A stretch of DNA of 58,723 nt from Prasinococcaceae sp. CCMP 1430 (GCA_013416795.1 RQSC01000053.1:1-58723), one strand, 5' to 3'. Shown: positions 1 to 58,723, counted from the stretch's first letter. A program made the numbers and translations. Notes: generated by a model from the letters alone, not told the origin.

Positions 1-1016
1 CCGCGGGGCGGCGCGCGCGCGCGTGGCGGCGCTCGCGGGGGCGGCAATCGCAGCCTCAATTCAGGTTAATCCACAAAAGGGTTCATGTACGTCCACGCGT
101 GAGTAATGTTTGAATTGATTGCCCCTCGGGTGGGGTTGGGGTTCGAGCGGGGCGCCGGGGAACCAACGGTTTGTTTCTCCGCAATCTTATCCGCGCGCGC
201 GATCAGCGAGGTGGCGGCGCGCCTGACTGGTGCTCCGACTGGCCGCGAGGAGGAGGGGGTCAGTCGGGCGGGGAGGGGCAGGAGGCAACCGGCCGTGGCA
301 GGGACGCGCACGGACGGGCATGGCAGCGCGTCTGCCACCCAGCCAGGAGTGAGAGTCGCGCGCCGCGAGGGGAGCGAAGGCACAGCCCGCCAGTGGCGGT
401 CGCGGGCGCTCCGTCGACCATCGCTGGGCTGCGCTGTCGCTCGCCAGACGGCGTGTACAAACACAAACGGGTTGGTACAGTAGTACAGTCTGCATGCGGC
501 GTGCTATGAGCATGGATGGAGGAACCCCCGCCCATACCCGAACCGCCGATGCCAGCTCAAGCAACCCGTACAGTCCGTGTAGACTACGCTGTACTGTAAG
601 CCTCAACTCGGTTCGCCCGGCGAGCAACCTGCTGCACCTTGCCGGGCGCACCGGCACCCGGGCTTGGTGGGGTCGGGACAAGGGGACCCGGGGCCGGACT
701 CGAGCCGACCCGGGTCCCCACCGAGGCCGACCGGCCGAGGGGCCGATCCGATCCGAATGTTGTAGGTTTGGTATCGCGGCGTTTCCGGCGGCCGGTCGGC
801 GCGGCGAACCCCGGGGGCGCTGCGCGCCGCGCCATGGAATCCATCGTGGTGCAGGAGCGCCGCCGCGCGGCGCAACACGTATGAATGATTCGTAAGATGG
901 AATCCAAACGGTGGAACCCAATGCATAGCGTATGTATTCCGCTGCGTGAGCGAGGCGGGGCGCGCGCACCACGCGGGCGGGGGGCGGCGCGCGTGGGGTG
1001 GTGGCGGTGGCGGCAT

Positions 1017-1103
1017 GTTGAAGGTGGTCGCGTCTATGAACATGTTCTGCATGCTTGTCACGTTGCTGACGTCCCACTCCGAGATGTCGTCAGTGAACTC
1101 CTC
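1017..1103 (-). other. Isolated DUF285/BspA-type surface repeat unit (29 codons), probably a gene remnant
   Basis: Minus strand reads EEFTDDISEWDVSNVTSMQNMFIDATTFN, matching the DUF285 repeat pattern (DISxWDVSNVTxMxxMFxxAxxFN). Flanking sequence does not continue the repeat. Confidence 0.65.
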
Positions 1104-1289
1104 GCCCCCCGCCCGACCCCCGGCACCGCCTCGCCCGCTCCGTCCGGCCACCGCTCGCTCGCTCGCTCGCTCGCGCCCTCGGCGGTGCCGATCTGTGCCC
1201 GCGCTGACGCCCGAACACCACCATCCCACCCCACCCGCCCCAACACCTCACTTCCCCCAACCCCCCCGCGCGCGCCCGCCCACCCGCAG

Positions 1290-1883
1290 TACAAGAGCGT
1301 GACGCCGTACGGCGACCGCCTGCTGGTGAAGACCGGCGGCGCCGAGACGGAGTCGGCGGGCGGCATTCTGCTGCCCACGTCTGCGGCACAGAAGGATAAC
1401 AAGGGCACGGTGGTGCAGGTGGGCGCGGGCGCGCCGGGCAAGGACGGCAAGGCCGTCCCGGTGGGCATCAAGGCGGGTGCGACGGTGATGTACTCTCAGT
1501 TCGCGGGCACGGAGGTGGAGTTCGAAGGCGACGAGCACGTCCTGCTCAAGGAGGCCGACGTCATCGGCACGCTCGCCGATGCCGACGACGACGCCTCGCT
1601 CCAGCCCACCGACGATCGCGTCCTGATCAAGGTCTCCGAGGCCGCGGAGAAGACCGACGCGGGCCTCATCCTCACCGGCGATGCGCTGGAGAAGCCCTCG
1701 ACCGGCGATGTCGTGGCGGTCGGCCCGGGCAACCGCATCGACGGCGACAAGCGCGCGGGCTCGAGCCTGAAGGTGGGCCAGCAGGTGCTCTACTCCAAGT
1801 TCGCGGGCACCGAGATCACCGGCAAGGACGACGTCGAGTACATCGTCGTGCGCGAGGCGGACGTCATTGCCGTCCTCGCGTAG
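1290..1883 (+). CDS. CPN20: Chloroplast co-chaperonin Cpn20/21 (two tandem GroES domains); last exon only, transit-peptide exon not located
   Basis: Begins after acceptor cacccgcAG (1289; CTGAC near 1203). YKSVTPYGDRLLVK...GGILLP...VLLKEADVIG followed by LQPTDDRVLIK...GLILTG...YSKFAGTEI...VVREADVIAVLA, stop TAG 1881-1883. Confidence 0.93.
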   Translation, partial: YKSVTPYGDRLLVKTGGAETESAGGILLPTSAAQKDNKGTVVQVGAGAPGKDGKAVPVGIKAGATVMYSQFAGTEVEFEGDEHVLLKEADVIGTLADADDDASLQPTDDRVLIKVSEAAEKTDAGLILTGDALEKPSTGDVVAVGPGNRIDGDKRAGSSLKVGQQVLYSKFAGTEITGKDDVEYIVVREADVIAVLA

Positions 1884-2135
1884 AGGGACCCCTCCCCCGC
1901 GGCGATGGCGGCGCGGCGCAGCGGCGGCCACGACGATGCGCGCGCCGGTGTTGCGCGCGGCAACACACAACGCAGCAACGCAGGCAACTTTTTTAGCAGT
2001 GCTTCGGCAGTGCGCTCCACGGACGCGGCGCGAGTGGTGACTCAGCATAAGAATGCCCGGCCGACTTCCCAACGCGCGTGCAAGGCACGGCGCTCGCGCA
2101 TGCTGGCGCTGGCAGCTTGTTTCGACGCGCTGGCC

Positions 2136-4065
2136 TCACCCCCGGAATCGCTCCGGGGCGACCAGCGTCGCAGCCTTGGGCTCCACCCCGATATCCACGG
2201 GCGCGTCCTCCCCGTAGTCCCACCCGTAGCCCTGCGACGCGCGCGTCTCGTCACTCGCGGCTGTGAGCAGCTCGCCGTCCACGTTGACGTGCCCGCCGAG
2301 CCGCGTCGAGGGAGCGCCAGCCTCGAGCACCACACGACGGCACTTGACGTAGTGCACTCCGGGCTTGCCCACGTGCGAGCCGCTCTGGTGGCGCGGGCGA
2401 TGCGAGTTGAGCGATGGTCAGCACGCGCGCGCCAAAGGCGTCGACGTCCGCGCGGAGAATGGCGCGCGCGCGACGCCACGCGCCTGCCACGCGTCTGCCA
2501 CGTGACGCACCTCGAGCTGCAGGAAGAGCCTGAGCAGCCGCCATCTCGACACCGGCGCGCGCATGTACAGCAGGTCGACACACCCATCCGCCAGCCGCGC
2601 GCGCGGTGCTGGCTTCACGTCTTCCGCGTCCCACTGCGTGTTTTTCACCCACACGAACAGCAGCGGGCCCTCTACCACGCGCCACGCGCCATCCGCGTTG
2701 CCGCCGCTGAAGCCCGCCTCCATGTCGCTGAGCTCCGAGCTCGTCGCGGCGTGTGCCGTACCGGCTCCCTGCGCGCCAGAGGGCCTGCCACACGCCACGG
2801 CGCCCTGCCCCTTGCCGACTTCCTCGCCCTCCTGCGCATCGCGAGAGAGCGGGTGCGCGCGCACACACGCGCGGCTGTGTGTTAGCGCACGGAGAACAAG
2901 CAACCCGCGGCGCCAGGCACAGCCATCGCACCCACCCACCTATCCCCCCTAGCCACAGGCGCATCCTGGCCCCCGACCAGCTCGCGCTCGCGCGTGCACG
3001 TGGCAACGGCGCGCGCGCACGTACCTTTGGCAGAAAGTACACCCGCCCGGAGTACGTCCGTAGCCTGAGGATGCGCCAGAGGCCGTACAGCGTCAGCCTG
3101 ACGCCGCCCATCCAGCGCAGCGTCTCCGACTCGATGTCGACGTCCGAGATGAGGCCCCACGTGGAGCTGAGCACCGCACGCAGGGGCGGCCTCTGGCTCA
3201 TCGCAGCGGCGGCGGCAGCAGCCTGCTGCCTGCGGCCCTGCGAAACCAGCATGAGGTCGGCCGGCACGGTGTGGCCGCGCGCAAGCGCGAACGCAGCGTT
3301 GGTTGGCGTGCAGCCGACGCCCGCGCCATCGAGCAGGCTCATTGCGACGGCGTTGCCCGAGCCGCCCGGCACAACGGCGAGCGGCACTGCCTCCCGCGCG
3401 CGCGCGCAGTGGTCTGGCCGCGCGGCGAGACCGTTGATGACCTCGTGCAGGAGACCATCGCCGCTCACCACGCACACGACGTCCTCCTCTCCGCCCTCCT
3501 CGCCGCCAGGCCCGCGCTCCACGCCGAACGCCCGCGCGACCTCGAAAGCGTGGCCCGCGTGCGTCGTCTCCACGAGGCGCGCCCGCACGCCCGCACGCGC
3601 GAGCAGCGGCGCGACAGCGCGACGGTACGTGCGCAGCGCCCCACCGGAGCCGCTCGCCGGGTTGACGAGGACGAGCACGGACCGCGGGCGCGTTGTCGGC
3701 AGCCTTGCGTTCACTTCGGCGGCCCAGTGCTCTGCATCGGCCGCGCTGCCGAAGACCACGCGCAGCGGGCAGTAGCGTCGCCGCCTGCCGCGAAGCGGAT
3801 ACGCATGCACGCACATCACCCCCCCTCTCGCCTCGGCGCCGATGACGTCGGCGAGCTCGCGCTCGCCGCCGCCACGCGCACGCGCACCATCCTCGGACGC
3901 GAGCGCGCTCACGCACAAATCGCTCACGCGCATGAAGCGCACGCCGCCGCGCGCGCCGCTGACGGCGGCAGCGGCCACATCGGCCGTGCCCACCGCCTCG
4001 CCGTCCGCGATGAGTGCTGCTGTCAGCGAGGCGGCGGGTATCGGCGCGCTGTCCGAGGCGCCCAT
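2136..4065 (-). CDS. SPHK: Sphingosine/long-chain-base kinase (DAGK-type catalytic domain); complement join(2136..2384,2511..2831,3025..4065)
   Basis: Motifs LVNPASGSG, ETTHAGHA, VSGDGLLHEVINGL, VPGGSGNAVA, WGLISDVDIESETLRWMGGVR, DGCVDLL, NVDGE. Both GT-AG introns restore the frame (exons 1041, 321, 249 nt). Confidence 0.92.
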
Positions 4066-4254
4066 CCACCCGGCTCTCCTCCGCGGCGCGCGCCGCGCGC
4101 TGCGTGTGGCGCTGCAGGCTGTGCAGCGCAGGCGAAACACAACTCAGCGCACTCTCACGGGGGTGTTCGCGCGCTGGGGCGCGTGGGTGGGCGCGCGCGT
4201 CTGCGCGCCGCACACCACAGCGTGCGCGTCGGGGAGGGCCCTTCGGGCGCGCTC

Positions 4255-5392
4255 ATGTGCGCGGCGGAGCTCGCGCGCGCGGGAGGCGAGCTCGTGCCGC
4301 GGTGCTTCCTCGCGACACACTTTTACTCTCGCGCGCTCGGCAGGCACGTGGACTACTCCGGCGCAGCGGCGTTCGAGGCCGCGCACGCCGCCGAGCTCGC
4401 GCGGCTGCCGCCGGGCGAAGCGAGCACGGCCGTGCAGGAGCTGGAGGCGGAGCGCGCACGCAGGGCGAACCTGGGCGTGGACAGACGGCGGCGCGAGGCG
4501 CTTTACCGTGCCGCCTACCGCCCGGCGGTGCCAGCGGCGTACGAGCTGCGCGCTGACGCGCTCGCGCCCGAGCTCGCGCGCGCCGCCAATGCTGTGCGCG
4601 CCGCACCGCCGGCAGCGCGCCGGCGTGCAGCGCTCGCGCAGCTGGCGGAGTGCGCGCCAAGGCACAGCGCGGGGCCGCTCGCGGCGAAGGGCGTGTACCA
4701 CTTACCTGTCCTCAGCGCAGTTGGCTGCGAGCGGCTGGTGCGCGAGCTGGCAAACTTCCGAGCGTCGGGGCTCGAACGCGCGCGGCCGAACTCGATGAAC
4801 GAGAACGGCGTGCTCCTGGGCGAGCTCGGCTTTGGCGCTCGCCTTCTCGATCCGCTGCTGGCAACATACGTGCAGCCGCTCGCAGGTGCGCTGTTTGCCG
4901 AGTGCGGGGGCGCGACGCTCGACCACCACCGGTCGTTTACGGTCGAGTACGAGGCCGGCGGCGAGGAGTCGCTGGCGTACCACTTCGACGACAGCGAGGT
5001 CACGCTCAACGTCTGCCTCAGCGGCGATAGCGAGTACGAGGGCGGTGAGCTACTTTTCGGCGCCGATAAATCCGAGGGAGACGCGGCGCACGAGCGGCGC
5101 TGGCCGCTCCGCCACAAGCAGGGGTGGGGTGTGCTGCACAGGGGGTGAGTGCGGCGACACGCGGCGGGCGCCGATTCATATATTTCGGCCTAGCGTCGAC
5201 AGAGGGCGCGCACACGAATGCCTTCGCACACTGACACCGCTTCGCTGCAGGAGCCACAACCACGAGGCCGCGCCCGTGACCGGGGGCGTGCGCACGAATC
5301 TCATCATGTGGTTGCGCTCGAGCGCCGTGCGCCAGCATCATTGCCCGATGTGCGGGCGCGGAGCGACCGAGTGCGGCCTCGTGAAGACATGA
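4255..5392 (+). CDS. OGFOD2: 2-oxoglutarate/Fe(II) dioxygenase, OGFOD2-like; join(4255..5144,5251..5392)
   Basis: RPNSMNENGV, HxD motif YHFDDSEVTLNVCL, YEGGEL, distal His HRG|SHNHEA and RTNLIMWLRSS assembled across a GTGAGT...CAG intron. Start codon is inferred. Confidence 0.85.
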
Positions 5393-5579
5393 GCGACGAG
5401 CGGGCGCGCACATGTGGCGCAGACATACCCTCCAGCCCCCACCCGCCCGCGCACACGCCACACCTAACCCCAAGCAAAGGCTGCGGCGCTGACTGGGACG
5501 TATTGTTGTACCCTATATGAAAAATGTTGCCTCTCTGGTGCACGTGCGCGTGGGCGCGCGCACGCAAGCGTCGCGGGCT

Positions 5580-6915
5580 TTAGGCGAGCGCAGCTGCGAC
5601 GGCCATGGCTGCCGCAGCAGCTGCTACGACTGGCGCGCAGATATTGCTGGCGGGCGATGTCCCGGCGCCAGCACCGTCCTCACCTTCCTTGTCGTGATCG
5701 TGATCGTGATCGTGGGGCGGCGAGAGCGGCGGCGGCGGCGAGAGCGGCGGGGCGCCCGCGCCGCAGAATTCCATCTCGTGGCGCGTCGGCGACCAGCAGG
5801 GCGCGCCGTTGGCCTTCTCCGCGTGCGTGACGACGCGGTAGGTCTGCAGCGGGCCCCAAGGGTTGGTTGGCGTGGGCGACGAGCTACCGAGAGGTGCGAG
5901 CGTATAGTTGACGAATGGCTGGCTGGCTGCCACCTCCGAGCTCAGGTACACGCATAGCTCGGTGTGTGAGAGCTGTGACTCGACGGTCTCACCGAAGAGC
6001 AACTTAGCGTCGCGGCAGTTGTCGTAGAGGCGCTCGCAGAAGTCCTCACACAGGTGCACGGTCAGGTTGGCAACCGTGCCATCCGGGCCTGGCACGAAGG
6101 CGCCATACATAGCCGGGTCCGGATTCTCCGTGAGGGGCTCGCCGAGGGATACGTGCTCGGACTGCAAGCGAGTGACGCGTGCGTGCGCGTGCGGGTGCAC
6201 GCGGTGCGAGCGTGCCCACGCGGGGGCCCGTGCGTCAGAGCGTCCGCGCACGATGGCGGCCGCACACGAGCGCGGGGCCGCCCGCACGTGCCTGCTATGG
6301 CCGCTACATTCGCTGCTGCTGCTTGCGCATGCGCTGCTCGCCGCGTGTAGCGCGCCGCGCACCTGCCAGGGCGAGCATGCGAAGCCGCAGAGCATCTCCT
6401 TGAAAGTGGCTACGCACGCCTTGTTTTCCCTGAAGGCCCAGTTGAGCAGGCCGTCCGGCTGCGCCTGCTCGACCACCTGGTTCTCAGTGACGATAGGGCA
6501 GCACGCGCCCGTCTCCTGGTAGCACGGGCTATGTCGTTTCGGGGCGAGGTCGAGTGCGTGTGAGCGCCCGCGCGCGCGGGAGGGTGGGGGCGGGCGTGAC
6601 AGCACACGTGTGTGTGCCGCACGGGAGAAGGGGGGGGGAGGGGATCGGTTATGTCAGCGTGACTGAGTCGCGCCCACTGCACGGACGGACGAGGCACGTG
6701 GGGAACTACACGCACCAGCCCATCTCGTCATCGCGCAAGAATGGTTCCTCCTCGGCTGTCTGCGGGCAGATGTCGCCGCGCCCCCTGGCAGCGATGACAA
6801 ACGGGTTGTTGGGATCCGGCGTCGGGTCGCGGACCTCCGCGGCGAGTGCCGTGGGGACGACGGCCGCCGTCGCTGTGGCGGCAGCGGCGGCGAGCACGAG
6901 CGCCGTTCGTGCCAT
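5580..6915 (-). CDS. Secreted cysteine-rich folate-receptor/NPC1-N-terminal-like protein with hydrophobic C-terminus (possible GPI anchor); complement join(5580..6161,6363..6528,6716..6915)
   Basis: Signal-peptide-like MARTALVLAAAAATATAAVVPTALA; Cys pattern CP..C|PCY..GACC...C...FKEMLCGFACSPWQ...LCEDFCERLYDNCRD...C; C-terminal ICAPVVAAAAAAMAVAAALA. Introns keep the frame. Confidence 0.65.
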
Positions 6916-7488
6916 TGCCACCCGTCTGAAGATTGCGTGCTGGCGTGCCTCCACGCACGCCCGAATTCGCGCGAGTCTGCGGGCGTCGCCGCGGGCGTGT
7001 GTGTGGCGTGCGCCCCGCCCGCCCGCACCGCCCGCCTCGTGCTGTTGCACAGTGCCGGGATTTCCATCCCCCCCCTGTTCCCCTTCGCGCAACGGGCCAA
7101 GCAGCCCTGCGGCCGAGCCGCCGCCGCGCCTCCCCCCCCCCCGCTCCGGCCGTCCTGCGCGCAGCAGCGTTGGCAACGGCGGCGAGGCGGGAAGGGCGGG
7201 GGCGCAGCGCGCCAGGCGACGCCGCGATCCTCCTCGGGGAACCGTCGCTGCGGCGGTGCCTTTCAGTTAGGGTCATATGTTTGGGGTTTTGAAGGAGGGT
7301 TAATGCCACGGTTGATGCATGAAGATCGACGTGCGTGTTGGCGGGCGCGGCCGGTTGTGCCACAGCCTTGGCGCGCTGCGCCTCCCCCCCCCAACACACA
7401 CACACACCCCACGCCCTCGGGCGAGGGTCCGGCGCGCACAGCGCGTGGGGGAGACACTCTCCGGCCCGCCTGCCGCCGCGCGGGCGCG

Positions 7489-8285
7489 ATGTCGTCGCAT
7501 GGCCGCGGCTCGAAGGGCGGCACGCGCGGCGGACGCGACCAGTTCAAGTGGAGCGACGTGCGCGAGGACGCGGACCACGGGTGCTACATCGGTGCCAGCA
7601 TGAAGGCGCGCAAGGGCGGGCGGCGCGACATGGGGAAGGACGCCTTCTGGTGGAGCAAGGAGAAGGAGGCCGCCGCCGGCGACGCGGGTGCGTGCGCAGC
7701 GGACAGCGCGCGCGCGCGGGGGCCCCGCGCGAGACCTGAGAGCATGCGGAGCGCGAGCGCTGACCAGAGAGGCGGCGCGCACCTGCGCTCTGGACCGCCG
7801 TCGCCCCGCGCGGCGCTGCGCGCGTGCGCCTCGCGCTCTGCGCGCACTTCGTGCCACGCAGGTACAGGTGGGGTCTCGGCTGCCGACGCCGCTGCCGCCG
7901 CTGCCGCACTGGCTGCCGAGCGCGAGGCCGTGCGGCGCGAGGAGGAGATCGACATGCAGATCGCGCTGGGTCAGCGGGACCCGCTCACCGAGGAGGAGAT
8001 GTATCAGCGCGTGATGGACAGGAAGCGCGCCGTCGAGGAGGCCGCGGCGGCGGCCAAGGAAGGCTTTGCGCGCAAGGGCCAACCGGGCGGTGCAGGCGGT
8101 GGCAGCGACAGCGAGCGCGAGCGGCGACACAAATCGCACAAGCACCACAAGAGCCACCGCCACTCCCACTCGCACCGGCACAGCAGGCGCGAGCGCGAGC
8201 GCGACGGTCGCGGCGACCGCGACCGCGACCGCGACCGCGACCGCGACCGCGACCGCGACCGCGACTCCCGCCGGCGTCACCGACG
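7489..8285 (+). CDS. MMTAG2: MMtag-domain protein (multiple myeloma tumor-associated protein 2 homolog); join(7489..7687,7862 or 7868..>8285); 3' end lies in gap
   Basis: GGTRGGRDQFKWSDVREDADHGCYIGASM...GKDAFWW matches the MMtag N-terminal motif; followed by coiled-coil and His/Arg/Asp-rich tail. Confidence 0.85.
8215..8265 (+). repeat. (GACCGC)8 hexamer tandem repeat encoding an RD dipeptide run
   Basis: Directly visible, in frame within the MMTAG2 tail, just before the N gap. Confidence 0.95.
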
Positions 8286-8437
8286 NNNNNNNNNNNNNNN
8301 NNNNNNNNNNNNNNNNNNNNNNNNNNNNNNNNNNNNNNNNNNNNNNNNNNNNNNNNNNNNNNNNNNNNNNNNNNNNNNNNNNNNNNNNNNNNNNNNNNNN
8401 NNNNNNNNNNNNNNNNNNNNNNNNNNNNNNNNNNNNN
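8286..8437. other. Assembly gap (N run)
   Basis: 152 Ns. Confidence 0.99.
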
Positions 8438-8463
8438 GCCCGGCGCGGCCCCGCGGCGCGGGC

Positions 8464-8471
8464 GCGCGAAA
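8464..8471 (-). promoter_or_regulatory. E2F-type site TTTCGCGC upstream of CDKD
   Basis: GCGCGAAA on + strand about 60 nt before the ATG at 8530. Single short motif, function inferred. Confidence 0.35.
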
Positions 8472-8529
8472 AGTGCGGAGCGAGCGCGAGGAGGGCGCCG
8501 AGGCGGCGAGGGAGGCGGCGGCGGCGGCG

Positions 8530-10047
8530 ATGACGGCGATGGACGCCGAGTTCCCCCCCGAGGAGGAACGAGGTGGGGGCGGCGACGGCCAGCAGCAGGG
8601 AGGGCACGGGGCGCAGGGCCAGGCGCAGGCGCAGGGCTCCACGGCGCCAGCGGGCGGCGAGAGCGATCCGCTGGAGCCGCCGCCGATGATGGGCAGCGAG
8701 CGCTACGTGCGCGGAAAGAAGCTTGGCGGGGGCATTTACGGCGACGTCTACCAGGCAGACGACGTGGTGACGGGACGCGTCGTTGCCATCAAAAAAATCC
8801 GGCTTGGCAGCTACAAGGAGGGCGTCCACGTGACTGCGCTCCGGGAGATCAAACTGCTCAGGGAGCTGCGCCACGAGAATCTCATCGAGCTCGTCGACGT
8901 CTACCCGCACAAACGTAACCTACACCTGGTGTTCGACTTCATGGAGAGCGACATGGAAAAGGTCATGAACGACCGCCGTATCGCTCTGAAGCCCGCGGAT
9001 GTCAAGGCGTACATGCAGATGGCCCTCCGGGCGCTCGCGTACACGCACAAGCACTGGGTGCTGCACCGGGACATCAAATTGGACAACCTGCTCATCGCGC
9101 CGGACGGCACTCTCAAGTTGGGTGACTTCGGCCTCGCGCGCGCCTTCGGCTCGCCCGACCGCGCGTACACTGACCAGGTCTTCGCGCGCTGGTTCCGCGC
9201 GCCGGAGCTCCTCTTCGGGTCGAAGTCGTACGGCGCGGCCGTCGACGTGTGGGCGATGGGCTGCGTCTTTGGCCAGATGCTGCGACGCCGGCCGCTCTTC
9301 CCCGGGTCGAGCGACCTCGACCAGCTAGGGAAGATATTCATGATGGTAGGCACGCCCACGGAGGAGACGTGGCCCGAGGTGACCTCGCTGCCCACGTACA
9401 TCGAGTTCACCGCCGTCACCCCCGAGCCCCTATCGACGCACTTTCCACACGTCGACGCCGACGCGCTGGACCTGCTGTCGCGCATGCTCGTGCCCAACCC
9501 GAGCAAGCGCATCACCGCAGAGCAGGCACTCAACCACGTGTACTTCATGAGTGCCCCCGCTCCGACGCCCAAGGCCAACCTCCCCAAGGTGAAGAAAGAG
9601 CCGCAGCTGCCACCCACGACAGAGATGGCCACGGCGCCCAGGCCCATGGTGCTCCCGCCCGGCCTGCTGGACACGGGCGGCGACGACACCGTACCCCCCG
9701 CGGGCGCTCGGACGCAGGAAGCCCTCGGCATGATGCTCGCTGGCGGGCGCCCCAGCGACATCGCCAACGAGCACGGCGACACCGGGGGCCGGTTTGACGG
9801 CATCTCCAAGAGGCTCCGACTCTCCGACCACGTGGCGCACGCTAGCACACCCGGCGGCGGCGACGTCGGCGGCGCTGATGGCGGCGGCGACGGCCAGGGA
9901 ACGCCCGCGGCGGTGGCGATGCCCTCAGCGACGCACGATCCTGCAGCGATGTTCATCAGCGGCGGGACCGCAAATGAGGGCCGCGGGCCACTCACCTCGG
10001 CGGACAGGGAGGGGCTGGGCAAGAAACGCCTCTTCGACGCGCTCTAG
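8530..10047 (+). CDS. CDKD: Cyclin-dependent kinase D / CDK7 (CDK-activating kinase), intronless, acidic N- and long C-terminal extensions
   Basis: GGGIYG loop, VAIKKIR, cyclin-binding HVTALREIKLL, HRDIKLDN, DFGLARAFGSPDRAYTDQVFARWFRAPELLFG (QVFARW is characteristic of plant CDKD). Start could be 8530 or 8539. Confidence 0.93.
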   Translation: MTAMDAEFPPEEERGGGGDGQQQGGHGAQGQAQAQGSTAPAGGESDPLEPPPMMGSERYVRGKKLGGGIYGDVYQADDVVTGRVVAIKKIRLGSYKEGVHVTALREIKLLRELRHENLIELVDVYPHKRNLHLVFDFMESDMEKVMNDRRIALKPADVKAYMQMALRALAYTHKHWVLHRDIKLDNLLIAPDGTLKLGDFGLARAFGSPDRAYTDQVFARWFRAPELLFGSKSYGAAVDVWAMGCVFGQMLRRRPLFPGSSDLDQLGKIFMMVGTPTEETWPEVTSLPTYIEFTAVTPEPLSTHFPHVDADALDLLSRMLVPNPSKRITAEQALNHVYFMSAPAPTPKANLPKVKKEPQLPPTTEMATAPRPMVLPPGLLDTGGDDTVPPAGARTQEALGMMLAGGRPSDIANEHGDTGGRFDGISKRLRLSDHVAHASTPGGGDVGGADGGGDGQGTPAAVAMPSATHDPAAMFISGGTANEGRGPLTSADREGLGKKRLFDAL

Positions 10048-10216
10048 TGCAGAGAGCCGCGCCCGCGCCCGCGCCGTGCAGTGTGGCGCCTGGTTTCGAC
10101 GCCGCCGTGTCCGTGCGCGCGCCTCGCGCGGCGGCTCGGGCGCGCCGGGTTAGGCATGGAGCTTCACGTAAGGCACATGGGCTACAATTCGCCGAGCGCG
10201 CGCGCGCGCTGTTGCT

Positions 10217-11423
10217 TCAGTCGAGGTCCTTGAGCTCCTCGGCAGCGAATTGAGGCAGCACGAAGGCCGCCCGGTGCACGTCGCTGTTGTAGTACCGCAG
10301 CGCGTTGCCCGCCTTGCCGAAGTCGTCGCCCTTGCGCTCGTGACCACCCACGGGGCCAGGCCTCTGCGGCTCGCGCAGGTTGGCCTTGCCCTCGGCCTCG
10401 GGGTCCGCCTTGGAGCACAGCATGAAGCCAATCTGCCCCGACGGATAGGTGGGGATGGTGGTGTACGCGTAGGACACCGAGCCGCCTGCGAAGGTCTTCT
10501 TGCACGCCTCGGCAAGGGGCTTGATGAGTGGGAGGTGGAGCCACAGCGACTCGGCCTGCGTGCACACGATGCCGCCGGGCGCGAGCGCGCGGTGCATGGT
10601 GGCGTAAAAGGGCTGCTCGAAGAGCTCGGCAGCTGGGCCGACCGGGTCGGACGAGTCGACGATGATGGCGTCATACGTGCCCTCGGCGGCCTGGCGCAGG
10701 AACGCCACGCCGTCGCCCAGGTGCAGCGTGACGCGCGGGTCGTCGAAGCAGCAGCCCACCTCCGGGAAGAACTTTTGCGAGACGCGCGGCACAGCCTCGT
10801 CGATCTCGCAGTGATCCACGCTCTCCACTGACGCGTGGCGGCAGATTTCGCGCACCACGCCGCCGTCACCGCCGCCAATGACGCACACGCGCCGCGGCGC
10901 GCGGCGTAGCGCGCACAGGGGCAGGTGTGCGATCATTTCCTGGTACGACGCCTCATCGCGGTCCGTCAGCTGGATAACGCCGTCCAGCAGTAGCACCTGC
11001 GTGCCGCCAGCAGCCGCGGCCGCAACGGCAGAGCCGCGGGCGGCAGCGTGGGAGGTCAGCACGCTGCGGGACGGGCAGGGCGGGCGAGCGCAAGCGCGGG
11101 GTGAGAAAGTGGCAGCTCGCCCCAGTCTCTGCTCGTGTGGCGTTCGCTCGCCCGCGCTCGCGGCAGGCTCGCGGCTCGCGCCCGGTGGGCGCGCGCACCT
11201 TGCCGAACGTGGTGCTCTGGAAGACCATGAGGTCCTGGTACTGCGTCTTCTCCTCGTGCAACACCTCCTTGACCTCGAGCGTCATCGCGCAGCCCGCCCA
11301 CATGTCGGAGCTCTCCTGGAACCACGTGCGGCCCTGGGCATCAGTGATGAACTTGCTCCGATTGGTGAGCGCCGGGCCGCCCGACGCCTTGATGGCGTCG
11401 CTCTTGAGCGGCGCGTCGGCCAT
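10217..11423 (-). CDS. SPDS: Spermidine synthase; complement join(10217..10996,11199..11423)
   Basis: [23 protein letters not shown]|[77 protein letters not shown]. Confidence 0.96.
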
Positions 11424-11919
11424 CGCGGCGCGCGGCGCGCGCGCCGGCGGAGCGTGGTTGGGCATTTTGGCTACACCGAGTTTGTAGATTAGCACCCAGC
11501 TGCGCACGCCCCCATGCGTTTTGATAGGGACGGTTCCCCCAGCGCGCGTGATCCGCGCGGGATGACAGCAGCATTTTAGATCAAAAATTTTCAGTGTTTA
11601 CCGTAAAAGTGACTTTCAGGCATCAAGGCAGGGTACACTACAATGTACCAGAAAATCGAAGCTCGAGGTCAAAATGCATTGGAGACCGATTGGGCGTGCT
11701 GCAGGGGGCACGCGCGCGCGCGCCGGGGGGCGAGCGAGCGCGTTGCGGGGTGGGGTGGGGTGGGGGTGTTGGTTGGTTGGTGGCACTGTGCGGCGCCGCC
11801 GCGCGGCTCTTTCCCCCCCCCCCTCCCCTCTCCCCCTCCTCCTCCTCCCGGCCGCTGGGAGAGGGAGGGTAGGAGGAGAGGCGGCGCAGGGCAGGGGCTG
11901 GCGCGCGTCGCCGGCGAAC

Positions 11920-14900
11920 ATGGTGCGAAGCGCGCGGGGCGGAGCGCGCGGGCGCGGCGCCCGAAAAGGAAAAAAAAAAAGAAAAAAGACACGCTCGCGC
12001 GCGCACGAGCGCCTCGAGCTGGGGACCGGAGCCGCGCGCGTGGGATGGGCGCGTGGCCGACTGGGAGCGGGGGGTGCACTCGGGCGCATTTGCCTCGCGC
12101 AGCGTCGCGTCGCGCCGCGCGCGCGCGCGCGCGCAGCGACGTGCTTTCCCGCGACCGATGCCGCGCGCGCGCGCCCGTGCTGCAGGCCCCCTCCCAGAAA
12201 CCGTGCACCAAAAAAAGTTTCAGGCCTGGCCTGCGGCCATCGGCGAGGTCGAAGCGGCCACGCGGGGCGGTGCTGCGGGCGCCGCACGCCTCCAGGGACG
12301 CCAGCCCCCGCACCGCTCGCCCTGATTGCGCCGCAAGCTCCCGCTCGCGCACCGCAATCGGCTCGAGCGGACAACCGGACGCGCCGCCTCCCGGCGCCCC
12401 ACGCTCGCGCTGACGTGACTGTGCGATTCCCCCGCGCTCTGCCTGCTGCGTGCCTACGCGTGCGCTGCCACTCGCCGCTCCGCCAGTCGGTGACATGGAT
12501 GAAGCCGCAGCTCAAGGGCACTTCGCCGTGCGCGCGTAGCGGCCACTCGCTGTCGGTCGTTGGCCTCAAGGCCTACATGTTCGGGGGCTGCGGCCGCCAG
12601 GACGGCGCTAGCGGCCCGAGCACCCTCGGCGACCTGCACGTGCTGGACATCTCGAACCCGGACCTGCTCACGTGGTCGCAGGCCGAGGCGACGGGCACGG
12701 TCCCGCCCGCGCGCTCGCGCCACACGGCATCGGTGTGGGCCAGCGCCAAGAAGATCGTGCTCTTCGGCGGCCTCGACCGCAAGACTCGCTTCGCGGACCT
12801 GTGGACGTATGACACATCTGCCAGGGCGTGGGTCGAGATCGTCACCGAGGGCGAGGCGCCACCGCCGCGCGCGCACCACTGCGCCACGATGGTCGGCTCG
12901 ACGCTGTACGTGTTCGGCGGCTACGGCGGCAACGGCAAAGTGTACTCCGACATTTGGAGCATCGATCTGGCGCCCGAGGCTCCGGATGAGGAGGGTGCCC
13001 CGGCGCCGACGTGGACGTGCATGCAGCTCAAGGGCAAGGGCCCATCACCGCGCTTCGATGCCTCCATGACTATGTACGAGATTGGCGCCGAGACCACAAC
13101 CAAGGACGATGACTTCCCCAAGCTTTGCATCCTCGGCGGCCGCGATAACATCCAGTACTACAAGGACATGTTCGTGCTCGATTTGGAGTCCGCCTCGTGG
13201 GACGACCAGCCGCACAACAAGCCGCCGCCCTTCAACTACCAGATCTCCAACCAGAGCTCGGTGGCCATCGAGTCCGTGCCCAACTGGACCCTGTTCAACT
13301 TTGGTGGCAAGCGCGACCAGATGGCCTTTCTGGATGCCGTCGACGTATTCAACTGCGGCCAAATGATGTGGCGGAATCCTGCGGTCCTCGGCGAGCCGCC
13401 GTGCCCGCGCGAGGATTGCGCGATGGCCTATGACTCCAAGACGTGCCGCCTGCTCGTCTTCGGCGGCTGGGCCAACCGCTGGCTCGGTGACACGTGGACG
13501 CTCAACGTCGCGCCGATCATCGGCCCGCCGTACGCGTGCATGGGCGTGGAGCCCAGCCTGGGCCCCGTCGGCGGCGACACGGAGATCACCGTCAAGGGCC
13601 TGAGCTTCAAGGAGTCCAGCAAGATCGAGGTCAAATTTGGCATGGGCAAGAACGAGGTGACCGTGCCGGGCACCTTCGTCGACGTTGAGACCATCACGTG
13701 CCAGTCGCCCAACTACGAGGCATTCGGCGCAATGGAGGTGCCCGTGCGCGTGTCGATCGGGGGCGAAGGCTGGACCGTCAACCGCGTGTCCTTCCGCTAC
13801 TTCGCCAACACGCAGGCCTCGAACTGCATGGCCTACGGCCCAGGCCTGCTAGGCGATGGCATCATCGGCGTCGAGATGCCGTTCTACATCCTTGCCAAGG
13901 ACACCTGCGACGCCAAGCGCACGTCGGGCGGCGAGGTATTCGAGATTGAGGTGCTGCACGAAAACTTCGAGGAGAACCGCATCTTCGGGGAGGCGCGTGT
14001 CGTCGACCCTGACACCGGCCTCTTCTACGCCTACTACAGTGTGCCCAGCGAGGGCAAGTACAACGTGCATGTGAAGTACAATGGCGAGGGGATCCGCGGC
14101 TCGCCATTCCCGGTGACGTGCAAGGACCCTTGGACCACGCACCGCGTGATCGGCACCGCGCCCATTTCGCGCAAGGGCCTCACGTTCACCACGCTCGCAG
14201 GCGGCAACGCCGCCATCTACGGCGGCAACGCGGACGGCAAGGTCACCGTGCTCGAGACGGGTGGCGAAACCGACGGTAGCGACTGGAGGTGGGTGGACGC
14301 CGCGCCCGATGGTGACACGCCCCAGCCGCGAAGCGGACACGGCGTGACCGCCGTGGGTGACAGGATGGTAGTTTTTGGCGGCTTGTCTGCCGACGGCGGC
14401 AGCGAGGAGCTCAACGACGTCGCGGTGTTCCAATACAGTAAGGACGGCTGCCGCTGGACGACCGCTCAGCAGGCGGCCGCCGAAGCGGTCGCCGAGGCTC
14501 CCTGCCCTCGCCAGGGCCAGGCCGTCGTGCACTCCTCCAAGAAGGCCATCGTGCTCGGCGGCGAAGGAGCGGAGGACCTGCTCGGCGACGCGGCCATCCT
14601 CGACCTGCCGACTTCGGAATCGGCGTGGGTGACACCCGAGGTGTCGGGAGATGCGCCCTCTGCGCGTCGTGACCACGCCGCTGTGATGCTCGGCCAGACG
14701 CTGTTCGTCTTCGGTGGCGCCACGCGCGACGAGGAGGACGAGGACGTCATCTTGGGCGATCTGTGCGTGGCCGCCGTTGACGTGCGTACCGGCACGATCG
14801 CCTGGGAGAAGGCCAACGTCAAGGGCCAGGCGCCGTGCGCGAGAAAAGGTGCCTCGTTCCAGGTGGTCAGCGCCACGGCCGTCATGCTGTACGGTGGCAA

Positions 14901-17900
14901 GGACGCCAAGGGCCGCCCCCTCAACGACGCATACGTGCTTGATGCCGAGGGCATGGAGTGGCGCGCGGTGTACAAAGCGGCCTTCGAACTCATCCCCTCC
15001 ACTGGCATGGTAGCTGCGGTGATAGGCGGCTCCATTGTGAGCCTGTCCGCCGCCGCAGGTGCCACGAAGCTCGACGTGGTGAAAAGCCTGAACGTCGCCG
15101 AGAAGGCCGCCGAGTTCGATTTCATTCCTGTCATGAGCGCGCGCGCCGAGTCCGATCTGGAGGCGCTCGAGGCGCGCGTGCAGAACCTCAAGGACGGCTT
15201 CGCCGCCGACTACGAGGCGGGCGGCTTCGGCGAGCTGCTCAAGGTCATGGAGTGCCTGTTCGAGGTGAAGACCAAGCGCGTTGAGATCGAGCTTGCCATA
15301 GACGTAATGAGCGAGGTGCTCGTGGAGCTTCGCAAGGACGGCCGGCGCGTCGACGCGCAGGAGGCCCGCGTGGAGGCGGTGCGCGAGGTGTGGACCGAGA
15401 TCAAGAAGCAGTACCCGATCCTCAAGGAGAACGTTGCGCCCTTCCAGGCCGCCGAGGGCGAGCGCATCAAGCTGCGGCTGCGCGAATTCGCCGACAGGGT
15501 GTTCGCGTACCGCACGGAGGAGTTTTTTGGCCGCGACCCCTTCAAGTACGAAGTGGGCTACGCCGCGGCCTTCGCGGCCATCGACGCCGTCAAGCTGGAG
15601 GTTGACGCGCTCGACGCTGAGATGGCGGAGCAGAAGGCCCTCGCCGACACGTTTGATTTCTCCGAGCTTCTCGAGCGCTCGCTGGCGCTTCTCGCAGAGT
15701 GCCACACCGACCTCGTCGCCGTCAAGGACCTGTGGGACGTCGCCATGCTCTGCGAGGTCCAGTTCAAGGACTGGGAGAGCACCCTGTGGTCGATGGTTGA
15801 CACGCAGCTTATCGATGATGGTGCCAAGGCGTGCGACAAGGAGGTGCGCTCACTCACCAAGGCCATCAAGGGGCGCGACGTCTTCGGCGGCCTGCAAACC
15901 TACGTCAAGAACTTCATGGTGTCCATCCCGCTGGTGGCCGACCTCCGCTCGCCCGCCATGCGCGACCGCCACTGGCAGCAGCTCATGGAGACCACAGGCA
16001 CCTCTTTCAACGTCAACGATCCGGCGTTCCGTCTGGCTGACCTGCTCGCGCTCGAGCTGCACAGATTCGAGGAGGACGTCGGCGAGATCGTCGACCGCGC
16101 CCAGAAGGAGGAGAAGATGGACAATACGCTCAACAAGATAGACGAGACGTGGGCCAGGATCGAATTCTCCTTTTCGCAGCACAAGGACAGCAACATCCAG
16201 CTCGCCAAGCTGCTCGACGAGGACGTCGAGGCCATGGAGGACAACCAGCTGGCCGTGCAGGGGATGCTTGCAAACAGGTACTTCGCGACCTTCGAGGAGC
16301 GCATCCTGTCATGGAATCGGCGGCTCGGCACCGTGTACGACGTCGTACAAGTATTGAACGAAATCCAACGTCAATGGGCGTACCTCGAGAGCCTCTTCAT
16401 CCATTCGGAGGAGGTCAAGAAGGAGCTGCCGAAAGACGCCGCGCGCTTCAAGGGCATCGACGCCGAGGTCAAGAAGATCCTCATCAACGCATACGAGACC
16501 AAGAACGTGGTCACGGTGTGCTGCACCGAGGGTTTGCTCGCCAAGCTCGAGGACCAACAGAGGCTGCTCGAGCAGTGCGAGAAGGCGCTGGCGGAGTACA
16601 TGGAGGCAAAGCGCCGCATTTTCCCGCGCTTCTACTTCGTGTCGACGGCCGACCTGCTTGACATTCTTTCCAACGGCAACACGCCCGTGAAGGTTATGCC
16701 GCATCTGTCGAAGACCTTCCAGGCGATTGATCGCCTCGAGTTGCAGGGCGGTGGCGGCCGCTCGCGCCCGACGGCGCATGGAATGCACTCGTGCGTCGGC
16801 ACGGAGTATGTCGAGTTTGGCTCAGCGCTTAGAATCGAGGGCAAGGTCGAGGACTACATGAATGACATCGTGGCCAAGATGCGCGGCGAGCTCCGCGCCC
16901 TGCTTGGCGCCGCTTTGAAGGCGTACAACAACCCCAAGCCGCGCCACGAGTGGCTCTTCGACCACCCCAGCCAGCTGTGCCTGGTGGTCACCGGCATCTT
17001 CTGGACGCAGGAGACCGAGGAGGCATTCTCCAAGATGGCCGCCGGCGATCGCGAGGCGATGAAGGCGTACAACGAGCAGCAGACGCGTCAGCTCAACGAC
17101 CTCATCGGCTTGGTGCAGGGCAAGATCGACAAGGTGCAGCGACGCAAGGCGATGAACATGATCACCATGGACGCTCACGCGCGCGACATGAATGCCAACC
17201 TCGTCGCGCAGGGCACCGCGCGCCCCGATGAGTTCGCCTGGCAGTCGCAGCTACGCTCTTACTGGGAGCAGGACGTCAAGGACTGCCGGATCAAGATCTG
17301 CGACGCCTCGTTCCCGTACGGCTACGAGTACCTCGGCAACGGCGGCCGGCTGGTCATCACCCCACTCACCGACCGCATCTACATCACGGCGTGCCAGGCA
17401 TGCTGGCTCAGCCTGGGCACGGCGCCCGCGGGGCCCGCCGGCACTGGGAAAACAGAGACAACGAAGGACCTCTCCTCGCAGCTCGGAAAGAGCGTCTACG
17501 TGTTCAACTGCTCCCCCGAGATGGACTACCGCTCGATGGGCGACATCTTCAAGGGGCTTGCCGCGTCCGGCAGCTGGGGCTGCTTCGACGAGTTCAACCG
17601 CCTCATCCCCGAGGTGCTGTCGGTGTGCGCCGTCCAGTACAAGGCTGTCATCGACGCCCAAAGAAAGAAGGCAGCGCTGCCCGGCCGCGGGCTCGTCCCT
17701 GGCGGCGAGACCGTGGACTCCTTCGTGGCGTCCGACGGCGTGGTCATGAAGCTGGAGGAGGGCATGAGTGCATTCATCACCATGGTGCGTTTTCCGCGCG
17801 CGTTTGCGCGCGCGCGCGCGCTCGACCCGCGGGACGAGCGCGTTGGCGTTTCCCCAACCCTTGTGACTGGTCGACTGACCCCGCGCGCTCACTACACCGT

Positions 17901-20900
17901 GCACGAACTCGCGCAGAACCCCGGCTACATCGGCCGCGCCGAGCTGCCCGAGTCGCTGAAGGCCAACTTCCGCCCGATCACGGTGATGGTGCCCGATAGG
18001 CAGATGATCATGGAGAACATGCTCATGGCAGAGGGCTTCGTGGAGGCGCGCATGCTCGCCAAGAAGTTCGCCACGCTGTACTACTTGCTCGAGGACCTGC
18101 TCTCGCCGGAGAAGCACTACGACTGGGGCCTGCGCGCCATCAGCTCGGTGCTCAAGGTCGCGGGCACGCTCCTGCGCTCGGAGGCCGGCCAGGTGGAGGC
18201 CGACGTGCTCTTCCGCGCGCTGCGCGACTTCAACATCCCAAAGATCCTCAACACCGACCTGGTCATCTTCCTTGGCTTGCTCACCGACCTCTTCCCGGGA
18301 ACCGACCCGCCGCGCAAGCGCGACCCGGCCTTCGAAGCGGTCATCAAGGAAACGGCCACTGAGATGGGCCTCTTCCCAGACGACGACTTCACCCTGCGCG
18401 TGGTGCAGCTCTCCGAGCTGCTTGCCATCCGCCACTGCGTGTTCCTGATGGGACCCACGGGCGTGGGCCGCACGGAGGCTTACCGCGTGCTGGCAAAGGC
18501 CATTCTCAAGGGCACCGACGAGCCGGCCGACACGTACCTGGCGAGCAACAACCGGAAGAAGGTGATCATCCGCGACATAAACCCCAAGTCAATCAGCACG
18601 ACCGAGCTCTACGGCTACGTCAACCAGTCCACGCGCGAGTGGAAGGACGGCATGCTCTCGGTGACCATGCGAGACCTTGCCAACATCCCCGACGATGATC
18701 CCAAGTGGATTCTGCTGGATGGCGACCTGGACGCCAACTGGATCGAGTCGATGAATTCGGTGATGGACGACAACAAGCTCCTGACGCTTCCAAGCAACGA
18801 GCGCATTCGCCTGCCGCCACACATGAAGCTCATCTTCGAGATCCGCGACCTCAAGTTCGCCACGCCGGCGACGGCGACGCGCGCGGGCATCCTGTACATC
18901 AGCGAGGCCAAGCAGTGGTACGCCATGATGCAGAGCTGGCTCAAGCGCGCGGTGCCCGCGTACACCCAAACCTTCGCCAAGGTGAAGAACTACAACGCTG
19001 CGCAGCCTATGGAGTGGCTGTCCGCGCTGATCGACAAGTACGTGCCGGCGTGCATCTTCGAGATGAAGAAGTCGTACAAGCACATCACGCCGCTCGCGAC
19101 CATGAACTGGGCATCCACGCTCGTCTCGGTGCTTGAGAGCATGCTCAAGCCCGAGAACCTGGGCGCCAAGGCCGACCAGCCGCTCTTCGAGATGGTCTTC
19201 GTGTTCGCGTGTGTGTGGGCATTCGGAGGCGCGCTGTCCACAAAGGACGGCGTCGAGTACCGCCGCAACTTCAACAAGTGGTTCAAGTCCAAGTTCACCA
19301 CGGTGAAGTTCCCCTCCAAGGGCACCGTGTTCGATTACCACATCAACTTCAAGAGCGGCAAGTTCGCGCCGTGGGGCGACCTCGTGACCCAGGTAGACTT
19401 TGACTCGTCGTCTATGGAGATGTCGAACGTGTTCGTTCCCACTGCGGAGACTGCCTCGCTCACCTTCATGCTGAACTCGTGCCTGGGCATGCGCAAGCCC
19501 ATCATGTTCGTCGGCGGCGCCGGCTGCGGCAAGACGCAGCTCGTCATGGGCCGGCTGGCCACCCTCGGCGACGACATGATGAGCCACGTCGTCTCGTTCA
19601 ACTACTTCAGTGACGTGATCTCGTTCCAGCGCTCGCTCGAGGCGCCGCTGGAGAAAAAGGCGGGCATCAACTACGGCCCGCCGGGCACGAAGCGCGCCGT
19701 GTACTTCGTTGACGACCTCAACATGCCAAAGCTGGACAAGTACGAGACGGCGATGCCCATCTCGCTCATCCGCCAGCACCTGGGATGGGGACACTGGTTC
19801 GACCGCTCCAAGCTCACGCAGAAGAACATTAACAACACGCAGTACGTGGCGGCGATGAACCCCACCGCGGGCTCGTTCGTCGTCAATCCGCGCCTGCAGC
19901 GCCTGTTCGCGACCTTCGCCGTGGAGTTCCCTGGCCTGGACTCGCTGCTCACGATCTACGGCACCTTTCTCAACGGCCACCTCAAGGGATTCTCGCCGGA
20001 GCTGCAGGAGTTCTCTAACAAGCTTATGCAGGCCGCGCTCGGCCTACACAACAAGGTGGCGTCGACCTTCCGCAAGACGGCCGTGAACTTCCACTACGAG
20101 TTCACTGTGCGCCACCTCGCGGGGGTCTTCCAAGGCCTGCTCATGTCCGACCCGGCCAACGTGGGCACGTTGGACAAGTTCTCCAAGCTCTGGCTGCACG
20201 AGTCGGCACGCACGTATGCTGACCGTCTGGTCGACGCCAAGGACCTCGCCGCGTACAACAAGGCGGCCGAGGGCGTCGCCAAGAAATTCCTCAACCTGGA
20301 CGCCTCCGAGTTCCACAAGGCGCAGGACCCTGCGCCGCTCATCTTCAGCCACTTCGCCAAGGGGATGGGCGAGGGATCATACGACATGGTCGAATCGTAC
20401 TCCGCGCTGCAGGCGACCCTCGAGGGGGCCCTCGCCGAGTACAACGAGACCAACGCCGTGATGGACCTGGTGCTGTTCGAGGACGCGCTCAAGCACGTGT
20501 GTCGCATCGCGCGCATTGTGTCCAATACGTCGGGGCACGCGCTGCTTGTCGGGGTGGGCGGCAGCGGTAAGCAGAGCCTGAGCAAGCTCGCCGCGAGCGT
20601 GTGCGGCCTGTCCGCGGTAAGCATCGTCATCAGCGGCAGCTACGGCGTGACAAACCTGAAGGAGGACCTGCAGGTGATGTACCGCCGCGCGGGCCTGAAG
20701 GACGAGGGCATCATGTTCCTGCTCACCGATAGCCAGATAGTCAAGGAGGAGTTCCTGGTGTTCGTGAGTGACCTGCTCTCCAGCGGCGACATTCCCGACC
20801 TCTTCGCCACCGAGGACAAGGACGACATCATCAACGCCATGCGCGGCGAGGTCAAGGCCGCCGGCAAGGCCGACACGCGCGAGAATTGCTGGGAGCACTT

Positions 20901-23900
20901 CATCGGCAAGGTCAAGCAGAACCTTCACGTCGTGTTCACGCACTCGCCGGTTGGCGACGCGTTCCGCACGCGCGCGCAGCGCTTCCCGGCAATCATCACG
21001 AAGACGGTCATCGACTGGTTCCAGCCGTGGCCCGAGTCGAGCCTTCTGTCCGTGGCCAAACGCTTCCTGCAGGACGTCGACCTAGGCGACGACGCCACCA
21101 AAGACGCGGTCGCGCGCTTTTTCCCGGCGTCGTTCGCGGCGGTCAACAAGGCCAGCGAGCAGTACCTCGCCCAGGAGCGCCGATACAACTACACAACGCC
21201 CAAGAGCTTTCTCGAGCTTCTCCAGCTGTACATCCGCATGCTGGGCGACAAGCGCGAGAAGACGCAGCTGGCTATCGATCGCCTGGACAACGGCCTGTCC
21301 AAGCTCAACCAGACCAAGAAGGACGTGGACGTGCTCATTGAGCAGGCCCAGGTGAAGGCCGTGGAGGTCGAAGAGAAGGTGGCCTCCTCGGACGTCTTCG
21401 CCGAGAAGGTCGGCGCCGAGAAGGTCAAGGTGAACGCCGAGAACGACGCCGCGGCCATCGAGGCCGAGAAGTGTGCGCAGATTCAGGTGGAGGTGACGGC
21501 CAAGCAGGAGTCGTGCGAGCGCGACCTCGCAGCCGCCGAGCCGCTCGTCCTCAAGGCGGAGGCTGCCCTGGACACCCTGAACAAGAAGGACATAGGTGAG
21601 ACCAAGTCGCTTGCCAAGCCGCCGGCCGGCGTGGACGACGTCCTCGCCGCCGTGCTGGTGCTGCTGTCGCCACCCGGCGCGCTTGTCAAGGACCGCACGT
21701 GGAACGCCGCCAAGAAGGCCATGAGCGACCCGAGCAGGTTCATGGAACAGCTCAAGGGCTTCAAGGGGCTCATCGACACGCAGCAGGTGGACCACAAGAA
21801 CTTCAAGGCCGTGCGCCCCTACCTCGAGCTCGAACACTTCACGCCTGAGATCATCAAGGGAAAGTCCAAGGCCGCTGCGGGCCTGTGCGACTGGGCAATC
21901 AACATCGTCATGTACTACGATGTCGTGTGCGAGGTCGAGCCCAAGCGCCAAGAGCTCGCCGCCGCCAACGCCATGCTAGAGGAGGCGAACACCAAGCTCT
22001 CAGCCGTGCAGACAAAGGTGGCCGAGCTCAACGCGCAGGTGGCGCAGCTCGAGGACGAATTCAACATGGCGCTCAAGGAGAAAGAGGACGCCATCGCCGA
22101 GTCCGAGCACTGTCAGATGAAGCTCGACCTTGCCAACCGCCTCATCAACGCGCTCGGCAGCGAGGGCGACCGCTGGGCGGCCAACACTGAGCAGCTGCGG
22201 GCTGACTACGGCGTGCTCATCGGCGACGCTCTGCTCGCTGCCGGCTTCGTGGGCTACGCGGGCTGCTTCACCGCGCAGTTCCGCCAGTCGCTCACCGCCG
22301 AGTTCAACGAATTCATCGTGTCCAACAACGTGCCGATGACGCAGGGCCAGTCGGTGCTCAAACTGCTCGTGGACGACGCCACCGTCGCTGGCTGGGTGTC
22401 GGAGGGCCTGCCCTCCGACACCACCTCGGTGGAGAACGGCGCCATCGTGACGACCTCGAAGCGCTGGCCCCTGATGATAGATCCGCAGCTGCAGGGCATC
22501 GCGTGGATCAAGGAGCGGGAGGCCAAGAACAACCTGCACGTCGTGCGCATGGGCGCGCCTAAGACGGTGACTGTGATCGAGCGCGCGATCGAGGCGGGCG
22601 AGAGCGTGCTCATTGAGAACATGGAGGAGACCATCGACGCCGTGCTCAACACAGTCGTCACGCGCTCAGTCACCAAGCGCGGCCGCTCGACGTACTGCAA
22701 GATCGGCGACAAGGAAGTCGAGTATCACCCGAGCTTCAAGCTGTTCCTGCACACCAAGATGTCGAGCCCGCACTACGGCCCGGAAATCCAGGCCGAGACG
22801 ACGCTGGTCAACTTCACCGTGACCGAATCTGGCCTCGAGGACCAGCTGCTGGCCCTGGTAGTCAACAAGGAGCGCCCCGATCTCGAGGAGACCAAGACGG
22901 ACCTCATCGTCTCCAACAACGAGTACACCATCAAGCTGGCCGAGCTGGAGAACGGCCTGCTGAGCAAGCTCGCAAGCGCCGAGGGCGACATCACCGAGGA
23001 CGTCGAGCTCATCGAGTCGCTCGAGGAGAGCAAGCGCGTGTCGGACGAGATCACCAACAAGGTGGCCGAGGCCAAGGAGACGGAGATCCGCATCAATGAG
23101 GCGCGCGAGAAGTACCGCTCGGTCGCAGCACGCGGCTCGCTGCTCTTCTTCCTGCTCAACAGCCTCAACGCGGTGCACAGCTTCTACCAGTTCTCGCTCA
23201 ACGCCTTCGTTACCGTGTACAGCCGCGGCATCGACAACACCGCTGATGGGAAGAAGCGCAAGGTCAAGCTGCGCTTCCGTACGGTTGCCAAGCGCGTGAT
23301 GGGCAAGTTCGACTGGAACATGGACCTCCTCAGGGAGCTGCTCCCTAGCCGCAACAAGGGCGATGAGTCGTCAGAGGCCGCAGGGGCACCTGTCGAGGAG
23401 CCCACACCCGAGATGCTCGAAAAGCGTCTCAGCGCGCTGATCGACACAACGACGTACACCGTCTTCGACTACACGCGCCGCGGTCTGTTCGACAAGGACA
23501 AGCTCATTTTCAGCTCGATGCTCGTCTTCAAGGTGCTGCTCAAGTCCGGCCAGCTGGACCCCGAGGAGTACTCGGCGCTGATCACGGGCGCTCGCAGCGT
23601 TGCACCGCCGCCGGTGACCGACGAGCTCAGCGGGTGGCTCGCCGACACGCAGTGGGCTGCCGTGGACGCACTTACGCACCTCAAGGCCCTCAAGGGGCTG
23701 GCCAAAGACATGGAAAAGTTCTCCGACCGCTGGAAGAGCTGGTGCGCGATTCCGCTCTGCGAGGCCGCGCCGCTGCCCGGTGAGTGGGGAAAGAAGACCC
23801 TCTTCCAGCAGCTGCTGGTCATGCGCGCGCTTCGCCCCGACCGTGTGACCGCCGCGCTGGCCATCTTCGTCGAAAAGACGATGGGCGCAACGTACACCAA

Positions 23901-25809
23901 CCAGCCGCCGTTCCGTGCCGAGCAGATGATTGAGGAGACGGGCCCCTCGACGCCCATCTTCTTCGTACTGTTCCCCGGTTACTCGCCGTCGGCGGAGATC
24001 GAGGTGCTGGCGAACTCGCGCGGGCACACGGTCGCTAACGGCAAGCTCACACTTATCGCCATGGGCCAGGGCCAGGAGCCGGTCGCTGAGGCCGTGCTCG
24101 ACAAGTACACCGAGGAGGGCGGCTGGGTGTTCCTGGACAACGTGCACCTCATGCAGGGCTGGATCCCGACGCTCGAGCGCAAGCTCGAGGTGGCCGCCGA
24201 GTCCGCGCACGAGGACTTCCGCTGTTTCTTCTCGGCGGAGCCCATCGCGTCGGCTCCGCTGGCGAAAATCATCCCCGAGTCGATCCTGCAGACGTGCATC
24301 AAGATCGCCAACGAGCCGCCGAGCGACATGAAATCGAACATGCGCCGCGCGATCTCGATGTTCGACCAATCCTACCTGGACAGCTCGAGCACGCCCGAGA
24401 AGCAGACGGTCAAGCGCAGCGTGCTGTTCGCTCTGTGCTTCTACCACTCGCTGCTCCTGGGCCGCAAGAAGTTCGGAGTGGGCATCGGCGCGGGCAACGG
24501 CTCCGGTCTCGGCTTCTGCCGCCCGTACTCGTTCAACGCGGGGGACCTCAAGTCGTGCTGCGACGTGCTGCACAACTACACCGAAAACAACGATGTGACC
24601 CCCTTCGAAGACCTGCGCTACCTATTTGGCGAAGTCTTTTACGGCGGTCACATCACCGATCCGATGGACCGCGTCCTGTGCACGACCTACCTCGATCTGC
24701 TCATTCGGCCAGAGCTGCTGCCGCAGGGCGACAAGCCACCTACGCTCGAGCTCGCGCCGGGCCTCAAGGCGCCCAACGCGCCCGACTTGGCGGGCCTGCG
24801 CGACTACATCGAGACCGCGCTGCCGATGGAGACACCCGCGCTGTACGGGCTGCACTCGAACGCCGAGCTGAGCCTGCTGACTTCGCAGGGCGACGGTCTG
24901 TTCAAGACCATCCTCGAGGTGAGCGGCGGCGGCGGCGCCAGCGGCGGCAGCAGCAGCGGCAGCGGCGGCGATGGCGTACGTGCGGCGGTGGAGTCAATGC
25001 AGGACCGCCTGCCCGAGGAGTTCAACATGGTGGAGATTGAATCGCGTGTGAAGGACAAGACACCCTACGTGGTGATCGCGCTGCAGGAAGCCACGCGCAT
25101 GAACGCGCTGCTCGCCGAGCTCCAGCGCTCGCTGGAGGAGCTCGTGCTCGGCCTCGATGGCGCGCTCAACATGAGCGACTCGATGGAGGCGCTGCAGACG
25201 GCCATCAAGCTCAACCGCGTGCCAGCCAGCTGGGGGGCCGTGATGAGCACGCGCTTCGAGGAGGTCTTCAGTCTGAGCCAGTGGTACGAGGACGTGCTCA
25301 AACGCCACGTGCAGCTCGCCGCATGGACGCAGGGCGAGGTCGTCAAACCCGTATCGGTGTGCCTGCCGCTGCTCTTCAATCCCAAGGCTTTCATCACGTC
25401 GGTCATGCAGACGTACGCGCGCGCCAACAAGCTGCCGCTCGACGCCATGAAGTTCATCACCGACGTGACGACCAAGCAGCCCGGGCAGCTCCAGGAGCCC
25501 GCCCCTGACGGCGCATACATCCACGGACTGTGGCTTGAGGGCGCGCGCTGGGACGTCAAGGTGGGTGTGCTCAAGGACTCGCTGCCGAAGGAGATCAGGC
25601 AGGCGATGCCCGTCATGCAGATCAAACCCGTCACGTCCGAAAAGTACAACACGAAGCCTTACTACATCACGCCGTGCTACACGAACATGCAGCGCGCCAA
25701 CGTGTATTCGCCGGCGGTGTCGCTCGCGTTCACGCTGAAGACCAAGGTAGACCCGAGCAAGTGGACGCTCGCTTCCGTGGCGCTGCTCCTGCAGAACGAG
25801 GACGCGTAG
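11920..25809 (+). CDS. ODA11: Flagellar outer-arm dynein alpha heavy chain (kelch, IPT, filamin, kelch N-terminus plus AAA+ motor), about 4397 aa; join(11920..11922,12487..17784,17917..25809)
   Basis: N-terminus PCARSGHS...FGGCGR..., LLVFGGWANRWLGD...NVAPIIGPPYAC closely resembles Chlamydomonas alpha-HC. P-loops GPAGTGKT, GPTGVGRT, GGAGCGKT, GVGGSGKQ; WGCFDEFNR. Removing 17785-17916 restores FITM|NPGYIGRAELP. Confidence 0.95.
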   Translation: MVRSARGGARGRGARKGKKKRKKTRSRAHERLELGTGAARVGWARGRLGAGGALGRICLAQRRVAPRARARAATCFPATDAARARPCCRPPPRNRAPKKVSGLACGHRRGRSGHAGRCCGRRTPPGTPAPAPLALIAPQAPARAPQSARADNRTRRLPAPHARADVTVRFPRALPAACLRVRCHSPLRQSVTWMKPQLKGTSPCARSGHSLSVVGLKAYMFGGCGRQDGASGPSTLGDLHVLDISNPDLLTWSQAEATGTVPPARSRHTASVWASAKKIVLFGGLDRKTRFADLWTYDTSARAWVEIVTEGEAPPPRAHHCATMVGSTLYVFGGYGGNGKVYSDIWSIDLAPEAPDEEGAPAPTWTCMQLKGKGPSPRFDASMTMYEIGAETTTKDDDFPKLCILGGRDNIQYYKDMFVLDLESASWDDQPHNKPPPFNYQISNQSSVAIESVPNWTLFNFGGKRDQMAFLDAVDVFNCGQMMWRNPAVLGEPPCPREDCAMAYDSKTCRLLVFGGWANRWLGDTWTLNVAPIIGPPYACMGVEPSLGPVGGDTEITVKGLSFKESSKIEVKFGMGKNEVTVPGTFVDVETITCQSPNYEAFGAMEVPVRVSIGGEGWTVNRVSFRYFANTQASNCMAYGPGLLGDGIIGVEMPFYILAKDTCDAKRTSGGEVFEIEVLHENFEENRIFGEARVVDPDTGLFYAYYSVPSEGKYNVHVKYNGEGIRGSPFPVTCKDPWTTHRVIGTAPISRKGLTFTTLAGGNAAIYGGNADGKVTVLETGGETDGSDWRWVDAAPDGDTPQPRSGHGVTAVGDRMVVFGGLSADGGSEELNDVAVFQYSKDGCRWTTAQQAAAEAVAEAPCPRQGQAVVHSSKKAIVLGGEGAEDLLGDAAILDLPTSESAWVTPEVSGDAPSARRDHAAVMLGQTLFVFGGATRDEEDEDVILGDLCVAAVDVRTGTIAWEKANVKGQAPCARKGASFQVVSATAVMLYGGKDAKGRPLNDAYVLDAEGMEWRAVYKAAFELIPSTGMVAAVIGGSIVSLSAAAGATKLDVVKSLNVAEKAAEFDFIPVMSARAESDLEALEARVQNLKDGFAADYEAGGFGELLKVMECLFEVKTKRVEIELAIDVMSEVLVELRKDGRRVDAQEARVEAVREVWTEIKKQYPILKENVAPFQAAEGERIKLRLREFADRVFAYRTEEFFGRDPFKYEVGYAAAFAAIDAVKLEVDALDAEMAEQKALADTFDFSELLERSLALLAECHTDLVAVKDLWDVAMLCEVQFKDWESTLWSMVDTQLIDDGAKACDKEVRSLTKAIKGRDVFGGLQTYVKNFMVSIPLVADLRSPAMRDRHWQQLMETTGTSFNVNDPAFRLADLLALELHRFEEDVGEIVDRAQKEEKMDNTLNKIDETWARIEFSFSQHKDSNIQLAKLLDEDVEAMEDNQLAVQGMLANRYFATFEERILSWNRRLGTVYDVVQVLNEIQRQWAYLESLFIHSEEVKKELPKDAARFKGIDAEVKKILINAYETKNVVTVCCTEGLLAKLEDQQRLLEQCEKALAEYMEAKRRIFPRFYFVSTADLLDILSNGNTPVKVMPHLSKTFQAIDRLELQGGGGRSRPTAHGMHSCVGTEYVEFGSALRIEGKVEDYMNDIVAKMRGELRALLGAALKAYNNPKPRHEWLFDHPSQLCLVVTGIFWTQETEEAFSKMAAGDREAMKAYNEQQTRQLNDLIGLVQGKIDKVQRRKAMNMITMDAHARDMNANLVAQGTARPDEFAWQSQLRSYWEQDVKDCRIKICDASFPYGYEYLGNGGRLVITPLTDRIYITACQACWLSLGTAPAGPAGTGKTETTKDLSSQLGKSVYVFNCSPEMDYRSMGDIFKGLAASGSWGCFDEFNRLIPEVLSVCAVQYKAVIDAQRKKAALPGRGLVPGGETVDSFVASDGVVMKLEEGMSAFITMVRFPRAFARARALDPRDERVGVSPTLVTGRLTPRAHYTVHELAQNPGYIGRAELPESLKANFRPITVMVPDRQMIMENMLMAEGFVEARMLAKKFATLYYLLEDLLSPEKHYDWGLRAISSVLKVAGTLLRSEAGQVEADVLFRALRDFNIPKILNTDLVIFLGLLTDLFPGTDPPRKRDPAFEAVIKETATEMGLFPDDDFTLRVVQLSELLAIRHCVFLMGPTGVGRTEAYRVLAKAILKGTDEPADTYLASNNRKKVIIRDINPKSISTTELYGYVNQSTREWKDGMLSVTMRDLANIPDDDPKWILLDGDLDANWIESMNSVMDDNKLLTLPSNERIRLPPHMKLIFEIRDLKFATPATATRAGILYISEAKQWYAMMQSWLKRAVPAYTQTFAKVKNYNAAQPMEWLSALIDKYVPACIFEMKKSYKHITPLATMNWASTLVSVLESMLKPENLGAKADQPLFEMVFVFACVWAFGGALSTKDGVEYRRNFNKWFKSKFTTVKFPSKGTVFDYHINFKSGKFAPWGDLVTQVDFDSSSMEMSNVFVPTAETASLTFMLNSCLGMRKPIMFVGGAGCGKTQLVMGRLATLGDDMMSHVVSFNYFSDVISFQRSLEAPLEKKAGINYGPPGTKRAVYFVDDLNMPKLDKYETAMPISLIRQHLGWGHWFDRSKLTQKNINNTQYVAAMNPTAGSFVVNPRLQRLFATFAVEFPGLDSLLTIYGTFLNGHLKGFSPELQEFSNKLMQAALGLHNKVASTFRKTAVNFHYEFTVRHLAGVFQGLLMSDPANVGTLDKFSKLWLHESARTYADRLVDAKDLAAYNKAAEGVAKKFLNLDASEFHKAQDPAPLIFSHFAKGMGEGSYDMVESYSALQATLEGALAEYNETNAVMDLVLFEDALKHVCRIARIVSNTSGHALLVGVGGSGKQSLSKLAASVCGLSAVSIVISGSYGVTNLKEDLQVMYRRAGLKDEGIMFLLTDSQIVKEEFLVFVSDLLSSGDIPDLFATEDKDDIINAMRGEVKAAGKADTRENCWEHFIGKVKQNLHVVFTHSPVGDAFRTRAQRFPAIITKTVIDWFQPWPESSLLSVAKRFLQDVDLGDDATKDAVARFFPASFAAVNKASEQYLAQERRYNYTTPKSFLELLQLYIRMLGDKREKTQLAIDRLDNGLSKLNQTKKDVDVLIEQAQVKAVEVEEKVASSDVFAEKVGAEKVKVNAENDAAAIEAEKCAQIQVEVTAKQESCERDLAAAEPLVLKAEAALDTLNKKDIGETKSLAKPPAGVDDVLAAVLVLLSPPGALVKDRTWNAAKKAMSDPSRFMEQLKGFKGLIDTQQVDHKNFKAVRPYLELEHFTPEIIKGKSKAAAGLCDWAINIVMYYDVVCEVEPKRQELAAANAMLEEANTKLSAVQTKVAELNAQVAQLEDEFNMALKEKEDAIAESEHCQMKLDLANRLINALGSEGDRWAANTEQLRADYGVLIGDALLAAGFVGYAGCFTAQFRQSLTAEFNEFIVSNNVPMTQGQSVLKLLVDDATVAGWVSEGLPSDTTSVENGAIVTTSKRWPLMIDPQLQGIAWIKEREAKNNLHVVRMGAPKTVTVIERAIEAGESVLIENMEETIDAVLNTVVTRSVTKRGRSTYCKIGDKEVEYHPSFKLFLHTKMSSPHYGPEIQAETTLVNFTVTESGLEDQLLALVVNKERPDLEETKTDLIVSNNEYTIKLAELENGLLSKLASAEGDITEDVELIESLEESKRVSDEITNKVAEAKETEIRINEAREKYRSVAARGSLLFFLLNSLNAVHSFYQFSLNAFVTVYSRGIDNTADGKKRKVKLRFRTVAKRVMGKFDWNMDLLRELLPSRNKGDESSEAAGAPVEEPTPEMLEKRLSALIDTTTYTVFDYTRRGLFDKDKLIFSSMLVFKVLLKSGQLDPEEYSALITGARSVAPPPVTDELSGWLADTQWAAVDALTHLKALKGLAKDMEKFSDRWKSWCAIPLCEAAPLPGEWGKKTLFQQLLVMRALRPDRVTAALAIFVEKTMGATYTNQPPFRAEQMIEETGPSTPIFFVLFPGYSPSAEIEVLANSRGHTVANGKLTLIAMGQGQEPVAEAVLDKYTEEGGWVFLDNVHLMQGWIPTLERKLEVAAESAHEDFRCFFSAEPIASAPLAKIIPESILQTCIKIANEPPSDMKSNMRRAISMFDQSYLDSSSTPEKQTVKRSVLFALCFYHSLLLGRKKFGVGIGAGNGSGLGFCRPYSFNAGDLKSCCDVLHNYTENNDVTPFEDLRYLFGEVFYGGHITDPMDRVLCTTYLDLLIRPELLPQGDKPPTLELAPGLKAPNAPDLAGLRDYIETALPMETPALYGLHSNAELSLLTSQGDGLFKTILEVSGGGGASGGSSSGSGGDGVRAAVESMQDRLPEEFNMVEIESRVKDKTPYVVIALQEATRMNALLAELQRSLEELVLGLDGALNMSDSMEALQTAIKLNRVPASWGAVMSTRFEEVFSLSQWYEDVLKRHVQLAAWTQGEVVKPVSVCLPLLFNPKAFITSVMQTYARANKLPLDAMKFITDVTTKQPGQLQEPAPDGAYIHGLWLEGARWDVKVGVLKDSLPKEIRQAMPVMQIKPVTSEKYNTKPYYITPCYTNMQRANVYSPAVSLAFTLKTKVDPSKWTLASVALLLQNEDA

Positions 25810-25839
25810 CAAGCTGTCGAGAACCCCTTAATAACATAC

Positions 25840-26964
25840 TTATTCAACCGCTGCCGCACCGTGCGCCTCTCGCGCGGCTTCTACGAGCCTGCGCGCCTCG
25901 TTGAGCGCCTCGCCAACGGAGGCGCCACCCCAAAGGGTGGCGGCTGCGTGAAGGCCCTCAGCCGCAGCATCTGGCGGCTTCCACTGCTTCGCGAATCTGT
26001 TGATGATCGCCGCGCCGGCGCCTCCGGTCACGCCACCCTCGTGCGTCACCCTCGCGGCGACGCGTTCGACGCACACCGACGCAGGCGCGGCAAGCGCGAG
26101 CGCACACACGGGCACGCCCAGCCGCCTCGCGAGCGTTGCGAAGTCCCTGCGCGCTGCTGCGTCCACATTGGTGCGGTCAATGACTGCCACCTGCCGTCGC
26201 CTCACGGTGAGCGTCGCCCGCGTCAGACACGCGGCCTTCTTCTTCAGAACATCTTGGCAGATCCGCACATATACGCCCCCCTCACCCTCGGCGAGCGCGC
26301 GCGCAATTGTGCTCTTTCCCGCGCCTGGTAGGCCACACAGCATGAGCATGACGCCCTCCCCGCCCTTCGAAGCACGCGCTGCCTCGCCCTCGGCTTTGCG
26401 CTTGTCCCCGACACGCGCGTGCTCGGGCCGGTCGGCATCGCGGGGCCTGTCGCGGCCCTCGTGCCCTACGCCCTGCTCCCTGTGCGCGTCTTCGTGCGGC
26501 TCGGTCTCACCGCGCTCCGGGCGCTGCCCAGCCGCGGGCGCCTGCTCGACGCCGAAAAAGGGAAAGTCGAGGCCCGCGTCGGCCTCGAGCACCGTGAGCA
26601 CGACCGACCTAGCTGGCTCCGAGTGGTGCAGTGCGAGCGCGTCGCCCGGCGCGAGTGTCGCGATCTGCCCTTGCCGCAAGCGCTCCACGTTGCCGCCTTG
26701 GGCGGCGGCGGGCGCGCGCGCGCGCACGATGGCACTGGCGGTGGCGCCGAGCTGCTCTACAACCACACGGCCTGCGCCTGACGCGCATGCGTGCACACGT
26801 GCATGCTCGCGGCCCACCTGGAAGAGGCGCATGCCCGCCAGGCCCGCGGCCTGCGCGTGCGCGCGCCCAAGGGTGGCACTCGCCGCGGCTGTGCCGGCGG
26901 TACCGCAGCCTTCGGCGCGCGCGAGAGTACGCCTGCGGCCCCCTGTGAGCTCCACCGACGCCAT
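25840..26964 (-). CDS. Degenerate PNKP/aprataxin-type FHA domain plus AAA_33 P-loop kinase
   Basis: N-terminal TLGR...VGREHARV...VVVEQLG...LRQGQIATLAPGDALAL; C-terminal LCGLPGAGKST, VRICQD, VIDRTNVDAAARRDF, VCVERVAARVTHEGG...AAIINRF resembling the kinase domain of plant aprataxin (bHLH140). Confidence 0.75.
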   Translation of the reverse strand: MASVELTGGRRRTLARAEGCGTAGTAAASATLGRAHAQAAGLAGMRLFQVGREHARVHACASGAGRVVVEQLGATASAIVRARAPAAAQGGNVERLRQGQIATLAPGDALALHHSEPARSVVLTVLEADAGLDFPFFGVEQAPAAGQRPERGETEPHEDAHREQGVGHEGRDRPRDADRPEHARVGDKRKAEGEAARASKGGEGVMLMLCGLPGAGKSTIARALAEGEGGVYVRICQDVLKKKAACLTRATLTVRRRQVAVIDRTNVDAAARRDFATLARRLGVPVCALALAAPASVCVERVAARVTHEGGVTGGAGAAIINRFAKQWKPPDAAAEGLHAAATLWGGASVGEALNEARRLVEAAREAHGAAAVE

Positions 26965-27031
26965 GGCGGGCAGTGCGCTCGCTTGGCTCCGCGCCTGTGC
27001 CCGTGTCGCAGCAAGCTGCGTCACGTTGTCG

Positions 27032-27262
27032 TCAGCGACCGCCGTCAGTGCCGGCCTCGCGGGCTTCGTTGCCCTCGTTACCGTCAGCCCCGTCCGTTAC
27101 CGCGCTGTCCCCCCCTGCGTCCACGCCGCCCTCGGTGCGCTCCGCCCAGCGCTTGTAGTCGTCGCTGCCGCGCACCGCGCTCACGTTATAGTGCAACGCT
27201 GCCGCCCACGCAAGGATGCCACCCGCCGCGAGCGCGTGCGCGCGCGGTGAGAGGGGGCGCAT
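27032..27262 (-). CDS. Small 76-aa hypothetical protein with one hydrophobic segment and an acidic tail
   Basis: MRPLSPRAHALAAGGILAWAAALHYNVSAVRGSDDYKRWAERTEGG...; coding-like codon use. No family recognised; could instead be a 5' exon of the FHA-kinase. Confidence 0.4.
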   Translation of the reverse strand: MRPLSPRAHALAAGGILAWAAALHYNVSAVRGSDDYKRWAERTEGGVDAGGDSAVTDGADGNEGNEAREAGTDGGR

Positions 27263-27587
27263 GCGTGTGCAGCGAGCGGCGCGACCGATCACACAATGAT
27301 GGCCAGTCAGGCGTGGAGCAGCGGTGCCTTCGCGCCGCGCGTGGCGCGCCCCGTGTGGCGCGAGAGGATCCAGCGGGCGCCCACCACTGAATCCGGCGCG
27401 GGATGCTGCTCACCAGACCGCGCGCGCGACACGCCGGCGCTCGCTGCCAGCCGGCGCGAGGCGGGGCACGAGTGCACGTCCGCGCCCGCTGACGACTCGT
27501 GCGCCCACAGCCTGGCCATCTCAGGTTCCGTTGCGGCTGTGGGTGGAGGCGACGCTGCGCGCAGGCTGGCGAGCGGCGCCGCCCCAC

Positions 27588-29563
27588 ATGGCAGTGGAGG
27601 GTACCGCTCGGGCTGCAGAGGGCGACTCCACCAGGCCTCGCGACAACAGCGGAAGCAGCGGCGGCAGCAGCAACAACCATCGCCGCCGCCTTGCGACGCT
27701 CACGGTCGCGGTGGTGTGCGTCCTTGCGCGTATCGTAGCGGCAGCAGCACCCGCGGCCAGCGCGGGCGCCGCAGCCGCTGCGCCGCTGCGAGCGGGGCTG
27801 TGCGGGGGCGCGTTTGAGGCGCTGGCTGCACGGCCTGAGCTTGCGTCACCGCTTACGTCAGCGCTACGCATTGCCGAGGGTGCGGAGCTTGCGAGGCTTG
27901 GTCACAACCCATACGCCGGCGGAGCGTGCCGTGCGCACCCGATAGTGCTTCAAGCACTCACACCGCTCGTTCTGCCGCCGCCTGGCGCCGCGCCCAGCGC
28001 CGCCCGTAGGCTGCGCACAGCTGCGCCGTTCGTGATTGCGGATGTGCTCGCGGCTGCGGCACTCGCATATGCAGCAGGCGCCGTGCGCGCCGCTTATCGA
28101 TGTGCCGAGGCGACAGCGCGAGCGCGCGGTGGTGAGGTGGAGCGCCGACGCCAGCCGCGTCACAGGAAGGGCAGCGCAAGCAGCAGCAGTAGCGGCACCA
28201 TCAGCAGCAGCAACGCTTCGCCGAGCGCAAAGGTTCCGGTGCCAACGCGTGCGCCCGAGGCCGCAGAGGAGCGTGACGGCCAGCGCGAGGAGCGCGGGGA
28301 TCCGCGACAGCAGCGGCATCGAGAAGAGCCTCACGCGGTCTCGCGAGCGGCACAGCAGCTCGATATGGCTGCTGTGCGCGAGCGAGCGTCGCTCGTCGCG
28401 CGGCTGCCCGGTGCACCTCCGCCCGACGTCGTGGCGCTCCTGTACCTTGCAAACCCGCTGACGTTTGCGGCGTGCGTGGGGCTCAGCGCGGGCGCGTTCG
28501 AGAACGCCGCTCTGCTCGGAGCGCTTGGAGCGGCGTGCGCGCTCCGCACATCGGTGGCCGGGGCACTCGCGGCCCTCGCAGCTGCCGTTGGGGTGCAGCC
28601 GGTCCTGGCTGCGCCTGCGCTTGCGCTGCTGGCGGCGGTGGGGCCCTGGGGGCACGGGGAGGACGAACGCGTTGCGGAGAGCGGCGCTGCCGCCCGTGCG
28701 AGTGGGAGTGCGCAACCGGCGACTGCGGCAACCTTACGGCGCGGTATGCTCTCGTTTGTGCTCTGGTTCGCGCTGGCGAGCGCGGCGCTCGCGGGCGCCG
28801 CCCGCGCGCTCATGGCCGACGCGCCAGGGGGTGCTCTGCCGGCGGCGAGGGCGATAGCGGGGCACGCCCTTCTCGGGGAGGAACTTGAGCCCAACCTCGG
28901 CATGTGCGTCGGCGTAAGCGCCTAGCGCTGGCACGCGCGTACAGCCGTACAGCGTGCGACACGCACACGCACTGGCAGCACGCACGCGCGCGCGCGCGCG
29001 CACTCACTTACCCGTGCGCCTCGAGCCAGCCGCACCGTCATCGAGCTGCAGCCAATGTATCTTTTGCTGACGCGCTCGTCTCCCCCATGCGCGCGTCTGC
29101 TGCACCGGCGAGCAGGTGGTGGTACTTCAACGTGGAGGTCTTCGACCATTCGCGCTCGTTCTTCCTCGTGGTCTTCCACGCGCAGCCGCTGCTTGTGCTC
29201 GCGCCGCTGCTCATCCGCCTGCGCAAGCGGCCCCTCGTGGCCGCATTCGCATGCATCACGCTCATGGGCGCCTACCGGCCGCACCCCACCGCGAGCGACG
29301 TCGCACTCCCCCTTGCCCTGCTACCGCTGCTTGCCTCTCGCCTCGCTAACTTCCGCTTCGGCTCAACACTATGCTTGGCGTACGGTTTGGCGGTGCTGGG
29401 CGTGCCGCTGACGTGGCGCGCGTGGCGCGTGATGGGCATCGCCAACTCTAACCTGTACTATGCGGCCACCCTCGCCGCGGGGGGGGCGCAGGGGCTCATG
29501 CTCATCGAGGTGCTGCGCGCGTGCCACACGCACGAGCGCCTCGCTAAGCGCGCGCATCCGTAA
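27588..29563 (+). CDS. PIGU: GPI transamidase subunit PIG-U (Gab1/CDC91); join(27588..28903,29116..29563)
   Basis: RPELASPLTS..RIAEG..L..LGHNPYAG, LYLANPLTF, PNLGM|WWYFNVEVFDHSRSFF reconstituted across the intron, YRPHPTASD, GIANSNLYYA. Confidence 0.9.
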
Positions 29564-29654
29564 GTCCGCCGCGTTTGGCCGTGCAACACACGCGCTGCCG
29601 CAGTCGAGGAAATGAGGGCGAGGCCTGATATTATGTACATTTGCGTCGAAGTTC

Positions 29655-32198
29655 CTACTTGTCCTTCTTCTTGCGTTTCTTGGGCTTGGTCCTTTCGACC
29701 GCTGCCAACACGTTCGCGAGCGACTCGTCATGCTGCGGCGCACCCTCGTCGCCCTCTTCGTCCTTGCTGCCACCCGCGTCGGCGTCCCGCCCCTCCGCCT
29801 TCGCAAGCTTGCGCAGTCGCTTCGCTTCTTTTGCAGCAAGCTTCTCTTCCTTGCTTTTGCGCTTCTTGCCATCCACCGACTTGTCCTTGTCCTTCTTGCC
29901 GCTTTTGTTGAAGGCCTTGTCGATGTCGTCGTCCCCGCGCTTGCCGCCTGCCGCGTCACCTCGGTCGCTCTCGACATTCTTCCCGCCCTTGCGCCCAAAG
30001 CCCAGCGCCTCCATGGCGCCGTCGAGCTTGTTGCCGCCCAGCGCGCGCGCCGCCTCCTTGACGGCGTCCTCCTTGCGAGCGCTCCTACCTCCGTTCTCAT
30101 TAGCGCCACCAGCGTCATCCGCGTACTTGCCGTCCTCGTAATTAAAGTTGTCGTGCGGCTCGGGTCCTCCAAAGAGCTCGTTGAACTCGCTCTTCTTGCG
30201 CTCCTTGCTCGCGGCGGCTGCGGCCCAGTCCTCAGCGCCGCCGGCGTAAGCCTGCACGGAACAGTGCTGCAGGAGGCGTGCCCCGTACCTGTGCGTGGGT
30301 AGCCACCGCGCATGGGCGACAGCGCATGCGTAAGCGCGAGTGCGCGGGCCATCGCAGAGCGCGCGTGCGCGCATGCGATTCCGCGCGGCGCCACGCACTT
30401 CGAATCCTTGAGGCTCTCTCGCGCGCTGAAGAGCTCGCTGGTGATGGTCTCCTTCTGTCTTGTGCCCGCGTGCGAGTAGCAGCGCTCGACGGTGAAGGAC
30501 GAGTGGGGCATCTGCGCAAGCGCAGCAAACGTTCCCTCAAGCTTAGCCACCGCGCGGTTCTTAGTCACGGCCTCGACGTAATTCGACGCAAGCAGTGCCT
30601 CCAACGCTCGCCCACCCGAACGATCCTTCGCCATCGCAGACATCTGCGCGCGCGCGCCCGCACGACCCGCCGCATTCCCCGTCAGCCGCACGCACGCAAT
30701 CGTCCGCCAATGCAACACCGCGCCGGCGCGCCCGCGCACTCACCTCCTCGTTGGTAAGCCTGCCGAAGCCCTCAACGAAGCGCTGGGCTGCCTCCATGGG
30801 AAACTTGAGCACCATTGCCAGCATCGCCGAGCCTAGGATAGAGCACGCCGCGCCCTCTCCGCGACCGTCGAGGTACAGCAGCTCACGCACGAGCTCCTCA
30901 CTGGCGGGTCCCGCGCCGGCGCCAGCATCCGAGCCACCGCCGCCCATGCGCGCGGCGAGCGCGCTGGCGAGCGCGCGCCCGATGCGCTTTTCGTGCACTC
31001 GCAAGCGGCTGCACGCCCCCACGGCGGCCGCCACGACGCCCGCGCGGCTGGACCCCACGCCGCCGGCGCTGCTCGCCGCGCGCGGCAGCAGCGTGGGAAA
31101 GACGGCCTCGAGCTCGTCCAGCGCCATAGCTAGCTGCGCCTCGGAGCGCTCCGAGGCGAGCAGCGCTTGCACGACAAAGTTGGCCGTGCCGTGCGCCACG
31201 AGCCCCGAGAGGCGCCCACGAAAGAGGTGGCGAAAGATGCGGCCGTGCAGCGCCTCGTCCGCGCAGCGCAGCGCCGCCTCCGCAAGGTGGGACCCCGAAC
31301 GGTCCTGGCAGAGCTCTACGAAGCCGTCGGGGTCCACTGCCTCCACGTTGGTCTTGCCGTCCTTGGCGCACAGGATGATGGAGGTCATCTGCGCCAGCTG
31401 CGAGGCGTCACCGCGCGAGCACTCGAGCATCGCCTGCAGCACGGGCCCCGCGGCGGTGTGCACCTGCATCTCCCACAAGTGCGGGCGCGCCGCCTCGCTG
31501 AGCTCGAGAACCAGGGCGCCGCACATCTCGGGGAAGCCCGCGTGCGCGTTGCTGCCGGACCGCTGCGCGTGCGTGCGCGCGACGCCCTGAAGCTTCTCGG
31601 CGAGGCGGCGCTCGGCGGCGCGCGCGGCGGCAGCAGCGCCGCCCTTGCCCTTGGCGGACTTGCCGCCCGCGCCGGCCGCGTCGGCGTCGACGTTGTAGCC
31701 GCGCAGCGTCGACAGCAGCGCGCGCAGCGCGTGGGAGCCAAACTTGTTGGCAAGCAGCTCGAGCGCGCCCGTGAGCGCGCCTTCGCACCACGCACCGAGC
31801 GCGTCGCCGAGCGCCGCCGACGCCGCCCCGTGGTCGGCGGCGAGGTGGGCGTCAGCGGCGCGCAGCGCCGCCTCGCACACGCGGCTGCCGAACGGCGAGC
31901 CCGCGGCCGTCGCGAAGCCGCCGTCGGCGCCGACAGCGGTCACGAACGCCGCGAGCTGCTCCAGGCTCGCCTCGGCGAGCAGGGGCTCGAGCGCGTACGA
32001 GCACCCCGCGTCGCACGCGAGCGGCAGCTCGAACCCCTCCGCCTCGCCGAAGGCTGCGGCAACGGCGAGCTCGCGCGCCTCGGTGCCCTCGGCCTCGCGC
32101 GCGAGCGCCGCCCGCACGCCCACGCCCTCGTCGGCGAAGTACGAGCGCAGCTCCTCGCTCAGCGCGCGCCACGGCTGGCGCGGGCCCGAGCCGCCCAT
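29655..32198 (-). CDS. APUM23: Pumilio 23 / Nop9 nucleolar PUF protein; complement join(29655..30288,30399..30643,30744..32198)
   Basis: PUF-like repeats CSYALEPLL, GSRVCEAAL, KFGSHALRALL, DRSGSHLAEAAL, ANFVVQALL, KDRSGGRALEALL, SSFTVERCY, K|YGARLLQHC; Lys/Asp-rich nucleolar tail. Exact start uncertain. Confidence 0.88.
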
Positions 32199-32509
32199 CG
32201 CATACGTACACACACCCCCACCCCCACCCCCCCACCTCCGCGGCGCGCGCGCAGCCGCCGCACGGCGGCGGCTACGCCAGCGGACGCGCGGTGCGGTTCA
32301 GGTTCTCTCGCGAGCGCTATTTGGGTTCGCTCACCATCATTCGACACCCAAAACGATGGATTGACGTCGCTGCCTCGTCACAACGAACCAGGAAAGTGGA
32401 AATAGGGTTTACCTTCGAGTTCGAGAGGTGCGGCGTGGGCAGGATGTGGTCGAGGGGTGCGCGGCCGCGCGTGCGCGCGCGCGCGCTGGGGGGGGGGGGG
32501 GGGGGGGCC

Positions 32510-33210
32510 NNNNNNNNNNNNNNNNNNNNNNNNNNNNNNNNNNNNNNNNNNNNNNNNNNNNNNNNNNNNNNNNNNNNNNNNNNNNNNNNNNNNNNNNNNN
32601 NNNNNNNNNNNNNNNNNNNNNNNNNNNNNNNNNNNNNNNNNNNNNNNNNNNNNNNNNNNNNNNNNNNNNNNNNNNNNNNNNNNNNNNNNNNNNNNNNNNN
32701 NNNNNNNNNNNNNNNNNNNNNNNNNNNNNNNNNNNNNNNNNNNNNNNNNNNNNNNNNNNNNNNNNNNNNNNNNNNNNNNNNNNNNNNNNNNNNNNNNNNN
32801 NNNNNNNNNNNNNNNNNNNNNNNNNNNNNNNNNNNNNNNNNNNNNNNNNNNNNNNNNNNNNNNNNNNNNNNNNNNNNNNNNNNNNNNNNNNNNNNNNNNN
32901 NNNNNNNNNNNNNNNNNNNNNNNNNNNNNNNNNNNNNNNNNNNNNNNNNNNNNNNNNNNNNNNNNNNNNNNNNNNNNNNNNNNNNNNNNNNNNNNNNNNN
33001 NNNNNNNNNNNNNNNNNNNNNNNNNNNNNNNNNNNNNNNNNNNNNNNNNNNNNNNNNNNNNNNNNNNNNNNNNNNNNNNNNNNNNNNNNNNNNNNNNNNN
33101 NNNNNNNNNNNNNNNNNNNNNNNNNNNNNNNNNNNNNNNNNNNNNNNNNNNNNNNNNNNNNNNNNNNNNNNNNNNNNNNNNNNNNNNNNNNNNNNNNNNN
33201 NNNNNNNNNN
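32510..33210. other. Assembly gap (N run), preceded by a G20 tract; hides the 5' end of the bestrophin gene
   Basis: 701 Ns; G run at 32488-32507. Confidence 0.99.
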
Positions 33211-33212
33211 CG

Positions 33213-35080
33213 CCGCACGCAGCGGTGGTGCGGCGGCGGGGTGCGCCGGCAGCGGCAGGGTCGCCCCGCAGGCGGGGTTGCCCCACCGGCGGGCGTGCCG
33301 GTCGGGGAGCCTCGGTGGCAGCCGGCAGGGGCGCCGATTTCAACGACGGCACGGGCTTTAACGACGGCGAAGGGGCGCGGCGGCCCGCCGAGCGAGCGCG
33401 AACGGGGCCTGCCGAGGGCGAAGCAGGCGGCGCCGAGCGCGGCGGGCGCGCGCACCACCACCACCTGTACGACGACCCGGACACGCACGAGGCGGGCGAG
33501 GGTGCCGGTCTGTTCGCATGGCTCGACTCGCACCCGATTGTGTTCGGCCCCGCGCTGTCCGAGCGGGCGAGACGCGCCCTGCGCGGCGGCGGCGGCGACG
33601 ACGGCGGTATGCAGGTTCACAAATCGCCGCTCGGGACGCTCTCTGCGGTGCGCCAGGAGCTGCTGCGCCACGACCCCTCCCTAAACCAGAGCCTCATCAG
33701 CAGCGGCACGTCCATCTCGCAGCTGTACGACCAGAACAAGTGGGAGCGCCATCGGCACATCGGCAGATATGGGTACAACCTCTCGCGAATCCTCGGGAGC
33801 ACCGTCTTCCAGCGTGTCCTGCGGCCGGTGATGTGCCTCACCGCGCATGCCGCACTGGTCGTCGCGACAGGCACACACGCTGGCGCCGTCATCTTCCCTG
33901 TGCAGCTGCTCGGCACCGCCGTGGGCCTTCTGGTGCGGAGCGAGGCGCGCCCGAGCGCCGCAACCGCTCGCTCGCGCTCACGTCTGCGCCCGCGCGCATG
34001 CGCGCCCGCGCGCGCGCGAGAGAGAGGAACAGGACTTCGTGCGTCGGCGCTGGTGCTGACGCGCCCTTGCGCCTGCCCACCCGTCTCCCCCTCTCTCCCT
34101 TCTCCCCCCCCCTGGTAGCTCGTATTTCGGACGAACCAGAGCTACGCGCGCTTCGCCGAGGGTCGGCAGCTGTGGGGCAACCTAGTGTCCATTGCCCGTG
34201 ACCTCGCGAGGACGGCGGCGATCTATTTGGAGCCGAGGCGGAGGCAGCGCGTGTGTGGTCTGGTCGTGGCCTTCGCGCTGCTCCTCAAGGCGCACCTGCG
34301 GTCTGGTCGGACGAGGGAGCGCGCCGATGACCCTACGGCATATCGCGATGACCCCACCGAGGCGGTGACGGAGGTCCTCGAGGAGGCAGAGCCCGGCGGG
34401 GGGGGCGCGCGTCTCGCGCGCAGGCTGCTGGGCGGCGAGAACCGGCCGTTCCTGGCCACGTGCGAGCTCTCGCGCGAGCTCGACGCGAGGGAGCTCGACG
34501 TGCCGCTCGAGGTCACCTTTCGGCTCGAGCGGCAGCTGGCCGAGATGGGCCGGGTGGCGGGCGCGTGCGAGAGGCTGCTCTCGACGCCCATCCCGCTGTC
34601 GTACACGCGGCACACCGGCCGGGCGCTCATGCTGTGGCTGATTGCGGCCAATCACGCGATGGCGGCGACCCTCGGCTGGCTCACGCCCGTCGCCGCCTTC
34701 GGCCTGGCGTTCGTGCTGGTGGGCATCGACGAGATCTCCATGCAGCTCGAGGAGCCCTTCTGCGTGCTGCCACTGCAGCCGCTGTGCGAGGTCATCAGCG
34801 ACGACGTGCTCGTCGCGGCCGCGTGGGCGGACGAGGCCTCCGCGGGCGAGGCCGCGGCCGCCGCGGCGCTCGCGGCCGCCCGGCGCAAGAAGCTCGCCAA
34901 GGTCATCGTGCTGGGCACGCTGTTCGGCGCGTGGTACGCGTGCAACATCGCCTTCAACGTGTACAACAAGCAGGTGCTGCAGGTCTTCGCGCACCCGGCG
35001 ACGTGCACGGCCGCGCACGGCGTGGTCGCCGCGGCCGCCATGGGGGCGCTGACCTGGGTGACGCGGCGCGGGCGGCGGGC
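33213..35080 (+). CDS. UPF0187/VCCN bestrophin-like channel continuing in frame into the N-terminal part of a plastid phosphate translocator (PPT/TPT family); join(<33213..33932,34119..>35080); partial at both ends
   Basis: [10 protein letters not shown]...[18 protein letters not shown]|[52 protein letters not shown] (bestrophin-like). Then, with no stop, [33 protein letters not shown] (TPT-family first helix motif WY..NI.FN.YNKQVL). Confidence 0.85.
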
Positions 35081-35387
35081 NNNNNNNNNNNNNNNNNNNN
35101 NNNNNNNNNNNNNNNNNNNNNNNNNNNNNNNNNNNNNNNNNNNNNNNNNNNNNNNNNNNNNNNNNNNNNNNNNNNNNNNNNNNNNNNNNNNNNNNNNNNN
35201 NNNNNNNNNNNNNNNNNNNNNNNNNNNNNNNNNNNNNNNNNNNNNNNNNNNNNNNNNNNNNNNNNNNNNNNNNNNNNNNNNNNNNNNNNNNNNNNNNNNN
35301 NNNNNNNNNNNNNNNNNNNNNNNNNNNNNNNNNNNNNNNNNNNNNNNNNNNNNNNNNNNNNNNNNNNNNNNNNNNNNNNNNNNNNNN
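35081..35387. other. Assembly gap (N run)
   Basis: 307 Ns. Confidence 0.99.
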
Positions 35388-35912
35388 CATCGTGGAGCAA
35401 GTAAGCGCGCGCGCGCGCTCGCGCGCGCTTTCCGCTCGCCGGATTCCGCTCGGTCCCCGCGCCGCCGTTGCGTGCGTTGCGATGTGCAAACTCGGCGGGA
35501 GGCGCGCGGAGAATCTCCGCGGATCCGGCGCACAGCCGCGCGCGCGCGCGCGCGCGCGCGCTGAGTCGCCGCGCGCGCGCATTCCGCGCGCGCGGCCGGA
35601 GAAGCGCGTGGGTTCCATCAGCATCGACCTTCACGCACGGCTGTTTCATTGCTTCCCTCGCGGAGATTCCACGTGGGAATGGAATCCATCAACTTTTCGC
35701 GGGGGCGGCGCGGTATCGCGCGCGGCGCGCCCTCGCGGCGTGGGCACCATCACCATCAGACGCCACTGCGCGCGCGCGCGGCGGCCCCCCCGCAGGGGCG
35801 CCGGCGGAGGCGCCCGAGGTCGAGGTCGCCGTCGCGGACGCCGCCGCTGGCGCCGCTGGCGCCGAGCACACGGTTGGGCCCGACGGGCGGTAGCCCGCAC
35901 CATCCCATGTAC

Positions 35913-35917
35913 TGTAA
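35913..35917 (+). terminator. Putative UGUAA polyadenylation signal
   Basis: TGTAA 20 nt after TAG 35891-35893 of a candidate terminal exon. Confidence 0.35.
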
Positions 35918-36610
35918 CATTGGCCCCACCACTGTTGTACACACACAGACGCACATCGATTTGACGCCGCCTCAGTCCGCGATTCATGAACCCCGAACTG
36001 AGGTACGCCCGGCACCCCTCCTTCGATGTGTTGGTCGGTCGGTGTCCTCCCACCACGGCACGTGACGGGAAGGCCAGCAGGGAAAGGGCAAAAGCAGATT
36101 CTTGGAGAAAGGCCGCGCAAAAGGAGAAAGAAAAAAACGGCTGCGGATCGGTCGGGGGCAGTCGGCGCGCGGCCCGTCGCCAGCCAGCTCGCGTTGAAAA
36201 AAAAAACTGCTTGCTTTGATGGAGTGTGAGGCGGCGTGGAAAACACGCACAGATGCGAGGAAAGCACACCGTCGATCGTTGTATCGATTCGGTTGGCGCG
36301 ATCTCCGCAATCTCTCTGATCGAGCACCAGGTGGGATTTTTTTCTTTTCCCCGCGAGCCAGCCGGCGCCGTGGACCATGGCTTGCTGGATGTTGGGTTGG
36401 GTTGGTTGGTTGGATGGCCGCTTCGCTTCTCGCTCGCTCGGTCGCGCTTTGTGGATGGTTCTGTCGGTATAGTCGGTTGGTGGGGGTTGGGGTTTGTGGT
36501 TCGTTGGAGGCGCGAGCGCGCCGCCGCGCGGCCCCATCCGCGGCCCCCTATCCGCGCGTCGCGCGCGCGCGCGTCTCGGCGGCCGCGTTGGAGACGGACT
36601 CAGATTCGGA

Positions 36611-36713
36611 NNNNNNNNNNNNNNNNNNNNNNNNNNNNNNNNNNNNNNNNNNNNNNNNNNNNNNNNNNNNNNNNNNNNNNNNNNNNNNNNNNNNNNNNNN
36701 NNNNNNNNNNNNN
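36611..36713. other. Assembly gap (N run)
   Basis: 103 Ns. Confidence 0.99.
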
Positions 36714-36726
36714 GTCGGTCGGTGAG

Positions 36727-37224
36727 ATGGCGGGCGCGAGCGCGGAGGGGACGGCCGCGCCGTCGGTGGTGTGGTTCCGCCGCGATCTGCGCGTGCGCGA
36801 CAACCCCGCGCTCGCCGCGGGCGCCGCCGCGGGCGCCGTCGTGCCCGTCTTCGTGTGGGCACCCGAAGAGGAGGGCCAGTTCCAGAGCGGCCGCTGCTCG
36901 CGCTGGTGGCTCAAGCAGAGCCTCGAGGCGTTCGCGGGCACGCTCGACGCGCTCGGCGCCAAGCTGGTCATCAGGAGATCGGCGGAGATGCTGGCAGCCC
37001 TGCTGGAGGTCTGCGAGGAGTCAGGTGCGTGCCCCCACCCCCCCGCAAGCCCACCTCGCGCGCCGCCGAGTGCGCCAAAGCGCCGGACCGGACTGTGCCG
37101 CGCAGCCAACCCCAAAACATACCATCCGCGAGGAGCGCATAAGCACTGCGGATGGCGGGGTCGGATGCGCGCGGCGCGGCGCGCAAACGCGTTCTCCACC
37201 GCCGCCTCCGGAGCATTTTTCTCT

Positions 37225-37258
<34 letters not shown>

Positions 37259-39201
37259 GGGGGGGGGGGGGGGGGGGGAATGTCCTGCCAATGCGCTGGG
37301 GCGCTGACCGCCTTCCACTCTGCGCCTCCAAAAAACAAAAAAATGCGCCCACCCGTGCACATCCCCTAGGTGCCAAGACGGTCCACTTCAACCACCTCTT
37401 CGACCCCGTGAGCCTGGTGCGCGACAACGTGGTGAAGCAGGGCCTGCAGGACGCCGGCATTGCAGTGCACACGTACAACGCCGACCTCCTGTTCGAGCCA
37501 TGGAACGTGCTCGGCGACGACGGCAAGGCGTTTTCGACGTACGACGCTTTCTGGGAGCGCTGCCTCAAGAGCGAGGCGCCGCCCTCGCCGCTGCCCGCAC
37601 CGGCGTCGCTGACGCCCGCGCCCGGCCTCGCGGACCTCGACGGCGAGTCGGTCGAGGAGCTCGGCCTCGAGGAACCCGCGGAGGCGCCGTCGAACGCCGT
37701 GCTGTCCCAGCGCTGGACGCCCGGAGAGGAGTCCGCCATGAAGCGGTTCATGCAGTTCATCGGGGCCGAGGGCCACCTGGGCAAGATGGACCGCGCGATG
37801 CTTCGGCGCGTGGTGGTCGACGACGGCGATACGCCCAGCACGAGCTGCCTGAGCGCCTTCCTGCACTACGGCGAGATCTCCGCGCGTGACGTCTGGCAAG
37901 GCCTGCAGGGCGCGCACGTCAGCGAGGTCGCGCGGGCCGCGTGGGCGCGGCAGTTGGGGTTCCGCGAGTACTCGCGCTACCTGACCTTCCACTACCCGTT
38001 CACGCGCGAGCGCTCGCTCCTGGAGAACTTGCGCGCGCTCCCCTGGTGCCACGACCAGAACCTCTTCAAGGCGTGGCGGCAGGGGCGTACGGGCTACCCG
38101 ATCGTCGACGCAGGCATGCGCGAGCTCAACGCGACCGGCTGGATCCACAACAGCATACGCGTGCTGTGCGCGAGCTTCCTGGTCAAGTACCTGCTCCTGC
38201 CGTGGCAGTGGGGCCTCAAGTACTTCTGGGACAGCCTGCTCGACGCGGACATCGAGTCGGACGTGCTCGGCTGGCAGTACATCGCCGGCTGCCTGCCCGA
38301 TGGTGTGCCGTTCGACGAGCTGCCGGACCCGCACGCGGAGGGCCTGAAACTCGACCCGCAGGGGCGCTACGTGCGCCGCTGGGTGCCCGAGCTCAGCCGG
38401 CTGCCCAGCGAGTGCATACACAGGCCCTCGGAGACCGACTGCCCGACACTCGAGGCCGCGGGTGTGGAGCTCGGCGTGACCTACCCACTGCCGGTGTCGG
38501 ACGAGACGACCGCCCGCGAGCGCGTCAACAACGCGCTCGAGCACGTGCGCTCGGTCATCGCCAGTGGCAACACCTCGGAGCCGGTGCCCTACACGGCCAA
38601 TCCCATTGGCTCCATCGATGTCGACAGCGCGAACAACAATACTGGCGGCGTGGCGGGGGCCAACGACAGCGGCGCGGCTGTGAACCAGCCGGGTGCGCAA
38701 GGCGTTGCATCGGGCGGGACCACGGGGGCGGCCGTGGCGAGATCCGAGGGGCAGGGGCAGGAGCTGCCGCAGCTGGTGGCGCAGCAACAGGGGCGGCGGC
38801 AGCAGCGCGTCATGCAGCCCCCCGCAGCAGTGGAGGGCTCTTCCCTCAGCGACGTGCTCGTCCCGCAAGTGGAGGTCGAGGCCAGCGTGCCCGTGCTTTC
38901 GCGCGGCGCGGCGGCCGCAGCGACCGTCCAGCACGGCAAAAACCGCCTCGGCGAGGGCGCGGGGTCGGGGGCTGAAGGGAGCGGCGGCGCTAAGGACGGC
39001 CGCGCGGCCAGGAGCGACTTGGCCGCGCTGCAGAGCGGTGCGAGGGACGCCATGGATGGCGTGGCGCCGCTCATGACCGCACCTGAAGGCGGCGCGGGGA
39101 ACAGCTCAGACTCGGCGAAGGACGCGGGGGACGAGCCGCCCGCGCCAAAGAAACAGAAAGTGGGCGGGCAGCATGGCACGGCCCCAGCCACTGTGCAATG
39201 A
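36727..39201 (+). CDS. CRY1: Plant cryptochrome (pCRY, CPH1/CRY1-type) with C-terminal extension; join(36727..37024,37370..39201)
   Basis: VVWFRRDLRVRDNPAL, VFVWAPEEEGQFQSGRCSRWW, GFREYSRYL, AWRQGRTGYPIVDAGMREL, LPWQWGLKYFWDSLLDADIESDVLGWQY (Asp equivalent to AtCRY1 D396; Trp triad present); PKKQKV NLS-like tail. Confidence 0.95.
37228..37278. repeat. C29 immediately followed by G22 (homopolymer inverted repeat) inside the CRY intron
   Basis: Directly visible; run lengths may be imprecise. Confidence 0.85.
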
Positions 39202-39645
39202 GGTCTAGTGCAGAGGCGGCGATTGGCGCGGGTGCACGCGTGCCCCCGGCCATCGCAGCCACGATTTTCCAAACACACTTTTGACCTAAGCACGCCCACA
39301 CGCCGAGCGCTCGAGGGCTGTGGCCTGCAAGGGCCAGTGAGTGGGCATGTACACTACATCTACAGTACCCTCTACTTCTACCACAACTTGGGTAACGCGA
39401 GCCACGGTGACGCATCCGTAGCACTGTGCTATCACACGAGACGAGAAAGACGCCACCGATTCGAGGAGAGGCCGCGCGGGTGGGATTGAGCGAGAGAAGC
39501 AGAATCCTGCAGCGCTGCGCTGGCGCGTCGTGATGCCACGCGCACACTTAATAAATTGGCGCCTTTCGACTGACTTGTGGCAGTGCCGAGCGCGCGCCGC
39601 GCGCACACGATGTCCGATGGGGACTGGCGTTGAGTCGTGTAGCGA

Positions 39646-39650
39646 TTACA
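39646..39650 (-). terminator. Putative UGUAA polyadenylation signal of RAD21
   Basis: TTACA on + strand, about 95 nt past the RAD21 stop. Confidence 0.4.
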
Positions 39651-39744
39651 AAGGGGGCTCGGGTCGCCAGATTGGGGTGCTCGTCCGTGCGCGCGTGCTA
39701 TGTATACATGCCCCTCGCTATTCGTCCCGCCATCGGGGCGCGCA

Positions 39745-41897
39745 TTAGTGCGCTGCCGCCTCTACGAGCTTCGCCTTGGGCGCGACGCTGATGGCCTGGT
39801 ACGGCTCGGGCTGGTCGACATCGATGTACCCGTGGCTCTTGAGCACGAGCAGCTCGAAGAAGGCGCGCGCCCCCTCCTTGCGGCTCTTGCCGCCAGCGAG
39901 CATGCCCACGCCGGGCGCCAGATCGAGGCGCGGCGCGCGCGGGTTGGGGTGCGCCACCATGGCTGCGCCCTTTCCGCTGCTGCCCCTGCGCCTGCCGCCC
40001 TCTTCGGCAAGGGACGCCTTCTCGAATTCCTTGGTCAGATATCCGAGCATCGCCTTGGTGCGCTGCGACCACTCGCCGTGTGCGGCGGTCTCCGCGGGCG
40101 AGTCGCCACTCGCGCCCGCGAAGCCGCCCTCCTCCGGCGCGAACTCGCCGCCGTCGAGCTCGCCGCCAGCGTTGTCGTGGAGGCCGGGCATGTCCCCGCC
40201 GTCCATCTGACCGAAGTCGGGCTCCTCTGCTGGAAAGTCGGGCATATCGCCGCCGAACTCGCCCTCGCCCGCGCCTGCCACATCGCCGCCACCCCCCACG
40301 CGCGCCTCCTCGTCGGCGGCGATGGCGCTTTCGTCCGCGGCGTGCATCCCCTTGTCGACGACGGTGCGCCACTTGGAGTACATGCCCTCGGCCATGCCCT
40401 CCGTGGCGCCGAGGAACGACGGAAGCATCCACTCGGCGTTTGGCTCGTCTGCGTCCCACCCGCCCACAGCGGTGGCGCCCTTCTCGTCGCGGCGGCGCTT
40501 TTGCGCTGCCGCTCCCGCTCCCGCGGCGAGCGCCGCGCCCGCGGGACGCTCCCCGTGGCCGTTCATGGCCTTGATGTGCTTGTTGGAAAGCTCGGTGCGC
40601 TCGCGATCGATAACGAGCTCGCCGGCCGCGCGGCGCTTGCGCTGCGCCGCTTTGCGCTCCTTGAGCTCGACCACCACGGGTGCCGCGACGTCTGCTCCAC
40701 CCTCGGCTCCCGCGGCCGCCCCGGGCGCGCCCGGGCTGGGGAGCTCGGGAAGCTCGGCGCCCGCGTCGAAGTCAGGCATGTCTGGCTCGCCAAAGTCGTC
40801 CTCGAACGCCGGCGCATCCGGCGCGTCGAGGTCGGGAAGCGCCAAGTGGTCGTCCGCGCCGGCGCCACCCTTGCGCAGCGTGTCGGGCGTGGCGCCCGGC
40901 ACCTGGCCAGGCACGGCCGCGCCCTCGAGCTCGGCGAGCGGGAAGCGATCCTCGTCGAGCGCGCCGTCGCCCTCTGGCAGGGCACGGAGGGCCTCGGGCT
41001 CGTCGCCGTACGCACCGAGCGCGCCGTACGCCGAGGCGCCGAAGCCGTAGCCGAGCGCGCCCGCGACACCGCCGTCGGCGCCTGCGAACGCGTACGCGTC
41101 ATCGTCGCCCTCGTCGAGCACGATGGCGTCGGGCGCCGCGTCAAAGCCGCGCGACAGCCGGCTGGCCTTCTTCGCGCGCTGACGCGCCGAGCCGCCCAAG
41201 TCGAAGTCGTAGTCGTCGTCCTCGATGTCGTCCTCGGAGCCGGAGGCGTCCGGGTCGTCCTCGAGCATGCGCTTGCGCCCCAGGAGCGCCTCGGCCGTGC
41301 CAGCGAGCAGCAGGTCGGCGTCGGCATCCGCGAGCACGCCCTCGGGCAGCGTGATGGCCTCGTAGCGCGCCGCGCCGCGGCCCTCCTCGAGGTCCACCAC
41401 CCCCGGGCGGTACGCCTGCTTGATCTTCACGAGGGCCTCATTGCAGTCCTGGTACAGGTACAGCACCTGCCAGTTCGGCGCGGGCAGCGCGCGCGGTTCG
41501 CGGTCGCGCGGCGGCGGGTCAGCACGTCGGCGCCTGCGAGCACGCCTACAGGCTGGCGCATGCGGGTGCGCACCCACGCGCGTTGGTGGGTGTGGGCGTG
41601 GGTGCGGGTGAGGGTGAGGGTGTGGGTTTGGGGGCGCGGCGCCACGCGCGCGCGCGACGGTGGCTCCTGGCCTCTGCGGTCCCTCACCTTGCGGCCGTAG
41701 ATGCGGCACACGCCGTACAGCAGGTGGCCGCTCAAGCGCAGCGCGATGGGCACGGCCGGCTCGATGATGGAGTCGACGGACGCGCCGATGTTGGTCTCGA
41801 AGACGGCCTTCTTGCCGAGCTTGCGGTCAAGGTGCGCGGCGATCCAGATGACGGACAGCGGTCCCTTTTTGGCGAGGATCTCATGCGCGTAGAACAT
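39745..41897 (-). CDS. RAD21: Cohesin kleisin RAD21/SCC1; complement join(39745..41466,41688..41897)
   Basis: [22 protein letters not shown]...[21 protein letters not shown]|[12 protein letters not shown] (Rad21/Rec8 N-terminal domain); WSQRTKAML...[32 protein letters not shown] (C-terminal winged helix); ExxR/DxxR separase-like motifs (EPEALR, TPDTLR). Confidence 0.96.
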
Positions 41898-42063
41898 GGC
41901 CGCTGCCCGTCGCCGCCCGCCGGCGCGCCGGCAGTGTGGCCGCCTCCGCCCTGGGCCGCGCGCACGGGCTGCCGCGTGTGGCCCCACGCCCACCGCCCCC
42001 CTCCTCTCTGCGCGCGCGCTCCCCCCCCCAACAGAGCGCGTTTTTTGGTTCGCCCGTGGCCGC

Positions 42064-42767
42064 TTTCCCGCCCTTTCTTTTCGGCTCCGCGCGTTCGGGC
42101 GTCGCGCGCCTGCGCGATGATGCGCTTTCCGCCCCGCGTTTCGCGCGCGCGCTCCGGCGGCAACCCGAGCGCATGAGCTTTTGAATGGGTGCCGTTTCGA
42201 AAACGCCGCCGCGCGAGGCTCGGTCGAAACGCGCACACGCGGATGCAATGCAAGCGTAAGAGGGGGGGGCGTGGGGTGGCTGCCATCCAGAGGGCCCTGG
42301 GCCGGCCAGCTGGTGCTGGCCAGCGCGGGGGGCGCGTCGCGCGCAGAGCGCGCGCCGCGCGGCGGGAGGGGGAGGCAGGGGGGGGGCGGGCAGTGCGAAA
42401 CTCACCCTCCTTCCGCGAAATTACGCGGAACGAGGAAGGCCAAAGGCGCACCAATGCCGCGCGCTCGGAGGGTCTTTTCCCCACGCACGCGCCCGAATTC
42501 CGCACCGCGAGGACGGCGCGGCGCGCGCCGAAACCGCCGCCGGCGAAACGCGCCTTTTCCCGCCCGCGAAAAAGAAGCGCGCGCGCGCGCGCGCGGCAGT
42601 TGGTCCCGGCACGCTCCCCCCCTTTTTTTTTTTGAAAGGGCGCGCGCCGACCGCGGCGCCGCGCGCGCCTGCGCGCCCCGCCAACAGCCGCCTCGCCTTC
42701 AAACGCCTCTTCTTCCGGAACGGCGGGGGCGAATTTTCGCCGGCCCCCGAAAACGCGTTTTTCCCGC
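42064..42767. promoter_or_regulatory. Cluster of E2F-type sites in the RAD21/helicase divergent promoter
   Basis: TTTCCCGC at 42064, 42556, 42760; TTTCGCGC at 42139; TTTCGCGG on - strand at 42413 and 42564. Confidence 0.5.
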
Positions 42768-43460
42768 CCGAACGAGGACGAGGCCGCCATCAAAGCGCAT
42801 GGAAACGAGCACGACGCGAGCGCCTTCAATCGAGCCTGCCCCTGATGAGACACCATCGCGATGGCATTGTATGGGTACAGCACACCCATCCGATGGTGTT
42901 GTACGTACGTACCATCATCGGGTGGTAATGGTATCGTACCGCACCACGCGCATCGGGCGCGGAAAGCGAGGCCTTGCTCGCCTGCCTGCGGCGTTCGGTT
43001 GATGATCGGGCCAGCACCGCACCCGCCCGGGGAGCTGGAATAGGAGTGGGAATATTAGACCGGCCAACACATCCAGGGGGTCAAAACCGAGGCTGAGACC
43101 CGCACCCCCGCGCATCGCTACGCGCGCGCGTCGCATCGGAGTCGTGTGTGGGTGTGCGTCGGGCTTCGGGCGCGCCCCGCTCGCGCCGCGGGCGGGACGG
43201 GATTTTCACAAACCCTTCTTGGGAGGGGGATTTCGACCCCGAATGGGCTCGATCGATCGCCTGTTGTGCGCTTCGCGTTTTGTTGCGCGCTGGCTGGGGT
43301 GGGGGAAAGTGAGATTTTGATCGGAGGGAGCCGCGAACTACCGAGGAACCGACCGAGGGAGATTCCGGGGCGGGCAGTGTTACCCCCGGTTGGAAACGGA
43401 GCTGTTTGGGGCACGCCGTTGGCGCGCCACGCGGGCGCGGTGCGGCCGGGGCGCGGTGGG

Positions 43461-45610
43461 ATGAGGATGAGGGCTGTGGCGCGTGCTTGCCACGCGCGGC
43501 GATTGAGGCGCGCGCGGGCACTGTCAGGGGCAGCGGAGCGCGAGGAGGGGGCCGGGGGCGAGCGCGCCGGCGGCGAGCTGCAGCGCCGCCGCGCGGATCT
43601 GAACTCGCTGTACACGCGACTCACGGCCGCGCTGCGCACGGAGGACTACGAGGCCGCGGCAGCCCTGCGCGACGCCATCGCGGCCGAGCGCGGCCTGCCC
43701 GCAGGCGCGACCGGCTCCGCGCCAGGCGCCGTCACCGACTGGAGGCTCACCGCAGGCCTCCCCGAGTGGCTCGCGGACAGGCTCGAGAGGATGGGCTTCG
43801 CGGCGCCCACAGCGGTCCAGGCGGAGGCACTCAAGGCGCTCGCGCCGTGCGCGGTACGAGCGCGCGCGCAGGGCGGGGCGATGCCGCGCCGCCCCCTCCT
43901 GCTGGCGCGCATGCGCTCGCCGCGACCACCCGCCCGCCGCGCGATCGCGCCCGCTGACGCCTGCCCGCGTCCCACCTCGTCCAATCCAACGCGCTCCCTC
44001 ATGCGCCCCGCTCACCAGGGGGCGCGCGGCCACTACGAGGGCGATCCGTTCGGCTCAGATGGCTTCATCTCGGCGTGCCCGGGCAGCGGCAAGACCCTGG
44101 CGTACCTCGTGCCAGCGCTCGCCAACCTCACGCCGAACCTCGAGAGCGTGTCAGAGATCTGCCGGGAGGGCGGCACATCGCTCGTCCAGCCCCTGGTCGT
44201 CATTTGCGTGCCGACCAAGGTACGTACGCGCGTGCACTCCTGCGCTCGCTCGCGGGCGCGCCGTGTGCGAGCCCGTGCGCGCGCCGCGGCCGTGCGAGCG
44301 CCACCCCTGACCGCCTCGCCCGCGCGCGCGCGCAGGAGCTGGGCGCGCAGCTGGCGCTGCTCATTTGGCGCCTGTTGGGCGGCAACACGACGTCCGCCGA
44401 ATCGCGCGGCCCCGGCGACGCGACCAACATGTTCCAGTACATGGGCCCGCGCGGCGTGCGCGTGGTGGGCATGCTCGACGACGACGACGTGACGCGCGCC
44501 ACGGAGGACTGCCTGCTTGACGGCGCGAGCATCGTCGTGGGACGCCCCGACGTGCTCAATGAGGCCTACCAGCGCGGCGCTCTTGACATGCCCTCGGTGC
44601 AGTACCTGGTGGTTGACGAGGCCGACGAGTGCCTCTCGCGCCACTACGACGCGGTCGCGGCGCTGCTGGCCAGCCCGCCGGGCGGCCCGCGGCAGACGGT
44701 GCTGTGCGGCGCGACCGTGCCGCGCACGCTGCGGCAGGCGGCCGTGCGGTCGCAATGGGTCATCGGCGAGCCCGCCCTCATCTCGGACAGGCCACTCGCC
44801 GCGGCGCGCGCTGCGGAGAGTGAGCGCGGCGCCGCGGAGGATGGCGAGGGCACCGGCGAGGGGGCCGAGGGCGGCGCCAGCGACTCGGACGAGGGCGCGG
44901 GCGAGCACGCGCTGTGGGAGCTCCCCTCGAGCATCACGCACCGCGCGGTGGTGGCTGACAGCGGGCGCACACTTGTGACGCTCACACGGCTGATGCGCGC
45001 GGACTGCGAGGCGGCGGCGGCGGCGGGCACCGAGCCACCGCGCACGGTCGTGTATGTGGCCGCCGAGGAGGAGGCCGCGCTTGTGGCCACCGCACTGCGC
45101 AAGGCGCTTTGGGGGCATCACACGATTCTCGCGCTGCTGCCTTCGGGGGTGGCGCCGCTTCGCACGCTCGAGATGTTCAGGGACGGCGCAGGCACGGCGC
45201 TGGTGGCGACGCCCTCGTCGAGTCGCGGCCTGGACTTCCCACGTGTCGCCCGTGTGTATCTGCTGTGGAGCGGCATCCACGCCACCGATCTGGATGCGCT
45301 GCTGCCCGCGGACGAGGCGCTCGCCGCGCGCGTGGAGGAGTCTGTCGCGAGCGCCGACAAGTCGCCGTGGGGCGAGAAGGACTACGTGCACGCCGCGGGG
45401 CGCACGGGGCGCATCGGCAACGCGGCGCAGGGCGTCGTCACGACGCTGTGCACATCGCGCGCGGAGCTCGAGGCCGTGGAGGCGGTAGGGCGCGTGGTGG
45501 GCGTCGACCTCGAGGAGATCGAGCCGCCCGAGTTCGATGCAACGAGCGTCGACGCGCTGAACGACCTCTTCTACCTGCTCGGGCCGCAGAGCGCGCAGGC
45601 GGACGAGTGA
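43461..45610 (+). CDS. DEAD-box RNA helicase (probably organellar) with N-terminal UVR coiled-coil; join(43461..43853,44019..44219,44336..45610)
   Basis: Q motif MGFAAPTAVQ, PGSGKT, VPTK|ELGAQ, LVVDEAD, CGAT, RGLDF, YVHAAGRTGRIG; UVR-like LTAALRTEDYEAAAALRDAI; Arg/Ala-rich presequence. Confidence 0.88.
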
Positions 45611-45704
45611 GCGAGGGGGGGCTGCGTGCGTGTTGGACGCGTCACTATAGACTACGGCCGCGCGCCCTAGATTTTGTAGTACACACACACGTCGCCTACG
45701 CTTT

Positions 45705-45709
45705 TTACA
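45705..45709 (-). terminator. Putative UGUAA polyadenylation signal of PIMT
   Basis: TTACA on + strand, 33 nt past the PIMT stop. Confidence 0.4.
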
Positions 45710-45741
45710 GGAGCTCTGGCCCGCGCGCTGTCTCCGTGCGG

Positions 45742-46562
45742 TCACGCTTTGGCGAGCTGGTAGTCCTTATCGCACAGCGGCACGTATATCACGCCCATGG
45801 CCGTCCACTCTTCGACCTCTCCTGTGCTCGCAGAGCGGTCGTAGACCTTTAGCTCTTGGCCGCCGCCCTCGGGCCCAACCGGCACCACGAGTCGCCCACC
45901 CTTGGCAAGCTGCGCGATGAGCGCATCGGGCCGCACAGGGCTGGCGGCGCCCACGTGGATGGCGTCGTACGGCGCGCGCGCCGAATAGCCCTGCGGTCAA
46001 AGAGAGAGAGCGCGCAGACGAGCGTCAGTCAGCGCGATGTGCTCGTCGCTCCGAGAAAGCTCGCTGGCGGGGGCGCCCTTTGCCGCACCTGCCGCCCGTC
46101 CCCGCATACGAGCTCCAGCGCACCGTCCTGCTCGAGCTCGTGCGCGGCGGGGTCGGCTCGCACGTTGCGGCGCGACCCCTCGACGAGCGCGTCGATGTGG
46201 TCGATACCCACGGCGACCCCGCTTGAATCGCCCCGAGCGCCGGTGCCGCGCACCATGTGCGCCATGCACGCTGTGAGATAGCCTGTGCCACTGCCAACGT
46301 CGAGCGCGGCCGCGCCGGGCCTCAGCTGCGCCTCGAGGAGATCCAGCGCGGCGGCGTGCATGTGCGGGGCGGAGATGGTCACGCCGTGCCCGATGGGCTG
46401 CGGCGCATCTTCGTACGCGCTCCCCGCGCGGCCCCGCGGCAAGTAATGGCCGCGATCGACGGCACGCATCGCCGCAGCCGCGCGCTCCGAGCGCAGCACG
46501 CCGTTGCGCGCGAGCGCGTCCGCCAGCGAGGCAGCGTCGTGGCCGTGCGAGCGCCACGCCAT
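45742..46562 (-). CDS. PIMT: Protein-L-isoaspartate O-methyltransferase; complement join(45742..45990,46089..46562)
   Basis: [58 protein letters not shown]|[37 protein letters not shown]. Confidence 0.96.
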
Positions 46563-47098
46563 GGCGAGCCCCACGCGGCGTGCTCGCGCGGGGCCAGGCG
46601 GCCGGGATGCGCGGCGCGCGCGCGGCGTGAGTAGCGCCTCCACCGCCGCCGTGGCTGCAGACGCGCGCGCCGCAAGCTCCAGGCCGCTGCGCGGCGCCGC
46701 GTGCCCGCGCTGTGGGCGACCGGGGGGGGGGGGGAAGGGCTGTGGCGGTTGGCGCCAGCTCAGCGCGCGGTACCGTCACGATAGGCTACAAACACACACA
46801 CAAAAAAATCGACCCCACAAAGAAGTCTACGGAAATGGTATCGCAATCTCTGGCTGAGGTTGGCGGAGATCGCCGCGGATCGCGCACGAGTGGCAGGCAG
46901 CGCGCCGCGCCGGCGGTGCGCCACGTGGCGCGCGGCGCCGCCCGGTGGGGGGTGAGCGTGACAGGAGGAGGGGCGGCGGCGGGCGGCGCGGCCGACGCGC
47001 ACACAGCTGTGTTGACGCAGGCGCCAGAAGGCACGAGTGTCGGTCAGCGGCGTCCGCCCCCCCTGGGGGAGTGGGCCGGGGCCGCCTCCGCGCGCGAT

Positions 47099-48658
47099 AT
47101 GGCCGCTGCCGCCGCATCCATCGCGCGCGGCGGGCGGCGCGCGGCAGCGCCGAGTCAGGCGGCGCGAGCCGCCAGGCCACGCGCAGCGGCGCTTGTTGCC
47201 GCCGCGCAGGCTGGGGCGAAGACGGAGGTAAAGGGGGGCGCTCAGGAGGCTGGCGAGGAGCAGGAGGAGTACGAGGAGGAGGAGCTGCGCAAGCAGGAAG
47301 CCTTCGCCCGATGGCGCGTGTCGAACGGCGTGGAGAGCCCGCTGCTGCGCGTGGCGCCGCTGCCCGGGGGCGGCCGCGGGACGCTCGCCACACAAGACGT
47401 GCGCCGAGGCGACGTGCTCGTGTCACTGCCGCGAGCCGCCTCGATCTCTGTCGAGATACCCGAGCGCGACGCGCATCCGTGTTCGCGCGCGGTCGGCGCG
47501 GCGGTGTGGTCCGAGCTGCCGCCGAAGGCGCGGCTGGCGCTCGCACTGGTGGAGGAGCGGCGCGCGGGCGCCGCGGCGCCGCGCGCGCCGTACGTGGATC
47601 AGCTGCCCTCTGGCGCGCGCGCTCCTGACCTCCCGCCGCTGTGGAGCGACGACGAGCTTGCGTGGCTTGGCTACGCGCCCGTGGCGCACGCCGCGCGGCT
47701 GCTGCGGAGCGAGTGGGAGCGCTCGGTCGCGTCGTGCGCGAGTGCGGCTAGCGACAGCGAGATGCTCTGGGCGCTGGCTTGCGTCGAGTCTCGCGTCTTC
47801 AGCGGGACCCTCTCCGAGGGCGCTGCCGATGTGTTGCCGCGCGCAGCAGCGGCCGTGGCCGCGGCCCTTGTTGCCGCCGGTGCGGCGGGCACGGACGCGC
47901 CCACGCGCCTCGCAGGTGCCGCGGTCGTCATTGCTCTCGCGGTCCGAGAGCTCGGCGTCTTCAGCCCCGAGGAGGAAGGCGGTCGCGCGCCGGGCCTCGG
48001 GGGCGGAGCGCGCACTCTGTACGGCCTGATGCCCATGGTGGACGCGATCAACTCAAAGTCGCGCTCGGCGACGAACTTCGCATACGACGCGCGATCCGAC
48101 ACCTTCGTGGTCCGGGCGGACGAGAACTTCACCAAAGCGGGCGAAGAGGTGAGCATTTCCTACGGCCCCCTCAGCAACGACGAGTTGCTCGTGCGGTACG
48201 GCTTCGTAGAGGAGGGGAATCCATGCGACGTCTACGAATTCTCCGACCTGCTCGACGCCGTCAGGGACGCGTACGCGCCCGCCGCCCGCGTCGACGATCC
48301 GCGCGCACGCGCCATGCTGAACGAGCGCGGCCTTCTCGCGCCTGCCATGCGGGCGCGCATCGACGCGAGTGGGAGGCTGATCGATCGCGCACGCGTGGAG
48401 CGCGCCGTCGCGCTGTACCTCAGCGAGGATTGTGCCGAGGCAGCGAGCGACGGCAGCGATTCGGCGGCAATCGCGCGCGCTCGCGAGGCGCTCCGAGCGG
48501 CCGCCGTCAGCGCTGAAGCAGTCCTGATGCGCGTCGATGCCGACGCCGGCGCCGACGCCGAAACGGGTGCGGGCCGCCTCGCCGCCCGCGCGCGCCTCGC
48601 GCGCGCGTTCCGCGCTGAGAAGCGGCGCGTGCTGCGCGCAGCCCTGCAGGCCTGGTAG
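47099..48658 (+). CDS. SET-domain lysine methyltransferase, Rubisco-LSMT-like, probably plastid-targeted
   Basis: Transit-peptide-like N-terminus, GRGTLATQDVRRGDVLVSLP, PYVDQLP, PPLWSDDELAWL, LMPMVDAIN, EVSISYG, NDELLVRYGFV. Confidence 0.87.
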   Translation: MAAAAASIARGGRRAAAPSQAARAARPRAAALVAAAQAGAKTEVKGGAQEAGEEQEEYEEEELRKQEAFARWRVSNGVESPLLRVAPLPGGGRGTLATQDVRRGDVLVSLPRAASISVEIPERDAHPCSRAVGAAVWSELPPKARLALALVEERRAGAAAPRAPYVDQLPSGARAPDLPPLWSDDELAWLGYAPVAHAARLLRSEWERSVASCASAASDSEMLWALACVESRVFSGTLSEGAADVLPRAAAAVAAALVAAGAAGTDAPTRLAGAAVVIALAVRELGVFSPEEEGGRAPGLGGGARTLYGLMPMVDAINSKSRSATNFAYDARSDTFVVRADENFTKAGEEVSISYGPLSNDELLVRYGFVEEGNPCDVYEFSDLLDAVRDAYAPAARVDDPRARAMLNERGLLAPAMRARIDASGRLIDRARVERAVALYLSEDCAEAASDGSDSAAIARAREALRAAAVSAEAVLMRVDADAGADAETGAGRLAARARLARAFRAEKRRVLRAALQAW

Positions 48659-49551
48659 AGGGCGGCCGCCGTGACGGGGCGCGGTGGTGTTCCCGATGGG
48701 GCTCCCGTGAGGCAGCGAAGTCCTCGAGCGCGCCGTGCTGCGAGGACAGAGAGGCCCGCGCGCCGCGCCGCGCCGCGAGGACGGCGTCCGTCGCGCGCCC
48801 AATTCGACCGCAGACATTTTAATTTTCGCTTCAAGCCATTTCGCGTATCGCTCGCCGTGGAATCGCCCTCGGCGGCTGTGCATTCCGACCTGTCCAACCA
48901 TCCCTCCGCCGCGAATTCGCTTCGTGGGCTCGCTGAAGCGCCATCAAACTCCTACGGCAACTCGCCCGTGGGCTAATTTTAATTGCGGACGCGCGTGGTT
49001 GGCTCGATCGGCAGCCGCGCCGCCGCAGCTGGCAGCCTTCGTGCCGCAGGTGGCGCGCTTGCTCGGAATTTACCCACGGGAGAGTCACGTTGATGGCGTC
49101 TCGGATGCCGCGCCCGCCGGGCCGCAGACGGCGGCGAGCGGCGCCGATCGCGGATTGCGGCGGCAGGGGGAGCGGAGCGGGGCAGGGACGCTGGCTGGGC
49201 CCAGCAGAGGACGCCTTGGTAGAGCTTGCGCGTCGCTCGATTGCCGTCGACGCTCTCGCTTAATCCCTTCCGACACGCCTGGAGCCCCCCTGCCGCCGCG
49301 CGCCGCGCCGCGCCGCCGATCGGCGCCCAACACCCCCCCGCTTCTCCGGCCGCGTTTCACGGTTTCGCTTTCGCCGCGCGCGGCGCCGCGACTCCCCCGC
49401 TCTCTCCTGCGTTTCAACCTGTGACGCACGGCGCCACGGCCGCACACCAGCGCGCCCCCCTCCGGCGATTCTTTCGGTTCCCTGCCACCCCCAACACACA
49501 CACGTACTGTACTCGTCAAAAAAAAAGGGGAAAAGGAAAAAGAACCCCAAA

Positions 49552-52500
49552 ATGCGGATCGACGCCGCGGCGCCGGCGGCGAACGCGCCATCAGAACGCA
49601 CCGTCCGCGCGACGGACGCTCGCGCCTGTGCTGCGCGGTTGGCGGAACAGGATATTGAAAGCGAAACCGTGAAAGCGAAACCGATATTTTCCGCGGCGCC
49701 GGCCGGGACGCAACGGGCAGAGAGAGGTTCTCAGGCAGGCAGGCAGTACTGCGAATTTGGATCATTTCATGGGCGTGCGACCAGCAACGGACGTGCGGGG
49801 GGAGTGACTGGAGGAGCAGACTGGGAGGAAGATCCGGGGATCGATCGATGGAACGAGCACGCCCGCGGCGGAAAAACAAGCGCGCGCGCGGGTGGCCGCT
49901 GCGCGCGGAGGTTGGATCGGGGCGCAGGGTCCGAGGCGCGCGGCGCGTCCGCGCGCCGCGACCTGCTGCTGGCGATCCAGCGCGACGCGCAGCAGCGATG
50001 GGACGCCGGCAAGGTGTTCGAGGTGGACGCGCCCGAGGGCGCCGAGGGGGCACCGGGCGAGAAGTACTTCGCCAACTTCCCCTACCCGTACATGAACGGC
50101 CTGCTGCACCTCGGCCACGCGTTCTCGCTCTCCAAGGTCGAGTTCGCGACCGCGTTCCACAGGCTGCTCGGCGAGAAGGTGCTCTTCCCGCAGGGCTTCC
50201 ACTGCACGGGCATGCCCATCAAGGCGTGCGCCGACAAGATCAAACGCGAGATTGAGATGTACGGCAATCCTCCGGTGTTCCCCTCTGACGAGGAGAGGGA
50301 GGCTGAGGCCGCCGCCAAGGAGGCCGCCAAGGCCAAGGCGGCCGCCGCCGCGGAGCCCAAGGCCGACCCCACCAAGTTCAAGGCCACCAAGGGCAAGGCC
50401 GCCGCCAAGAAGGGCGTGGGCGCCACGCAGTGGGAAATCATGAGGATGAGCGGCATCCCCGACGAGGAGATCGCTGCCTTCGCCGACTCGCTGCACTGGC
50501 TGAACTACTTCCCGCCGCTCGCCAAGCGCGACTTGACCGCGATGGGCTGCGGCATCGACTGGAGGCGCTCCTTCATCACCACGGACGTCAACCCGTACTA
50601 CGACGCCTTCGTGCGCTGGCAGTTCAACAAGCTGAAGGCCCAGGCCAAGGTGGTCAAGGCCACGCGCTACGCCGTGTACTCGCCCATCGACGGTCAGCCG
50701 TGCGCCGACCACGACCGCGCGTCAGGCGAGGGCGTGCAGCCGCAGGAGTACGTGCTCATCAAGATGCAGGTGCTCGAGCTCCCGGACGCGCTCAAGACCG
50801 CGTGCGCGGGCAAGGAGGGCAAGGTCTTCTTCGCGGCGGCCACGCTGCGCCCGGAGACCATGTACGGCCAGACCAACTGCTGGATCCTGCCCGACGGCGA
50901 CTACGGCGCGTACGAGATGGCCAGCGGCGAGGTGTTCGTCATGGGCGAGCACGCGGCGCGCAACGCCTCGTACCAGCTGATGTCCGCCGAGTGGGGCGTG
51001 CCCAAGCGCCTCGCCAGCTTTAAGGGCGCGGCGATGCTCGGCGTCCCGCTCAAGGCCGCGCTCGCCGTCAACCAGCGCATCTACTGCCTGCCGATGATGA
51101 CCATCCTGATGGACAAGGGCACGGGCGTGGTGACCAGCGTGCCGGCGGACGCGCCGGACGACTACATGGCGCTGCAAGACCTCAAGAACAAGCCCGCACT
51201 GCGCGAGAAGTACGGCATCAAGGACGAGTGGGTGATGCCGTTCGAGGTGATCCCCATCATCCGCATTCCAGACTTCGATGAGGACGGCGAGACCACCACG
51301 TCGGCGGTGCACATGTGCACCAAGCTGGGCATCAAGTCGCAGAACGACAAGGTCAAGCTGGCCGAGGCCAAGAAAGCCACCTACCTCAGGGGCTTCAACG
51401 ACGGCGTGCTCATGGTGGGCGAGCACGCGGGCACCAAGGTCGCCGAGGCCAAGGCCGTCATCAAGAAGGAGCTCGTCGATGCGGGCTGGGCCGCGCTGTA
51501 CGCCGAGCCCGAGTCGCCGGTCATGTCGCGCTCGGGCGACCTGTGCGTGGTGGCGCTCACCGACCAGTGGTACCTCACGTACGGAGAGACCAACTGGCGC
51601 GCGCAGGCCGAGGCGTGCCTCAAGGACATGGAGACGTACCATCCTGAGTGCCGCAGCCAGTTCGAACACACGCTCGGCTGGCTCTCGCAGTGGGCGTGCT
51701 CGCGCTCCTTCGGGCTCGGCACGTGGCTGCCGTGGGACGACCAGTATCTCATCGAGAGTCTGTCAGACTCGACCATCTATATGGCGTACTACACTGTGGC
51801 GCACCTCATCCAGAACGGCGAGATGTACGGCAAGGACAAGTCGCAGGTGGACGCGGCCGACCTCACAGACGACGTGTGGGACTACGCGTTCCAGGACGGT
51901 CCCGTCCCCGCGCGCGTGGCGAGCGGCGAGAGCTCGCTGAGCATGGAGACGCTTGCGGCCATGCGCCGCGAGTTCCGCTTCTTCTACCCCTTCGACCTGC
52001 GCGTGTCCGGCAAGGACCTCATTCAGAACCACCTCACCTTCGCGCTGTACAACCACGTTGCGCTGTTTCCGAAGAAGCACTGGCCGCTCGGGTACCGCTG
52101 CAACGGCCACCTGATGCTCGATGGCGAGAAGATGTCCAAGTCGACGGGCAACTTCAAGACGCTGCAGCAGGCCATCGACCTGTACTCGGCGGACGCCATG
52201 CGCTTCGCGCTGGCGGACGCGGGCGATACCATGGACGACGCCAACTTCGAGGACGCCACGGCCAACAACGCCATCCTGCGCCTCACGAAGGAGCTCGCGT
52301 GGGCGGAGGACACGATTGCGGCCGCGCCGACCATGCGCGACGGCGAGCTCACCTTCGCCGACAAGATTTTTGAGAACGACATCAACAAGGCGGTCGCGGA
52401 GACGCGCACGCGGTACGAGTCGATGATGTTCCGCGAGGCGATGCAGTCGGGCTTCTACGCGATGCAAAACGCGCGCGACCTGTGGCGCGCCGCGTGCGGC

Positions 52501-53712
52501 CCGTCCGGGCTGCACCGCTCGCTCGCGCTGCGCTTCATCGAGGCGCAGGCGCTCATGCTTGCGCCCGTGACACCGCACTTCGCCGAGCACGTGTGGGCGC
52601 GCCTGCTCAAGCGCGAGGGCTTCGCAGTCAATGCAGGCTGGCCCAAGGGGGGCAAGGTCGACCCGAGCCTCGCCGTTGCGCGCGAGTACGTCACCGATCT
52701 GCTCGCGTCGCTGCGTAAGCAGCTCGCCAAGAAGGCGGGCAAGGGCGGCAAGAAGGGTGCGGACGGCATCGACACGCTGCATCTGTACGTCGCCCCGCGC
52801 TTCGAGGGATGGCGCGCGGTCTGCCTGCGCATCCTGCGCTCAGCGTACGACCCATCGGCGCCTGGTGGCTCGCGCTTCCCGGCCGATGCCGAGGTGCTCG
52901 CCCAAGTGAAGGCCTCGCCCGAGATATCGCAGATGGCAGAAGCCAAGCAGGTGCTCAAGCTCGTGATGCCCTTCCTCAAGTTCAAGAAGGCGCAGGTGGA
53001 GACCCTCGGCGCGGACGCGCTCTCCGACACGCTCGCCTTCGACGAGGCAGGGGCGCTCGAGGCGTCGAGTGAGTACCTGCGCCGTTCGCTCGGCCTCGCG
53101 TCGGCCAAGGTCCTGTCGGTCGAGAACAAGGCCGCCGTTGACAAGGCAGGGCCGCTGCACGCGGCTGCCATCGCGGCTGCGACACCGGGCGCGCCCGCGG
53201 CGCTCCTCATGAGCGCGGCGGAGGCAGCGCCGCCGACGGTTTACGGCGACTCCGGGTGTGCCGGCGCGCGCGCGGTGGCGGCGCTCTCAGCGCTGTGCGA
53301 CGCCGAGGTCACTTTCAGCGGCGAGGCGCCGCCGGCATCGGTGGCGGCGGCGATGGCCGCCTATTCCACACCCTGCGCCGCGCGCGTGCGGGGCGCGGCA
53401 GTCGCCGGCGCAGCTTCCATGCTGCGCGCCATTGCCCTGGCGGCCGCCCCCGCGCGCGTGGGCGCGCCTGGTAGCGCCGAGAACCAGCTGCTTGACCTCT
53501 GCGTGCGCAACGTCGCGCCGGCGCTCGCATCGGGAGACGCCGCGCGCGCGGGCACCTCGCTGGACGCGCTCGAGGGTGCGCTCGAGGGCAGGACTGTGGA
53601 CGCTGAGGGTGCGTGCATCGGGCAGGTGTACGCGGCCGCGCTGCTGCGCGACGCCGACGTGGGGGCGCGTGCCGCCTGTGCGGCGCACAAGGGCGCAGCA
53701 TGGGCGCGGTAG
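49552..53712 (+). CDS. LARS1: Cytosolic (eukaryotic/archaeal-type) leucyl-tRNA synthetase with C-terminal GST-like extension; true start uncertain, homology begins near 49950
   Basis: ARRDLLLAIQ, FPYPYMNGLLHLGHAF (HIGH), GFHCTGMPI, CP1 AATLRPETMYGQTN and GTGVVTSVPADAPDD, WACSRSFGLG, ESLSDSTIYMAYY, GKDLIQNHL, KMSKS. Confidence 0.96.
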   Translation: MRIDAAAPAANAPSERTVRATDARACAARLAEQDIESETVKAKPIFSAAPAGTQRAERGSQAGRQYCEFGSFHGRATSNGRAGGVTGGADWEEDPGIDRWNEHARGGKTSARAGGRCARRLDRGAGSEARGASARRDLLLAIQRDAQQRWDAGKVFEVDAPEGAEGAPGEKYFANFPYPYMNGLLHLGHAFSLSKVEFATAFHRLLGEKVLFPQGFHCTGMPIKACADKIKREIEMYGNPPVFPSDEEREAEAAAKEAAKAKAAAAAEPKADPTKFKATKGKAAAKKGVGATQWEIMRMSGIPDEEIAAFADSLHWLNYFPPLAKRDLTAMGCGIDWRRSFITTDVNPYYDAFVRWQFNKLKAQAKVVKATRYAVYSPIDGQPCADHDRASGEGVQPQEYVLIKMQVLELPDALKTACAGKEGKVFFAAATLRPETMYGQTNCWILPDGDYGAYEMASGEVFVMGEHAARNASYQLMSAEWGVPKRLASFKGAAMLGVPLKAALAVNQRIYCLPMMTILMDKGTGVVTSVPADAPDDYMALQDLKNKPALREKYGIKDEWVMPFEVIPIIRIPDFDEDGETTTSAVHMCTKLGIKSQNDKVKLAEAKKATYLRGFNDGVLMVGEHAGTKVAEAKAVIKKELVDAGWAALYAEPESPVMSRSGDLCVVALTDQWYLTYGETNWRAQAEACLKDMETYHPECRSQFEHTLGWLSQWACSRSFGLGTWLPWDDQYLIESLSDSTIYMAYYTVAHLIQNGEMYGKDKSQVDAADLTDDVWDYAFQDGPVPARVASGESSLSMETLAAMRREFRFFYPFDLRVSGKDLIQNHLTFALYNHVALFPKKHWPLGYRCNGHLMLDGEKMSKSTGNFKTLQQAIDLYSADAMRFALADAGDTMDDANFEDATANNAILRLTKELAWAEDTIAAAPTMRDGELTFADKIFENDINKAVAETRTRYESMMFREAMQSGFYAMQNARDLWRAACGPSGLHRSLALRFIEAQALMLAPVTPHFAEHVWARLLKREGFAVNAGWPKGGKVDPSLAVAREYVTDLLASLRKQLAKKAGKGGKKGADGIDTLHLYVAPRFEGWRAVCLRILRSAYDPSAPGGSRFPADAEVLAQVKASPEISQMAEAKQVLKLVMPFLKFKKAQVETLGADALSDTLAFDEAGALEASSEYLRRSLGLASAKVLSVENKAAVDKAGPLHAAAIAAATPGAPAALLMSAAEAAPPTVYGDSGCAGARAVAALSALCDAEVTFSGEAPPASVAAAMAAYSTPCAARVRGAAVAGAASMLRAIALAAAPARVGAPGSAENQLLDLCVRNVAPALASGDAARAGTSLDALEGALEGRTVDAEGACIGQVYAAALLRDADVGARAACAAHKGAAWAR

Positions 53713-53751
53713 TCGGCGACAGTAACGCTTTGCGTCGCGAAACCCAGTCTC

Positions 53752-54628
53752 TCACTCGCGCTCGAACACGAGCCAGAAGTTGTTGGCGGGCATGTCGCGC
53801 ACCTCGCGCAAGTCGAGGCCCTCGGCGGCGCACGCGCGGGCGACCTCGTCAATGTCGCGGTACCCGAAGGCCGCGTCGCGCGCGCGCAGGCTCGCATCGA
53901 AGGCGCGGTCGCTTTCGCCGTTGAATGCGCCGTCGCGCGTGAAGGGCCCGTACACGCCCAGCACCCCACCGCGCTTCAGCACGCGCGCGGCGCCTGCGGC
54001 GAGGCCGAGCGTAGACTCCCAAGGGCTGATGTGCGTCCTGCTCCGGCCCAGGCCCGAGACACAGGTGGCGCGGGCGGCGCCGTCAGCGCCACGAGCACCA
54101 GCGACGCTAGCGACGCCGCGACAAGCAGCTGCGCGAGCAGCCGCGCATGGCGCGACGCACATGTTGACGCACACCACGGCGTCGTACCGACCCGCGCCTT
54201 CTGCCTCCGCCTCCGCCTCACCCCAGCGGCTAAGAGTGAGCCCGTTGCGCGGCCCGCATGCGGCGCCGAGGTCAGCATGTGCTTGTGCATGCGCGTGTGC
54301 GCGCGTGTGATCGCATGCGTGTGCGCCGTGCCGCGCACCTGTTGGCAGCGTCAAGCTGAGAGGCCTTGCGTATGTCGGCGCCGCCTGCCCGCGCGTTCTC
54401 GCAGTGGTGCTCGATGGCAGGCAGCAGTGCCGGGTCGGCCTCAGTAGGAAACCAAACGGCGCCGCGCGCGCCGGGCAGTCGCGGCGCCAGGTACGCCGCG
54501 TGCTCGCCGGGGCCCGACGCCACCTCGAGCACACGCGCGCCCTCGGGGAGTCCCGCCGCCAGCAGCGCCGCGAGGATCGGCTCGCGATTCCTGACGAATG
54601 CCGGCGATGTCGGCACGCTCCCCGCCAT
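53752..54628 (-). CDS. METTL26: DUF938 / METTL26-like methyltransferase; complement join(53752..54037,54161..54229,54339..54628)
   Basis: SPAFVRNREPIL, VLEVASGPGEHA, WFPTE, VNM|THISPW across intron, YGPFTRDG..ESDRAFDASLRARD..GYRDI, MPANNFWLVF. Confidence 0.93.
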
Positions 54629-54827
54629 TGCCACCGCGCGGTACCCCGTCGTCGCCGCCGCGCGAGCCGCGGCCGCCCTCGCCCGTGATCCTTCCCGCGT
54701 CCCGGCTGCTCGCGCGGCGAGCATGTGCGAGCGACGAGCCCCGCGGTCGGGACCGCGCCGCGCGCGCTGTGTGGTTCAGTGCCGGCAGCGGGAGCGACTG
54801 CGAGAGAAAAAATTGCGATGCATTGTA

Positions 54828-54832
54828 TTACA
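54828..54832 (-). terminator. Putative UGUAA polyadenylation signal of the plant-like CRY
   Basis: TTACA on + strand, 85 nt past the stop at 54917. Confidence 0.4.
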
Positions 54833-54916
54833 TGTACCACCCCCGGTACCTGGACACTGTTCCGACACTACCGACCCCGACACCTCCGCCTCGGTCCTGA
54901 CGCGCGCTGCCCGCTG

Positions 54917-56425
54917 TCATTGAGCCTTCGAGAAGAACGCGCGAATGTCGCGCTGGGCCACAGAGCGGGGCGTGAACTGCGGCTGCCTCTTCTGCCTCGC
55001 CAGCGAGGACGAGGAGGCCGCGGTGTGCTCGCCCACCTGCGCTCTCGCGAACGTGCGCTTTCCGCCACCACCCCCGCCCCCGCCGCCACCGCCCGCGGTT
55101 GCAGTCCCCTTTCCCTTGCCTTTTCCCCTGAGCGGCGGGATGGTGTACACGCGTATGCGCTGCTGCTCCTTGTTGCGCCACACGGTGGAGCCCACGGGCG
55201 CGTCGATGACGTCGTACCCATTGCCATCCTCGTCGCGCGGAGGTGCGGTGGCGCGCGCGGCGCGTGCGGCCTCCAGCGAGGCCTGTCGCGCGGCCTTGAG
55301 ATCCCTTAGCCTGGGGTGGCGCTCGGGGTAGTTGGCGCCGAGAGCGACGCCCGCGCGCGCGAGCACGTCCGGGGGCGCGTTCCAGGGCTCGTGCGTGTGC
55401 TGCTTGGGCAGCAGCGCGAGCTCCGGCACCCACTTGCGAATGTACTCGCCCGTGGGGTCGCTCGCCTTGCTGACGGGGCTGACGGTGAACGACCACTGGT
55501 CGATTCCGCACTTGGCGGCGTTCTGCCACATCATGCCGTTGATGGCCAGATCCCCGTCGACCAGGAAGTCGTGGAAGTGCCTCGCGCCCTCGCGCCAGTC
55601 GATGTTGCAGTAGTCCACCAGGTACGCGGCGGCCGACATGCGCACCGACTGCGAGATGTAACCCGAGGCGATGAGCTCGCGCATGGCGGCGTCCACCAGG
55701 GGGAAGCCCGTGCGCCCTTCACGCCAGCCGCGCAGCAGCTCGCGCGCCTCCGCGCCGCCCAGCCAGCGCTGGTTGGCGTATGCCGGCCGCAGCGGCGCCG
55801 CGCTGAGTGCGGGCCAGTGATGCAGCTGCCAGTACGCCAGGTCGCGCCAGTAGAGCCGCCGATAGGCAGTCTTGGAGACGCGGAACCCCCCTGCGGCCTC
55901 GACCCCGGCGCGCACGCGCCGCGGCGAGATGATCCCGAGCCGCAGGTATGGGGACAGGCGAGAGACCGCCTCGCGCGAGTCCGCGCGTGAGCGGTCGCGC
56001 TCGTACCGCGCGTACCGCTCCGAAGTCCACCGCGCGAGCTCGGCGTGCGCGGCCGCCTCTCCGAACCCTCGCCAGTGCTTGGCGAACTCGTCGCTCCATC
56101 GCGGCACGCCCGGCTGCGCCCCGTCGACGTCGAGGCCGAGCGCTGACAAGGGGAGCGGCCGCGCCGCGGCGACCTCGTCGGCGCCGTGGCCAGGCGGGAG
56201 CGTCGCGGGCGCCGCGTGCGTGCGATAGTCCTCCCCGAGCTCTCGGCAGGTGGCCACGAAGGGCGTGAGCGTGCCGAAGTGGCCCGTCCACTTCCCCGGA
56301 AAGGGCAGCCGCACGTCCTCTGGCGCGTGCAGCAGGAATCCGGGAAAGAGTACCACGTCCACGCCCGCGTCCGCGAGCGCGCGCGCGGCGGCCGCGTCGC
56401 ACGCGCGCAGGTGCGGCTCGTAGCG
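54917..56425 (-). CDS. Cryptochrome/photolyase family protein, plant-like CRY (CryP/PPL) type, 5' end in gap, C-terminal PIP-box
   Basis: SRLSPYLRLGIIS, RRLYWRDLAYWQL, WREGRTGFPLVDAAMREL, GYISQSVRM, IDWREG, DGDLAINGMMWQN..GIDQWSF, DPTGEYIRKWVPEL; tail ends QRDIRAFFSKAQ. Family is certain; clade is inferred from the SQSVRM and NxMMWQN...DQW motifs. Confidence 0.9.
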   Translation of the reverse strand, partial: RYEPHLRACDAAAARALADAGVDVVLFPGFLLHAPEDVRLPFPGKWTGHFGTLTPFVATCRELGEDYRTHAAPATLPPGHGADEVAAARPLPLSALGLDVDGAQPGVPRWSDEFAKHWRGFGEAAAHAELARWTSERYARYERDRSRADSREAVSRLSPYLRLGIISPRRVRAGVEAAGGFRVSKTAYRRLYWRDLAYWQLHHWPALSAAPLRPAYANQRWLGGAEARELLRGWREGRTGFPLVDAAMRELIASGYISQSVRMSAAAYLVDYCNIDWREGARHFHDFLVDGDLAINGMMWQNAAKCGIDQWSFTVSPVSKASDPTGEYIRKWVPELALLPKQHTHEPWNAPPDVLARAGVALGANYPERHPRLRDLKAARQASLEAARAARATAPPRDEDGNGYDVIDAPVGSTVWRNKEQQRIRVYTIPPLRGKGKGKGTATAGGGGGGGGGGGKRTFARAQVGEHTAASSSSLARQKRQPQFTPRSVAQRDIRAFFSKAQ

Positions 56426-56842
56426 NNNNNNNNNNNNNNNNNNNNNNNNNNNNNNNNNNNNNNNNNNNNNNNNNNNNNNNNNNNNNNNNNNNNNNNNNNN
56501 NNNNNNNNNNNNNNNNNNNNNNNNNNNNNNNNNNNNNNNNNNNNNNNNNNNNNNNNNNNNNNNNNNNNNNNNNNNNNNNNNNNNNNNNNNNNNNNNNNNN
56601 NNNNNNNNNNNNNNNNNNNNNNNNNNNNNNNNNNNNNNNNNNNNNNNNNNNNNNNNNNNNNNNNNNNNNNNNNNNNNNNNNNNNNNNNNNNNNNNNNNNN
56701 NNNNNNNNNNNNNNNNNNNNNNNNNNNNNNNNNNNNNNNNNNNNNNNNNNNNNNNNNNNNNNNNNNNNNNNNNNNNNNNNNNNNNNNNNNNNNNNNNNNN
56801 NNNNNNNNNNNNNNNNNNNNNNNNNNNNNNNNNNNNNNNNNN
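56426..56842. other. Assembly gap (N run)
   Basis: 417 Ns. Confidence 0.99.
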
Positions 56843-57627
56843 CCCACGCACACCCCCCTCCGTCCTGCCTCCCTCGCGCGCGCTTGGCGCCGCGGTGGCG
56901 CGCGCGTGGCGCACTCTCGGATCGCGCTCCCCTCGCTCCCCTCAAGGCGGATGCCGCAAAGGTCGCGCCCCCAAACCAACGCGCACGTCGATCGAAGAAG
57001 CCCCAACCAGCCAAAAATCGGGGCAGCCGAGTGCCACATCCAAATGGATGCAGCAGAAGAATTCATCAGTCCGCGGCGGTTCGCAGTTCGGTCGGGCTCT
57101 CATGGTCGGCGCCCGCCCTCCCGCCGGAACGGAGCGGAGTGCGAACTTCGAATTCGAGAGCGATTGGAGGGAGCCTCCGCTTCGCCTCGGCGCGAGAGGG
57201 GGAGGGAGGGAGGCCACAGGGCGCGTGCGAGACACACGAGGCGCCGCCAGGGCGCGGCGCGCGGGAGGGACCCTCCCGCCCCCCCCCCGCCCACCGCCAC
57301 CACTGCGCGCGCGTGCGCGACTGCGCGCGAGTCGCCGCGCCGGCCTCGGCCGCCCCCTCCGCTCCCGGCAACACCATCCGCTCCCCTCCCGCTCAACCAC
57401 CCATCCGCCCGCCCACCCACTCCACGCCGCCACGAACGCCAGCGCCGACGCCGGCGCCGGCGCGCGAACGGATGGGCGTGGGGGCGCAAGAGCGGAAGTA
57501 ACGCGGCCGCGCTGGCCTCCTCCCCCACCCCCCGCCCACCCCGAGACTCACCGGCCCTCCTCCGTCACTCCACAGTCCACACACACACACACACACCGGC
57601 CGCCGGTGCGCCGCGATGGAGGCCTTC

Positions 57628-58458
57628 CTGGAGGATGGCGTCGAGGCCTGTGAAGCCGATCCAGATGGCGGCGACCAGACCGAAGCCGAGTCCGATGGCG
57701 GGACCGCCGAGCACGCTGCGAGCGAAGAACCCAATCACCCCGCCCGCGCTGTAGCTGATGCCATTCTGCAGGTTGAGGAAGAGTCGGAACATGACGGCCG
57801 CGCTGCCGTCATTCAGCAGGCTCTCGCCCGTGATGACGACGGTCAGAGCGCGCGGTGCCCCCAGCTCCTTTAGGAGCGCGACCACGGCGACTGGATCGGT
57901 GGCGGACAGGATTGACCCAAGCGCCATAGCGGTGTACCAGTTCCAGTTGTACGGAAAGACGTACTTCCCGACCACGGCCGTGAGGAACGCACCCAGACCC
58001 ACAGCGACGAACGCCAGAATGAGGATCTGGATGATCGATTTCTTGAATATGTGGACGTTGGTGGCCATCGCATCGGCCATGACGAGCGCCGGAAGGAACG
58101 CGAAGAGCACCAGCTCCCCGTTGATAAAGACCCAGGCTTCTGTCGCAGGATAGAGCGTCCCAAGGCTGCCATTGGAGGCAGGCGGGGTACCATCCCCGAC
58201 GAGACTGCTCGGAAAGCCAGTTTCGCTCCACCAGAGGCCGAGCAAAAATCCGACTATTAGAACTGCAGCGGTGTACGGCACCTTGGAGATGAAGAACGTG
58301 TTTCGCGCCAGCGTCGCCACGTGCCGCGCGACAAGCCCCCAGAAGAGCGCGAAGAAGAAGTACAGGATCGGCAGGAACGGCTCCTCAGTGAGTTGCGATT
58401 CTCCTCCCTCTCCATGCTCGAGCAGCACGCGCTTCAGCGTGCGCGCGACCGTCGCCAT
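57628..58458 (-). CDS. SOS1: CPA1 Na+/H+ antiporter, SOS1/NHX7-like, N-terminal half only (apparently truncated)
   Basis: KVPYTAAVL, FAFLPALV, MALGSILSATDPVAVVALLKELGA, GESLLNDGSAAVMF, LGGPAIGLGFG. Similarity stops after GLDAILQ; in-frame stop at 57565. Confidence 0.85.
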
Positions 58459-58723
58459 GGCGGCAGCTCAGGCGCTGCCGCAATCTTTCTACCCTCCCTC
58501 CCTCGAGGCCCCTGCCACTACGCAGCGGGAGCGCGACGGAGCCTTGCTCATGTATCTATCCCCCACCGGATGTGGCGCGTACCGCGTCGCGGCCGTGTTG
58601 AACGCAGCGAAAAAACACGCCCGGCGCGTTTGGCGGCGCCGCCGGCGCCGCCGGCGTCGCGCCGCTCCGCTTCGCGGAGCGGCGCACCCGACCAACCTCC
58701 CCCTAAACCCACCCCCGCACACC

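Follow-up and report, generated by a model that had tools for sequence, protein, structure and literature searches.

Introduction

The PCRY-like proteins, with Phaeodactylum CryP as their reference, are a subfamily defined by the sequence markers WRDLAY, MWQNxG, and VGLR (Deppisch et al. 2022, PMC9498864). Among PCRY-like members, VGLR (pl1) is found in 74%, WRDLAY (pl2) in 83%, and MWQNxG (pl3), which is absent elsewhere, in 97% (PMC9498864). Like photolyases, CryP has been isolated with a FADH radical and MTHF (Petersen et al. 2021, PMC8591175), and according to reviews no function or partners have been assigned to the subfamily (PMC8591175, PMC9498864). PCRY-like/CryP proteins are widespread in marine algae and occur in some aquatic animals, and their sole studied member has yielded indirect knock-down phenotypes only.

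Ligase I, FEN1, p21, Pol32, and others bind PCNA through the PIP box, a Q-x-x-[ILM]-x-x-[FY]-[FY] motif that sits, with basic residues around it, in a disordered tail at a protein terminus. PIP-like motifs are also read by proteins other than PCNA.

The locus described here lies in a stretch of 58,723 nucleotides from Prasinococcaceae sp. CCMP 1430 (GCA_013416795.1 RQSC01000053.1:1-58723), termed the window. Its minus strand carries a PCRY-like gene whose product ends in a predicted PIP box. The subfamily itself is already known; the conserved, putative clamp-docking tail is its new feature, and the motif could have been overlooked because the sampled diatom members do not have it. The original prediction, made from the window sequence, knew of no PCNA-tethered member of this family. 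The full-text literature searched likewise held no report of a PCNA-binding or PIP-bearing cryptochrome/photolyase member, the subscription CryP papers (Juhas 2014, König 2017, Oliveri 2014, Fortunato 2015) lying outside the scope of the search.

Gene Structure and Transcription

The minus-strand ORF ending at 54917 corresponds to residues 158-659 of a cryptochrome/photolyase protein of Prasinoderma coloniale (P0121; EukProt gene model PRCOL_00005772-RA, 659 aa), which falls in the cluster of the window's own protein. In a tblastn comparison the two match over 56425-54920 in one block with 100% identity, so the visible coding part is a single exon and the independent gene model has the same C-terminus. 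Translation of the ORF closes with SVAQRDIRAFFSKAQ, followed directly by the TGA stop (Table 1). The start codon and the codons preceding residue 158 are hidden by an assembly gap, and no coding sequence for the N-terminus of P0121 is found upstream of it. Other runs of N in the window lie at 8286-8437, 32510-33210, 35081-35387, and 36611-36713. A public contig (run X7, record 16, 8571 nt) covers the whole of 54000-56425 and may close the gap beside the gene.

Table 1. Coordinates of the features of the PCRY-like gene, counted from the first letter of the window.
Feature	Position	Strand	Evidence
Last four codons S-K-A-Q + TGA stop (54917-54919)	54917..54931	-	Sequence; colinear RNA contig
Visible coding sequence, residues 158-659, single uninterrupted exon	54920..56425	-	tblastn 100% identity; no RNA-contig joints 54822-56323
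Predicted PIP-box codons Q648-R-D-I-R-A-F-F655	54932..54955	-	Sequence; P0121 position; ortholog alignment; enrichment
Disordered Gly/Lys/Arg-rich linker, residues 596-647, NLS-like basic patches	54956..55111	-	AlphaFold pLDDT; unalignable among orthologs
Clade-specific post-PHR block (GYDVI...RIRVYTIPPLRG), residues 556-595	55112..55231	-	Alignment + AlphaFold
FAD-binding domain of DNA photolyase (PF03441), residues 346-544	55265..55861	-	Pfam E-value 1.6e-59
MWQN	55520-55531	-	Residue mapping
Asn453 codon	55538-55540	-	Residue mapping
WRDLAY	55832-55849	-	Residue mapping
Assembly gap, 417 N, covers start codon + ~157 N-terminal codons	56426..56842	.	Sequence + tblastn

Transcription was followed in Logan contigs from four runs aligned to 54000-56425. 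Two of these are RNA runs, a marine metatranscriptome (X1) and a run of the organism itself that is probably RNA. Both contain two spliced junctions of the downstream DUF938 gene (54036/54160 and 54229/54339, GT..AG on the minus strand), and because of these junctions both are taken to be genuine RNA of the alga. Over the cryptochrome-like gene, RNA contigs without a splice joint extend across 54822-56323, except for 55034-55057, which is unbridged. One RNA contig (X1 record 2) runs colinear with the DNA over 54822-55033 and includes the 3′ UTR, the stop, the motif, and 26 more codons, while further RNA contigs cover 55058-56323. Transcript-derived orthologs encode the same C-terminal architecture.

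A hidden intron that would alter the C-terminus, using a GT after an AG near 55036, was considered and rejected, since the RNA contigs show no joint and a colinear contig runs from 55033 through the stop. An intron within the unbridged 55034-55057 is unlikely. A spliced transcript with a different C-terminus, which the original prediction had named as an outcome that would contradict it, is not seen in the RNA contigs on either side of this short segment.

The environmental RNA contigs of X1 are 95-99% identical to the gene over 54822-56323, which indicates that a natural Prasinoderma population expresses it. They carry eight differences from the window, none of them (0/8) in the motif codons.

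Neighbouring Genes

The downstream neighbour (53752-54840, minus strand) encodes a DUF938 protein (PF06080). Its RNA-supported GT..AG introns occupy 54037-54159 and 54230-54338, and the mechanical ORF reads through both. About 17 kb from the PCRY-like gene, a second cryptochrome gene lies on the plus strand at 36721-39201, within an ORF at 36226..39201. It is a true plant-type PCRY, with Arabidopsis CRY2 as its best PDB match (1.7e-126) and the Asp-type sequence DADIESDVLGWQY. A Pro/Gly-rich insert in this gene is probably an unannotated intron, and no PIP box was found in the tail of its product. The alga thus possesses a PCRY gene as well as a PCRY-like one.

Family Membership and the Photolyase Pocket

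Pfam identifies a photolyase N-terminal domain and a FAD-binding domain in the window protein. Among solved structures its nearest relative is PhrA, a class III CPD photolyase (4u63; 1e-46 by sequence; 1.9e-29 by Foldseek, with a TM of 0.88 on the target), followed by Arabidopsis CRY1. Marker pl2, WRDLAY, is present at residues 350-355. At pl3 the protein reads MWQNAA (456-461), matching MWQNxG at five of six positions; the last position is A or S in its nearest relatives, and all other clade members read MWQNAG. Marker pl1, VGLR, is absent from P0121, this being an optional marker found in about three quarters of members.

The phylogenetic tree combined six bacterial class III-like photolyases with 123 eukaryotic proteins that carry MWQN, the reference PtCryP not being among them, and it sets the eukaryotic clade (123) apart from the 6 bacterial sequences with an SH-aLRT of 100. 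The window protein groups with three metagenomic or transcriptomic relatives and Pycnococcus, in a position sister to the chlorophyte and dinoflagellate groups. The gene had originally been described as a plant-like cryptochrome/photolyase; the Pfam domains, WRDLAY and MWQN, and the place in the tree narrow this description, and on sequence the protein belongs to the known PCRY-like/CryP subfamily. Some PCRY-like orthologs (P0005, P0145 from Ulva, P0148 from Sanguina; P0154, P0185) have extra N-terminal domains, either ZNF598-type PAH (PF23202) or WHEP-TRS (PF00458).

The Trp triad is formed by W457/W434/W391. Asn453, within AINGMMW, occupies the position of E. coli N378, a site held by Asn in photolyases but by Asp in plant cryptochromes. 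In the alignment with 1u3c, Asn453 pairs with D396 of AtCRY1, and the Asp opposite flavin N5 that marks a PCRY is not present. Both the triad and the photolyase-type Asn had been claimed beforehand, and both stand in the alignment.

The E. coli numbering used for the window protein was derived from its alignments with A. nidulans, T. thermophilus, and PhrA. In this numbering, four positions of the CPD pocket are changed, E274 to R347, N341 to Q416, R342 to S417, and W384 to N459, and W277 and M345 are retained. PhrA, A. nidulans, and T. thermophilus have E, R, and W at positions 274, 342, and 384, and this class III CPD pocket is not found in the window protein. The earlier reading of R at E274 and N at W384 is correct, with the pocket more altered than it had noted (also Q416 and S417), as is its suspicion that the protein may not be a standard CPD photolyase. 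That identity is ruled out by the four differing pocket residues. A plant cryptochrome is ruled out by Asn in place of Asp, the real PCRY being a separate gene in the window.

The C-Terminal Motif and Its Predicted Structure

The C-terminus of the window protein is QRDIRAFF-SKAQ, in which QRDIRAFF (residues 648-655) agrees with the consensus Q-x-x-[ILM]-x-x-[FY]-[FY]. Upstream of the motif are RGKGKGKG, an 11-Gly run, and ARQKRQ. The minus-strand reading of the motif and the Gly/Lys linker with its basic, NLS-like patches are exactly as originally predicted, and AlphaFold renders the linker disordered.

In the AlphaFold single-chain prediction, made with a 51-sequence alignment, the fold is confident to about residue 595 (mean pLDDT 86, pTM 0.86). 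The post-PHR block, residues of which G560, D562, and T585 are invariant, is predicted to form two short strands at 562-565 and 580-583 (pLDDT 81-94). This GYDxI...RVFT block is specific to the subfamily, forms a confident predicted beta-hairpin, and is conserved among orthologs P0005-P0340 even in frogs (LPVITRKEF). The linker has a pLDDT below 50 over 596-613 and 615-648, and it leads to a terminal helix at 651-658 with a pLDDT of ~72 in the full model. Lying in a disordered terminus and forming a short helix, the motif has in this prediction the setting of a PIP box. When residues 556-659 are folded alone, the same helix appears with a pLDDT of ~80; because the tail alone folds equally well, the confidence of the helix is independent of any docking onto the photolyase domain.

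Conservation of the Motif among Relatives

Three word searches gave ~130 subfamily members with complete C-termini, sampled from prasinophyte-grade and core green algae, dinoflagellates, one cryptophyte, chlorarachniophytes, diatoms, frogs, and many unnamed marine sequences. Among 49 orthologous tails there are 7 canonical boxes, where 5000 shuffles lead one to expect 0.0084, and 11 strict boxes, where 0.044 are expected. The chance of a canonical motif in these shuffled tails is ~2e-4 per tail. The anchor [ILMV]xx[FYW]-hydrophobic falls within the last 35 residues of 52 of 115 non-redundant tails (5.8 expected, shuffle maximum 15). Gln stands at PIP position 1 in 37 of the 52 anchored tails, against a background of 4.4% (binomial p ~2e-38, a value for which kinship inflates the independence). 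The counts are not phylogenetically independent, and dinoflagellates supply many of the sequences. By its residue pattern, what is enriched is the PIP-box register, including the PCNA-specific Gln.

In the anchored tails, the motif has L, I, or M at position 4, Y or F at 7, and F or M at 8, and basic residues often follow it. The unnamed marine sequences read QKSITSFF, QKTITKYF, QETIKNYF, QRTIKSYF, QLQMTTFF, QTSLSSFF, QTNLNNFF, QKSLRSFF, and QKRVTDFF. The corresponding octapeptides are QTLLRRYY in Picocystis, NQSIKNFF in Guillardia, and QRTIAEAF in Pycnococcus. Most dinoflagellates have Q[ST]VL[DQ]EYM (e.g., QSVLDEYM), and the three closest relatives have QKMLSELW, QRSMTEFL, and QKTLGEAW. Positions 7-8 are non-canonical in many relatives (Y-M in dinoflagellates, L-W and A-W in closest relatives), and some tails are without the Gln.

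In a MAFFT alignment, only two islands align after the photolyase domain. These are the GYD...RVFT block and the terminal Q-x-x-h-x-x-a-h, of which the Q is nearly invariant. The Gly/Arg/Lys-rich linker between the two islands, 45-150 residues long, is unalignable. The motif is kept while its flanks drift, as is the case for conserved PIP boxes, and each of the three large algal subclades in the tree contains it. Conservation in orthologs had been proposed as a check on the original prediction, and the motif is indeed present at the same place in algal relatives. The pattern supports a genuine, selected short linear motif of putative PIP-box architecture.

Among the ~130 tails, the motif was not found in frogs, in most diatoms (which have plain Lys/Arg tails), in several core chlorophytes, or in an [ED]RALRxY group. 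Members of this last group, one green lineage comprising P0006 (Pedinophyceae), P0011, P0152, P0160, and P0176, have [ED]RALRxY and then an acidic stretch where others have the box. These tails may resemble the RPA32C-binding helices of SMARCAL1, XPA, and UNG2. The amphibian PCRY-like proteins P0315, P0321, and P0327, which form a basal branch of the tree, end in a conserved IPPxY[FL]HLAN, which does not have PIP spacing.

Proposed PCNA Docking and Its Alternatives

PCNA is the favoured and moderately probable binding partner predicted for the tail, and the motif points towards a role of the CryP/PCRY-like subfamily in DNA replication or repair. The motif would insert into the hydrophobic and Gln pockets of PCNA, and the flavoprotein would be leashed through its flexible tail to DNA-loaded clamps, either at replication forks or at patches of repair synthesis. 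Nuclear import, and possibly DNA affinity, may come from the basic patches. Once tethered, the light-reduced flavin domain would most likely work on DNA, repairing or processing it in the manner of a photolyase. A standard duplex CPD would not be its substrate, because four CPD-contacting positions are substituted. Retention of W277, M345, the Trp triad, and an Asn of photolyase type, together with the FADH radical and MTHF of CryP, favours a DNA-directed, photolyase-like activity over transcriptional signalling; a purely signalling photoreceptor role is considered less likely than that of a DNA repair or processing enzyme.

A clamp-coupled, repair-type function is a tentative suggestion. The uses put forward in the original prediction, photorepair at forks or of single-stranded DNA, or else a gating of S phase by light, are speculative. 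It is likewise conceivable, if rather doubtful, that the algal PCRY-like/CryP proteins are ancestrally PCNA-tethered flavoenzymes, which would carry out light-powered repair or processing on the sliding clamp, at forks or patches, of a lesion or structure that ordinary photolyases do not handle. In the chlorarachniophyte Bigelowiella, plant-like CRY transcripts peak at dawn and PCNA before dusk (PMC5635652). This timing argues against a strictly S-phase role and is compatible with daytime repair patches.

The motif could be real and selected and yet serve a partner other than PCNA, such as the Rev1 C-terminal domain, Mlh1, an RPA-type docking site, or another signalling partner of a cryptochrome-like receptor. 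At position 8, M, V, I, or A frequently stands in place of an aromatic residue, the two closest relatives have L or A at position 7, and Pedinophyceae and their relatives have the [ED]RALRxY and acidic tails. PIP-like motifs in general are able to bind several partners, and knock-down of PtCryP, the sole studied member, affects light-harvesting proteins and other photoreceptors. Against such a partner, the specificity of the motif for PCNA lies in Gln1 and the aliphatic position 4, each of which is strongly enriched, and many members have fully canonical boxes with basic flanks. Rev1-type motifs, for their part, need FF and have no requirement for the Gln or for the hydrophobic position 4, whereas Y-M variants dominate here. 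A non-PCNA partner is on balance unlikely, and it carries the most weight among the alternatives to PCNA.

The long, unalignable, low-complexity linker between fold and motif is difficult to reconcile with an intramolecular latch like the tail of Drosophila CRY, which follows directly after the fold. In such a latch, the aromatic pair would occupy the flavin/substrate pocket in darkness, and light would free it. The terminal aromatic pair does lie on a short predicted helix, and the remodelled CPD pocket could take a peptide, but the enriched Gln1 would have no role, and the equal or higher pLDDT of the helix modelled away from the photolyase domain is weak evidence against this arrangement, which appears improbable. 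Rather than recruit the protein, binding to chromatin-loaded PCNA could lead to its destruction by CRL4-Cdt2 in S phase or after damage, as for a PIP degron. One relative has QKRVTDFF, which is close to the Cdt1 degron core, and another has QRSMTEFL. The signature is nevertheless missing from most relatives, and the window protein has R-A rather than T-D at positions 5-6, has no basic residue at +4, and ends in S-K-A-Q; by the motif rules (Thr-Asp at 5-6 and a basic +4) a degron is rejected here, and little credence is left to it. Least probable is that the tail ends in a generic amphipathic helix without any particular partner, which in this species has hit the exact consensus by chance. In favour of this, positions 7-8 are the non-canonical L-W and A-W in the closest relatives (74% and 59% identity), but a canonical box would arise by chance in very few tails, and its position and register are kept across deep lineages while the surroundings are scrambled. 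Docking on PCNA is the preferred reading.

For the subfamily, a conserved terminal PIP-type box provides the first concrete, testable partner hypothesis, and it makes DNA transactions a more natural expectation than transcriptional light signalling. Should the protein indeed bind PCNA, light-driven flavin chemistry would be coupled to the replication and repair machinery, and there would be good reason to look for what the remodelled pocket acts on. Ancestral PCNA tethering, if true, would make this the first clamp-coupled photolyase-type system.

Comparison with Known Systems

With the PCRY-like/CryP proteins, the window protein shares the fold, WRDLAY and MWQN, the photolyase-type Asn, and a short C-terminal extension, and it clusters with proteins of Chloropicon and Pycnococcus, species reported to have the subfamily. 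It differs in having no VGLR and in the final residue of the MWQNxG marker, where it reads MWQNAA. The literature on the subfamily describes no C-terminal motif or partner, and the sampled diatom members have Lys/Arg tails without the box. Plant-type PCRY is of the same superfamily and falls with the window protein in the CPD I/III cluster. Opposite flavin N5, however, PCRY carries Asp, together with W-Q-Y, whereas the window protein has Asn together with W-Q-N.

PhrA (4u63) has in common with the window protein the Asn at flavin N5, the Trp triad, W277, and M345. The pocket residues E274/N341/R342/W384 of PhrA are R/Q/S/N in the window protein. PhrA is also without a tail, whereas the window protein adds the beta-hairpin block, the disordered linker of ~52 residues, and the terminal box. 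The tail of Drosophila CRY resembles that of the window protein in placing a terminal helix with paired aromatics (FFW) on a photolyase-homology domain. In the window protein, by contrast, the linker is long and disordered, Gln1 and the aliphatic position 4 are conserved, and the predicted helix is independent of the domain.

With the established PIP clients DNA ligase I, FEN1, p21, Pol32/p66, and UNG2, the tail shares the consensus, the predicted short helix, and the disordered, basic, NLS-bearing terminus. None of these canonical clients is a flavoprotein photoreceptor or photolyase.
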